Positions 1 through 64,000 of a DNA stretch of 64,000 bases are shown one piece after another; the first letter of the stretch is position 1; each line of letters opens with the position of its first letter. The stretch comes from Octopus vulgaris (taxonomy: Eukaryota), in the NCBI GenBank assembly GCA_951406725.2, contig OX597833.1, positions 31,062,001 to 31,126,000 on the forward strand, given 5' to 3'. The position numbers were made by a program, and so were the translations under genes. The notes under the pieces are model-generated. The model did no database searches. It saw only the letters and a list, made by a program, of their open reading frames with translations, and had not been told where the DNA came from.

Positions 1-690
1 TCATAGGTCTGAAGGTAGAATTAGCTGCTAAATCTTGTTCCAATCGTATACTTTACTCTCTTAAATAAAGGAGTACACCTTAAACAATGTAGTCAATGAT
101 ATATCAAGAGACAAAATAGTAATGGCTGGAAAGCCTCTGTTAAGGTCTGTTTGATCAGGGCTAAAAAACATCTCTCCTAATCATACCTACTGGAAAAGTT
201 GAATGCAGCACTATAAGATAATAAACTTCTCAATTTTATACTACTACTGCTATAAATAGTAATTACTTGTCTGTATTTTGTGGTACCCACTTATGAGTAA
301 GTGGACTGAGTTATTTCAGAGTTAAATATATTGGCCACATCCACAGTATGTCTGTCTGGTAAACAAACTGAGTGTATGTACTCTCACTATCTAGAATTGG
401 TAACAAATTAATAATTTTTTAATCAAGTCAGGCTTGGTAGGTAGTTGTATTGAACAGAGATAGAGAAATTTTCCTTCAGCTATTGCTGATATAATCACCA
501 AAACTATATTTTCTTTGTCTCTTATCATCTTTAAGTCTTGCCCACTGAACTGAATATACTTTACTCTTTTATTTGTTTCAGTTATTTGACTGCAGCCATG
601 CTGGAGCACCACCTTTAGTCAAACAAATCAACTCTAGAACTTATGCCTTTGTTTGAAATCAATATTTTCTGTCCAATATAGGTAGAAAAG

Positions 691-748
<58 letters not shown>

Positions 749-2136
749 CTAGCCTTAGGTGCAGGGCCCAATTGACTGAGATGAGGGGTGAATTTCCAAG
801 GGTCCACCCTTCCCCACTCCCTCCGATTTCTGTTGAAAAAATTATTTGCAGCATATTAAATTAGATTAGTTGATAGCACAAGAAAAAAAAAACAAGGAAA
901 AACATTATTTCTCACCAAAATCGAGTTGGGTATTAAACTGTAAATTTACCAAAAACTTTCACCATCAGCGAAACTACATCTAAACTATGCTTTTTAAAAA
1001 TATTCTGGCAAAAATTGGAAAGAAATTTAACAAGAGCCTAAAGAAACTTTTATCTGTTGCATGATGTTATGCTAAAAGAGATATACATAAAAAGCAAATT
1101 AATAATTAGAATATTTTGGAAGCTGGTTATATACTTACCTTATATTTTTTCTATAACCTCTGTTGTAGAAAACAAGGTCCTGTCTGTGTGACAAGAAGCC
1201 TGTTTCTTAACTTATTAATTACTGTTAATAGCAGTACCACTGTGGCAGCAAATGTCTCCTACTATAGCCTCCCTCTCCGTGTGTGTGTGGTTGTGCATTT
1301 GTGCATGTCCAAAAACCTGAATGGGTGTCATTGCAAAGAGATTTTTGTCTTTTGAACAAGACGAGAAATTTTATCTCACCTCTCCCATCTCTCTTTCACT
1401 GTATACACACATGCACACACACACATGCATGCATATGTGTATGTATACAATTCAACACACACTAAAAAATACATATACATACAATCATACACATACTAGC
1501 ATAAACATACATATGCATACATTCACACAATACAAAGATCTCAACCAAACCAAACCACTATGAAAATTAAACTTTGTTTAATCATGTCTCTTTTATCATT
1601 CTTGCTTTATTTTTTGCTTTTTAATACATACACAGAAACACACTCACACACAAAATACACTTCATTGAAATAAAAATGTTTCCTCAAAATTAAACATATA
1701 CAAAGTATATTTATAGCAATTCATGCACAAACATATACACACACACATATATATATATATATACAATTTTCCATACACTTAAACAACTACATACATACAT
1801 ACTCTCTCACATACAAATATTTTGCACAAACGTACCCATAAACACTCCCAAACATTCACATACATACGTGCATACATACAATTGACCCTTACACTAAAAA
1901 TACAAGCAAGGCTGATCCAAACAATTTCGGATGAATGGGTTTATCTTTTGGTATCTTGTGTCGCTAAAGTATGCTTTTTTAAAGGAGCATTTCTATGTAG
2001 ATTTTTGTTAAACTTCAGGGAGACCACCTTCCTAAAATTTCAAAATTTCGTAGTAGAGGATGTGGCCTCCTTGAGCACGGGGCCTGATTGGGAACAATCT
2101 GTCCAATTTGTTTAAGGCTGGCCCTGTATGTATATG

Positions 2137-2164
<28 letters not shown>

Positions 2165-2167
<3 letters not shown>

Positions 2168-2365
2168 TCTTTTATTCTTTTCAGTCATTTGACTGTGGTC
2201 ATGCTGGAGCAGCACCTTCAGTTGAACAAACCGACCCTATGACTTATTCTTTGTAAGCCTAGTACTTATTCTATCAGTCTCTTTTGCCGAACTGCTAAGT
2301 TACGGGGACATAAACACACCAACATCGATCATCAAGTGATGGTGGGGAGACACACTGACACACAC

Positions 2366-2419
<54 letters not shown>

Positions 2420-2583
2420 GACGGGCTTCTTTCAGTTTCTGTCTACCAAATCCACTCACAAAGCTTTGGTCTGACCGAGGCTATAGTAGAAGACACTTGT
2501 CCAAGGTGCCACATGGTGGAACTGAACCTGGAACTATGTAGTTTGTAAGCTAGCTACTTACCACACAGCCACTCCTGCACCTA
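2165..2583 (-). mobile_element. tRNA-derived SINE, family A (octopus-type), near full length
   Basis: Reverse complement of the copy at 13735-14163: head gtggctgtgtggtaagtagc, B-box-like ggttcagttcc, internal (TA)n/(TG)n, tail gctccagcatgaccacagtcaaatgactgaaa. Ends approximate. Confidence 0.8.
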
Positions 2584-2590
2584 TATATAT

Positions 2591-2691
2591 CAACAGCCTG
2601 AAGAAAAAGCAAAAAAGTTATCTGCTGAAGACTATCTTATTTGGTGGAAATTATTCAATTATTCAGCTCCTTCTTGTGGAAATGAAATGAA

Positions 2692-2744
<53 letters not shown>

Positions 2745-2901
2745 TTTCATTTCATTTCCACTAAAACCTAGGGCTAAGTACTGTTCACAAGTAGGAGCTG
2801 GGTGTGCAAGAGTGCTTGTCACACCTTTAATTCATTGAATAATTTCCACCAAATAAGATAGTCTTCAGCAGATAACTTTTTGTTTTTTCTTCAGGCTGTT
2901 G
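2591..2901. repeat. Nested inverted repeat (hairpin) around a (TA)n tract, probably derived from a Penelope-like terminal repeat
   Basis: 2591-2659 is the near-perfect reverse complement of 2834-2901. The inner gtggaaatgaaatgaaatatat / atatatttcatttcatttccac pair brackets (TA)n. Confidence 0.65.
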
Positions 2902-4446
2902 GTCTTTACTTTTGAATATGGTGTTAAAAATGAAATATCTGCTGTGGTATGTTATTCTTTCTTGTGTGTGTTTTATTTATTTCATATCAGTATTCTTGCA
3001 GTGGAAGGTGGGGGTAGAGTATGGAAGAAATGGAATAAAGAAATTAATTTATAATTTTCATTTTTTAAACACTTCTTTAAATACATATATTCTTATTCAT
3101 GGTGCTTGCATACACCATCCCAACTGCTGGCTTGAATTAGATCTTCTACTAAACATTTTTATAAGTTATATGTTTGTGTGTGTACGGAGAGAGATGTGTA
3201 TGTATATAACACATGCACTTATGTTGAGCCTATGCAAGAATTTTCATTTAAATGTCCACTGCATATTTCCAAAAACTAATAGTTCAGAATTTATGATTAT
3301 ACCTCTTTCCTCTCCTTCACACATCACCACTGCCACCTTCACCTTCTTCAATTTTTTTTCTGCCAGGAGTGGAGGGTACCATTTTACTACATTTGGGTTT
3401 AAAAATTTTCATTTTATTTGTTATGAATATAAAGAATTCAAAATGGAATTTTTTTCATATGATATTTTTAAAATAAAGATTCTTTCTGGGGATAACTTAA
3501 ATTTATGAATTGTTTTTAAATTTGAGAAATGAATAAATAAATATTTTTCAAATGCTTGCTATTTCACTTCTGTATTGTGTGTATCTGTGTATGTAGTGAA
3601 AGTTACTCCTTGGGCTGGTTGACTACATAGAAACTATGTGAGCTACATGGAAACTGCACAGAGCTCTTATTTATTTTTTAAGGGCATGTCCATGTTTTGT
3701 TCAGGAAGATTCAAATTGTAACAGGTTTGGGAAAGAGTCACAAGAACAAGCAACTAAAACAACCTGTCCGGTATTCATTGTTGTTACTCATGCACTGATT
3801 GAATAGCTATGACCATCTTATTTTCTCCTAAACAGTGCACCTTTTTAAGACTGTAAAGTATGATTTAATGGAAATGTAGCTGCCTTTACTTGCATGTTGA
3901 GTAATCACCCAAAAGTTCTTGTCTATAATGATAGAGATGGTATTCAGTTATATGAAGCCCCACCCATTTGGAGCAAAACAATAACGTTAAAAACTGTGTC
4001 AACTGAAACATCAACAGAGCTAGCATTGAGAGTGCTAGTGCTTTTAAGAGTTGATGATCAAGGTTTATTATTATTGCTTGTGTTGGGAGCCAACTCCCAA
4101 AGGTTTTGCTAAATTTTGTTGGAATAATTTGTTTATTGTTAAAATTTTTTTGTCAAATTCTTAAATAAGAATTTCTGCTTCTCTGAGTGAAGACAGGGAG
4201 TGTCAAATTGTGCTGTAAAGGGCACACTTTTCATAATATCTGTTTTTATCTTTCTTTCCTCTCATTGGAATTGTGTCATTGTTAATGCCCACAAACAGCT
4301 TGAATGAGGAAGTAGTAGGAATACATACTACTACCAGCTTCATGAGAGAGCAAACTCTCAAGAATTGTGACAACATTTTTAACAACACTAATAACAGTGT
4401 CACCAGCAACAACAACAGCACCACTGAGAGCAGCAGCTACAACAGT

Positions 4447-4780
4447 GGAGGTGCAATGGCCCAATGGTTAGGACAGTGAACTCGCGGTCGAAGGATCGCG
4501 GTTTCAATTCCCAGACCAGGTGTTGTATGTGTTTATTGAGCGAAAACCCCTAAAGCTCCACGAGGCTCCGGCAGAGGGTGGTGGCGACCCCTGTTGTACT
4601 CTTTCACCCCAACTCTCTCTCACTCTTTCTTCCTGTTTCTTGTCCCCGACTTCCTACGCAGCTGCTGAGCCTGGATGCACATTTATCCATCTGTCGATGC
4701 TCTCGGTGTCGGGGGTTGACCTGCTTTCTCTTCTGCGAGTCTTACGAATAGCAAAGGACCACGGCTCGGACTGGACCACT
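4447..4780 (+). mobile_element. tRNA-derived SINE, family C
   Basis: A-box-like tggcccaatgg and B-box-like ggtttcaattccc in a tRNA-like head. Possible TSD caacag at 4440-4445 and 4781-4786. Confidence 0.7.
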
Positions 4781-5038
4781 CAACAGCAACAGCAGCTACA
4801 ACAACAACATTAACAAAAGCAATATAAACAGGAGCAATGCTAGTGGCAACATTCTGCTCATGGAAGAGGAGGAAAAAATTTCATCAATTTCATTTCAAAG
4901 TTCAACTGATATAGTAGCAAATGAAAGTAACTGTAAAAGCGGCAATATTAGTAAAAGTAAACACAGCAGCATCAATAATAACAAAGGCAATGGTGATAGC
5001 AACAGCGGCAGTGGGAGCAGCAGTAAAAATAGTAGCAA

Positions 5039-5270
5039 AGGTGGCGAGCTGGCAGAAACGTTAGCACACCGGGCGAAATCCTTAGCGGTATTTCATCTGC
5101 TGCTACGTTCTGAGTTCAAATTCCGCCAAGGTCAACTTTGCCTTTCATCATTTCGGGGTTGATTGAATAAGTACCAGTTACACACTGGGGTGGATATAAT
5201 CAACTTAATCCGTTTGTCTGTCCTTGTTTGTCTCCTCTGTGTGTAGCCCCTTGTGGGCAGTAAAGAAATA
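5039..5270 (+). mobile_element. tRNA-derived SINE, family B, with 17-bp TSD
   Basis: Head ggtggcgagctggcagaa, B-box gagttcaaattcc. TSD agtaaaaatagtagcaa at 5022-5038 and 5271-5287. Confidence 0.85.
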
Positions 5271-6463
5271 AGTAAAAATAGTAGCAACAGTGGCAGCAGC
5301 AGTAATGTCAAAATTGGCCGAAAGAACAATGATGAGGGCAGTGGAAGTGACAGCAGCTGTGGTGGGAGCAATAGTAGCAACAGCAACAAGGTTTCTTTTA
5401 CTGGAGTGGTTGCCATAAAAGAACTTTATACTCTCTCCTTGGGTGATAAGCATTAAAAATTAGTGGATGCCACTAGAGTTAGGAAAATTGAAGCGAGAAC
5501 AGCCAATCACCCTCTCCCCTTCGGAAGCTCTAGCTACAACTGTTGCAAAAACTGATATCTAGATGTATTATTGTAAAAACTTTTCAACTTGAGATGAGTA
5601 TGAATGCCCATATAGAAAAGGATCCTCACAATGTATGGCAGGACACCAACCATATATCTAGGCAAAGTAGTTTGGCAGGAATAAGGCCATATGTAAGATC
5701 AGAGTCCTTGCATTACAACACTCACTAGTCGCCTGCCACAATGAGGACTTCATTCTCTTCCCTGTTTATGTGGAAAGAAAAGTGGTAAGGCCCAGTACCC
5801 AGGGTACCAGCAGAATTAGACCTCTGGTGGATCCTCACATGTGTAGTGTTGGCATGGACGAAAATATAGAAACGAACATTTTTTCGAATAACGCAAAAAA
5901 TAAACAGAGAAACGAGACATACAACATAAAGAATATTCCCCTTCTTCAGTTGTCCCTGTTTCATCCACTCTGTGGTGCAAAGCCAAGGACAAGACGTGAC
6001 ATCATTGAAACAATCCTTCCCAGAAAGCAAATTAAATCAAATTTGGGATTGTTTGCAGAGGGTGAAAGTGGTAACAAGAACAGGACAGTGAGAACAAAGC
6101 AGTAAAAACAAATGGTGAGGGCTGTTAAGCCAAGACGATAGATAAATTATTATGAACGCTAGGAAGATGAGCTTATGAAGGAGACAGTATAAGCACGTTT
6201 AGTCTTTACGATGGTAGTGGACAGAAAGATAGATTCTCTTTTGTCACGCGTCAGTGACAAGAGAGTCGAGGAGTGAGAGAGAAGGAACAGAGAAGAGGAG
6301 AGGAGAAGAATAGGGAAGGGTGGGAGAGAAAACCAGAAAGGATGAAGAACAAGAGAAGGAGAGAGATAAATAGAGAAGAGATAGTAAAGATAGAAGAGTG
6401 CGCATCGTAATTATTGAGATAAAACTTGGAAAAGATGCATGGCGTTCAATCATATATATATAT

Positions 6464-7765
6464 TGTTACGCCGCCACTCAGGCCCAAGGCCTTCTGATTC
6501 CACCACGGGCCCTCACTCCAGGAACAGCCCGCTTGCGACGGCACTCAATAAACCGGAAATCCACCACGGGAAGAGGGGGAAGGCAGCGAACGCAGCCAGG
6601 ACCAAGACAACAACAAAGAAAGGAAGAGACACAGCGGAAGTTGCGTAATTCAGCAATTTTGTTTTTTAACAAAACCAAAGCATTTACAACAAAGGTTAAC
6701 AACATAATACAGAGTTCGGAAAACAAATCATTTGCATTTAAACATAATACAGAGTTTGAAAACAAAGCAAATCATTAACATTTAAACACATTGCGGAGTC
6801 GATTCTCCTCAAGCAAATCATTTACATTTAAACACAATGCGGAGTACCTTCCCCTTTTTAACACAACAGTTCTCAAAAGTTCCACTTTCCTCTTTTCTTT
6901 TCTATCTCTTCTTCTAACACAGAGAGCTCGTTCTGAAAGATTCCTTCTGCTTTTTTAAAAAAACATTTCCAAGTTCTTTTTTTTCTTTTCTTTTCAACAG
7001 TTTACACCAGAGTCTCTTCTTTTCATTTCAACAACACATCGTCTCTTCTCTTCTTTTTTTTTTACATTTAAGCAAACACAACGATTTTTCTTTTTTTCAT
7101 TTAAACATCAGAATTCAAAACATACAGAAAAACAACATTTACCAGAACATTTGTTTCTTAAATTCGCGTCCGCAACAATTTAACTTCACAAACTCCCACT
7201 ATAGTAGCATAGCTTCTTCATGTATCGATTTCAAGGAGGGTGATGAGGTGTGGTTTCATAATCCCCGGCGGAAGAGAGGGCAGTCTCCGAAGCTGCAGAA
7301 TCCTTGGGAGGGACCTTACACAGTGATGAATCGCCTGTCCGATGTGACGTACCGGATTCGAGGAGGCAGGAGGTCTTCTCCGAAAATTGTGCATGTGAAC
7401 CGTCTGTGACTGTCAACTTCTTGGCTGCCTCTCGTCCTGTCATCTCTCACACTGACCGCCTGTCTCTCTCTCTCTCACTGACTCTTTAACTTAATGCTAC
7501 CCGTATTTATAACGGCCGGCAGCAAGAAGAAGAGAGACATTGTAGGACAGCAGTGTGTAGATCCCTTCCCAACATTTTTAAAAAACTTTCCGTGACCGTG
7601 TGGGGCCATAGATCAGTGCATACGGCCATTAATAATCGTGCTCTTTGACAGGACAAAGGAAATACCAATGTCCTGAACAACTGGAGCGCCGGCTTGATTC
7701 CAACTAATGGAACAAGGGGCATAATGTTTTTTTGTTTGTTTACATTTTCTTTGGCGCCCGTAACA
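6464..7765 (-). mobile_element. 3' LTR (~1.3 kb) of Gypsy element B
   Basis: Termini TGTTACG...CGTAACA. Directly adjacent polypurine tract gggagggggtag (minus strand, 7766-7777) follows the integrase end. Short internal tandem repeats at ~6700-6845. Confidence 0.75.
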
Positions 7766-10575
7766 CTACCCCCTCCCTAGGCTTTTCGTCGTCCCGACAA
7801 AAGCACACTACAGTCGTATCCAGACAACCTTCTCAACAGGTGAGCCCAACCTCTGAAGGCGTGCTCCAGCTGAACTGGCCAGACCCATGGTACTTCCACA
7901 GACGGTTCGCATGCACAATTTTCGGAGAAGACCTCCTGCCTCCTCGAATCCGGTACGTCACATCGGACAGGCGATTCATCACTGTGTAAGGTCCCTCCCA
8001 AGGATTCTGCAGCTTCGGAGACTGCCCTCTCTTCCGCCGGGGATTATGAAACCACACTTCATCACCCTCCTTGAAATCGATCTCACTAGCCCTGGTGTTA
8101 TGCTGACACTTCATCACCTCACCCGAAAATTTCAGAGCCTCTAACTTGCTGGTGTACCTCAGTCAGCCTCTCCTGCAGATGTTTCACATAGCTGGAAGTT
8201 TCCCTGGGTAGATCTTCACCCGGAGGTCTTCCTATCAACAGATCAACTGGGAGCCTTACTTCATGGCCCAACATCAACGATAAGCGAGCAATAGCGCAGG
8301 TAGCTTCAAATCGCATTCCAACTGTCCTTCTACACAATATTTGGCTAGTTCTTGCCCCAGTGTCCAGTTAAACCTCTCCACCATCCCGTCCGACTGTGGT
8401 CTCATTGGGGTCGTTCTGGTCTTCTTAATCCCCAACAGCTTACAACACTCCTGGAACACAGCTGATTCAAAGTTCCTACCTTGATCGGAATGCAACTCCT
8501 GGGGCACACCAAACCGACAGAAGAACTGATCTACCAACACTTGCGCAACAGATGTGGCCTCCTGATCACGGATGGTATATGCCTCAGACCACTTTGTGAA
8601 GTAGTCCATGGCCACTCATATATATCTATTGCCTCTTTCCGTGAGTGGCAACGGTCCAGCAATATCCACAGCTATCCTTTCCATGGGCACACCCACTTGG
8701 TATAACTGCAGAGGGGCACACCTCCGCTTCCTTGGTCCCTTCTTGGCGCAGCATACATCATAAAATCGACACCATTCCTGGACGTCCAGACGCATGCCCG
8801 TCCAATAGAATCTGTGCCGCAGCCGATTCAGCGTTTTCTTGACGAGATGTCCACTCGTAATTTGGTTGTGAGCTTCCTCCAGCAACTCAGGTCTCATCTT
8901 CTTGGGTATCACCAACTGCCAATACTTATTGAGGCCTCTCAAGCAACCCGTCATTCAGACGAAGAAGGTCCCACTGGCCCCAATAGCTCTTAGTTTCAGG
9001 GCTGAACCTGGATATCTCCTCCCAAGATGGTCTCGCTGCTTCCTGCTGCAGCCACTCTACCACTGGCCATAAATCGGCATCTTCCACCTGTCCCCTCTGT
9101 GCTTCTACAGTTGACACTGTAGTACGTTTGTTCTTTGTACTTTGCACTTCTGTCCTTGCACAATACTTGCAGTCCGGCTCACAAGGACGACGACTCAAAC
9201 TGTCTGCATCACCATGTACCCGCCCCGGACGGTGTTGTACCTCATAGTTACGTTGGTCCAGTTTCCCTAGCCAGCATGCTAATTGTCCCACTGGGTTCTG
9301 TGGTGTCCTCAGCCACTCGAGTGCTGCACGGTTCGTTCTGATGGTAAAGTGCGAACCCTACAGGTACGGACGGAAAAAGTCGACGCTCCTCATCACTGCC
9401 AAAAGCTCCTCACGGGCAGCACAGCAGTTCCGCTCGAGTGGACTAAGCTTTTTATTGAAAGACGCCACCACATATTCCTTGTCGCCCTTCCTCCGTAGCT
9501 TGTGCAACAGTGCAACCACTGCAGCAAAGTCTTTCACAAAGCACCTATAATAGGTGCACAGTCCTAACAGACTTCTCGATTCTTTTACACCAGTAGGAAC
9601 CGGCCAATCCTTCACTGTCGCTTTCCTCAACGCTCTATAGCCCACATAGCATCTCGCTGTACCGTCTCCATTCTGCACAACAATTGCTGACGACCAGGGA
9701 CTGCTCGGCCTTTTCACTACTCCTTGTCATCGATATCCTTTCATTTCCCGCCGCCGAACTGGAACCATCCTCCGAGCTCGCTGCTTCCTCGAGCGATGGC
9801 CGCCCGGGTCGATATAGCGCTCCACCAGGTCCGTGCGACCAACGTCCAGATGTCCTGCACACCTCGCGACCAGCTGCTTCATCCGCAACACCCGAGTGCC
9901 AACCAAGCACCGGGGACTCCGTGAGAACCGCTCCTGCAACTGCACAGGCAGACTACCACCTCCTTCAACTGCTCTCCTGTAGTGACGCAACTGATCCTGC
10001 CGCTGGTCCACTGCCTGGCACAGTCCCTTGATTTGCCCTCTACAAATCGCTTGTGCCACTTCCGAGAAATTGGCCAACCCAACCAGCGCTTTATCTGCTC
10101 CCGCCTCTACCAGGGTCCGTCCGACCCTCACTCGAGCTTACACCGTGCACTGCCTGTCAGACTCCACCAGCTCCAAGTAGCCATCAAACACAACGCTCAC
10201 ACGACACTGGAGCAGTCTTCCTGATCTTGGTGGTACTACCATCGTCCGCAGCGCTTTCGCCTCGTTACCAGGCTTGGTCCTCTTTGCCGCCTTAACCAAA
10301 AGGCTTCCTGGCTGACAGGCCATCGATGCCTGTGGCTTCTTCCCAATGGACACTACACCGCTATCCTGAATCCTGGGAGACAAGGGTCCAGATGTTGAAG
10401 CATTAAGACACGGAACGGCAACAGCAACTACCTCAGATTCAGCAGGCTCTTTGGGTTCAGCAACCTCAGACTCAGCACGCTCTTCGAGTTCAACAGCCAC
10501 TTCAGCAACCACTTCAGGTCCGGCAACCACTACAGGTTCAGCAACACAAAGTTCCTCTGGTGCACTTACAAGTGT
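7766..10575 (-). pseudogene. pol: Gypsy element B internal region: frameshifted pol with RT core deleted, RNase H remnant and integrase
   Basis: Motifs across fragmented ORFs: PSSPWSSAIV (RT start), WPVP..LGLCTYY, REELLAV and HRPGRVHGDADSLSR (RNase H), H..GHL..C..C zinc finger, IAVDIAGP / HSDQGRNFES / GMVERFN (DDE), WEGPYTV (GPY/F). No YxDD motif is present. GC-rich relative to flanks. Confidence 0.85.
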
Positions 10576-10576
10576 G

Positions 10577-10748
10577 AAAAACACTTTTTAGTCTAATAAC
10601 ATGTTGGTAAATATATGTTAGCCGACTATTAATAAGATTATATTTATCAAAGACATCACTGAAATCACAAAATTTCTCGAAGTTCTTAGGTGTACTATTA
10701 ACACATTCTATTAATAATCTTATTAATAGTCGGCTAACATATATATAC
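10577..10748. repeat. Unit of the ~120-bp AT-rich satellite with a 31-bp inverted repeat
   Basis: Same unit as 13000-14384. atatatgttagccgactattaataagattat (10611-10641) recurs inverted at ~10714-10745. Confidence 0.7.
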
Positions 10749-12550
10749 TGTAGCAATAGCCATTTTAGCCATTTTGAAATGTGGCGCGAATTGGCAATAT
10801 GACGTAATGTCTTTGCCGAGGAATTGTCATTTTCGTTCTTTTCCCATTGGTTAGTATAACTGCTCATATAAAGATTCTAGAAGTTTCATTAAAGTTGATA
10901 TCAAGTCGTTTTGTTTGGCCTGGTATGAATAAAGATATTCGTTCTTGGGTTAAGTCATGTATGCAATGTCAAAAATCAAAAGTACAGCGTCATATCAAAG
11001 CACCATTAGGTACATTTGCAAATCCAGATGCGAGATTCCAACATATCCACATCGATATAGTTGGACCTTTAACTCCATGTGAGGATAATATATATTTGTT
11101 GACGTGTATCGATCGCTTTTCGAGATGGCCCGAGGCTTATCCGAAAAAAGACGTATCTGCAGTAACTATAGCAAAAACCTTATTTACCAATTGGATGTCT
11201 AGATTTGGCATCCCAAATACAGTGACAACAAATCGTGGTAGACAATTTGAGTCTAGCTTGTTCGGAGAATTCAATAAATTGTTGGGGATTAATAGAATTC
11301 ATACAACTTCATATCACCCACAATCTAACGGAATGATAGAAAGGTTCCATAGGCAGTTGAAATCTTCATTAAGAACTTATTCTGATTCTAACAGTTTGCT
11401 AGAAGCCTTACCAGTCGTGATGTTAGGAATTAGAAGTGCTGTTAAAGAAAATATACAATATTCTCCGGCTGAACTTGTACGGAACAACATTAACTCTACC
11501 TGCTCAAATGTTCGAAGAAACTAATTCTTTTAATGGAGATGTTAATGATTATGTAACTCGTCTTAAGAGATTTCTTACAGATATTCCTTCTTTTACAAGA
11601 AAATTGCAAAATGTTAAAAGCTTCGTTCCTTCTGATATAAAATCTTGGACACATGTATTTGTACGTAACGATGCTGCTCATAATTCACTGAAATATAAAT
11701 ACACCAGACCTTTTAAAGTCTTGTCAGTTAGAGACAAAACTATGACTTTCGAAATGAATGGAAAAAAAGAAATTGTCAGTGTCGACAGAGTAAAAAAAGC
11801 TTATTTCGACCAACATTCATGTCATGAAAATGAAGATGTGAGCAATACATATCAACATAACTTGAAACAAAATGATATTCAAAGAAACAAATCCAATGTT
11901 AATGGAAAAACAAAGTCAATTTTGAAATTACCTACAGATGTGAAAAAGACTAGAAGTGGCAGAATGGTACATTTTCCAAAAAAACTTTCTCAGTTCGTTT
12001 GAGGATTTTCAAAAATTTTGTTTATATTCCTGGATTACATATATATAAAAAAAAAAAAAATTTTGCAGTGAAATGAAATGAACATTATAATTGTAAGCCA
12101 TATTGGAAAGGCTAATTTTATATGTTTAACATGTAAATTATAAATGCATTTGTATATATTGATATGTTGTAACCATTAATTAAAATGTTGTATAAAAAAA
12201 ATATGTATTACGAATTTCCTTTCGCAAAATTTTAACAATTTTTCTGGCGAGAGGCTGATGTAGCAATAGCCATTTTAGCCATTTTGAAATGTGGCGCGAA
12301 TTGGCAATATGACGTAATGTCTTTGCCGAGGAATTGTCATTTTCGTTCTTTTCCCATTGGTTAGTGTAACTGCTCGTATAAAGATTCTAGAAGTTTCGAA
12401 AAGAATGTTTGTCCTGAATTTCGATTCTTTTTGATCAGGTTGAGCAGTTATAAAAACCCTGGATTTGTGGAGAGACTTTAGTGTTCGTTCGGTAGTCATT
12501 TAACTCCACGACACTCACTCTTTTGGAGACATCGGTAAATTTTTATGCCA
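10749..12550 (+). mobile_element. Gypsy element C (CsRN1-like, same family as 19166-28970), internally deleted
   Basis: First 139 bp of the LTR (10749-10887, TGTAGC start) is fused directly to integrase. PPT ggcgagaggctga precedes a 3' LTR starting at 12259 with the same sequence. Right end is uncertain. Confidence 0.85.
10888..12002 (+). pseudogene. pol: Integrase remnant with one frameshift
   Basis: [32 protein letters not shown] and C-terminal KTRSGRMVHFP. Closely similar to 23392-25241 on the minus strand. Confidence 0.85.
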
Positions 12551-12999
12551 TGTCTACGTTAATCACAAATCTATTTTGATTTATTAGTTAGAAAAAGAAA
12601 TTAGCTAAGGAATTTAAAGTCGTTTTTCTTCACGACTAAAGTATCTTTCTTATTGTAAATAAATATAAAATGTTATATTTATATAATAAAAAATAATTAA
12701 AAAGGAAATGTTTCTCTTCACGTTTGTTTCTCAACTGAGTATAGATAAATATGCATTTCTGTAATCTTTGTTTTATGTTTCTTATAGCGGTTTAAAGGAC
12801 ACGATTAAAATATTCAACGTACATGGTCGTTGAGTTAGTGTTCCATGCATATATGTCTATATGACGTTACAACTGCAGTTAGGGTTAAAGATATAATAAC
12901 ACTTTAGTATAAGTGATGATAAATCATTATAGTTTCCCTTACTCAGAGGAAAGCCTAAATAAATAATATAACTTAAGAGAAAGCTTAAGGTAGAATAAA

Positions 13000-13888
13000 C
13001 CGACAGCCGCTGTAGGAAAATACCAAAATATTATTAGTCCAAAAAGTGTTTTTAACAGAAATGAAATATCATAAATGTGTTAATAGTACACTTAAAAACT
13101 GTGATAAATTTTGTGATTTCAATGATCTTTTTGATAAATATAATCTTATTAATAATCAGCTATAATATATATAGCAAAATGTAATTAGTCTGAAAACTGT
13201 TTCTCAAAAAGATGAAATGTCACAAATGTGTTAATAATCCACTGAAAAACAAGAAATTTGCATTTGCAATATTATTCATATTTTCAAGCTTATTTGCAAA
13301 ATATTGATATTTTTTTATTGTGAATAATTTTGTGATTTCAGCGATCTCAATAAATATAATCTTTTTGTTAGTCAGCTAACCAAAATGTTATTAGACTGAA
13401 AATTGTTTTTCACAGAAATGACATGTTATAAATGTGTTAATAGTACACCTTAAAACTGTGAGAAGTTTTGTGATTTCAGTGATCTCTTTGATCAATATAA
13501 TCTTATTAATAATCGGCTAAGATATATACACCAAAATATTATTAGTCTGAAAAGTGTTTCTCAAAAAATGAAATTTTTGAGAAACACTAATAACATTTTG
13601 CTATATATATATTAGCCGATTATTTATAAGATTATATTTATCAAAGAGATCACTGAAATGACAAAATTTGTCACAGATTTTAGGTGTGCTATTTATGACA
13701 TCTCATTTCTGTGAAAAACTCTTTTCAATCTAACAGTGGCTGTGTGGTAAGTAGCTTGTCTACCAACCACATGGTTCCGGGTTCAGTCCCACTGCGTGGC
13801 ACCTTGGTCAAGTGTCTTCTTCTATAGCCTCGGGCCAACCAAAGCCTTGCGAGTGGATTTGGTAGACGGAAACTGAAAGAATCCCGTC

Positions 13889-13925
<37 letters not shown>

Positions 13926-14384
13926 TGTGTGTGTTTGTGTGTCTGTGTTTGTGTGTCTGTGTTTGTCCCCAAGCATTGCTTGACAACCGATGCTGGTGTG
14001 TTTATGTCCCCGTTACTTAGCAGTTCGGCAAAAAAGACCGATAGAATAAGTACTGGGCTTACAAAAGAATAAGTCCCGGGGTCAAGTTGCTCGATTAAAG
14101 GCGGTGCTCCAGCATGGCCGCAGTCAAATGACTGAAACAAGTAAAAGAGTAAAAAGAGAGAGTATATGTTAGCCGACTATTAATAAGATTATATTCATCA
14201 AGGAGATCACTGAAATCACAAAATTTCTCACAATACAAAAATGTCAATAGTTTGCAAATAAGGTTGAAAATATGAATAATATTGCAAATGCAAATTTCTT
14301 GTTTTTCAGCGTACTATTAACACATTTGTGACATTTCATTTTTTGAGAAACACTTTTCAGACTAATAACATTTTGCTATATATA
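13000..14384. repeat. ~120-bp AT-rich satellite whose orientation flips at ~13570
   Basis: Repeated taatcttattaataatc(a/g)gcta...ttagtctgaaa...gtgatttca(a/g)tgatct on the left, reverse-complement units on the right. Junction hairpin agtgtttctcaaaaa/tttttgagaaacact at 13553-13588. Confidence 0.75.
13735..14163 (+). mobile_element. tRNA-derived SINE, family A, near full length
   Basis: gtggctgtgtggtaagtagc head, gggttcagtccc B-box, internal (TA)n, tail ggcggtgctccagcatggccgcagtcaaatgactgaaacaagtaaaagag. Confidence 0.85.
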
Positions 14385-15090
14385 TGTAGGAAATACGACC
14401 GTATGTTGATGTTGGCAACATAGGTAAGTCACACGGTCGCATCCCTAATGAAATAAGATAAGCCACAAATACAATTTATACAACGCAGTGCCAACAGAAT
14501 ATAGATTAATGACGATAAGCCGTTCCGCTGTTTGAGAGATAGATAAGATTTTATTTACAATGGTGTTAAGGTTAGAAGGTTGTGAGTGCTAGCAAGTGTT
14601 GTGTATGTGTGCATGCAACACATGTTTGTGTCTGTGTGTTCGTGTGTGTGACAGATACAATGAGGGTGAATGCGTGTGACACTGAAAGTACAGAGCATAG
14701 AGTTAATGATGGAAATTGGTTTACAGTTCATGAGGTACACGAAATGTAAGAGTTCAATATCAAGATGTGTCTCGGGTGGAGACTGGTTGGGCGAATTATT
14801 GTTGAGCCGCGTTCATGGTCTCAATCGCCGAGCTGGTTCGCTTAATATAGAATTCTTCAGATGGACTGTTTCTACTTGGTGAAGGGATTTACTCTAACAG
14901 CGTGGATCTGTGAAGTTGGTGTGTACATGTCTGAAGTGGACGATGGTGATGGCGACGATGGTAGAGACGACTTGAAGTTGGTACAATGATGGTGACGATG
15001 GCAGCGGAGATAGAAAGCGTTCTGTTGCGGGTGTACATTAGCATTGTCGTGGCTGATCGTCTGTCGCTGGAACTGGAACATGTTGAGTAC
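14385..15090 (-). mobile_element. Diverged partial LTR (R/U5 end) of the CsRN1-like family
   Basis: Begins tgtaggaaatacgacc and aligns by eye to 19166-19615, with an extra ~165-bp segment at ~14741-14905. Confidence 0.75.
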
Positions 15091-15600
15091 CTCCTCACAT
15101 TTGCCAATTTGTTCTCGTCCAAATAGGGTCTACTGTCTTGATTCCGTGTTCTCCATATACTGTAAGAGTTTGCGGTGTGTCTCTCTTGAGATGGTCTACC
15201 TAATGCATAGTAGGCCCATTTGTTCCGCTTACATTTTTCTTTCTGTGGTGGTTGTGGTGGTGAACTTGGAGGGCTTGAGTTGGGGAATTTCCCATTCAAG
15301 TGACCATCCATGTCCATATTCGGAGAAGAGTTTGTGCCAGCTGATGACTTTTCGATCCCAGGCTGGCTCTTCCATGGCGGACGCGCTTCCAGATTAACCA
15401 TAGGACAAGCGATTTGGTATACTGATTTAGTTTTCCTTTTAGTTTCCAAAAACATTTTGGTGCTACGATAATGTTATCATTTTTTAGCTCTGAGTGCCTC
15501 GCGGGGAGACGGCCATCATTGCCGTTACAATTATAATCGTACCATTATAGCAGCCGTAGCCAGCCTGTGGTCACTCCTTGTAGTCATAGCAACAGTGTAT
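15091..15600 (-). mobile_element. 5' fragment of an R4/Dong-like non-LTR retrotransposon
   Basis: Translation WAYYALGRP...YSIWRTRNQDSRPYLDENKLANVRR resembles, from memory, the N-terminus of RLE-type LINE ORFs. It is followed by a (TAT)n tract. Confidence 0.5.
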
Positions 15601-15829
15601 TATTATTATTATTTAGAGGAAGGAGTGGGCAGATAGGCAGGATGGCAGGATGGCAGTCATACAGTTAGATATCGTTAGTCTATAAATAGACTCAATAGCG
15701 GTCAGTAGAGGTCAAATATGTGTTTACTACCAACTCACCTTGTGCGTTTTAATTACCGATAGAAAGACAGAGATAAAATATACACACTCACATATATATA
15801 ATTTCTATATATATAAATTGCTTAAATTA

Positions 15830-16335
15830 GTTATCCGGCGGCGTTTAAGAGTGTTCTTGTAGAAATTTCTGGGTTTTTTTCATATTTGGCTATTCACAGT
15901 ACAATGTATATATTAAAGATGATCGTTTGTGCGTGTTTAGCAATTAAAATTTTTTTTTTCATAAGATTGTAGATATTAAAGTTTTTAAAGATGATCATTT
16001 GTGTGTTCGTCCAGAGAAAACTGAATATAATCAAGTTTTTAAGCCTGTAAATTGTTTAAGTAAAGATAGCCAGAGGCGTTTAAGAGTGTTCTTGCAGACA
16101 AATTTTTTTACATATTTGGCTATTCACAGTACAGTGTAGATATTAAAGTTCTTAAAGATGATCATTTGTGTATTCACGGAAAGTTTTACTTTTCACATAA
16201 TATTGTAGATATTAATGTTTTTAAAGATGATCGTTTGTGTGTCCGTCCAGAGAATACTGTAGATAGTCAGGTTTTTAAAGTTATTTAGAATGAGATTTTA
16301 AATACTCACAGAGGTTTTTTGGTTGTAATAGAATG

Positions 16336-16400
<65 letters not shown>

Positions 16401-16650
16401 TGTTTAAGTTGGATAACCGGAGACGTCTAAGAGTTCTTACAGAGAAAAAAGGGATGTTTACATATTTGGCTAGTCAGAGAGAAAAGAAGAGTTTTGGGTA
16501 TTCATAGGAAATTGTAGATATTAGAGTTTTTAAAGATGATTGTTTGTGTGTTCGTCTAGAGAAAATTGTAGATAAGTTCTTAAAGCTAATTAGAATGAGA
16601 TCTTAGGTACTCGCGGAAGATTTTAGATATTCCAGTTTTTAAAAGTTGTT
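15830..16650. repeat. Degenerate tandem repeat with an internal (TA)n tract
   Basis: Recurring ttgtagatattaaagtttttaaagatgatc(a/g)tttgtgtg and catatttggcta motifs, several copies. Confidence 0.65.
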
Positions 16651-16747
16651 TTTCACTTGTAGTAGAATTCCTGTGTCTTCAGCTGCTGACTTGTCAGAGC
16701 AGTGAAAGACACTCCAGCTGCTACCAGGACAGGCTGTTCTTCTTCCT

Positions 16748-17510
<763 letters not shown>

Positions 17511-17559
17511 TATGTATTATATACGTACGTATGTATTGTTCAAAACATTTGACTCATCC

Positions 17560-18780
17560 ACTTGTAGTAGAAAATTCATGAGACTGGAAAATATCAATGA
17601 GCTGATAATTGATATCCTTGGCCATATCATTGATGCATCAAGAAACTGGGATCTTCTTTATAATATTATCGGTTTTTTCGTGCATAACGGTTGACAAAAC
17701 CTCTTCGCTAACCGAGCGAAGTAATGTTTCTCCAATTGTGTGAGATTTCCCAGACATAGCAACAAGCCATGCGGTGTACAATGCAATCAATCCATCATTC
17801 TCCTGCTCACTACTTTCCTGTATTAGCGTGCTGAATGTTTGTATTTGCTTTTTGAAAGAGGCACTCAATTGCAAAAAGTATGACAATGGCTTGTCCTTCT
17901 ACTCAGAATGTTTTGCATCAAAGTGACTCTTCAAGTGTGAAGGTTTCATTGCTTCCCTGGTCAACGTTTGATGGCAATGAAGGCATATTGGTAACTGACA
18001 GTTCTATAGAGAGGGAATAAATCCAAATGATAAATAATCACGATTGTACTATGCTAAATTTTTTGACTGGGGGCATCAGTAAAGTGAAAATGTGAAAATG
18101 AATTTCTATGGATGGCGCCAGAAGTCGATAGAGTAGAGTCAGATGACATGTCTTCGTTTGACTACCAGTATTTGAAGAAATTTTTTTTTTAAAGTTGTAA
18201 ATGTTTGAAGTCTGATAATTTTCACCCAGTCAAAAAGCACGATTTCAAAGCTGTCATTTCGTGAATAACTGCACATTGTGTGAGCATCCTGAAAATAGAA
18301 CTTGTGCTTTGATATGAAACTGTAGAATTATGTACGACACACAACTCCTCATAAGTTTTTTTATTTTCCGGAGTTTTCAGAAATTTTTTGCGAATTTGTA
18401 TTCTACACGCAGGACGTCATACGATTATGTGAAAAAAAATTGTGGTGGAGCGTGATTTAAGGCCTAGGCCTGTTTGGCTGCTAATTTCAGCACATATGAA
18501 AACCATCTCGATGACTGTGCGACAAAAATATTCGGTCGATAACCAAGTCCGCTTGTCTTAATACAAAGAGACGTCTCATCGGTAAAAGTCGAATCGGTAA
18601 AAGTGCATCCTTATTCTAGGCATGCCTAGATATAAATAAATGCAGAATTAATTTCTAAATATTCTTTGCCATTCACAAAATGTTCACATCAACTGCCAAA
18701 ATCTCAAATTGCCTACAATTTTATAGAAATTCACCCATTGCCCACCTGTAAGTTGAAATCGCCCACTTTAGGAAGATATG
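17560..18780 (-). mobile_element. hAT (Charlie/Buster-like) transposon, 5' relic
   Basis: Minus-strand translation shows a BED-finger-like PICLHC...AMKPSHLKSHF..KH and SGKSHTIGETLL. A degenerate terminus catatcttcctaaagtgggcg ends at 18780. Confidence 0.7.
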
Positions 18781-18909
18781 GTCTAATACATTCGTATACG
18801 TTTTTCAATTGAAACATTGAATCATTTTGGACATTTTATTGTTTTAATAGCAAGAGGAAAACTGCGAAAGAAAGAGAGAGAGTGAGAGAGAAAGCTTGAA
18901 GACGCAAAA

Positions 18910-19165
18910 CAATTCCAGTCAATTTCTTTATTAACCATAAGGTTGAGAAAAAGAAGGGATGATACGAGGACTGACAAAACAAACATTGGGGTCAGGGTAT
19001 CGAGTATGAATAAACAATTAAAATATATACAATTAAATAAGAATGTGTAATTTACAGTCAATTTCTTTATAAACAATGAGGTTAAGAAAAGAGGGGGCGG
19101 TACGAGGACAAACAAAACAAACATTGGGGTCAGGGTATCGAATGAGACGAAACGTATGAATAAAC
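18910..19165. repeat. ~140-bp tandem repeat, left part, split by the Gypsy A insertion
   Basis: Unit cagtcaatttcttta...caaaacaaacattggggtcagggtatcga continues at 28971-29175. Confidence 0.8.
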
Positions 19166-19950
19166 TGTAAGAAATACGACCGCACGTGGTCGCATTCTTA
19201 ACGAATTAAGATAAGCCATAAATACAATACAGTGCCAAAAAAACATAGGTGAATGGACGACAAGCTTTACTGTTAGAGATATAGATATTATTTTATTTAC
19301 AATCGTGTTAATGTTAGAAGTTTGTAAGTGTTAGTACGTGTGTGCGTATGCAACACGTGTTTGTGTCTGTGTGTTCGTGTGTGTGACAGATACAATCAGG
19401 GTGAATGCGTGTGGCATAAAAAGTACAGAGCGTAGAGTTAATAATGGAAATTGGTTTACAGTTCGTATGACGGCGATGGTAGAGACGACTTGAAGTTAGT
19501 ACAATGATGGTGACGACGGCGGGGAAGATAGTAGGCTTTCTGCGGTGCTGGATACATGCTGGCGTCGTCGCTGGTTGTAGCAGGAGCAATCGTCTGTCGC
19601 CGGGTTGAGTAGCTCTGTGGTCTGAATATAGTCCTTATAAGGACTAGAACCAAAGACGCAAGTATACTGAAAACACTCCCTTATATACAGGTTAGGAGGC
19701 TCAAACGAGCCTAAGAAATGGGACCTTAACCAAAGGCCGTGATTGGTTGGCTTGGGACAGTGGCGCGAAATAAGTAGAGACAAATCGCGTCACACGTCAA
19801 CCAATCAGGTTAGTGGTTACAACAGGAACAACTCGGCCGAAGATGGCTGTAATCTCAAACGAGATCATTTCTGTCGTGTCTCTCAAACAGTGAGGATATC
19901 AGAGACCGCTACAGCCACATTTCAAAATGGCTGAAACTGCTACTGCTAAA
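19166..19950 (-). repeat. 3' LTR of Gypsy A (785 bp)
   Basis: Near-identical to 28185-28970 (roughly ten substitutions plus small indels, by eye). The terminal TG is mutated to TT on the minus strand. PPT at 19951-19965. Confidence 0.95.
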
Positions 19951-20884
19951 TCAGCCTCTCGCCAGAAAAATTGTTAAAATTTTGCGAAAGGAAATTCGTT
20001 ATACATTTTTTTTTTTACAACCTCTGAATTAATGTTTGCAACATATATACAAATGCATTTATAATTTACATGTTAAACATATGAATTTAGCCTTTCCAAT
20101 ACGGCTTACATTTATCGTGTTCGTATACTGTTCATTTCACTTCACTGGAAAAAAGATTTTCTTTTTTTTTTTGTTTTATATAAAATCCGGTAAAATTACA
20201 GATTAATACCCGCACGATTTTCACTAAGAAAAAAAAAAAAACTCGGATTTTTTGCGTGGAATCAAGTACCCTGACCTCCTAATATGCTGCAAATCCCATA
20301 TTTTGGTCCGGAATTGCTCCGGAAAGGGGGGGGGGGTAACCCCCCCTCGGAATTTTCACAAGGAAAACAAAAAACCCTCAGATTTCTTGCGTGGAATCAA
20401 GTACCCTGACCTCCTAATATGCTGCAAATCCCATATTTTGGTCCGGGAATGGGGGGTAACACCCCTCCCCGGAATTTTCACATGGAAAAAAAAAATCAGA
20501 TTTTTTGCGTGAAATCAAGTAACCTGACCTCAAAAACAAAAAAAAAAACGAATTTTTTAGATACCTTTCTGCTTTTTAAGACAATAAAGTGTTATTGGTG
20601 GGAAATCTGGCTGCTATTTCTAGCTGCCTGAATGACAACATAGCGATTTACAGATAAATGAATTAATTACTATTTTACAGAATAAAATTAATGAATTAAT
20701 TATATAAATTAAATAATTCTTGAAAGTTAATTAATATTAATAATATTTTTTGAACAAAGTAAATAATTTATAAAACTTAAATAATAATTTTTTTTACACA
20801 AACGCGAACGTATATAATTTGTGAAACTTTTTTTTTTTTTACAGACGTATATAATTTGGTAAACTTAATGAATTAATTTCTTCA

Positions 20885-21180
20885 CATCATCATCATCGTT
20901 TAACGTCCGTTCTCCATGCTAGCATGGGTTGGACGGTTCGACCGGGGATCTGGGAAGCCAGAAGGCTGCCAACGGCCACGGTCGGATTGATGCCAGTCGA
21001 GGCGGCTCTGGCATCGGCCACGATTCGGATAGTGCTTTTTACGTACCACCAGTCCAGGGGTCCTGGCATCTGCCGGGTGCCACACTTACCCCAACATGAC
21101 TTCGCAAGCAAAGGGGGTTGGCATGGGTGCCTGTCGTCGGATGAGGTTCAATATCAACTTCGCTTGCCTCAACAGGTCTT
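20885..21180 (-). mobile_element. 5'-truncated LINE 3' tail inside the left foldback arm
   Basis: GC-rich block in an AT-rich arm. On the minus strand it ends cgtccaacccatgctagcatggagaacggacgttaaac(gat)n, a hairpin plus microsatellite tail typical of RTE-like LINE ends. Confidence 0.65.
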
Positions 21181-21652
21181 TGTGTATAAATGTATAAATT
21201 TTTCGCACTAAATTCTTTCCGTAGAATTTATCAAACAACGCGCAAAATTATTCCGTAGAATTTATCAAATTAAAAAACGCAAAATTAATATATTTTTTGA
21301 AATTGCAAATTATTTAGAATATAAAACAAATGAAGTTAAATTTTAAAAATAAATGTCATATACTTATACTCTGTAAGGTGCTGTGTTCACACTTCAATTT
21401 ACTACTTTCTAGAAATGTTGCTTTTCTAATTGAAACCATTTTTTTCAAGCTCCATTTAAAAGTCCATCATGTCTCTTGAGCCATATCAAAATGAACAACT
21501 TTGAATTACGCGGCGGCGGTGGTGGTGGTGGTGGTGTGAGGTTCTAATTTTTTTTTCTGATCTCTCTCTGCCCCCCTCTCTATCTCAAACTAATTTTTGT
21601 GTAGATGGAGGTGTGGTGGGGAGACAGATGAACGATGTCTCATTCTCTGATA

Positions 21653-21712
<60 letters not shown>

Positions 21713-22312
21713 GAACCATTTCTTAAACCTACACGATATAGTCAATAAATTTGGGATGTTTTTGAAAGATAATATATTTTGTCATCAGAATATATATACT
21801 TTCTCACACTACAATTAAGATATATTTATTTTAAATCGTTCATCTTTTCCCGCCACAACAAAAAATGGGCGCGAAAATTTTTCTAAATATCAGCGGAATG
21901 AACAACTGAGATAAAGAGGGGGCAAAGAGAGATCAGAAAAAAAAATTAGAACCTCACACCACCACCACCACCACCGCCGCCGCGTAATTCAAAGTTGTTC
22001 ATTTTGATATGGCTCAAGAGACATGATGGACTTTTAAATGGAGCTTGAAAAAAATGGTTTCAATTAGAAAAGCAACATTTCTAGAAAGTAGTAAATTGAA
22101 GTGTGAACACAGCACCTTACAGAGTATAAGTATATGACATTTATTTTTAAAATTTAACTTCATTTGTTTTATATTCTAAATAATTTGCAATTTCAAAAAA
22201 TATATTAATTTTGCGTTTTTTAATTTGATAAATTCTACGGAATAATTTTGCGCGTTGTTTGATAAATTCTACGGAAAGAATTTAGTGCGAAAAATTTATA
22301 CATTTATACACA

Positions 22313-22608
22313 AAGACCTGTTGAGGCAAGCGAAGTTGATATCGAACCTCATCCGACGACAGGCACCCATGCCAAACCCCTTTGCTTGCGAAGACATGTT
22401 GGGGTAAGTGTGGCACCCGGCAGATGCCAGGACCCCTGGACTGGTGGTACGTAAAAAGCACTATCCGAATCGTGGCCGATGCCAGAGCCGCCTCGACTGG
22501 CACCAATCCGACCGTGGCCGTTGGCAGCCTTCTGGCTTCCCAGATCCCCGGTCGAACCGTCCAACCCATGCTAGCATGGAGAACGGACGTTAAACGATGA
22601 TGATGATG
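22313..22608 (+). mobile_element. Mirror copy of the same LINE 3' tail inside the right foldback arm
   Basis: Reverse complement of 20885-21180 with about four substitutions and the same junctions. Confidence 0.65.
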
Positions 22609-22735
22609 TGAAGAAATTAATTCATTAAGTTTACCAAATTATATACGTCTGTAAAAAAAAAAAGTTTCACAAATTATATACGTTCGCGTTTGTGTAAAAA
22701 AATTATTATTTAAGTTTTATAAATTATTTACTTTG

Positions 22736-22784
22736 ATTATTCTAGTTTCAGCTTATGAGCTGTGGCCATGCTGGGGCACCGCCA
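22736..22784 (-). mobile_element. 49-bp SINE/LINE 3' tail inserted in the right arm only
   Basis: Minus strand ggcggtgccccagcatggccacagctcataagctgaaactaga resembles the SINE A tail. TSD tttg at 22732-22735 and 22785-22788. Absent from the left arm at ~20750. Confidence 0.75.
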
Positions 22785-23391
22785 TTTGTTCAAAAAATAT
22801 TATTAATATTAATTAATTTTCAAGAATTATTTAATTTATATAATTAATTCATTAATTTTATTCTGTTAAATAGTAATTAATTCATTTATCTGTAAATCGC
22901 TATGTTGTCATTCAGGCAGCTAGAAATAGCAGCCAGATTTCCCTCCAATAACACTTTATTGTCTTAAAAAGCAGAAAGGTATCTAAAAAATTCGGGTTTT
23001 TTTGTTTTTGAGGCCAGGTTACTTGATTCCACGCAAAAAATCTGATTTTTTTTCCCATGTGAAAATTCCGGGGGGGGGGTTATCCCCCCCTTTCCGGACA
23101 AAAATATGGGATTTGCAGCATATTAGGAGGTCAGGGTACTTGATTCCAGACAAGAAATCTGAGGGGTTTTTTTTTTCCTTGTGAAAATTCCGAGGGGGGG
23201 GGGGTTACCCCCACCTTTCCGGAGCAATTCCGGACCAAAATATGGGATTTGCAGCATATTAGGAGGTCAGGGTACTTGATTCCACGCAAAAAATCCGAGT
23301 TTTTATTGTTTTCTTAGTGAAAATCGTGCGGGTGTTAATCTGTAATTTTACCTAAAATCCATGAATATAAACCAAATTTTTTTTAAATTCT

Positions 23392-26300
23392 TCAAACAAA
23401 CTGAGAAAGTTTTTTTGGGAAATGTACAATTCTGCCACTTCTAGTCTTTTTCACATCTCTAGGTAATTTTAAAATTGATTTTGTTTTTCCATCAACATCG
23501 GATTTGTTTCTTTGAATATCACTTCGCCTCACGTTATGTTGATACGTGTTGCTCACATCTCCGTTTACATGACCTGAATATTGATCGAAGTAAGCTTTTT
23601 TTACTCTGACGACACTGACAATTTCTTTCTTTCCCTTCATTTCCAAAGTCATAGTTTTGTCTCTAACTGACAAGACTTTAAAAGGTCCGGTGTATTTATA
23701 TTTCAGTGAATTATGAGCTGCATCGTTACGTATGTAGTGATCCTATAACGGTGCGCGCGCGCGCACCGTCCATTTTCTATTTCGCGCGTGCGAGTGTTGG
23801 TGCCTTCACCAAGGCACAGAAAGGAAGGGCCCTCTCGCGCATGCGCGAACCACCGGAAGAACCCTTTTGCCTACGTGGCAGTTAGCGAGGCAAGGGGGTC
23901 GTAGAACGTTTGACCGCTAGCAGCAGCAGCCAACGACTTGGGACAGCAGCGACCGAAGGCGACGGACGTATATTTTCTCGCTGTCCAGCTCTGATAGCAG
24001 TCGGCCGAAGGTTTTCACCAAATTGTTGCAGACCACATCAACATAATGACGGACGCCATCTTTAACCCGTTCTGATTTTTGCGGCTGAACATTGTAAATA
24101 TTACAATCGATTAACTTTCAGCCTTGCGCGCCCAGAACCAAGGACACCAGATAACCACTTATTGTTACTGTTACCACATTAGAGAATAAAGTAGTATATA
24201 TATCTTTTACGTCTGCGTCTTGTTGTTTCTGACTGGTAGAATTCTGGATTATTAAAGCAACGGCTAGTGATAGCTTTCTTGTACCCCGAAAGTACAAGAG
24301 AATATTATTCACACTAAGTTCGTTACACGTACAAATACATGTGTCCAAGATTTTATATAAGAAGGAACGAAGCTTTTAACATTCTGCAACTTTCTTGTAA
24401 AAGAAGGAATATCAGTAAGAAATCTTTTTAGACGAGTTACATAATCATTAACATCTACATCAAAAAAATTAGTTTCTTTTGAGCAGGTAGAGTTAATGTT
24501 GTTCCATACAAAAGTTCAGCCGGAGAATATTGTATATTTTCTTTAACGGCACTTCTAATTCCTAACAATACTACTGGTAAGGCTTCTAGCAAACTGTTAG
24601 AATCAGAATAAGTTCTTAATGAAGATTTCAACTGCCTATGGAACCTTTCTACCATTCCGTTAGATTGTGGGTGATATGAAGTTGTACGAAAACTATTAAT
24701 ACCCAACAATTTATTGAATTCTGCGAACAGTCTAGACTCAAATTGTCTACCACGATCTGTTGTCACTGTATTTGGGATGCCAAATTTAGACATCCAATTG
24801 GTAAATAAGGTTTTTGCTATAGTTACTGCAGATACGTCTTTTATCCGATAAGCCTCGGGCCATCTCGAAAAGCGATCGATACACGTCAACAAATACATAT
24901 TATCCTCACATGGAGTTAAAGGTCCAACTATATCAATGTGGATATGTTGGAATCTCGCATCCGGATTTGCAAATGTACCTAATGGTGCTTTGATATGACG
25001 CTGTACTTTTGATTTTTGACATTGCAATACATAACTTAACCCAAGAACGAATATCTTTATTCATACCAGGCCAAACAAAACGACTTGATATTAACTTTAA
25101 CGAAGCCTCTATACCTGGATGAGATAAATTATGTAAGCTAGAAAAAACATTTTTTCTATGCTTTTCAGGCACAAATGGTCTCAAAAAACCTGTAGAAATA
25201 TCACACCAAATATGTGAATTACACGAATGGATCGGCAACATTTTAAATTTTAAAGAAGTGGAATCCGAATTTTTATATAAAGAAAATTCTTTATCTGCAA
25301 CGATCCTTAGACATTTCTTCCAAATTTATATTATTTAATGAGTTTAATGCATCTACATTCATTCTAGAAAGTGCATCTGCTGCTGAATTTTCAACACCCT
25401 TGATATAACGTATATCCACCGTAAACTGTGAAATAAAATCAAGGTGTCTAATTTCTCTAGGAGAATATTTCTCCGAAGAACTTCTTAACGCATATGTTAA
25501 TGGTTTATGGTCAGTGAATAAAATAAATTACCTACCTTCAAGAAGATGTCTGAAATTGACAAATAAGCTGCCAACAATTCTCTGCCGAACACACTGTATT
25601 TAGTTTCTGGTGCCTTGAATTTTTTTGAAAAAAATGCTAATGGTTGCCAGAAATTACAATGAAATTGCTGTAGAACGCCACCGATTCCAACATCGGAAGC
25701 ATCAACCATCAATGATAATTTCGCTTCAGGAACCTGATGGTTTAAAAGCGTTGCTTTACACAGTTTCTCTTTAATTTCTTTAAAAGCTTGTAATTCTGTT
25801 TCTTTTAAAGTTATGGCTTCATTTTTTTCTTTCTATTTTTCAATAGCTCAGTTAAGGGATATAGGGTTTCCGTAACTTTAGGAATAAACTTTATGTAAAA
25901 ATTCACTATCCCTAAAAATTCTCTGAGCTTCCTTAAATTATTCGGTACAGGAAAGTTTTTTATTGCTTCAACTTTTTCTGGTAATGGGCGAATTCCATCT
26001 TTATCTATAAGATGACCCAAAAAAGATATAGTTGTTTCACCAAAAACACACTTCGATGGATTTATCACAATGCCAAAATTCGTCAATCTTTCGAAAAAAT
26101 TTTTTAAATGTTCTTCATGTGTTTCTTCTGACGGACTAGCAATGAGAATATCATCTATATAAGCAAATACGAAAGGTAAATCTCGTGTTACTTCGTCCAT
26201 GAATCTTTGAAAAGTATTTGCTGCGTTCCTCACTCCGAAAGGCATGCGAAGAAATTCAAATAAACCAAATGGAGTGGTAATGGCTGTCTTCGGTATATCA

Positions 26301-27150
26301 TTTCCTGCAACAGGAATTTGATTGTATGCTCTGACTAAATCAATTTTTGAAAAAATAGTACAACCACTCAAAGAAGTTGCAAAATCCATAATTTGGGGTA
26401 TCGGATATTTATCTGCTTTTGTTTTCGCATTCAGTTGTCTGAAATCTCCACAAGGTCGCCAGTCTATAAGATTTTTATTTACCATAACTAATGGTGTTGA
26501 CCAGCTACTACTGGAAGGACGGATTATACCTAGATCCATCATATGCCGAAATTCTGCCTTAGCCACCTTCAATTTTTCCGGAGATAATCTTCTCGGCTTA
26601 GAAAAACTTGGTGGTCCTTCTGTGACGATGTGATGCTCTACCGAATGCACACACGTGGTATTTAGAGCTAACTGTTTCGTGATATTTGGATAATTCTTCA
26701 AAATCCTGTGATATCTATTTTCTGAGGACGCTATGAAATATAATGGACTAATTGCTGCTTTTCTGCATCTCATTCCTTGAATTTTTAATGAAGTTTCTGT
26801 GTCTATCAATTTTTGTTTGTTAACATCTACCATTAAATGATAGTGCGCCAAAAAATCCGCTCCTAATATTGGATATGGTAAATCTGCTACTATGAAGATC
26901 CATTTATACTCTCTTCTTAAATTTATATCTAGAGTTAAGCTAATCTCTCCAAATGTTTGGATTTCAGATTGATTCACTGCTTGAAGAGTCATATATACAG
27001 GTTTGGTTTTTTGTTTTAAAAGCTTTACAGCCAAATTGAACAAGCTGCTCCTGTATCAACTAAAAACCTTTCTTTCGAGTTTAAGTCATAGACGAAAAAT
27101 ACGCGACTTTTTATAATATTATCCACAGATTTCGTCGCATCCAATCGGTG
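23392..27150 (-). pseudogene. pol: Gypsy A pol: protease, RT, RNase H, integrase; several frameshifts, interrupted by a solo LTR
   Basis: FLVDTGA and ILGADFL (PR); [19 protein letters not shown] and YIDD (RT); VDASDVGIGG and RELLA (RH); HNLSHPG..C..C, HIDIVGP, TDRGRQF and GMVERFH (IN). Confidence 0.95.
23733..24327 (+). mobile_element. Solo LTR (595 bp) of an unrelated LTR family, nested in Gypsy A integrase
   Basis: TGTA...TACA termini. TSD cgta at 23729-23732 and 24328-24331. The uninterrupted homolog is at ~11655-11680. AATAAA at ~24185. Confidence 0.9.
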
Positions 27151-27981
27151 GTTTAGAAGTTTTCCGAATTTCCCTTTTTTTTTAGTAAGGAAATCAAATG
27201 CACAAGGTTTCATTTGAATGAATTGTCTCCAAATTTAGCGTGGTACCAACATATGGCGTTTCTTTTTAAACTAGGGCTCCTCGATCTCCTGCGCCATCTT
27301 GCATTTTTTTGTTGGGCCGAGCGACTGCTTCTTTCAAGTTGCAAACTCTCTATTTTTTTCGTTAATACGTCGAATTGTTTTTCATAACAATTTTTTAATT
27401 CCTGTATTTCATTCGAAATAGATGGAATTGCATTTATAGTTTCTTTGGACGATAATTCCAGAATACCGTCTGCTAAATCTGCCAACTGTTGAATGAAGTT
27501 TTGGTTTTTAACGGCCGAAAGCAACGTTTGAGTTTTATACGGCAGTTTATTGAAAAACGCTTCTTTGAGATACGATTCTTCTATCTGCTGATTTCCCAGA
27601 AGTTCATTCATCCTTCGCAGAAGTTGTGTGGGTTTTTTATAACCCAGCTCTTCATTGTTGAATAACTTCGCAAATTCTTTTTGCTTAGAATTTGATGTAC
27701 GCTTCAATATTTCATCCTTAATTGAAGAATAAGAAACTGGTTCTATAGGGTTCAGTAGCAAATCTCTAATTTCATTATTTAGGGGTGGAGGTAAATTGCT
27801 AAGCATTATGTTGTATTTCTGTTCTTCATTTGTAATTCTGTTAGCTTTAAAGCTTGCCTCCAGTTGCGCCAACCAAATTACGGTGTCTCCAGTCCACGGA
27901 GGACAATTCAATACATTCACAGAAGCTAGTGTAACTTCTATCGAAATATGACGTCTCGAATTCTTTTATTTCCTGCTCCAT
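27151..27981 (-). pseudogene. gag: Gypsy A gag (frameshifted)
   Basis: PPW...WLAQLEASF, EELGYKKPTQLLRRM, RRRSRSPS and CWYHAKFGDNSFK(x)KPC, a CHCC-type knuckle broken by a frameshift. Probable ATG at 27981. Confidence 0.85.
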
Positions 27982-28170
27982 TATATGTGTGAATATATAT
28001 ATTTTTTAATGTTTTGTTATTAAACTTTTAACAGCTCAAAATTTTTTGTATTGCGAGAAGGTGCAGCTAAAATTTTCTTCTAAGTTTTCTTCTTCAGCGT
28101 TCTTCTTGTGTCAACGTTTTATGCTTATTATTGGCTGCGTAGGGAATACGAATGGCTGCGTGTTTGAAAA

Positions 28171-28183
28171 CGGCGGGTCACCA
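28171..28183 (-). promoter_or_regulatory. Primer-binding site, tRNA-Trp-like
   Basis: tggtgacccg lies one base after the 5' LTR. The first 9 nt match the tRNA-Trp-type PBS TGGTGACCC. Confidence 0.75.
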
Positions 28184-28184
28184 G

Positions 28185-28970
28185 TGTAAGAAATACGACC
28201 GCACGTGGTCGCATTCTTAACGAATTAAGATAAGCCATAAATACAATACAGTGCCAAAAGAACATAGGTGAATGGACGACAAGCTTTACTGTTAGAGATA
28301 TAGATCTTATTTTATTTACAATCGTGTTAATGTTAGAAGTTTGTAAGTGTTAGTACGTGTGTGCGTATGCAACACGTGTTTGTGTCTGTGTGTTCGTGTG
28401 TGTGACAGATACAATCAGGGTGAATGCGTGTGGCGTAGAGTACAGAGCGTAGAGTTAATAATGGAAATTGGTTTACAGTTCGTATGGCGGCGATGGTAGA
28501 GACGACTTGAAGTTAGTACAATGATGGTGACGACGGCGGGGAAGATAGTAGATTTTCTGCGGTGCTGGATACATGCTGGCGTCGTCGCTGGTTGTAGCAG
28601 GAGCAATCGTCTGTCGCCGGGTTGAGTAGCTCTGTGGTCTGAATATAGTCCTTATAAGGACTAGAACCAAAGACGCAAGTATACTGAAAACACTCCCTTA
28701 TATACAGGTTAGGAGGCTCAAACGAGCCTAAGAAATGGGACCTTAACCAAAGGCCGTGATTGGTTGGCTTGGGACAGTGGCGCGAAATAAGTAGAGACAA
28801 ATCGCGTCACACGTCAACCAATCAGGTTAGTGGTTACAACAGGAACAACTCGGTCGAAGATGGCTGTAATCTCAAACGAGATCATTTCTGTGAGGATATC
28901 AGAGGATATCAGAGGATATCAGAGACCGCTACAGCCACATTTCAAAATGGCTGAAACTGCTACTGCTACA
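28185..28970 (-). repeat. 5' LTR of Gypsy A (786 bp)
   Basis: TG...CA termini, pairs with 19166-19950, carries three tandem gaggatatca units. Confidence 0.95.
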
Positions 28971-29517
28971 AAACAAACAATTAAAATATATACAAATAAA
29001 TGAGAACGTGTGATTTACAGTCAATTTCTTTATTAACAATGAGGTTGAGAAAAAGAATGGACGATACGAGGACAGACAAAACAAACATTGGGGTCAGGGT
29101 ATCGAATGAGACGAAACGTATGAATAAACAAACAATTAAAATATATACAATTAATTGAGAATGAATGATTTACAAAAAATGAAGCGGAGGACGCGGTCGA
29201 CTTGGCAAAGCAACAGGTAGGAAGAGAGAGAGAGAGAGGTGAAAACTTCGTTGTGGACTATCTGACACTGTCTGTCTGCCTCTCTCTCTAGGTATGTGTT
29301 TGTATATGTGTGTGCATATGTGTATATTTCTATTATATGACTGTGCGTGTTGCCGTTTTGAATTCCTTTCTGCGACTGACCTTAAACTGCTATTAAAGGC
29401 CCAACCACACACACGCCTTTGTTTTAACCTATTTCATATGCAGCCATACACCAAAAAACGTAGTGTTTTGCTCCAAAATTTAAATTTTGAATTTGTTTTC
29501 ATTATAAAATTACATCT

Positions 29518-30049
29518 GGATCTTTTCCTCTTGAACGGCACACGTCAACATAATTTCTAGTTAACTAAACACTTTTAAACTTCGTATAGTGGTAGAATGT
29601 GTTTATAAGACATCATTTTTTTCTTGGCTTTATTGAGAAAATTCTATAGTTTTTAAGATATTTCGTTTGAAATTTCGAGCATTTCGGCAATTTTAACCAA
29701 TCGCTGACATCCATTTGGAGTGAAAACATTCTGTGCTGTATGAATATATCTCTCGTTTAAGAAACAGATTGGGTTTATTTACATTTGCGAAGAAAAGAAA
29801 AAGATACCCTTCCCCCACCCCAACCCTAACCCTAAATCTAAAATAGATTGAAATGCAATAGATCGATACTAGGGTTATAATTATGGGTGACATTTTCATT
29901 TGACACCGCTAGAAAAAAATCCCATTGTCGTATGAAATTGTCATAATTATAACCCTAGTATCGATCTATTGCATTTCAATCTATTTTAGGGTTAGGTTTA
30001 GAGTTATGGTTAGGGTTAGGGGTGGGGGAAAGGTATCTTTTTTTCTTCG
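29518..30049 (-). mobile_element. GGATC-terminus MITE family copy with a terminal inverted duplication
   Basis: Reverse-complement homolog of 33070-33495. ~29786-29905 is repeated inverted at ~29926-30049. Confidence 0.7.
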
Positions 30050-30375
30050 TGGATCAACACCACTAAAACCAATACCATGGCTACGATATGTTAATGACAC
30101 CAAGTGCTGTTAGATCATGTGAACTCAATAAAGCCATCCATACAGTTCACAATGAGTTTGAATTCCTGGACGTATTAATCAGTTTGAATTCCTGGACGTA
30201 TTAATAACACGGACCAAGTATGGATTCAGGATATCCGTATACTGCAAGCCGACATTTACTGGATGATACCTCAACTTCAATTCCCACCATCTATACAGTG
30301 TAAAGAGAGGGATTGCTCAGTGCCTAAAACATCGTGCAAAAAATATAAGTAGCGATCGTGATACACACCACGAAG
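30050..30375 (+). pseudogene. Penelope-like RT fragment
   Basis: Translations KPIPWLRYVNDT, FLDVLI, VYCKPTFTG*YLNFNSHH and VKRGIAQCLKHRA. Confidence 0.75.
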
Positions 30376-30379
30376 AATA

Positions 30380-32772
30380 AAACAATATACAGCTGACTTG
30401 GCTCGGAGTTTGCATTTTTCCATTCCCAGATGCTCTTGGTGGATCTTGTCAAGGATCACTTTTTGCATTGATCTGGGTATGATTATTCGGAATCCAGCCA
30501 TCAGAACTCCCCATCTGGGTAGGGAGATAGAGTTCTTTATCTCTGCTGGTCTCCTCTTTGATTTGTTCCACCTTTGTATTTGCTATTTTTACAATGTGAT
30601 GGCCCTTTACATTGAGTCCTCCCATCTCCTGTTTATCATGCGATAATAGTCTGGAAAGAGCATCCGCCAATATCAGATGGAGCTACACCTTTGCAGTGTG
30701 GCTGGTGCTTTTGTGAAGCTGTTTTTCTGTCTATTTGTTCAAAAGGACAATGGTCTGACTCAATATTGAAATGTCAGCCATAGAGATATGTATGAAATTT
30801 TTCACAGCCAGAGACTACTGCCAGGAGTTCCCTTTCTATGTTTGCGTACCTTGTCTCTGTGGGTGAGAGAGCTTTCGAGGCAAAAGGTCTACCTCTTTGT
30901 ATCAATGCTGCGTCAACTCCTCTCAGTTAGTGTTAGTGTTTTGCGTCTGTCATAGTACTGCAAAGTTGTCTTCTTGCTGATGAGCTTTTTGATTGTGTTG
31001 AAATCCTGTGTGTGTGAAGCTCACCGATCAAACTCTGCGTCATCTTTCATTAGCTCTCGGAACACGGCGAGGTGGGTGGACAACTGGCTTGATGTTGGGG
31101 TCGACTATTATATGATACTGATACTTCTCAAAACACCCAACTGTATCATCAAAACATTCTGGGTACATGCTCATCAGTTCATCTTTATTTCTAATTGGTG
31201 GTCACTGTTAATTCTGCTCGGAGCTGCCTTCACTTCACTCTTGATTGACAATGTTGAGCTTTTGACAGGTATTAAGTCCGAGAATTGCGAGTCCTTCTGT
31301 TCTTGTGATATAAAAAGAGCACTTGATTTTTCTTCCTTTGTGTGTCCCTGTAATGGTTGTTTTACTCAGTGGTGCCTCCATCTGCAGTCAGGATTACAAC
31401 ACTTGGTGTGAGGATTCCTTCTTTGACTTTATCCTCTTATGTCATGTGTTCTGGGAATATCTTTTTGTAGAGGTTGACAGGCAAGATATCACTCTGGGCT
31501 CCAGTGTCAATCTTTAGGTTTAGGTCAATGTTTATTCGTTTCTTGCCTGACTCCTTTTGGGTTTGTATTATTGTGTATGCCTCATTTTTTTTTTTTTTTT
31601 TTGGTTGCTGTTTCCCATCTCATGTACATTTATTGTACCGACTGCCAAAAATTCCTCCTCTGAGGTGTTTTCTTCTTGTTGTTGGGCATGTACATCTCCT
31701 CGTCTTCTCTTTCCGCTCCTCTTTGAAAGCTAGGGCTTGTATTTGTGAGATTTTGTTAATCTACACATTTTTTCCCAGTGGTTGGGCTGTCCACATACAT
31801 TGCAATGTGTTCCGTATGCAGGATATTTCCTCCGGCCATTGACCTCATGCTCTGAACCATAGTACTGGCATGTTCTCTGCTTGTATGTATGTTTCATCCT
31901 TTGTCTAGATACAATATCTACACTACTGCCTATTGTGTTTGTTTGTAAAGTAAGTGAGGCCATTTGTTTGGTAGTGGCTTCAAATGCTCTTGCATTCTAC
32001 AGCTTCTATCAACTGGAGAGCGTCCTTATCTATGAGGGATTTTTGGACTTCTTTATGAGCACACCCCCGTATGAGTTGATCAACAATCCTTTCGTTCTTG
32101 TCTTTGAATCTGCATTTCTCGGCAACATTTTTTAGTCTGGACAGGAAGTTGTCAATTGTTTCTTGTGGGTCTTGTTTCAGGCCCTGGAATTCGTACCTAT
32201 GAATTCTGTGGTTTGATCTGGGCTCTAGGTATCTTTCACATTTCTCTAAAAGCGTGTCTGGATTACGACAATCCGATTCTGACATGTCGCAACTATTGAA
32301 TACGTCTAAGCCCTTCTCACCCGTCCATAAAAGGATGTAGCTTACTTTTCGTCGGCAGTTGTACCTTTCAGGAAGCTTTTGAAAGCAATTTGACTTTTCT
32401 GTTTCAATTTCTTGAACGCTTTCACATCATCAGCGTCCCAATTCATGGTCGGATGTAGATTCATCTGTACGGCGACGGGGTCGCTATTTTGGATTCTCGC
32501 ATATGTCCAAAGACGAAGCAATATTCAGTTTGTTAAATTCAGGTTTGTTGTGTTCCTGTTTTGTTGTAATGGCACGGTTTTCGATTAAGTATTTATCGCT
32601 GCCACCATGTTATATATTCTTTGCTTTGTGTTGGGACAATAAAACAACTCATAGAAAGCGTTATTATGATTCTACGTGTTTGTTTACTTGGCATATCTAC
32701 AACTGTATATGTATAGCGGAGTGATACACACTGTGCGTATTCGCTTTATTCACAGTTCACACAGTCTTAACA
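30380..32772 (-). mobile_element. Gypsy element D (Mag-like), degenerate, RT deleted, 3'-truncated
   Basis: PBS tggtggcagcg (tRNA-Leu-like, 32597-32607) next to a probable short LTR at 32608-32772. Gag double knuckle ...PAYGTHCNVCGQPNHWEKMC, protease KIDTGAQ, RNase H IERELLAV / ADALSR, integrase H..HLG..KC. Confidence 0.8.
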
Positions 32773-33069
32773 AAATAATACTTAATAGTACTTAACAAAA
32801 TAGCGCTTAACAAAATAGTACTAATAATGGGGATGTATTCAGATATACGTATACCTACACATACACATAGTCACGAACATATAACGATATATATGTCTGT
32901 GTATGTGTATATTTATATATATGTGTAAGTCTTCCCCCACCCTCGGGTCATTTGCACAAATTTTGGTTTTCAGGTTCGTTTACTACACATTTTATTACAC
33001 CTGTTACACTTGTTGTTTTTTCTTTGTTTTGGTGGCGGGGTGTTAAACTGGATATTAGCCCTATATCCG

Positions 33070-33495
33070 GATCTTTTCGGTTTGAACGGCAGTTTTTCTA
33101 GCGGTGTCATATGAAATTGTCACCCATAATTATGACCCTAGTATCGATCTATTGCATTTCAATCTGTTTTAGGGTTAGGCTTAGTTAGGGTTAGAGGTGG
33201 GGGAAGGGTATCTTTTTTTTTTTTTTTCAGAAATGTAAATAAACCCAATCTGTTTCTTAAACGAGCGACATATTCATACCGCACAGACTGTTTTCACCTC
33301 AATAGACGTCATTGATTGGTTGAAATTGCAGAAATTGAAGAAAAAATAACAAATATCATACAAACTATAGAATTTTCTCTATAAAGCCAAGAGAAAAAGA
33401 TGTTTTATAAACACATTCTACCGGTATACGAAGTTTAAAAGTGTTTAGTTACGTGGAAATTATTAAAAAAAACTGCCGTTCAAACCGAAAAGATC
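33070..33495 (+). mobile_element. MITE with ~27-bp TIRs and internal TTAGGG-like repeats
   Basis: gatcttttcggtttgaacggcagttttt ... aaaaactgccgttcaaaccgaaaagatc. No clear TSD. Confidence 0.8.
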
Positions 33496-33584
33496 GCTAT
33501 AATCCTCCCCACCCCCAAGAATACAAAAGCACAGGACATGTGTTTCTTCTGTGTTCCATTTGGAACATTATTATAGAGTGGTCA

Positions 33585-33840
33585 AAGGCGGGGAGTTAGC
33601 AGGAACACTAGAGAATCGCAGGAAAGATTTTAAGATATTTCTACTCTTTACGTTATAAGTTCAAATCTCGTTGAGGCCAACTTTATGTTTCATCCTTTCG
33701 ATGTCAATAAAATAAGTACCAACCAAAGTAGACGGTCTTGTATCTAAATCAGAAATCATTATGGTCCATTCAAATCCCACCGAGATCAACTTAGCTTTTC
33801 ATCCTTCCTGGGTCGATGAAATGAAATACTAGCTAAGCAG
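33585..33840 (+). mobile_element. Degenerate SINE family B fragments
   Basis: aaggcggggagttagcagga head and two gttcaaatc...aactt..tttcatcct motifs. Confidence 0.55.
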
Positions 33841-34829
33841 GTGACATCAGCAAGTATACACTCCTGCGCCCATGGCTGTTAGAAATATGTAATAGATCAG
33901 CCTGTTCACTTAACTATTCTCCTATACATGTACAAACATTTGGCTCGTAGTTGATCAACAACAATTAATATCGATTATATATGTGATCAGGTGACGAATG
34001 TTGTAGAGCAAGGTATAAATTTCAGCTGAGTTGAGTTCACAACTGTTTTCTGATAAAAAGATTTCATTCACATAATTTTTCTCCGTTAACACATTAGAAA
34101 ATAGAATGAATGTCGCACCTTTCTACTCACTCCACTGCTGCCCTCCATCTGATACCTTGTGATAACGAAATAAATTATTGGGATCTTTTCGCTTAAAAGA
34201 GGCAAGCCGATTTCCATTCTTTATAGTCCACACTCATCATGCAGTTAGTATCATTGGGAAATGCACGATCACTCATTCTCAGTATTTTCCTCTCCCTTTG
34301 CATTCGTGATATGTTGCCAGTGTTATGAAAATTATCATGCATAAATATGCTAAATAGATAGGGTTATCAAATATAGTCATCTACATTTAGTCACCTATGT
34401 GTATATACGTGTTTATGCATGGAGTCGTCTACAAATCAGTATGCAGATCTGTTTAATTTTCTTTTCTGTTTCTTACTCTCCATCTCGCAAACACGCAACC
34501 ATGCACTCCTACACATTAACGTGGACACTGGTTCACACAAAGTTGTGGTAGAAAATTTTTATATACTGATAGAATTTATTTACATTGTCTAAAAATACGT
34601 GGTTTGGTATGTTACTTGCTTGTTTAGAGAACAAAAATACGAGCAAATTTCAACTCACTCATTAATCTTATGTCAATACCAGTAATAAAATATGACGATG
34701 CTATCAATCGGACCTTTCTTAAGCAAGCTACAAATTAAAATACAATACATGCCTCATTCAAATAATGTCTTTTACAACTTAATGATAGATGGATAGATAT
34801 ATTAAATAGCTTGATGGTTAAATAGCCGA

Positions 34830-35365
<536 letters not shown>

Positions 35366-35476
35366 GCACAAACATTTCCAGTTGGGTCCATTCGTTTTCA
35401 ACATATTTTTAAAAATGTTTTTGTATATTTTTGAAGCTTTATCCATCAGTTATCTTTTTTGTATATATATTTTTTT

Positions 35477-35690
35477 TTACTTCGAGTAATTGAACTGTGG
35501 CCATGTTGGGGCACTGCCTTGAAAATTTTTCAGTGGAATGAATTGATCCAGTACTTATTTTTTAAAGTCTGGTACTTATTCTATCAGTGTCTTTCGCTGA
35601 ACCGCTAATTTATGGAGATGTAAACATACCAACACCGGTTGTCAAGCGGCGGGGTGGGGTGTCAGACACAAAGGCACTCATACAAGCCGA
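35477..35690 (-). mobile_element. SINE family A, 3' half
   Basis: tgtggccatgttggggcactgcc...ggtacttattctatc matches the reverse complement of the SINE A tail. Confidence 0.65.
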
Positions 35691-36132
35691 AAAGATACAT
35701 GCTCTGGGATGTATTTAGTTTGTGTCCATCTATCCATTCGTCCGTCCGTCCGTCCGTCCATCCATCCATCTATTTATGTTTCTTTTGTATGCAATCGTTT
35801 GCACAAATCCTTCTCTGTCTCTTTCTATTCGATATCTTTCGCTTGCATTATCTGACATTGTGTTTTTCTATTTGGCGCACACCCTTTTTCCTTTCATCTC
35901 TCCAGGTTTCTTTCTGACTCCCTCTACCCTCACCTCTTTTCTTCCTCATCTATTTATATTTCATCTCTCCCTCCCCTAAACGCCACTTCCCGCCTTACAC
36001 TACTAAGCCTCATCGTAACGTCCATCACCATTACGTCTAGTTTTATTTTATGAAATCTTTCTTTCTTTCTTTCCTCCCTTCCTATCTTTCTCACTGCCTT
36101 TCTTTCTTTCTTTCTGCTTTTCTTTCTTTATG

Positions 36133-36189
<57 letters not shown>

Positions 36190-36371
36190 CTTTCCTGTAA
36201 TCAATATATATATTTAAATCTCTTACAATTATATTCAATTTCTCATTTTATTTTTAATCTCCTGAACTAATCTTCTAAATTAAGCTAAGCTTTAAATATC
36301 GGTCGTCTTTTACTTAGCTTGCAAATACACCTTTTCCTATCAGAATGTTGTAAGACTTCCTACCTTATATA

Positions 36372-37434
36372 CGAAGGGGTACCCAAAAGTAACTGGAAAC
36401 GTTCTCAGTGGGACAAGCCCGTCGTAGTTCAGCCTTTCGCCGCTAGAAGCCACTTGATGTCATCCTCAGGCGTAAGTCTGCCGAGTGGCTATGTCCGATG
36501 CGATCACACTGTCACGTGGTGCCCCTTTGTTTTGCAGTGCTTCTCGCCTGTTCGTCGATTTTTGCGATGGCTGAACGAAGGAACAGTGTGCTTCTGTGAA
36601 ATTCTATTTTCTTCTGGGTAAAACGGTGGCTGAAACAGTTGTCATATTTCAAACAGTTTACAAGGCCGCTGCAATGAGCAAAACACAAGTTTGCGAGTGG
36701 TTTTCAGGTTTTAAGGATAGTCACTTGTCGCTTGAAGACCAACCTCGTTCAAGGCGACCGTCGACCTCCCGAACGAATGAAAATAGGAAAATTCATGGCC
36801 TGATCTTGGAGGACCGGCACCAAACAATTGATGAACTTGATATGACTGATGTGTCCTGGTGCTCCTGTCAACTTTTGGGTACCCCTTCGTATATAAGGTA
36901 GGAAGTCTTACAACATTCTGATAGGAAAAGGTGTATTTGCAAGCTAAGTAAAAGACGACCGATATTTAAAGCTTAGCTTAATTTAGAAGATTAGTTCAGG
37001 AGATTAAAAATAAAATGAGAATTTTGAGCGAGGAATCGAGAATGAAAAGGGTTGCAGCAAAATCTGTGCCTCGCTTGCTCTCGGAAGATCAAAAGCAGTC
37101 ACGACTGAAAGCATGTCGTGAACTGAGAGAACAGTTGGATGTTGATTCGAACCTTTTTGCGAAGATCATCACTGGTGACGAAAGCTGGTGCTACGGAATT
37201 TGTAGATGTGGAAGAATTGAAAAAAAAAAAAAAAAAGAAAGAAAAAACGACGGAGGCTTTAACAGACATCACTTTGCAAAAGTTCCAGCACTGCTTCGAA
37301 TAGTGGGAAACGCATCTGGACCGATGCATTGCTTCACATGGAGAATACTTTGAAGGCGATAAAAGTATAAACATATAAAACTAAATGAATAAAATAATAT
37401 TGCAAAATTCCAATTTCTTTTGGGTACTCCCTCG
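36372..37434 (+). mobile_element. Mariner transposon, internally deleted
   Basis: TA TSD at 36370-36371 and 37435-37436. TIRs cgaaggggtacccaaaag / cttttgggtactccctcg. Transposase pieces LEDQPRSRRP, KSVPRLL, IITGDESWCYG and C-terminal GEYFEGD. The rest of the D,D34D core is missing. Confidence 0.9.
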
Positions 37435-37450
37435 TACACACACGCACGTA

Positions 37451-37517
<67 letters not shown>

Positions 37518-37739
37518 CCATATATACATATTTCAATATGTGACCGCGTGTGTATCGTTGACGATTTTCTTTCTCCGTTTTCCCTTCCTTGGACTTTTCC
37601 ATTTTATTAATATATTTCTGACGAAGAGCTCCGCTTGAAACGTTAAATCCTCCTTTCTTTCCTTTCTAGCGCGTCCAATAACACTATACTTGTTCTACGT
37701 CCTCGCGTTGTTGTGTTTTCTCTTTGTTCATGTTTGGAT

Positions 37740-37801
<62 letters not shown>

Positions 37802-37812
37802 CGTGTGTGTGT

Positions 37813-38302
37813 CTTTTATCTTTTACTTGTTGCAGTCAAGCTGGGACATTACCTTGATGAAATTTTAGTCGAACGAATCGACACCAGAACTTAATTTCAT
37901 TTTTAAGTCTGCTCCTATTCTATCGGTCATTTTGCCAAGACGCTAAGTAAACACACCAACGCAGGTTGTCAAACAATGGTCGGAGACACGCACATGCGCG
38001 CACACACACACACACACGCACACATACACACACATACACCCATGCACATACACACACAAACACACACACACACAATCACATACACATACAGACACACACA
38101 CACATGCACACACAAACACATACAGACACAAATGCGACGGTCTTTCGGTTTCTGTATACTTAATCAACTCACAAGGCTTTGATTGGCCCAAGGTTATGTA
38201 GTAGATGACACTTGCCCATAGTACCATGCAGTGGAGAGGAGCTGAGCCTGGAACCATGTGATTAGGAAGCAAACTTCTTACCATACAGCCAAGTCTGAGC
38301 CT
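37813..38302 (-). mobile_element. SINE family A, degenerate, with expanded internal (CA)n
   Basis: Head and tail match 2165-2583. Confidence 0.7.
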
Positions 38303-38700
38303 ACATACATGCATACATACATACATACATACATACATACATACATACATACATACATACATACATACATACATACATACATACGTTGAAATCCGTCGGA
38401 AGGATAATCCCGAGGTCAAAGAAATGAAACCCCACAATATGGTAGAAGCCATAGCCACTCACAATAAAAAAGAATACTGGTGGAATGTCCCAGATAGAAT
38501 AAAGAGTAAAGCAGTAGAAGTACAGAATTGCGGACCAACCTCCATACCCTCTGGAAGAAGATGAGCTGTCTATATTCTTCTATCTACCGTTTTACTCTTT
38601 ATTCTTCTATCTACCGTTTTACTCTTTATTCTTCTATCTGCTATTTTATTCCTTTATAAACTGTAAATTCCCTGTCTACAACTTTCATACATACTCACCT

Positions 38701-38778
38701 TGTCTCTGATGGCAAAATACCCAATGAATGGAGATGCTAACCTATCACTTGGAATATCCCAGAAACAGCTGTAAGACA
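38701..38778 (+). ncRNA. Degenerate type I hammerhead-like motif in a Penelope-type terminal repeat relic
   Basis: tgtct-CTGATGg-(long stem II)-GAAA-cagctg-TA-agaca. The conserved core A9 is replaced by G. Confidence 0.45.
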
Positions 38779-39017
38779 TCCAATAATTAATTAATTGATT
38801 AACTTATTAATTAATTACCTGAAATTCAATTTACTCTAATTAAATATTGTAAATGACTTGAGACACTCGTCCTGCCTTGGTTTTTTGTTGTTTTTTTCCC
38901 CTCTAATATATACCTGCCAACTCAGAAGCCTACTACGGATCCCTTGCTCCAGCCTCAACTTGGAACCTGTACCTAAGCGCACCTATTCGTTTAGATCACC
39001 AGTGAACTAAACCCCTC

Positions 39018-39190
<173 letters not shown>

Positions 39191-39273
39191 AGTTATAGGT
39201 CACCGGCCATTAGGGTCTGACGAGACGTATGTAAAGCTAAGCGCTTTATGGACACCTAACCCTGGGTAACCCT

Positions 39274-40472
39274 ATGAACCGGCCAAACACTGTGAAATCT
39301 GAGATCGGACAGGTGAGCGTTTTTAACGCCGTTATTGATCTTTCTGATAGAAAGATCAATAACGGCGTTAAAAGCGCCTCCGACTTCGCCCTATGGCGCA
39401 ACACCTTTACATGGTTTAAAACCAATAGCGGTAGGGGTAGAGCTAGGTTTATCCAATTTGATATAGTGGATTTTTACCCATCTATATCAAGGAAGCTCCC
39501 GTTAAAGGCACTGGACTTTGCTAAGACTTACACTGAAGTTAGCGACGAGGACATACGCATCACCATGCATGCCAGTAGAACCCTACTCTTCAGCCAAACG
39601 TACTGACCCAGAGGGCTCCTTCGACATAGCAATGGGTACTTTCGACAGTGTTGACGTATATGACCTCGTCGGTCTCTTCATCCTAGATGTACTCAAAAAG
39701 AAATTCCTTTCAATTAGCTTTGGCCTCAACAGGGATGACGCGCTAGCAATATCAAGAGGGGCTAACGGCCACACGCTGGATAGCCTCAGAAAGGACCTCT
39801 CAGGTACCATGAATTCTGTTGGACTGAAGGTCACAATAGAAACCAAGCTGAAAACGGTAGATTTCTTTGACGTGATCCTGGACTTGGAATCTGATGCCTA
39901 TAGGCCATTTAGGAAACCAAATGAGAGGCTATCATACATTAACACAGTTTTTTGCTATCCAGATATAGTGTTCAGGAACCTGGTTAAGGGTGTCAGTAAG
40001 AGACTCTCTAGCTTATCTTCAAGCACAGAGATTTTTGATGCTGCTGCCCCGTACTACAAGCGGGCTCTGGCTGCCAGCAGTTTCAAGGATAGTGTTAGTT
40101 ACACGCCAGACCCTAGTCCCCCCCACCCAAAGAGAAAGTGCCACCGGAAAGTGTTGTGGTTCACTTGCTAAGACCAGAGTAGGTAAGATCTTCCTTAAAT
40201 TAATTGATAAACACATCCCCTGCACAAATAGATTCAACAAAATATTTAATAGACATACCCTGAGAATATCTTTTACATGTGCACCTGGTGTAAAAAAGAT
40301 TTTAGTAGGTATGCTCAGACCCGAAGCAGAGGTAACAACCCCAGAAAAAAAAAATACATTTGACACCACTACATATATCACAAACCCCACTACATATATC
40401 ACTTCCCACAAACACTTCAAGATAATTCTTACCAGCTTTGCAGCGAATCCAACCAAGGGATACAACTCCTAA
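39274..40472 (+). pseudogene. Penelope-like element RT, fragmented
   Basis: FIQFDIVDFYPSIS, IAMGTFDS..DLVGLFIL, GLNRDDAL, VDFFDVILDL, YRPFRKPN, RKVLWF and KIFNRHTLRISF. Confidence 0.85.
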
Positions 40473-40822
40473 TCTAATCCCCTGTCCTTTTTCGTTTCAC
40501 CACTCCTTTCACAGCAACCGCAAACCGGATTTGTCAATTCACCCCCGACAATGTAGAATAGTCGCCATATTCCTTGCCATATCGTAAGGTTATATTATCA
40601 GATTGTTACCTAACACTCCATTGCATTCCTTGCGCTAAACCGATTGGTAAGACCAGCCGTGGTGGATATATAATACCGCACATTTCGGATAATACATCCA
40701 CACTGTTGATAGATATACGAGTGCATCTTTTCCCTGACTTATGGACTCTTAGACGACTCACGCGTATATATGTATGTATTATGTATATATACATACATAC
40801 ATACATACATACATACATACAC

Positions 40823-40867
<45 letters not shown>

Positions 40868-40873
<6 letters not shown>

Positions 40874-41176
40874 CAAAATAAGCAACAAGGATATCCAAGG
40901 TAGTGTAGTACAATTGTTTCATGCTACTTCATTTTATTAAACACTGTAAGTATTACATCAGTTTTAAAATGTTGACCAATCTTCAGCCACATATAGAATT
41001 TTTAAATTAAACTGACAATGCAGTATAAGAATGTGCATTGTCCGGTTAATTAAAAAATTCTATATGTGACTGAAGATTGCTCAACATGAAATACTTACAG
41101 TGTTTAATAAAATGAAGTAGCATGAAACAATTGTACTACACTACCTTAGATATCCTTGTTGCTTATTTTGATTATA
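40868..41176. repeat. ~310-bp palindrome between (TA)n tracts, probably an inverted Penelope-type terminal repeat
   Basis: 40868-41020 is the reverse complement of ~41047-41176, apart from one short indel. A ctgaaga...gaaa remnant is present in the right arm. Confidence 0.75.
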
Positions 41177-41269
41177 ATCACCCCATTTAATTTATATGGA
41201 TAATACCATACTAAATTCTGGTGCCTTTAACTCAAGTACCATATTCATCTGAATCTAAATTTTCCTGAA

Positions 41270-41333
<64 letters not shown>

Positions 41334-41343
41334 CATACATACA

Positions 41344-41374
<31 letters not shown>

Positions 41375-41910
41375 GCCTTCATTATTTTATAATTTCTACA
41401 TTCGAATTTTGCTGAACCAGCCATAAATTCATATGGTAAATATATTTACTGACAGTCAGGATTTAGCCAAACCATCCAGCAATGGAGTAGTTACTACTGA
41501 TGAGCTTGTAATTTTCAGGCAAAATTAGTTTAGCATAGTGATCTAGATTTGCTGTGGGGCAGTTAACCCCCCTATTAGTATATGAAAATGTGCTTTCTTG
41601 CGGCTCTAGGAGCTTTTAACAGACATAGAAGCGTGTGAAATTTAAGCGCAAAGGGAGTAGTAGGAGAGAAGAAAAATATGATGAGGAAAAGGATTTTAGC
41701 TAAGATGAGGAGAAACTATGATGACTTTACATAATGAGCAAAGGTGCCATAGAATTTGTGCCTGCAAGAGAAGATTGTGTCAGTGAATCAATGAAATAAA
41801 GAGGTCTCAGTTTGGTGTAATATTGTGAGCAATTCCAGGCAACATAATTAACAAAAGCGAAAGTTAGCGCTGTTTGGGGCTCCAACACAAGTTATGAACC
41901 AGGATAAGTT

Positions 41911-42162
41911 AAGAATCCCGTCGTATATATGTATATATATGAGTGAGTGTATGTTTGTGTGTCTGTGTTTGTCCCCCTAGCATAGCTTGACAACCGATGC
42001 TGGTGTGTTTACGTCCCTGTAACTAGCGGTTCGGCAAAAGAGACCGATAGAATAAGTACTAGGATTACAAAGAATAAGTCCCGGGGTCGATTTGCTCGAC
42101 TAAAGGCGGTGCTCCAGCATGGCCACAGTCAAATGACTGAAACAAGTAAAAGAGTAAAAAGT
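41911..42162 (+). mobile_element. SINE family A, 5'-truncated
   Basis: Matches 13878-14160. Confidence 0.8.
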
Positions 42163-42727
42163 ATATTTGTTGGTATTGTGAGTGGTGTTAAATCAGCCAA
42201 ATCTTCATGTTGGTAGTACTTCAAAGTGAACGTTGTTGCTCCTTTAAAGTCCAGGCCGCATCTAAACTTTCAGTATCGGAGCGTTTCACTGCTGGGCGGG
42301 AAAAAGTTACATACATAAACTAAGGTACACACACACATACATTAACGCACACCTGAAGCCTATCTCTGTCCCCTTGTGTGTCAGTCATCACAAAAATGCA
42401 TGTATACTAACAAACACATACACTGTCACACACAAACACTTGTCTGCCACTGGCCTAACATAGGTAACGAATGTACGAACACACTCATATAGAAAATGTG
42501 ACGTCATCGTCGTTGTGGTGGTGATATAAAATGTCGTTTACGATAGGTGACTAAAAGAAAATGACAATGTTAAATATTTGTAATACAAATATGTGAATGA
42601 AAATTTAGTTTAGTTGGTAGCCAAAAGCCTACCGAATCTTTTGATACCCCATACGTGAAAATCGGCAACTCGGTTTTGGAAGGCATAAGGAATACACACA
42701 CACACACACACACACGCATGCAAACTC

Positions 42728-42783
<56 letters not shown>

Positions 42784-42821
42784 TATGTATATATATCATT
42801 TTATTATAGATTATATATAAG

Positions 42822-42853
<32 letters not shown>

Positions 42854-42919
42854 TGTATGTATGTATGTATGTATGTATGTATGTATGAATATATATATAT
42901 ATGTATGTATGTATACATA

Positions 42920-43150
42920 TACACGACAGAAACTGAAAGAAGCCTGTCGTATGTGTGTGTGTGTGCTTGACAACCTATGTCGGCGAGTTTACGTACCTGT
43001 GATCTAGCGGTTTGACAAAAGAGACCAATAGTATAAAGTACCTGGCTTTTAAAATAAGTTCTGAGGTCGATTCATTTGAACAAAATTCTTCAAGGCGGTG
43101 TTCCAACATGACCGCAGTCTAATGACTGAAACAAAAGAAAGAAGATATAA
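42920..43150 (+). mobile_element. SINE family A, 5'-truncated and degenerate
   Basis: gaaactgaaagaagcctgtcg...aaggcggtgttccaacatgaccgcagtctaatgactgaaac. Confidence 0.7.
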
Positions 43151-43294
43151 GATACATGTCCACATTAATGCACTCACGCACATGGACATGGACATGCATC
43201 TCTGATAGGTTTAGCATTTCTAGTTTCAACTAAAGTGTCTCCAGACAACCGTCATGCACTCTTCCACCATTATGAACAACTCTTCCACCATTCC

Positions 43295-43394
43295 TCGCCG
43301 CCGCTGCCGCCGCTATTGCAGCCGCTGCCGTACCGCCGTCGCTGTTACCACCGCCACCGCCGCCGCCGCCACCACCACCACCACCACCACCACC

Positions 43395-43464
<70 letters not shown>

Positions 43465-43822
43465 ACTGATCAGTGACATCGTTACTATCAACACTCCCTT
43501 CCACCACTGCTATTCCCAGTAGTACCACAACTAGAGTTAACTACTACCACTACCGACTTCGGCGTTACTACCCCTATGAGCTCCAGTTTCTATAACACTA
43601 CTGCTTCCACCGCCCGCACTACCAATACCACCACCACCACCACCACCACAACCACTAACACAACCACTAACAACAACACTACCCTTATTATAAATACCTC
43701 AAGTAGCCTCTCTACAACCATTAGGCTTCCAGTACCATCATCAGTACCGTACCACCACCAGCTCTGACATCATCAGCACCCCCACAACCTTCACCATCAC
43801 CGCCTATAGCACGAGCACCACT

Positions 43823-43873
<51 letters not shown>

Positions 43874-44620
43874 TCAGAACTAGTACTACAAGCATCACCC
43901 AGTCATCAGCGACGTTGCTACCACCAACTGTAGTACTTTCAATGTCATCAGTGACATTACAACTCTGCTTTTTACATCCTAGCACCACGCTCACAAGCAC
44001 TAGATTATTGCCACCTGTTACATTACTAATACCATTTGCAATAGCAGCACAACAATTTCTAGCCTCGCTGGCAATCATCGACCAGCCTACCTCCAACAGA
44101 TAATAGCGTAGCAGTAGCAACTGCAGCAACAGTAATAATTACAGCAGCAAGCGGCAGCAACGAGCAGTAATATCGGTAGCAACAGAAGCAGCAACATTAT
44201 TAGCAGTAGCTCCTCCTGTCCTGATATTGCCGCCGCCGCCATCACCACGACCACGACCACCACAACCATCACCACTACCTCCTCCTCCCCCTCATCCTCC
44301 ACCACTGTTAGGATAATAATTAATTGTTGGAATGCAGCACTTGTCTCTATCCATCTCAAGCAGACGCACGCGTGCGTTCACATACACGCATTTACATGCA
44401 CTCCAGTTTTATTTGCTTCTTTTAGATTTCTTTTTATTTAATTTCTCTCTCTCTCTCTCTTTCTATGTTTCAATCCATTTTCCAGACTCTGCATCTCCTT
44501 CTCTCTCTGTTTCCCCTCTCTCGCATTCTCTCACTGGCTTTCCTTTAATCTCAACCGTCACTCTTTTGTTCTCGCAGTTTTGTCAACCTGCCCTTCTCTC
44601 CTATATATCTACCTCCATCC

Positions 44621-44679
<59 letters not shown>

Positions 44680-45730
44680 CCTGTCTGTCTGTCTATCTAC
44701 CTGTCTGTCTGTCTGTCTATCTGTCGTCCTTCCATTCTCGTTCTAGTTATCTTTTATTCGGTCATTCTGTTAGATTATCCTTCTGTAAAGCATTCTAGTT
44801 CTTTTGCGTACTTTTTTTTTATTGAAAATTTGTTAATCACTCCACCTCAATTACTCATTCAGTTTTTTCCCGTTTTTATCGTCTACTTTCTCATTCACCA
44901 TCTCTTTTCACTCTTCTTTCATTGTTTCTTTTTTGCTTTCCTTCTTTTCCCTCTTTTCTTTATAGATATGTTTCTAATTTGTTGTTGTTGTTGTTGTTGT
45001 TGTTGTTCTTCTTCTTCTTCTTCTTCTTCTTCTTCTTCTTCTTCTTCTTCTTCTTCTTCTTCTTCTTCGTATTCTTCTTCTTTTTCCACTTTCTCTTTCG
45101 TCTATCCTTCGCTTTTTCTATCTGTCACTTTCTCGTATTTTCCACTTCGATTTCTTCCTCATCTTTGTTTATTATTTTTCTCTTTCCTGTTTTTTCTCAT
45201 TTTATTTTTGATATTCTCTTTCCTTCACCTCCATTTTCATTTTACATTTTCCTCTTTTCTGTCTTTCTCATTTTGCTGTGCGCTTCATGTACTATTCCCC
45301 TCCTTAATATTTTCTCCTTCGTTTATTCTTTCTCTCTTTCTTATATGTCAGACTTCTCGAGTCATCTTCCGCTCTTATCTTATATTTTCTCCTCTTTCTT
45401 TATCACGTTCTCTCTATCTTTCTCTTACACACACACGCGCGCACACACACGCACACACACGACATTTTCTCTCTTCTCTCTCACTCTTACCATGCTTCTC
45501 TCTTTTCCATATTTTTCATGCGTCATCTCTGTCCTTCACTCTTTCGATTTCGTGTTCTCCCTCCTTTACTTCTCTCTTACCTACCAACCTTTCTCACCTA
45601 TTCTTCATTCGTTTCTCCTTTATTCACTTTCATATTATTTTGAAATGCTTTTCTCTCCACTCTCTCTAACGGTGTTGTTTTAACAGTTTCTGTTTTCTTT
45701 TACTTCTTTAGTTCTTCCTTCTTCGTTTCC
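43295..45730. repeat. Compound microsatellite and low-complexity tract: (CCG/CAC/CAT)n, (TAC)n, (TATC)n, (TTG)n(TTC)n, pyrimidine-rich
   Basis: Seen directly. Explains the long spurious ORFs in this region. Confidence 0.9.
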
Positions 45731-47675
45731 TTTCTTTCTTATATTCAAACCCACTCTCTCCTATTTCAATAAATATGTAATGAAATTTATAAACGTTGAT
45801 TTCTGTACCTCATTCTTTGGAAACAGCTAGCAACAGGACGCATCACATAATGAAATCTTAGACGATATGGTCATGGCTGATCTGATTCGGAGTTAAACAA
45901 AAACAACAGCAGTAGCAGCAGCAGCAACTCAACTAGGTATATCAGCAACGTTAACGTCATTACTAACAGCAGTGGTACATCAAAGTTCAGCAGCTGCTCC
46001 TTCATGTTTTCAGTGAATGTAAACAAAAGTCTGTACTATTGTCTTTTTACCCCAATTGCTTTCGCCTTCTGCAGCTGGAGTAAATTTTCAGAGCGTAGAC
46101 GGCACAAGATTAAGATATCGATTAGAAATTACAGAGAATTAGGACACGCAGATACAGACACGCACGCACGCGCTCAGGCACTCACTTTTGTTTTTTTCTC
46201 TATATATGTATCTTATACATAAATGGCAATTTCTGTCTTTCGATCTGTCTGTTACCATTTTGCTGCCCACACCAGTGAGCCAATATTGACGAAACTTTGC
46301 ATACATGTTAAACTAACATCCAATTCAATTATAAGCTAATTGGATTTCAACAAGAATCTATAATAGGAGGTTAGGAGGTTTGATAAAATGAGAAGGGTGC
46401 AAAGAGTGTTAGTGTGAGGGTAGCATAGTGTGTGTGGGTGATATCAGGGAAGGGAAGAACAGCGTTGTGTAAGCGACAAATATGGAGTAGAAATGGGATG
46501 ATAACGTTGATACAGCTGTCATTCTCGGATATACACGTGACACTGCATACATACTTTCGTAAATACACAAATATATGCATAGATACACACACACATGCAC
46601 ATACACATAACTAACTTTTAAAACGCCGAGAAAGGGGGGAGAGGTGGGTTTGAGGAATACGTAAGTTTAAGAAGAGAGGGGATAGGTGGCTTTTCTGCTG
46701 TCCATTGCAAAGAAACACTCACAGACAGACACACGCATACATACATATATACATACATACATATATACATACATACATTATACATAAATACGTACGTATG
46801 TGCATACATGTGTCTACTATATACCATTTTAAACTCGTGATTATTTGTGTGTACGTTTGTAAATGTGTGTGTGTTTCAGTGTGTGTGTGTGTGTGTGACA
46901 TCCTCTAACTGTCTGTCTGTCTACTTTTGTGGGGCCTTCATATGCTGACACATATGAAATTTTAAAATTACGTCAAAATTTTCAAATTTAGTATATTGAA
47001 ATAATTTTCCACGTTAAATCCGATTTTGTTATTTATTTGTTCTAGAAAAATTGCAGAAAAATGTTACTTAGATTTCAATTCTAATCAATTTTACCTAATC
47101 AAAAAATCATTGCGAGGAGGTATCTTTATTAATCAAACGAAAGCAAAGCATTACCACGACCAAAGTTGTAAGAATTTCTGAAGTTTTAATAAGTTTTAAT
47201 GAATAAAGTCATATAAAACGGTCGAATAGACATTTAAATAATTTAAAAAGGAAGTCCTGATCAAGAGGCCTATCTGACATGGAATAAATAAAGATTTATG
47301 TAAGACATTCTAATGTAAAAATTGCCCGATAACGACGGGCTAACAAGTTAGTATATACATATTTGTATGTTAGTGTGTATATGTATGTACACACACACAC
47401 ACACACTGCACCACTGCATACACTGGCGTTAGAAATTTATACAATAGATGGCTATTCGGTCTTTATACTACATTAATTACTTCTGCCATGACGCAGTTCT
47501 TCAGGTAATGTTGGATAAGGACTATTGTTTCACCTTCATATATTGATTCTCAAGAAGAGAATTTAACGTGAGAAGGAATTTAACGCAAATACATAAAATT
47601 AAAATGAAACAGATAAATTCAAATTGATGCTTATTATCGTTTCAATAAACGAACACTCTTTATTCCTTACCACCG

Positions 47676-48139
47676 ATTCTTTTATTCTTTTACTTGTTTC
47701 AGTCATTTGACTGCGGCCATGTTGGTGCATTGCCATAAAGGTGTTTTTTTTAATTGACGAAAAATTGATCCCAGGACTTATTCTTTGTAAGCCTAGTACT
47801 TATTCTATCGGATCTCATGCCGAACCAAGTTATGAAGACTTAGACACACCAACATCAATTGCCAAGCGATGGTGGAGAGACAAACACAGACACAAAGACA
47901 TAAATATATATTCTTTTATCCTTTTATTCTTTTGTTTCAGTCGTTCGACAGCGACCATGCTGGAACATCGCCTTTTTGTCGAACAAATCGACCCCAGGAC
48001 TTATTCTTTGTAAGCCTGGTAATTATTCTATCGGTCTCTCTTGCCGAACCGCTAAGTTTCGGGAACGTAATCACACCAACATCAGTTGTCAAGCGTTGGT
48101 GGGGGAACAAACACGGACAATGACACATAAATACATGCT
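47676..48139 (-). mobile_element. Two tandem SINE family A 3' halves
   Basis: Tails start at ~47676 and ~47915. Each has ggacttattctttgtaagcct...cacaccaacatc. Confidence 0.75.
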
Positions 48140-48489
48140 GGATCTTTTCCCTTTCAACGGCAGATCGAGAAATTAATTTTTTGTAACTAAACACTTTCAA
48201 ACTTCGGACACTGGTAGAATGTGTCATATAAAACATCTTTTACTATTACTCTTAGTGTTGTTGAGAAACAACAGTAGTAATTTTATTCAGCTGAATGCAC
48301 GTCATTGATTAGTTGAAATTAACGAAATACAACAACTTTAACACGAAATAACTTCGTAAATAGAAACTTTTCTCAACAACACTAAGAGTAAAAGATGTTT
48401 TATGACACATTCTACAAGTGTCCGAAGTTTGAAAGTGTTTAGTTACAAAAAATTAATTTCTCGATCTGCCGTTGAAAGGGAAAAGATCC
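48140..48489. mobile_element. Palindromic MITE of the GGATC-terminus family with ~125-bp TIRs
   Basis: ggatcttttccctttcaacggcagatcgagaa ... ttctcgatctgccgttgaaagggaaaagatcc. Confidence 0.85.
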
Positions 48490-48497
48490 ACATATGC

Positions 48498-48521
<24 letters not shown>

Positions 48522-48528
<7 letters not shown>

Positions 48529-48848
48529 TAGGGTTAGGAGTTGGGGAAGGGTATCTTTTTCCTTCACAAATGTAAATAAACAAATGTTTCTTAAACGAGG
48601 GACATATTCATTATGCACAGAATGTTATTTACGTCAATGGAGGTAATTGATTGGTTAAAATTGCCGAAATGCAAGAAATTTTAGACGAAATATGTTAGAA
48701 CCTATAGAATTTTCTCAATAAAGCCAAGAGAAAATGATGTTTTATAAACACATTCTACCAGTATACGAAGTTTAAAATTTTTTAGTTACCTAGTTACCTA
48801 GTTACCTAGTTTTTAGTTACAAAGTGCCATTCAAAAGGAAAAGATCCC
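48522..48848 (+). mobile_element. Partial copy of the 33070-33495 MITE
   Basis: Starts at tagggttagggttagg and ends gccattcaaaaggaaaagatcc. Confidence 0.75.
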
Positions 48849-50469
48849 TTTTTGTATTATTTAATCACCGTTACACATGTAGTAGAAAGTATGTAAAATA
48901 CCTCCTATTAGAAATCATTCAGACAAAGAATGATATTTTTATAATATTATTATTTGATTCTCTGTCTGAAGAATTTCTTATAGATGGTAACTTAACATGT
49001 TTCTTCTACAAGTTTCGTAACTCCTATTATGTGTAATGGTGAATAAGTTAACACCAAAACTTTTCCCAACCTTCTGCTTTGATACATGCGTACACACACG
49101 CGCGCATGCACACACACGCGAGCATGTACACACACTTTTTCTCTCTCTCTCTTACACACACACACACAACACATACACACACACACGCACGCACACATAC
49201 ATATTCTCTCTCTCACACACACACATCATTTTTGTATCTGTTGCAAGATTCTGTATGCGTTGAAACAAATCTTGTGTCTTGGCAGAGTCATCTTGTCAAT
49301 AATAACGCATGCACTGGCTCAATACCGCTTCTTTATTGTTAGTCAAATGGTTAAATATCTAAATAACCAACTAATCTATCGATTGTTTAATGTGCTGGTT
49401 AAACAATAAGTCGGTTGTTTGTTATTCAATATTCTTTCGTCGCCATTCGCAACCTACTCAATGATGTGACTTCTCCTCTCGCTCCAAGGTCTACTCTGAG
49501 TTTCAGAGAATCGGTCTTATGTCTGTGTGTATGCATGCTCATATGTGTATATGAAGATGTGTATTCGCGTAGAAGAGGAAGTAAAGGCGAGAGTAAACGA
49601 ACAGTGTGTGTATGTGTGTGTGTGTGCGTGCGCGCGCGCATGTGCGTATGCGTGTGCGTGGTTGTGTGTACACTCGCGTGACTGCTTGTATGTTTGTATG
49701 GCTGTGGATGTGTGTGCACTAACCATTCGTGACCGCTTTAAGGGTACGGCCTTTTGTGCAAGATCAGTTTAGTTTCAGTTCTGAAGAAGTTCGTTTGTTA
49801 TCCAGTAAAGATTTATGAGGGTACGGTGTAAATATTTGTGGGGAAGGGAAGGAGTCTCTCCAATGTATGTTGCATTCCGGTTCTTACAAGCCGCTTCCAT
49901 GCACTTTATGTTGTCTTACAATTGATATTCGGATTAAAGGTACATACCACACAGTTCCTACCAGTACACGTTGTCTTGTTTAAGTGGTACGTCTTACATA
50001 AATGTGATCTGCTGAACCTGCTTGGTTTCTTAACGATGTTAATGTTGAGTTTGATGTTCTTCTGACTTCCTAAACTTGCTGGCTAACTCCCTATTAGGCG
50101 TGGCCTCGACAGACATGACTCTTTGATGTTTATACGTCTCGTACCAAGTGTCTGCTCTGTTTCCCTTATCATAATTCCTCTGTATTCTGTTCCAATGTTC
50201 CCCCGGTATCTAAGGCGAGTTCCACTAGTGTCCTTACGATATTTTCTAATTTCTTTCTAACACCCCACCATCACTACCCTGTACACTCTGATCCTATTTT
50301 ACTGGTTGTAGCCAGAGAACAGCATGCGATGCCGAAAGTCTTGTGCGTGTCTCTTTATTTCATAGGGTTCGTGCAAGAACACATTGCTCATTATCCTGAG
50401 TCCGCTTTTAGTATGTTATTTTTTACGTTGTGTGATATAGCTGAGTTTTTGCTTGTGAATAACAAGTTC

Positions 50470-51273
50470 AGGACCGAAAGCAGAGACTTGGCGGCACAAG
50501 ATCAAAACTTGCTTACCAGAAACTACCAGGCTAACGTTCTTCAAAATGGTTCTGACCCTAAATGCAGATTTTGCGATGCATTTCACGAAACAATAGACCA
50601 TCTTGTTTCCGGATGTCCTGTGGTGACACCAAACGAATACAAACACGCCACGACAGGGTAGGACAGTATTTACATTGGAAACACTACAAAATCGGCATTC
50701 GTGTTAACTGGTAGGAACATCACCCTGAACCAGTCGTTGAAGCTAAAAATGTCATTATCCTCTGGGATTTTCCTGTCAACACTGACAAACAATCCAGGTT
50801 AACCGACCAGACGTAATTATTAAAGACGGGGAAGAAGATTCTTGTAGACTAATAGATGTAAGTGTTCTCACTGATAAAAATATATTTATAAAGGAATATG
50901 ACAAACTTAGTAAATATAAGGACCTGGAAATTGAAGTACAAAAGATGTGGCATCTTAAAGCAAAAACTGTTCCTGTTATTGTAAGAAAAGAGATATCAGA
51001 AATATTTAGACAAAAATCCCAGGAGAACCGTGTCTCAGAAAAATACAAAAGATTGTGCTGTCAGGTACTGTTCACATCCTTAGAAAAACCCTATTAATTC
51101 AAATTCCTGTGTTGTATTACATGGAGTTATTTCGCTACTGCCCCTGCCACTTTCCCTCCCTAAGCTTTCAGTTTTACTTTAACATCTCTTATCCTTTACT
51201 TGCCCTAGGGCGCTTGGTGCGTCTCGGCAAGTGATTGCAACAAACATGCACATTAAAAATTAAATAATAATAA
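50470..51273 (+). mobile_element. 3' end of an R4/Dong-like non-LTR retrotransposon (CCHC knuckle plus restriction-like endonuclease)
   Basis: AAQDQ, CRFC...ETIDHLVSGC, ILWDF, RPDVII..LIDVS, KLSKYKDL and a (TAA)n tail. Confidence 0.85.
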
Positions 51274-51274
51274 T

Positions 51275-51460
51275 CCTTTCTACTATAGACACAAGGCTTG
51301 AAAAAATTTGGGGGAAGGGACTAGTCGATTACATCGTACTTAGTTTATCGAACCCGAAAGGCAAAGTCGACCTCGGCGGAATTTGAACTCAGAACGTCTT
51401 TAAGATGGACGAAATGCCGCTAAGTCCGAGTTGCTAACGATTCTGCCAGCTCGCCACCTT
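51275..51460 (-). mobile_element. SINE family B
   Basis: Ends ttctgccagctcgccacctt, the reverse complement of the family B head. B-box ggaatttgaactc. Confidence 0.75.
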
Positions 51461-51464
51461 CAGT

Positions 51465-51586
51465 AAAGAAGGAGAAGGAGGAGGAGGAGGAGGAGGAGGA
51501 GAAGAAGAAGAAGAAGAAGAAGAAGAAGAAGAAGAAGAAGAAGAAGAAGAAGAAGGAGGATGATAATAATAATAATAATAATAATG

Positions 51587-51684
<98 letters not shown>

Positions 51685-51843
51685 AAGAAGAAGAAGAGAG
51701 CGCAAACCTCTGCCAGTTTAATACAGCTCCAAAAAAACTGCTATTAGAGACAGCTAGATACTTAGGAGGGTTCTTGGCATCTAAGGTTACTTGTAGCTCA
51801 ATGTTAGGAATTTTTCTTTTCCAACAGTCTAATCCCTTGTATG

Positions 51844-51929
<86 letters not shown>

Positions 51930-51991
51930 CTTTATAAACCACAAGGGTTTACATTGAAAAACATTATGGAGAGTACAGAACAAAACAAAGA

Positions 51992-52062
<71 letters not shown>
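51465..52062. repeat. Compound microsatellites (GAG/GAA/TAA/TGA/TG)n with a short RLE-LINE-like 3' remnant at ~51700-51845
   Basis: Repeats seen directly. The remnant reads approximately LQK..LLETAR..RRVL and is followed by (TAA)n. Confidence 0.8.
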
Positions 52063-52063
<1 letters not shown>

Positions 52064-54020
52064 TTGTGAGGCTTTTGCGTGTAAACAAGAGCAAAATCAA
52101 CAATGTGTGATCCTCATTGGGGAGGAGACGTTCGAGGGTAGCTCATGGAAAAACCTCATAAAAACCATGGGTACCCTGACTTTTCCTTTTTTCACCGCCT
52201 ACAAGGTGTATGTTCAGGGCAGACCCGTTCACCTGCACCGTTCACGCAACTTTCATTAACCTTTCAGTAAATTGGCTTGAGGACAACGCTTCCCTTTCTA
52301 CCCTTATTTTCCTTTTCAAGTGAAGTTGATCAGGGATTGGCCAAAGAGAAAAGCCTTCAATCCCGTCCACCATACAACCTCTTTCGCTATGGCCACCAGG
52401 CATATAAAAAACAGCCTTTCTTTCTCGGTTAAAAGAAGGCAGTGGGGCGATCTTCACAATGGATTCAGTTGATAGCCGAATCCGTCCCAGACGCGACAGC
52501 AAGTGTTCGACATAAACCCACAGGTCAGCAATACTCAGGCACTGGACAAGTGCATGCAGCGCTGTCTCGTCGTCCTGCGCGCATCTCGGACATGCTCGGT
52601 TGACGATACTTCCGTATCTGTAAAGTTTATCTCGAATAGACAAAGCTTTCTGGTAGCACTGTCAGGCCAGAGATTTTCGGAAATTATCCATTGGTCCCAG
52701 GCCGAAAGTTTTTCGGAAGAGAGCGGCTAGTTGATCATCTTTAACACCCAAGGTCTCCCCAAAAACGTCGTTGCACTTCTCCTTCACTAATCCTGTATAA
52801 AAAGCTAAAGTGGAGGTTCTACCTATCGCTGAGGGTTGTGGGCGCTTGAAGACATTCCACTTTCCAAATGCTCTCCCTCAGTCTCTGTTTTACCTGCAGT
52901 TCCGTTAAAGAAACTAGCTGCGGAAATACGTGTCTGGCGAACGGCGACCACACCTGTTCACTGTCAGGGAAGCACTGGAGATGTCGTAGCCTAAGCGCAT
53001 GTTTGCGCATCATCAACCACGACATGCCCAGTCCACCACTCAGCGGATGTTGACATCAGATAGACCGCCTGACCATCGGGACGCGTTCCTTCCACAAGAA
53101 GCGGAAGAGTATACATTCCTGCGTAATCAGATGGTAGCCAGGACAAGGCACGACGGTCAAGCGAAAGTAGATGACGGACGCGATATACGCGTTAGCCACC
53201 TCAGCCAAACCTTTAAGGGATAGCTTTCTCTCGGCCCATTTCTGGGTGAGAGTAGTCACCCTGCTCGTTAACTCGTCCCAGTTTTTGTCCATCTAGCAGT
53301 CCGGACAGAACTAGAGCCCAAGTAATTTAACCGGTCCGTATCTCGCTCAACGACGCAGTTGGATGGCATGGACTTGCTTCTCCAGGTGCTGAACCGCAAG
53401 CCCACTGATTTTTCCTGGTTAATCGCGCTCCTGAAACCGCCTCGGTGCTGATCATTTCTATTTGTTTATGATCCGTCATCACTACGGTGACGTCGTCGGC
53501 ATATGCGACATGCATCTCTCACATCCTAGTTCACATGAGAGGCCTCTCAACGCCTCCAGTTTGTGTAGTAGTGGCTCGAGAGTCAGTACATACGAGTGTC
53601 GAGAGAGGGCAACCTTGCCGGACCGAGTGCATGATGTTGAACGGCTCTGAGAAGTGACCGTTCACTCTGACCACTGAACAGATGTCTGTGCATTGCATCG
53701 ATCCAGCTCTTGAATACAGGCCTGAAACCAGCTGCCTCGAGGACCGTCGCCAGGTATAGATGGTCGATCCTATTGAAAGCTTTAGACTGATCTAAATTGA
53801 TTAGGGCAGGTTCTTTAGCCACTTTTTCACTGATGTATCACATAAGGTGGAGGTTGTCATGGATGAATCTTTTCATGATGGCACATGTCTATGCCTCCCC
53901 ATACCAGATCACCGACGAGAAGCGCCTATCTCGTAGCTAACACCTTGGCCAAAATTTTGAACTCTACATTCAGCAGAGTTATGGGCCTAAATTTGTTAAT
54001 ACAGTCCCCATTGTTTAGGT
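52063..54020 (-). mobile_element. L1/Tx1-like LINE, 5'-truncated degenerate ORF2
   Basis: RPITLLNVEFKILAKVLA, NLDQSKAFNRIDH, AYADDVTV and zinc motif CPRC...ETALHALVQC. Confidence 0.85.
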
Positions 54021-54384
54021 CTCCTAATAATAATAATAATAATAATATATGCTGCGGCTGCTGCTGATGAAAATTTCTGATATAGGCACAAGGCCAGAAA
54101 TTTGGGGGAAAAGTTAGAAATCGTCTTTAGTATTTAACTGGTACTCTATTTACTGACCTTGTAGGAATGAAAGACAAAGATTGATATTGCTATGTTTACA
54201 GCTTATATAAGCTTTGCCAATTATTATCGATCTATTTGATTCATTAGTTTAAAAAAAAAACTACGTATTTGTTGGATACCTTTTCCTTTTATTTTTCCGT
54301 AATCTTTTATTGGCATTCTATATGATTTTAAAAATTGTATTACATATTATATATTGTATATTACATGTTGCATTTTATTATATA

Positions 54385-54550
54385 AGGCGGCGAGCTGGAA
54401 GAATAGTTATTACGCCGTCTTTACGTTCCGAGTTCAAATTCCGTTGAGATCGACTTTGTCTTCAATCCTTTTGGGGTCGATAAAATAAATATCAGTTGAA
54501 CAATGGGGTCGATGTAATCGACTAGCCACCACTCTCAAAATTTCCAGCCT
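54385..54550 (+). mobile_element. SINE family B
   Basis: aggcggcgagctggaagaa head and gagttcaaattcc B-box. Confidence 0.7.
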
Positions 54551-54711
54551 TATCATTATCATTTATTATTGGGCAATTTTGATTTATTTTAATTTATTTC
54601 ACCACTAGCGCTCTCTGCTTGCCTGCCTGCCTGCCTGCCTGCCTGTCTGTCTGTCTGCCTGTCTGTCTGTCTGTCTGTCTGTATGTATGTATGTATGTAT
54701 GTATGTATGTA

Positions 54712-54840
54712 TAGGCGTAGGCGTGGCTGTGTTCGGTTCCACTGCGTGGCACCTAGAGAAAGTGTTTCCTACTATAGCTTCGGGCCGACCAAAGCCTTGT
54801 GAGTGGATTTGTTAGATGGAGACTGAAAGAAGCTTGTCGC
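54712..54840 (+). mobile_element. SINE family A, 5' half
   Basis: ggcgtaggcgtggctgtg...cgggccgaccaaagccttgtgagtggatttg. Confidence 0.75.
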
Positions 54841-55006
54841 GCGCGCGCGCGTGTGTGTGTTGAAAAAAGATTTGAGATATATACAAATCAAATTTTTATG
54901 AATAAAAGATGGTGGTGAAAATACCACAGAAGTAAATTTAAGACATTTTAATTTAGAAAAAATTAATAAAATTATTAAAAGAATTTTTTAAATATATATT
55001 GAAAAT

Positions 55007-55883
55007 ATAGAAGGTGACCCGCTCTACGCACGAGTAAGAGTGGTTGTTACTTTCTGTTTCTTCCTTTCTGTTTTTTATCACCACATTCACCCACTTTGTT
55101 TCTCTCTCCTTTCTCTCTCACTTTCCCACTCTCTTACTCTTCCTTTCTCTCGGACCCTCCCTCGCTTTTTCTTACTCTCTATCTTTCTCTATCTATCTCT
55201 CCCATTTATTAACAACAAAAGATCTTGAGTAAGTTGAGAAAGAAATATTTTGAAAGATCAATCATAAATATCAGGCAGTGACAACAGAAAGGTCTGCTTC
55301 AAGGCAGACAGCAAAACACTAACATTTAAAAGGGACAGACGAACTTGCGAGCTGAATAAAAATTAAAAAAATATTGGAAACCAAAGTTTGAAGGGATAGA
55401 ATCTGAGATAGTAGAGTCACCATGACTGGCATTTCTTAACGACGGGCAGCAACGTAGTGGCAGTTTAACGGCTGGCGTAAAATTTTGAACTTGATGTAAA
55501 AGAAAATTCCTAAACACCAAGTTTTGAAGTGATTATTTCTCACGACAGTAGACTCACCATGGCAAGCATTCAAAACTTCTTCATGATGGACGGCAACACA
55601 TAGAAGATTTAAAGGGTGGCGCGACTTTTTTAGCTTGATATAACAGAATTCTATAACATAGAATTTTAATCCCCTTCCAGCCCCATTTAGATCCCTTTTC
55701 ACACTTTGGTTAATATAACCCGATTTCATTCGGGTCTAATCGGGCCACATTTTATAAGATGAGTAATTTTGTCCTATAGGTTACGCCTTTCATTTGAGGA
55801 AAAAAATAGTTGCCATGCAAACTCGCCAGCACTTTTAACATAGGTGTGCATATTTTCAGCTCAACCGACCACATAATGCACAC

Positions 55884-55916
<33 letters not shown>

Positions 55917-55949
55917 GCATTAAATATATATAAGTACATATATACGCGT

Positions 55950-55982
<33 letters not shown>

Positions 55983-57194
55983 ACGCATTATATATACAAA
56001 TGTATACAAATTATATATATATACGTGAAGATCTCATTCTAATAAATTCAGTTTCTGTTCATTTTGGCGTCCATTCTTGCACAAAAACATCCGTAAAACA
56101 ATGGTCAACATCATCGAAATGGTCAACGTCATCGAAATATGATATTAGTCTGTGAGAAAAACCAATGGCGAAACAACTCGGATTGTTTTCTTTTTACGCT
56201 CTGCCATTTTGGAAAACCAGGCATATGGTGCTATATGTTGGAGTATCGGTTCAGCTAGCAATATATACGGTTGCTTCTGTGAAGGTCTAAAGAAGACTGT
56301 TGTGTTTTTAAAGTTGTAGAGATATTTGATCCACCTTCTTTATTCGCTCAGGAGAGGTAGAGACGGAGGAAGAAAAAATCATATATGAAAGAGAGAAGAC
56401 TTGTCAAAGTGTGCGTTTTTTGCGCTAGTAACCACACCTTTTAAGATAGGGATTTCTAACCTAGCCCACTCGCATCCTCACCTCATTTTACATGTCCGTG
56501 TAAATTTTGGAAGAAAGAGTAACAGAGAGACGGCGAAGCTGTCAAACGTAGTTATAGAAAAAATTGGAGGGAAGGGGGAAAAGAGAGAGATCGAGGAAGA
56601 AAATGTGGTATATGAAAGAGAGGACTGAAAAATAAAATATTTTGAAACCTAAAGATGATTTGGTTTACAATGAGAAAACGAATGAAATAGTTAAGAAGTA
56701 AATATTTCAAAACTGGAAAATTTTTCAAATTTACCGACAAATTTTTGTTAACGACGGTCGCCTTGAGCATACAAATAAATTCTTTAAAATCTTTTATCCA
56801 CGCAAAATAATAACATATCTTCTGATAAATAATATGTTATAATTGTGCGGTTGGTGGTGGGAGATAATAATTCACCTTTCTGAAAGACCTGTGGTGGGAA
56901 TATTTAAACTTTTGCGGCTGTCATGTTTCGTCTTTATAGATACAAACAGTATACATTGAGAGACGCGTTGGAGAAGAAAGAGAGACGGCGGAGGTGTCAA
57001 ACGTCGTTATATAGAGAGGATTTGGAGGGAAGGGGAGAGAGAGAGAGAGAGAGAGAAGAAAAGGTGATATATGAAAGAGAGGACTGAAAAATGAAATATT
57101 TTGAAACTTAAAGATGATTTGTTTTAAGAGAAAGTTTCTCATGATTGTGTGGTGGTGGTGGCGATGATAACTCTCTCTATGAATGCAGACAAAC

Positions 57195-57231
<37 letters not shown>

Positions 57232-57676
57232 GTGTGACAGCGCTTGCGAAGGCGGCGGAGGAAAGATAGTAGACGCTATCAAACGACGTTATAGAGAGAA
57301 AGTGAAAGGAAGGGAGGAAAGAGATGGAGGAAGACAGGCAGATAATAGAATGCGAAGCAGCGAGGGAAAGATAGTAGACGCTGTCAAGTGACGTTATAGA
57401 GAGAAAGTGATGGGAAGGGAGGAAACAGAGAGAGACGGAGGAAGACAGGCAGATAAGAGAATGGAAGTAGACTTGTCAAAGTGTGCGTTTTTTTCCCTAG
57501 TAACCACACCTTTTAAGATAGGGATTTTTAAGTTAGCCCACTTACATCCTCATCTCATTTTACATGTCCCTGTAAATTTTGGAGTCAATCCGACGGGATC
57601 TAGTGGCCTTTAACCCGTTCTCAATGCCAAAACCAGACAAACAAACTTTTCGCATTTCAGAATTATAATATAGAGA
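55007..57676 (-). mobile_element. Probable non-autonomous Helitron with internal direct repeats
   Basis: On the minus strand it starts a|TCtctatattataa and ends with hairpin actcg-tgcgtagag-cgggt then ctat (imperfect CTRR). Internal duplications at 56400-56510/57471-57581 and ~56526-56668/56982-57126. Confidence 0.45.
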
Positions 57677-57960
57677 TTACCGATTTCGGTGATGAAATTC
57701 ATCTTACCAAATATTAATATAAATGTGGAACTTGAAATAGAAACAGTTTGCATTTATCTTCTGTTTGGTGGTTAGAACATATCCTGAGTTTTTCCGTAAA
57801 GTTTTCTATAAATATAGTTTGTCTGTAAATAATTTTGCATAGAGTACAAGGAGTTACAGAGAAAGAAAGGCGGTGTAGTTGTCTATTGTCTAAAAACTCC
57901 TCTGTGGGTTCCTGCCGAGGGAGTGGCTAAAAGCATTTATTGAATGAGTTTTATGTCCAG

Positions 57961-57998
<38 letters not shown>

Positions 57999-58338
57999 TA
58001 AGTTTGAGGTGCGTAGGCTTGAACTGCGATGTTTTCCCCTGAGTGTCTCCAGCTGTGTGTATGTGTGCCTGTATGCGTGTGTTTGTGCGTGTGTGTGTAG
58101 GTGTGTACAGGCATATATATAGATAGTTTATGAGAGGTAATGGTGTCATTGAGACCCAAAGGTGTCAGTTAATGCTGAATAAGTGCTATAGATAGACCAT
58201 AGTTAAGTTCCACGTTCGGTGATTATGCGAATAAGGGGTTCAACGTTGGTCGTATGTCAGCGTGCGTATATAATTTTTTTGTTTCGTAATGAGATAAAAA
58301 AAACAAGGCTATGTAGATTTTACAACATTTATAGATAG

Positions 58339-58392
58339 GTCTTACAGCTGTTTCCAGGATATTTATCGGATATTTATCCCTTCATCGGAGAC
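58339..58392 (-). ncRNA. Minimal type I hammerhead-like motif (CCGAUGA variant) in the inverted pseudo-LTR
   Basis: Minus strand reads gtct-CCGATGA-a-gggata...tatcct-g-GAAA-cagctg-TA-agac. Confidence 0.6.
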
Positions 58393-60719
58393 GGTGTGAG
58401 AGGATGGTTAAGAAATAGTTAATTTAGATACGATATAAAATAGAGAGTGAGGTGGAGGAAAGAAAAGAAAATAGATGTGAGATAAGTATGGATGTTGTAT
58501 TTGTAGATCCATTTTTTAGGCAGAATGGTATACATATAAGATTCAAATATCTTATGAGTAAAATCTAATAGTATTTAAAATTGGTCATTCCAAGTATAGA
58601 GTTTATATACAGTGTTATTGAATCAAGGGTTTTATATAAAGTGACCTAAAAATAGGGAGTGTATTAGTAGGGTCAAATCGAAAGAGAGGAATAAAGAAAG
58701 AGAAAAAGAGAGAGTAAGATGAAGAAAGTAAGAAGAAAACAATAAAATAATAAAATAATAAAAAAATAGGAAGATAGGAATAAAGGAAAGAAAAAAAAGA
58801 AAAAAGGAAAACAAAGATATAGATAAGGGAAATGCACCAGTTAGTGGTCAGTGGAGATAATTTGAAAGTAGGAGTGGGGTGATAGAGAGAGAAAGGTATT
58901 AGAGTGTAAAAAGATAGGAGGAATGGGGGAGGGGTAATAAAAGGTACAGGAGTGACAGATGTGTAGTGATAGAGTCTAAGTGATGGGGCAGAGAGAAGGT
59001 TAGTAGTAAAGAATAAAGAATTTAGGAATTTAGATGGTTTGGCAGGTCAGTGCTTAGTAATATAAGAAAATATATATGTGAAGATGTATACATATGTTAT
59101 TGGGATTACCTAAGGGATATAGAGGAAATGTATTGTATGGTCGTTTAGGCATTTGGATTTGTGGTAGAATATGAATGTGTGAAAAAAGCGGTGGTTGCAT
59201 GTGCTTAGTGCCTCATTATATTTATTTAGCAGTGCTGGAGAGAAGTGCTTTAATATGTGAAGTGCCTCCTTCAGGCAAGGTTTGCAGGTTGATCGTTGAC
59301 ATACACTTCCCTAACATCAAGGGAGGCCTATACAGGGACGACGCTTTATTTGTTACTAAAAGCATAAATAAATCACCCTTAGAAAGAACTAGAAAGGGTC
59401 TATATAAATTCTTCTCTAACCTAAACCTATCTATCACATTCGAAAACTCTCACAAAACTCTGACGCAACTTTAAACCTATCAACACCCCAATATTCCCCT
59501 TACCACAAACCTAACCAATACCTTAACATCCACTCTAATCACCACAAATCCACTTTTGATAACATAATCAATGGCATCTCAACCCGCATATCCGACCTCT
59601 CTTCCACTGAAGAAATTTTCAATAATCACGCACCATATAATCAAGTACTCGCCGCTAGCGGCTTTTCCCAACAAATAGAATACATCCATAATACCAGGCT
59701 CAAACAACACATATCTCAAATCACATCTCAAACATGCAACAACCATCACAATCGCAACCAACCACACACACATTCGTCGATGGAACCCTGGAAGGTCTTG
59801 CACCTAGGCAACCTAGACCACCCACACATTCATTTAACACTAGGTCAAAAACGAAAACAACTAAAATAGCTAACAATAACAGACCTCACCTTCCACATAC
59901 CTTCCCCCAAAATATAGATAGCACTCCTTTATCTAATAACTTAGATAGCACTACTCCCAGACCCCCTTAAAAAGTGGTGGACGTTCTATTCTGTGGTACC
60001 TCCCCCCCCCCCATTCTCACTTAACGTTAAGAACTTAGCTAAATCCTTCTTTAGAATACTAGACTCTAAATAAACATAATGAGGCACTAAGCACATGTAA
60101 CCACCGCTTTTTTCACACATTCAAATTCTACCACAAATCCAAATGCCTAAACGACCATACAGTACATTTCCACAATACCCATTAGGTAATCCCAATAACC
60201 TTATAAATCTACATTCTAACTCCTAATCCCTATCTAATTCCTCACTCATATTAGAATATCACAACCATCTAATTATATTCATATGTATGTGAATCCATTC
60301 ATATGTATGAATGTGTGTATGCGTATATGTATGTGTGTATGTGTGAATGTATGAATGCATGCTAGGTATATATACCTGCGTATACAGGGGCGATAATACA
60401 TACAGATGCACGTATATGTGGGTGCGCATGTGTGCATATACATACGAGTAAGAGTTGTATGTGTGGATATTGGATATGTATAAACAACTGTATGAATATA
60501 TATATACATGTCTAATATATACATATGTATACATCTTCACATATATATTTTCTTATATTACTAAGCACTGACCTGCCAAACCATCTAAATTCCTAAATTC
60601 TTTATTGTTTACTACCAACCCTCTCTCTGCCCCATCACTTAGACTCTATCATTACACATTTGTCGCTCCTTTTTTATATCTTATCTAAATTAACTATTTC
60701 TTAACCATCCTCTCACACC

Positions 60720-60767
60720 GTCTCCGATGAAGGAATATAATAAATATCATGGAAACAGCTGTAAGAC
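60720..60767 (+). ncRNA. Minimal type I hammerhead-like motif (CCGAUGA variant) in the 3' pseudo-LTR
   Basis: gtct-CCGATGA-aggaatataataaatatcatg-GAAA-cagctg-TA-agac. Stem II is weak. Confidence 0.5.
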
Positions 60768-60851
60768 TTATCTATAAATGTTGTAAAATCTACATAGCCT
60801 TGGTTTTTTTTATCTCATTACGAAAAAATTTATATATATATATAAACTTTG

Positions 60852-60900
<49 letters not shown>

Positions 60901-62427
60901 TTGATTTTCATGATGTCCATGTCCCGTCTTACAGCCTCTACAGTGTTCATAGAGAATTGAGCAGCATTCATGATGGCATTTTGATACTCAGCCCGAATCA
61001 TCATGATCAACTCTTTTTCAAAATTCAGTTGACTTCCAGCCCTTCATGTCAGCTAACTTTTACTCGTCTACAACTTTAATCTGTAAAGCATAAGCTCTCC
61101 GACGCTGTTGACTGTTGTTAATACATCAAGTTGTCCTTGATAAAAGGAGACACAAAAAGTCGTCAAATTTAACCCGGGCACCCTGTATATAAATGTTTCC
61201 CGGATTTATCGTTTTATCCATTACGTAATTCAAGCCAGTCACTAACAACGTGGCAAGGCCCTGTTTGTTTAAGTTCACGAGATCTCTTGGGGTTTGTGTA
61301 TATCTAATTCAATTGCTGTGTGTATGTGCTTGAACATATGTATGCATGTGGATAAATTTCGTTTTCTGTAGCAACGTGCACACAAACACACACACATTCA
61401 AAAATGCATGTACACATAGGTTTACATACATTATACCACAACACCTTGATACAATGAGCCGGATTCCTTGTTGACGGGGCTTAATAAAAAGGGGCTAAAT
61501 AATTAACACACTGTATGCAAATTAGTAACACTAGTTTCCTGAAGCTATTGGATATGATGTGTTTATTAACAGATTAGCAAATTCTTTTTATAGGACCCTC
61601 ACTGGGGCTTCATCAGCGGTGTCTACATCATCTAGCCATCACTTTTACTGAATCTGCAGAAAAATAGGTTAGCTTGATATTTTTGTTCTGCTATGTAGGT
61701 TTACACACACCACACGCATGTATATATATTTGTTGTGTTTTGGGAGAGTCATTACGCCAGTAATAATTACACAGGCACAGGTTCAAATCGCTATTGTAAG
61801 TCAATTTGCCAAGTATGTAACTAACAAATAGATTGTTTATTTAATGTGCTGGTTAAACAATCAAAGTTCTTTCATTGCTGTTGGCGACTTTCTCAGTGAC
61901 TTAGTGACTTTCGTTTTCGATCTGTGAACCTTTTTTAACTGGGGGAAAGCCTTATTAATTTTAAAGCTAGATTAAATTTAGAAAAAAAATTCAATTTCAA
62001 GTTTGCAGTGAAGTTTTTTTAGTCATCTATGAATGTTAAATTGAAAGCTAGTATAGTATATTTCTTATTATTTGATTATAAAGAATTAAAATTTGAAAAA
62101 TATAGGAATACTCACAAAATTATTATTTAAAGTATTTAAACGTTCGGGTTGTGCAATGTATACAAGATACCCAACTCCAGACGATTATTCAACAGATTTG
62201 TATAACTCTGATGTTTTAAAATTTCATAAGTTTCCATAGAACAAAGTTGACAACCATCCCTACTATTTCTATATGGTTGCACCCTTCTTACTATATCCCA
62301 TTTTAGGTTGAATTCTATATTACTTTGATATTTATCATTGTTTGATTTCACTTTTTCAATATCAGCGACAGTGGACGCTGGAAAAAGTATAAGTATTTGT
62401 GAAGGAAATCTAATTCTCGCCGACAAC

Positions 62428-62488
62428 TATGATTGTCACACGCTGACGAGAGGTCAATACCTCGAAACTCGAGTCCGTGTGTATCATA
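62428..62488 (+). ncRNA. Type I hammerhead ribozyme, copy 1 (predicted cleavage after GUC, C62475)
   Basis: Stem I cacacg/cgtgtg extended by tatgat/atcata. Core CUGACGA, stem II gagg-tcaata-cctc, GAAA, palindromic stem III actcgagt, GUC cleavage triplet. Confidence 0.9.
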
Positions 62489-62779
62489 AGTTGAAGACGG
62501 GAAGGATGACTTCCCTTTGCAAATACTGACAGGACACAGAAAGTGTGTCTATGGCCAGCTGGAGGAGTGTGTCCTCCTGGGGCTAAAAACTACAGTAGCA
62601 TCCACCCTTAGGGGTAGCCATATTGAGATGGCAAATATACGTCACGATGTGTTACCGCTACTGTATATAACTCACTTTGATATTTATCATTGTTTGATTT
62701 CACTTTTTCAATATCAGCGACAGTGGACGCTGGAAAAAGTATAAGTATTTGTGAAGGAAATCTAATTCTCGCCGACAAC

Positions 62780-62840
62780 TATGATTGTCACACGCTGACG
62801 AGAGGTCAATACCTCGAAACTCGAGTCCGTGTGTATCATA
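62780..62840 (+). ncRNA. Type I hammerhead ribozyme, copy 2 (predicted cleavage after C62827)
   Basis: Identical to copy 1, 352 bp downstream. Confidence 0.9.
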
Positions 62841-63551
62841 AGTTGAAGACGGGAAGGATGACTTCCCTTTGCAAATACTGACAGGACACAGAAAGTGTGT
62901 CTATGGCCAGCTGGAGGAGTGTGTCCTCCTGGGGCTAAAAACTACAGTAGCATCCACCCTTAGGGGTAGCCATATTGAGATGGCAAATATACGTCACGAT
63001 GTGTTACCGCTACTGTATATAACTCACTTTGATATTTATCATTCTATATTATTTGTTTTTAGTTCCCAAATTTTGCTAGATAGTGTTGTGCAACCTGCCT
63101 TATGTTTGAGCCTAAAAGAGGAAAAAATGACTGTTAAGACGTCTTTTAAGATCCACCGAACATTCGAAATAAAGAAAGCTATTGCTAGAAGTTATTATCG
63201 TGCATTTATAAATTACGTTTTGGACCGAACAACGACCAGATACCGGACATTTTGATCTAATCCTACAATTACAAATGGGGGGATAGTGTTCGGTTCTGGA
63301 ATTATTTAAGGACAGTTCACTTACATTACTGTTATTTAAATTATTATTAGTATTAGTATTACTTTCATTATTAGTAATCACGTTGTTATGCAAATTAGGG
63401 TCACTAGTTATTAATCTATCCTCACCATCATCACCTACCATACTTTTATCTATACTACCTATATTATTGGTATTGTTATTATCACTATTTACATCAAAGT
63501 TGTTATTATTATTATTATTATTGTTATCATTATTAATATTTTTATTATTAC

Positions 63552-63611
<60 letters not shown>

Positions 63612-64000
63612 TGTTAATGCTATTATTACAGTAATTATTACTATCATTGTTGTTACTATTCATTCTACTCCTGGCTAACTTAATGTTTTGACTATTAAGT
63701 CTAGCTATTATGGTAGCCATGTTTGGGAGAGTGGAATATGAAATTCTTACTGATCTCCTAGAAATTATTTTATGATATTTATGGGAGGCTGGGAAATTTT
63801 TTTCCAGTATAGATTTAAATCTACTGTACACATTCGTCGAGATCGTACAATTAAAGGGGATATTTAGCCAAATGATATTTTCTCTTTTATATTTTTTGTT
63901 TAAGTAAGAGTGGGAAGGATTAGTGTTATCAGTATTCGTACGAGAATTATTATTCTTTTTAGTACTATTTTTATGCCTATCGGGTTTATCTAGGTTAGCA

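Follow-up and report, generated by a model that had tools for sequence, protein, structure and literature searches.

A young hammerhead retrozyme family in Octopus vulgaris with Penelope-like insertion ends

The window analysed here (64,000 nt of Octopus vulgaris contig OX597833.1, positions 31,062,001 to 31,126,000) contains a short tandem element that is almost certainly a non-LTR retrozyme. The family to which it belongs is probably a young non-autonomous Penelope-like element (PLE) that was usually copied from a monomeric circle. It is a new representative of an already known element type, with unusually clear genomic evidence on mechanism, and its value rests on the family as a whole more than on the window copy. 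Circle-templated mobilisation of retrozymes by PLEs was proposed in PMC4209133 and PMC7761336, and the hypothesis that Penelope-like enzymes copy animal retrozymes from a circular RNA dates from 2014-2020 (PMC4209133, PMC7229834, PMC7761336); a 2026 preprint still described the mechanism as unresolved (bioRxiv 10.64898/2026.07.22.740005). The mapped insertions displayed two fixed 3' ends, paired in inverted copies, and variants shared by all copies of a single insertion.

The window copy and its hammerheads

The element formed an exact period-352 array of 722 nt (62322-63043, 2 x 352 + 18), of which 718 nt (2 x 352 + 14) lay between the target site duplication (TSD) copies (Table 1). The initial annotation had described two identical 352-bp units plus 14 bp, an 11-bp TSD and a 3-nt microhomology (ATT) at the 3' junction; all were recovered, together with an extra 1-nt microhomology (A) at the 5' junction. 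The TSD was independently supported by the host endonuclease frame, which encodes N-I-E from the TSD on both flanks. It was single in the original target, since one host frame ends with ...WELKTNNIE and the other begins with NIEFNLKW.... Every sequence feature of a non-LTR retrozyme that could be checked was present, as initially proposed: a 352-bp unit (range about 150-450), a GC content of 0.429, a hammerhead in each unit and the 11-bp TSD. The unit had no ATG-initiated ORF of at least 60 aa inside it, one ORF starting at 62980 and exiting into the flank. The layout was that of plain tandem units, not LTR-internal-LTR, and a tRNA search near the insertion gave no match. Duplication of a single unit during assembly, considered at the outset, was contradicted by multi-unit arrays with non-integer unit numbers at many other loci.

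Table 1. Features of the retrozyme insertion and of its host sequence in the window
Feature	Position	Strand	Remark
5' TSD copy, 11 bp ATTCTATATTA	62312..62322	+	Final base also matches the unit
3' TSD copy, 11 bp ATTCTATATTA	63041..63051	+	First three bases (ATT) common to the element end
Unit 1, 352 bp, 42.9% GC, non-coding	62322..62673	+	Begins where the 5' end was truncated at random
Unit 2, identical to unit 1	62674..63025	+	Period comparison
Start site A, unit positions 323-327	62644..62648	+	Read through in the window copy; again at 62996-63000
43-nt tail between sites A and B	63001..63043	+	Window 3' end is site B, unit position 18
Cleavage-to-cleavage monomer, predicted 352-nt circle	62476..62827	+	Putative RNA
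Type I hammerhead 1	62437..62481	+	RF00163, 32.2 bits, E 6.5e-6; predicted cleavage after C62475
Type I hammerhead 2	62789..62833	+	RF00163; predicted cleavage after C62827
Host remnant, upstream part of decayed Penelope-type GIY-YIG endonuclease (putative)	63052..63340	-	Motif pattern and tblastx; outside the retrozyme
Host remnant, downstream part of decayed endonuclease (putative)	62100..62311	-	Dispersed repeat

The intact type I hammerhead with a 6-bp stem I that had been recognised in each unit was confirmed by the Rfam model. Both copies scored 32.2 bits (E 6.5e-6), i.e. 1.8 bits under the RF00163 gathering score of 34; the scan of the window at the gathering threshold returned 0 matches, the hammerheads emerging by E-value only. 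Stem I (6 bp) is extendable, stem II counts 4 bp with loop UCAAUA, and stem III has 2 bp with the palindromic loop UCGA, the GUC cleavage triplets ending at 62475 and 62827. A minor remark concerns the initial view that metazoan retrozymes carry minimal hammerheads. Cervera & de la Pena 2020 assigned minimal hammerheads to PLEs and canonical type I hammerheads to retrozyme repeats (PMC7229834); the 2-bp stem III of the window hammerhead is also encountered in axolotl HHR_Amex2 from the same source. The predicted circular monomer displayed a minimum free energy (MFE) of -117.4 kcal/mol (z -6.2 against 100 dinucleotide shuffles) with stem I formed in the MFE structure; the minus strand also folded well (z -5.3), as expected of any hairpin-rich sequence. 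All 11 core bases were intact in 189 of the 193 family copies, about half of the loci having been picked by exact core match. Against 44 older loci, conservation of these 11 bases was not significant alone (269 of 314 positions agreed overall).

The sequence interrupted by the insertion contains a frame which we take to be a Penelope-type GIY-YIG endonuclease, from its motif pattern and from local tblastx matches to other loci; a Pfam scan of this frame gave no GIY-YIG match. As read from these motifs, the retrozyme landed in what appears to be an old PLE, in opposite orientation to the host frame. The downstream host repeat was matched at 91-100% by all 40 scored candidates. A 98% identical inverted copy of 62100-62322 occurred at C20:31127046-31127268, about 1 kb past the window end; it is probably the inverted arm of the host PLE itself and would likely serve as an empty-site control. 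Fragments of decayed PLE reverse transcriptases also occurred at 59175-59474 and 30180-30371 of the window (YRDD motif; tblastn match).

Family, insertion ends and Penelope-like elements of the genome

A search of the genome (2.8 Gb, 227 contigs) with the unit gave 3084 candidates, the best 40 of which were scored, and the 33-nt ribozyme core had 439 exact genome matches (control: 0). From the best 40 unit loci and further loci among the first 100 listed core matches, 91 distinct insertions were mapped, a sample biased toward long copies and intact cores. Two loci were excluded before counting, L056 (duplicate of L051) and L080 (satellite-embedded). The former pair (C1:21.14 Mb and 22.18 Mb) was apparently one insertion present twice in opposite orientation, as a segmental duplication or an assembly duplicate. 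In L080, two hammerheads 3.25 kb apart were considered as a lead to an autonomous partner and dismissed, these copies lying within the satellite with no PLE frame.

The family is young, since rare substitutions amounted to 0.5% per site. It belongs to a large superfamily of older relatives with the same ribozyme core (about 71-87% identity; L182-L226 and L023:3026-3203), in which one stem II pair displayed a compensatory A-U to G-C change and the first stem II pair was mostly a C-A mismatch (27 of about 40). These relatives often ended near sites A or B described below, a weak indication since the queries themselves ended there.

The initial annotation had a reverse transcriptase (RT) priming at an arbitrary point of the circle and called for a survey of insertion ends, whose outcome was divided. 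The 5' ends were spread round the whole unit in a near-uniform manner (KS p 0.08, n=130), somewhat enriched just upstream of A, as arbitrary priming would predict. Sense 3' ends, in contrast, clustered at two sites, A (unit positions 318-328) and B (16-23), which together accounted for 127 of the 136; 64 of them lay exactly at position 327. Arbitrary priming is therefore wrong, the 3' ends being fixed at two sites in the Penelope pattern, and we give it practically no credence. Fixed ends had also been named as an argument against the initial model altogether; they removed its arbitrary start and left the circle untouched. The window copy ended at B; its 5' end lay 153 nt, and its 3' end 136 nt, upstream of a cleavage site. 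The distance of about 150 nt first reported was thus accurate, and it arose from the fixed 3' site combined with a 5' truncation that fell there by chance.

Sites A and B are 43-47 nt apart, about 170 nt and 215 nt downstream of the cleavage site, respectively. Among the 46 single-orientation insertions, the 3' end was A in 33, B in 10 and other in 3. The remaining 45 of the 91 were inverted, head to head: 39 were A+B, none A+A and none B+B, one end being unclassified in the other 6 (A+B in 39/39 gives p 2e-12 versus 50/50). This strict pairing suggests that each PLE start site belongs to one target strand. In 85 of the 91 insertions, a (TA)5 stretch lay no more than 30 nt from an end, in a genome that is itself TA-rich. 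The window copy is among the 6 others, and its TSD is visible because it was not inserted beside (TA)n. Elsewhere, TSDs read by eye were about 13 bp at L049 and 12 bp at L095, those of the other loci being hidden in (TA)n.

Such features are known from PLEs. Craig et al. (PMC8557442) described inverted 5'-truncated copies, a 30-40-bp tail often present at one end only, and (TA)n targets. In vitro work on the anole PLE by Frangieh et al. (PMC11167929) showed two internal RT starts with the tail lying between them, preferential cutting at ATT, and cutting and extension of both strands of the target. The two fixed 3' ends of the octopus family very probably represent this Penelope tail signature, i.e. 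PLE-type two-site priming, and the initial suggestion of Penelope-type mobilisation was strengthened by the tail-bounding 3' ends, the A+B inverted copies and the (TA)n targets. The end map links the retrozyme to PLE-type priming without any sequence homology.

PLEs that are intact or young, target TA and share this two-end layout are present in the genome: each of three families ended in (TA)n and had two 3' ends separated by roughly 30-40 nt. The first (L146-L153, e.g. L148:2206-4551) is young and displayed an intact 781-aa frame with RT, CxxC and GIY-YIG parts (Pfam: RVT_1 just under cut-off, GIY-YIG over cut-off), (TA)n targets and a tail of about 38 nt; the CxxC before the endonuclease suggests a putative Neptune-type PLE. 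Its hammerhead-like motif is degenerate, U3/A8 replacing C3/G8, and some members have U instead of A at the cleavage position. The second family (L154:2582-4985, L162-L181) is extremely young, all 40 scored loci out of 1184 candidates being 100% identical over a 426-bp 3' region, with a minimal hammerhead (U4 to C) and a tail of about 33 nt. The third (L102:1-2030, L228-L257) is older (92-96% identity), with its own two 3' ends.

Homology between the unit and a PLE was found in none of 46 GIY-YIG loci, 30 third-family loci and the end-region alignments, 150 of 6136 GIY-YIG candidates having been scored. A homologous partner outside the loci searched is plausible, since PLE types that co-exist in a rotifer are reported not to cross-mobilise one another (PMC3846280). 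Three candidate links were rejected. The PLE upstream of L102 belongs to the older family, and the retrozyme was inserted into its 3' region, since other copies of that PLE family end differently. The relative next to the L154 PLE had inserted separately, and an AAATA..ACGT resemblance to one PLE end was equalled by 144-376 of 500 shuffles. An Rfam scan of 9 PLE loci returned microsatellite noise only.

The template of reverse transcription

Each insertion of a young multi-unit family records its own template. At six subfamily sites, mismatches amounted to 10/1119 within insertions (0.9%) and 3/471 between arms, versus 35770/99668 between insertions (36%). Moreover, 16 variants private to one of the 91 insertions occurred in all copies of their own insertion. 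They were carried by 14 of the 68 multi-covered insertions, and 9 of the 16 spanned 3-6 copies. Independent mutation would yield about 0.09 shared variants in a model without CpG correction. As a very generous CpG-corrected model, which overstates, expects about 12, weight was put on the 9 variants in 3-6 copies. In genome-wide exact searches, two of the four variants searched were confined to their locus: the L021 variant (6/6 matches, 4 + 2 over two arms) and the L028 variant (5/5). Those of L085 and L017 each had 4 matches at their own locus, with 2 and 1 single matches elsewhere, respectively; these three outside matches were located at C19:67866275, C19:10258167 and C23:36646031.

Uniform private variants would also be produced if about one unit inserted and the array was then lengthened in place through unequal crossover or slippage, as in the satellite-birth route put forward in bioRxiv 10.64898/2026.07.22.740005. 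Yet the same private variant is found in the two inverted arms, which end at separate start sites, and unit numbers are non-integer with random 5' ends. Of 285 private variants present in only some copies, 7 occurred in at least 2 copies, a star-like pattern rather than one of stepwise duplication. Local expansion or conversion is disfavoured, since later mutations were not homogenised. Local growth is largely refuted by the arm-shared and star-like variants, and we regard it as exceedingly improbable.

An inverted arm that is a self-primed fold-back copy of the first, as proposed for Penelope (PMC3846280), would likewise account for arm-shared variants, and short inner-junction microhomologies were indeed present in 31 of the 45 inverted insertions. 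However, either arm may be the longer and their lengths are uncorrelated (Spearman 0.06, n=39). In L021, furthermore, the B arm includes tail sequence beyond the outer end of A, in shared-template register, and, being the shorter of the two, could not have templated A. This pattern supports both arms having been copied from one RNA; fold-back copying is accordingly very unlikely in our judgement. L033 and L081, with different flanks and haplotypes, displayed a common inner junction (69/286, 4-nt microhomology) and near-equal arm lengths.

A register test was carried out on 36 A+B insertions, 3 of the 39 having failed filters. It revealed 59 sites with arms differing at the same template unit and 6 rare variants carried by every unit. 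Unit-specific variants that matched across arms numbered 2, the other 3 of the 5 register rows not being true register variants. These two were position 134 in L021 (G,G,C,G when read from the inner end) and position 262 in L033, both in register in both arms. The L021 and L033 templates therefore had non-identical units, i.e. were uncleaved multimers or multimeric circles: a monomeric circle could not have produced such variants, so that part of the templates was multimeric. In L022, L025, L033 and L042, the innermost units switched to another subfamily allele, which suggests template switches or mixed multimers.

These variants are also in favour of a template that was always an uncleaved linear multimer from a tandem parent, used by the same PLE machinery from the same start sites, hammerhead and circles being by-products. 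Cleavage is dispensable for the anole PLE in vitro, where RNA that was not processed served as the main substrate (PMC11167929). Around the cleavage site (150-160), 5' ends numbered 3/130 where 4.1 were expected, so RT did not run off a cleaved end, and none of about 197 passages across the site contained an indel; RT jumping between linear monomers is disfavoured by this missing 5' pile-up and by the indel-free crossings, both of which fit uncleaved RNA equally. Against a permanently linear multimer, each private haplotype would require a homogeneous parent, and none was found in the assembly for L021 or L028. Linear copying alone could not spread a new variant to all units, arrays would shorten at every generation, and subfamily alleles are uniform within insertions while differing between them. 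Homogeneous parent arrays missing from the assembly could also transmit private variants and would presumably need an earlier monomer step. We consider an exclusively linear template rather unlikely; a covalent circle was probably the usual template.

A look-up of public data listed no RNA sample with the unit; 20 of 24 listed sequencing runs (11 studies, 8 organism codes) contained at least half of the unit words, RNA status being guessed for 14. Contigs of four guessed-RNA runs covered the unit and one of 383 nt self-closed, such contigs being unable to separate circle from array or RNA from DNA. In runs X7 and X9 (RNA status guessed), depth was far higher over 62466-62620, with variants typical of older relatives.

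Proposed mechanism and comparison with known systems

Tandem copies would be transcribed, self-cleaved by their hammerheads and ligated into 352/353-nt circles. Judging from the genomic footprint, a presumed PLE RT-endonuclease would nick an AT-rich target, mostly (TA)n, on each strand, the nicks being offset by 11-13 bp where this could be measured, and cDNA would begin internally at either fixed site, A or B. Extension of both nicks, with an A start and a B start on the same template, would give two cDNAs joined head to head, usually via short microhomology; otherwise a single arm with random 5' truncation would result. Arms would exceed one unit since the usual template is a monomeric circle copied repeatedly, a minority of templates being multimers with non-identical units. 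The window copy would be B-primed and inserted in the old PLE. The initial claim that RT went just over twice round a 352-nt circle stands as regards reverse transcription beyond unit length (2.05 rounds); the circle is probable, with priming at B. We lean slightly towards a more specific version in which a PLE RT pair loads one closed 352-nt RNA, primes at A and B from both nicks and rolls several times. If true, the family would be a genomic record of circle-templated, twin-primed retrotransposition via a borrowed PLE without detectable shared sequence. As the start sites are defined, the template would measure 352 nt and the octopus genome also carries intact candidate PLE frames, the question of the circle is directly testable. 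Several observations weigh against the proposed mechanism: 1 of 9 Xenopus retrozyme dimers was cleaved in vitro (bioRxiv 10.64898/2026.07.22.740005), stem II of the older relatives mostly starts with a mismatched pair, the tail exceeds the published length, and the three PLE families examined have no sequence in common with the unit. The private-variant approach is applicable to any retrozyme family.

No report of similar retrozyme end or haplotype patterns was found in a literature search of mostly open-access main texts without supplements; the supplements of PMC7229834 or bioRxiv 10.64898/2026.07.22.740005 could list the present family or its ends. The family resembles the metazoan non-LTR retrozymes of PMC7229834 in its non-coding tandem unit of 150-450 bp with GC below 50% and one type I hammerhead each, its 2-bp stem III with a tetraloop, its TSD of more than 4 bp and a self-paired predicted circle leaving the ribozyme free to fold. 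Examples given there are mussel units of about 350-390 bp and axolotl Rtz_353 / HHR_Amex2. In those retrozymes circles and cleavage were demonstrated, whereas in the present family they are predicted. PLE mobilisation and circle-templated cDNA are hypotheses in that source, whose available text describes no fixed starts, tails or inverted insertions.

Comparison with endonuclease-bearing (EN+) PLEs, i.e. Poseidon PAc (PMC11167929), Neptune and Naiad (PMC8557442) and rotifer Penelope (PMC3846280), revealed shared features: copies are truncated at the 5' end and, when inverted, carry at one end a tail that is bounded by two 3' ends; targets are AT-rich or consist of (TA)n, with ATT at the junction; TSDs measure about 8-13 bp, and the hammerhead lies upstream of the starts. 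In contrast to these elements, the octopus family has no ORF, its arms run through up to 6 whole units, its hammerhead is not of the minimal PLE type and its tail (43-47 nt) is slightly longer than the published 30-40 bp (PMC8557442). MRC1 and other non-autonomous Chlamys elements are likewise PLE derivatives with multicopy head-to-tail insertions (PMC8557442). Yet they resemble autonomous families at their 3' end and most Chlamys lack hammerheads, according to the same source. The octopus family displayed no sequence link to an autonomous element in our searches.

Vertebrate non-LTR retrozymes (bioRxiv 10.64898/2026.07.22.740005) also occur as dispersed monomers, dimers and multimers alongside PLEs. 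The preprint argues for a PLE origin from co-occurrence and from pseudo-LTR (pLTR) homology, and it prefers local amplification. For the octopus family, such homology was not found in the PLE loci searched, while a PLE-like footprint and evidence against local amplification were.
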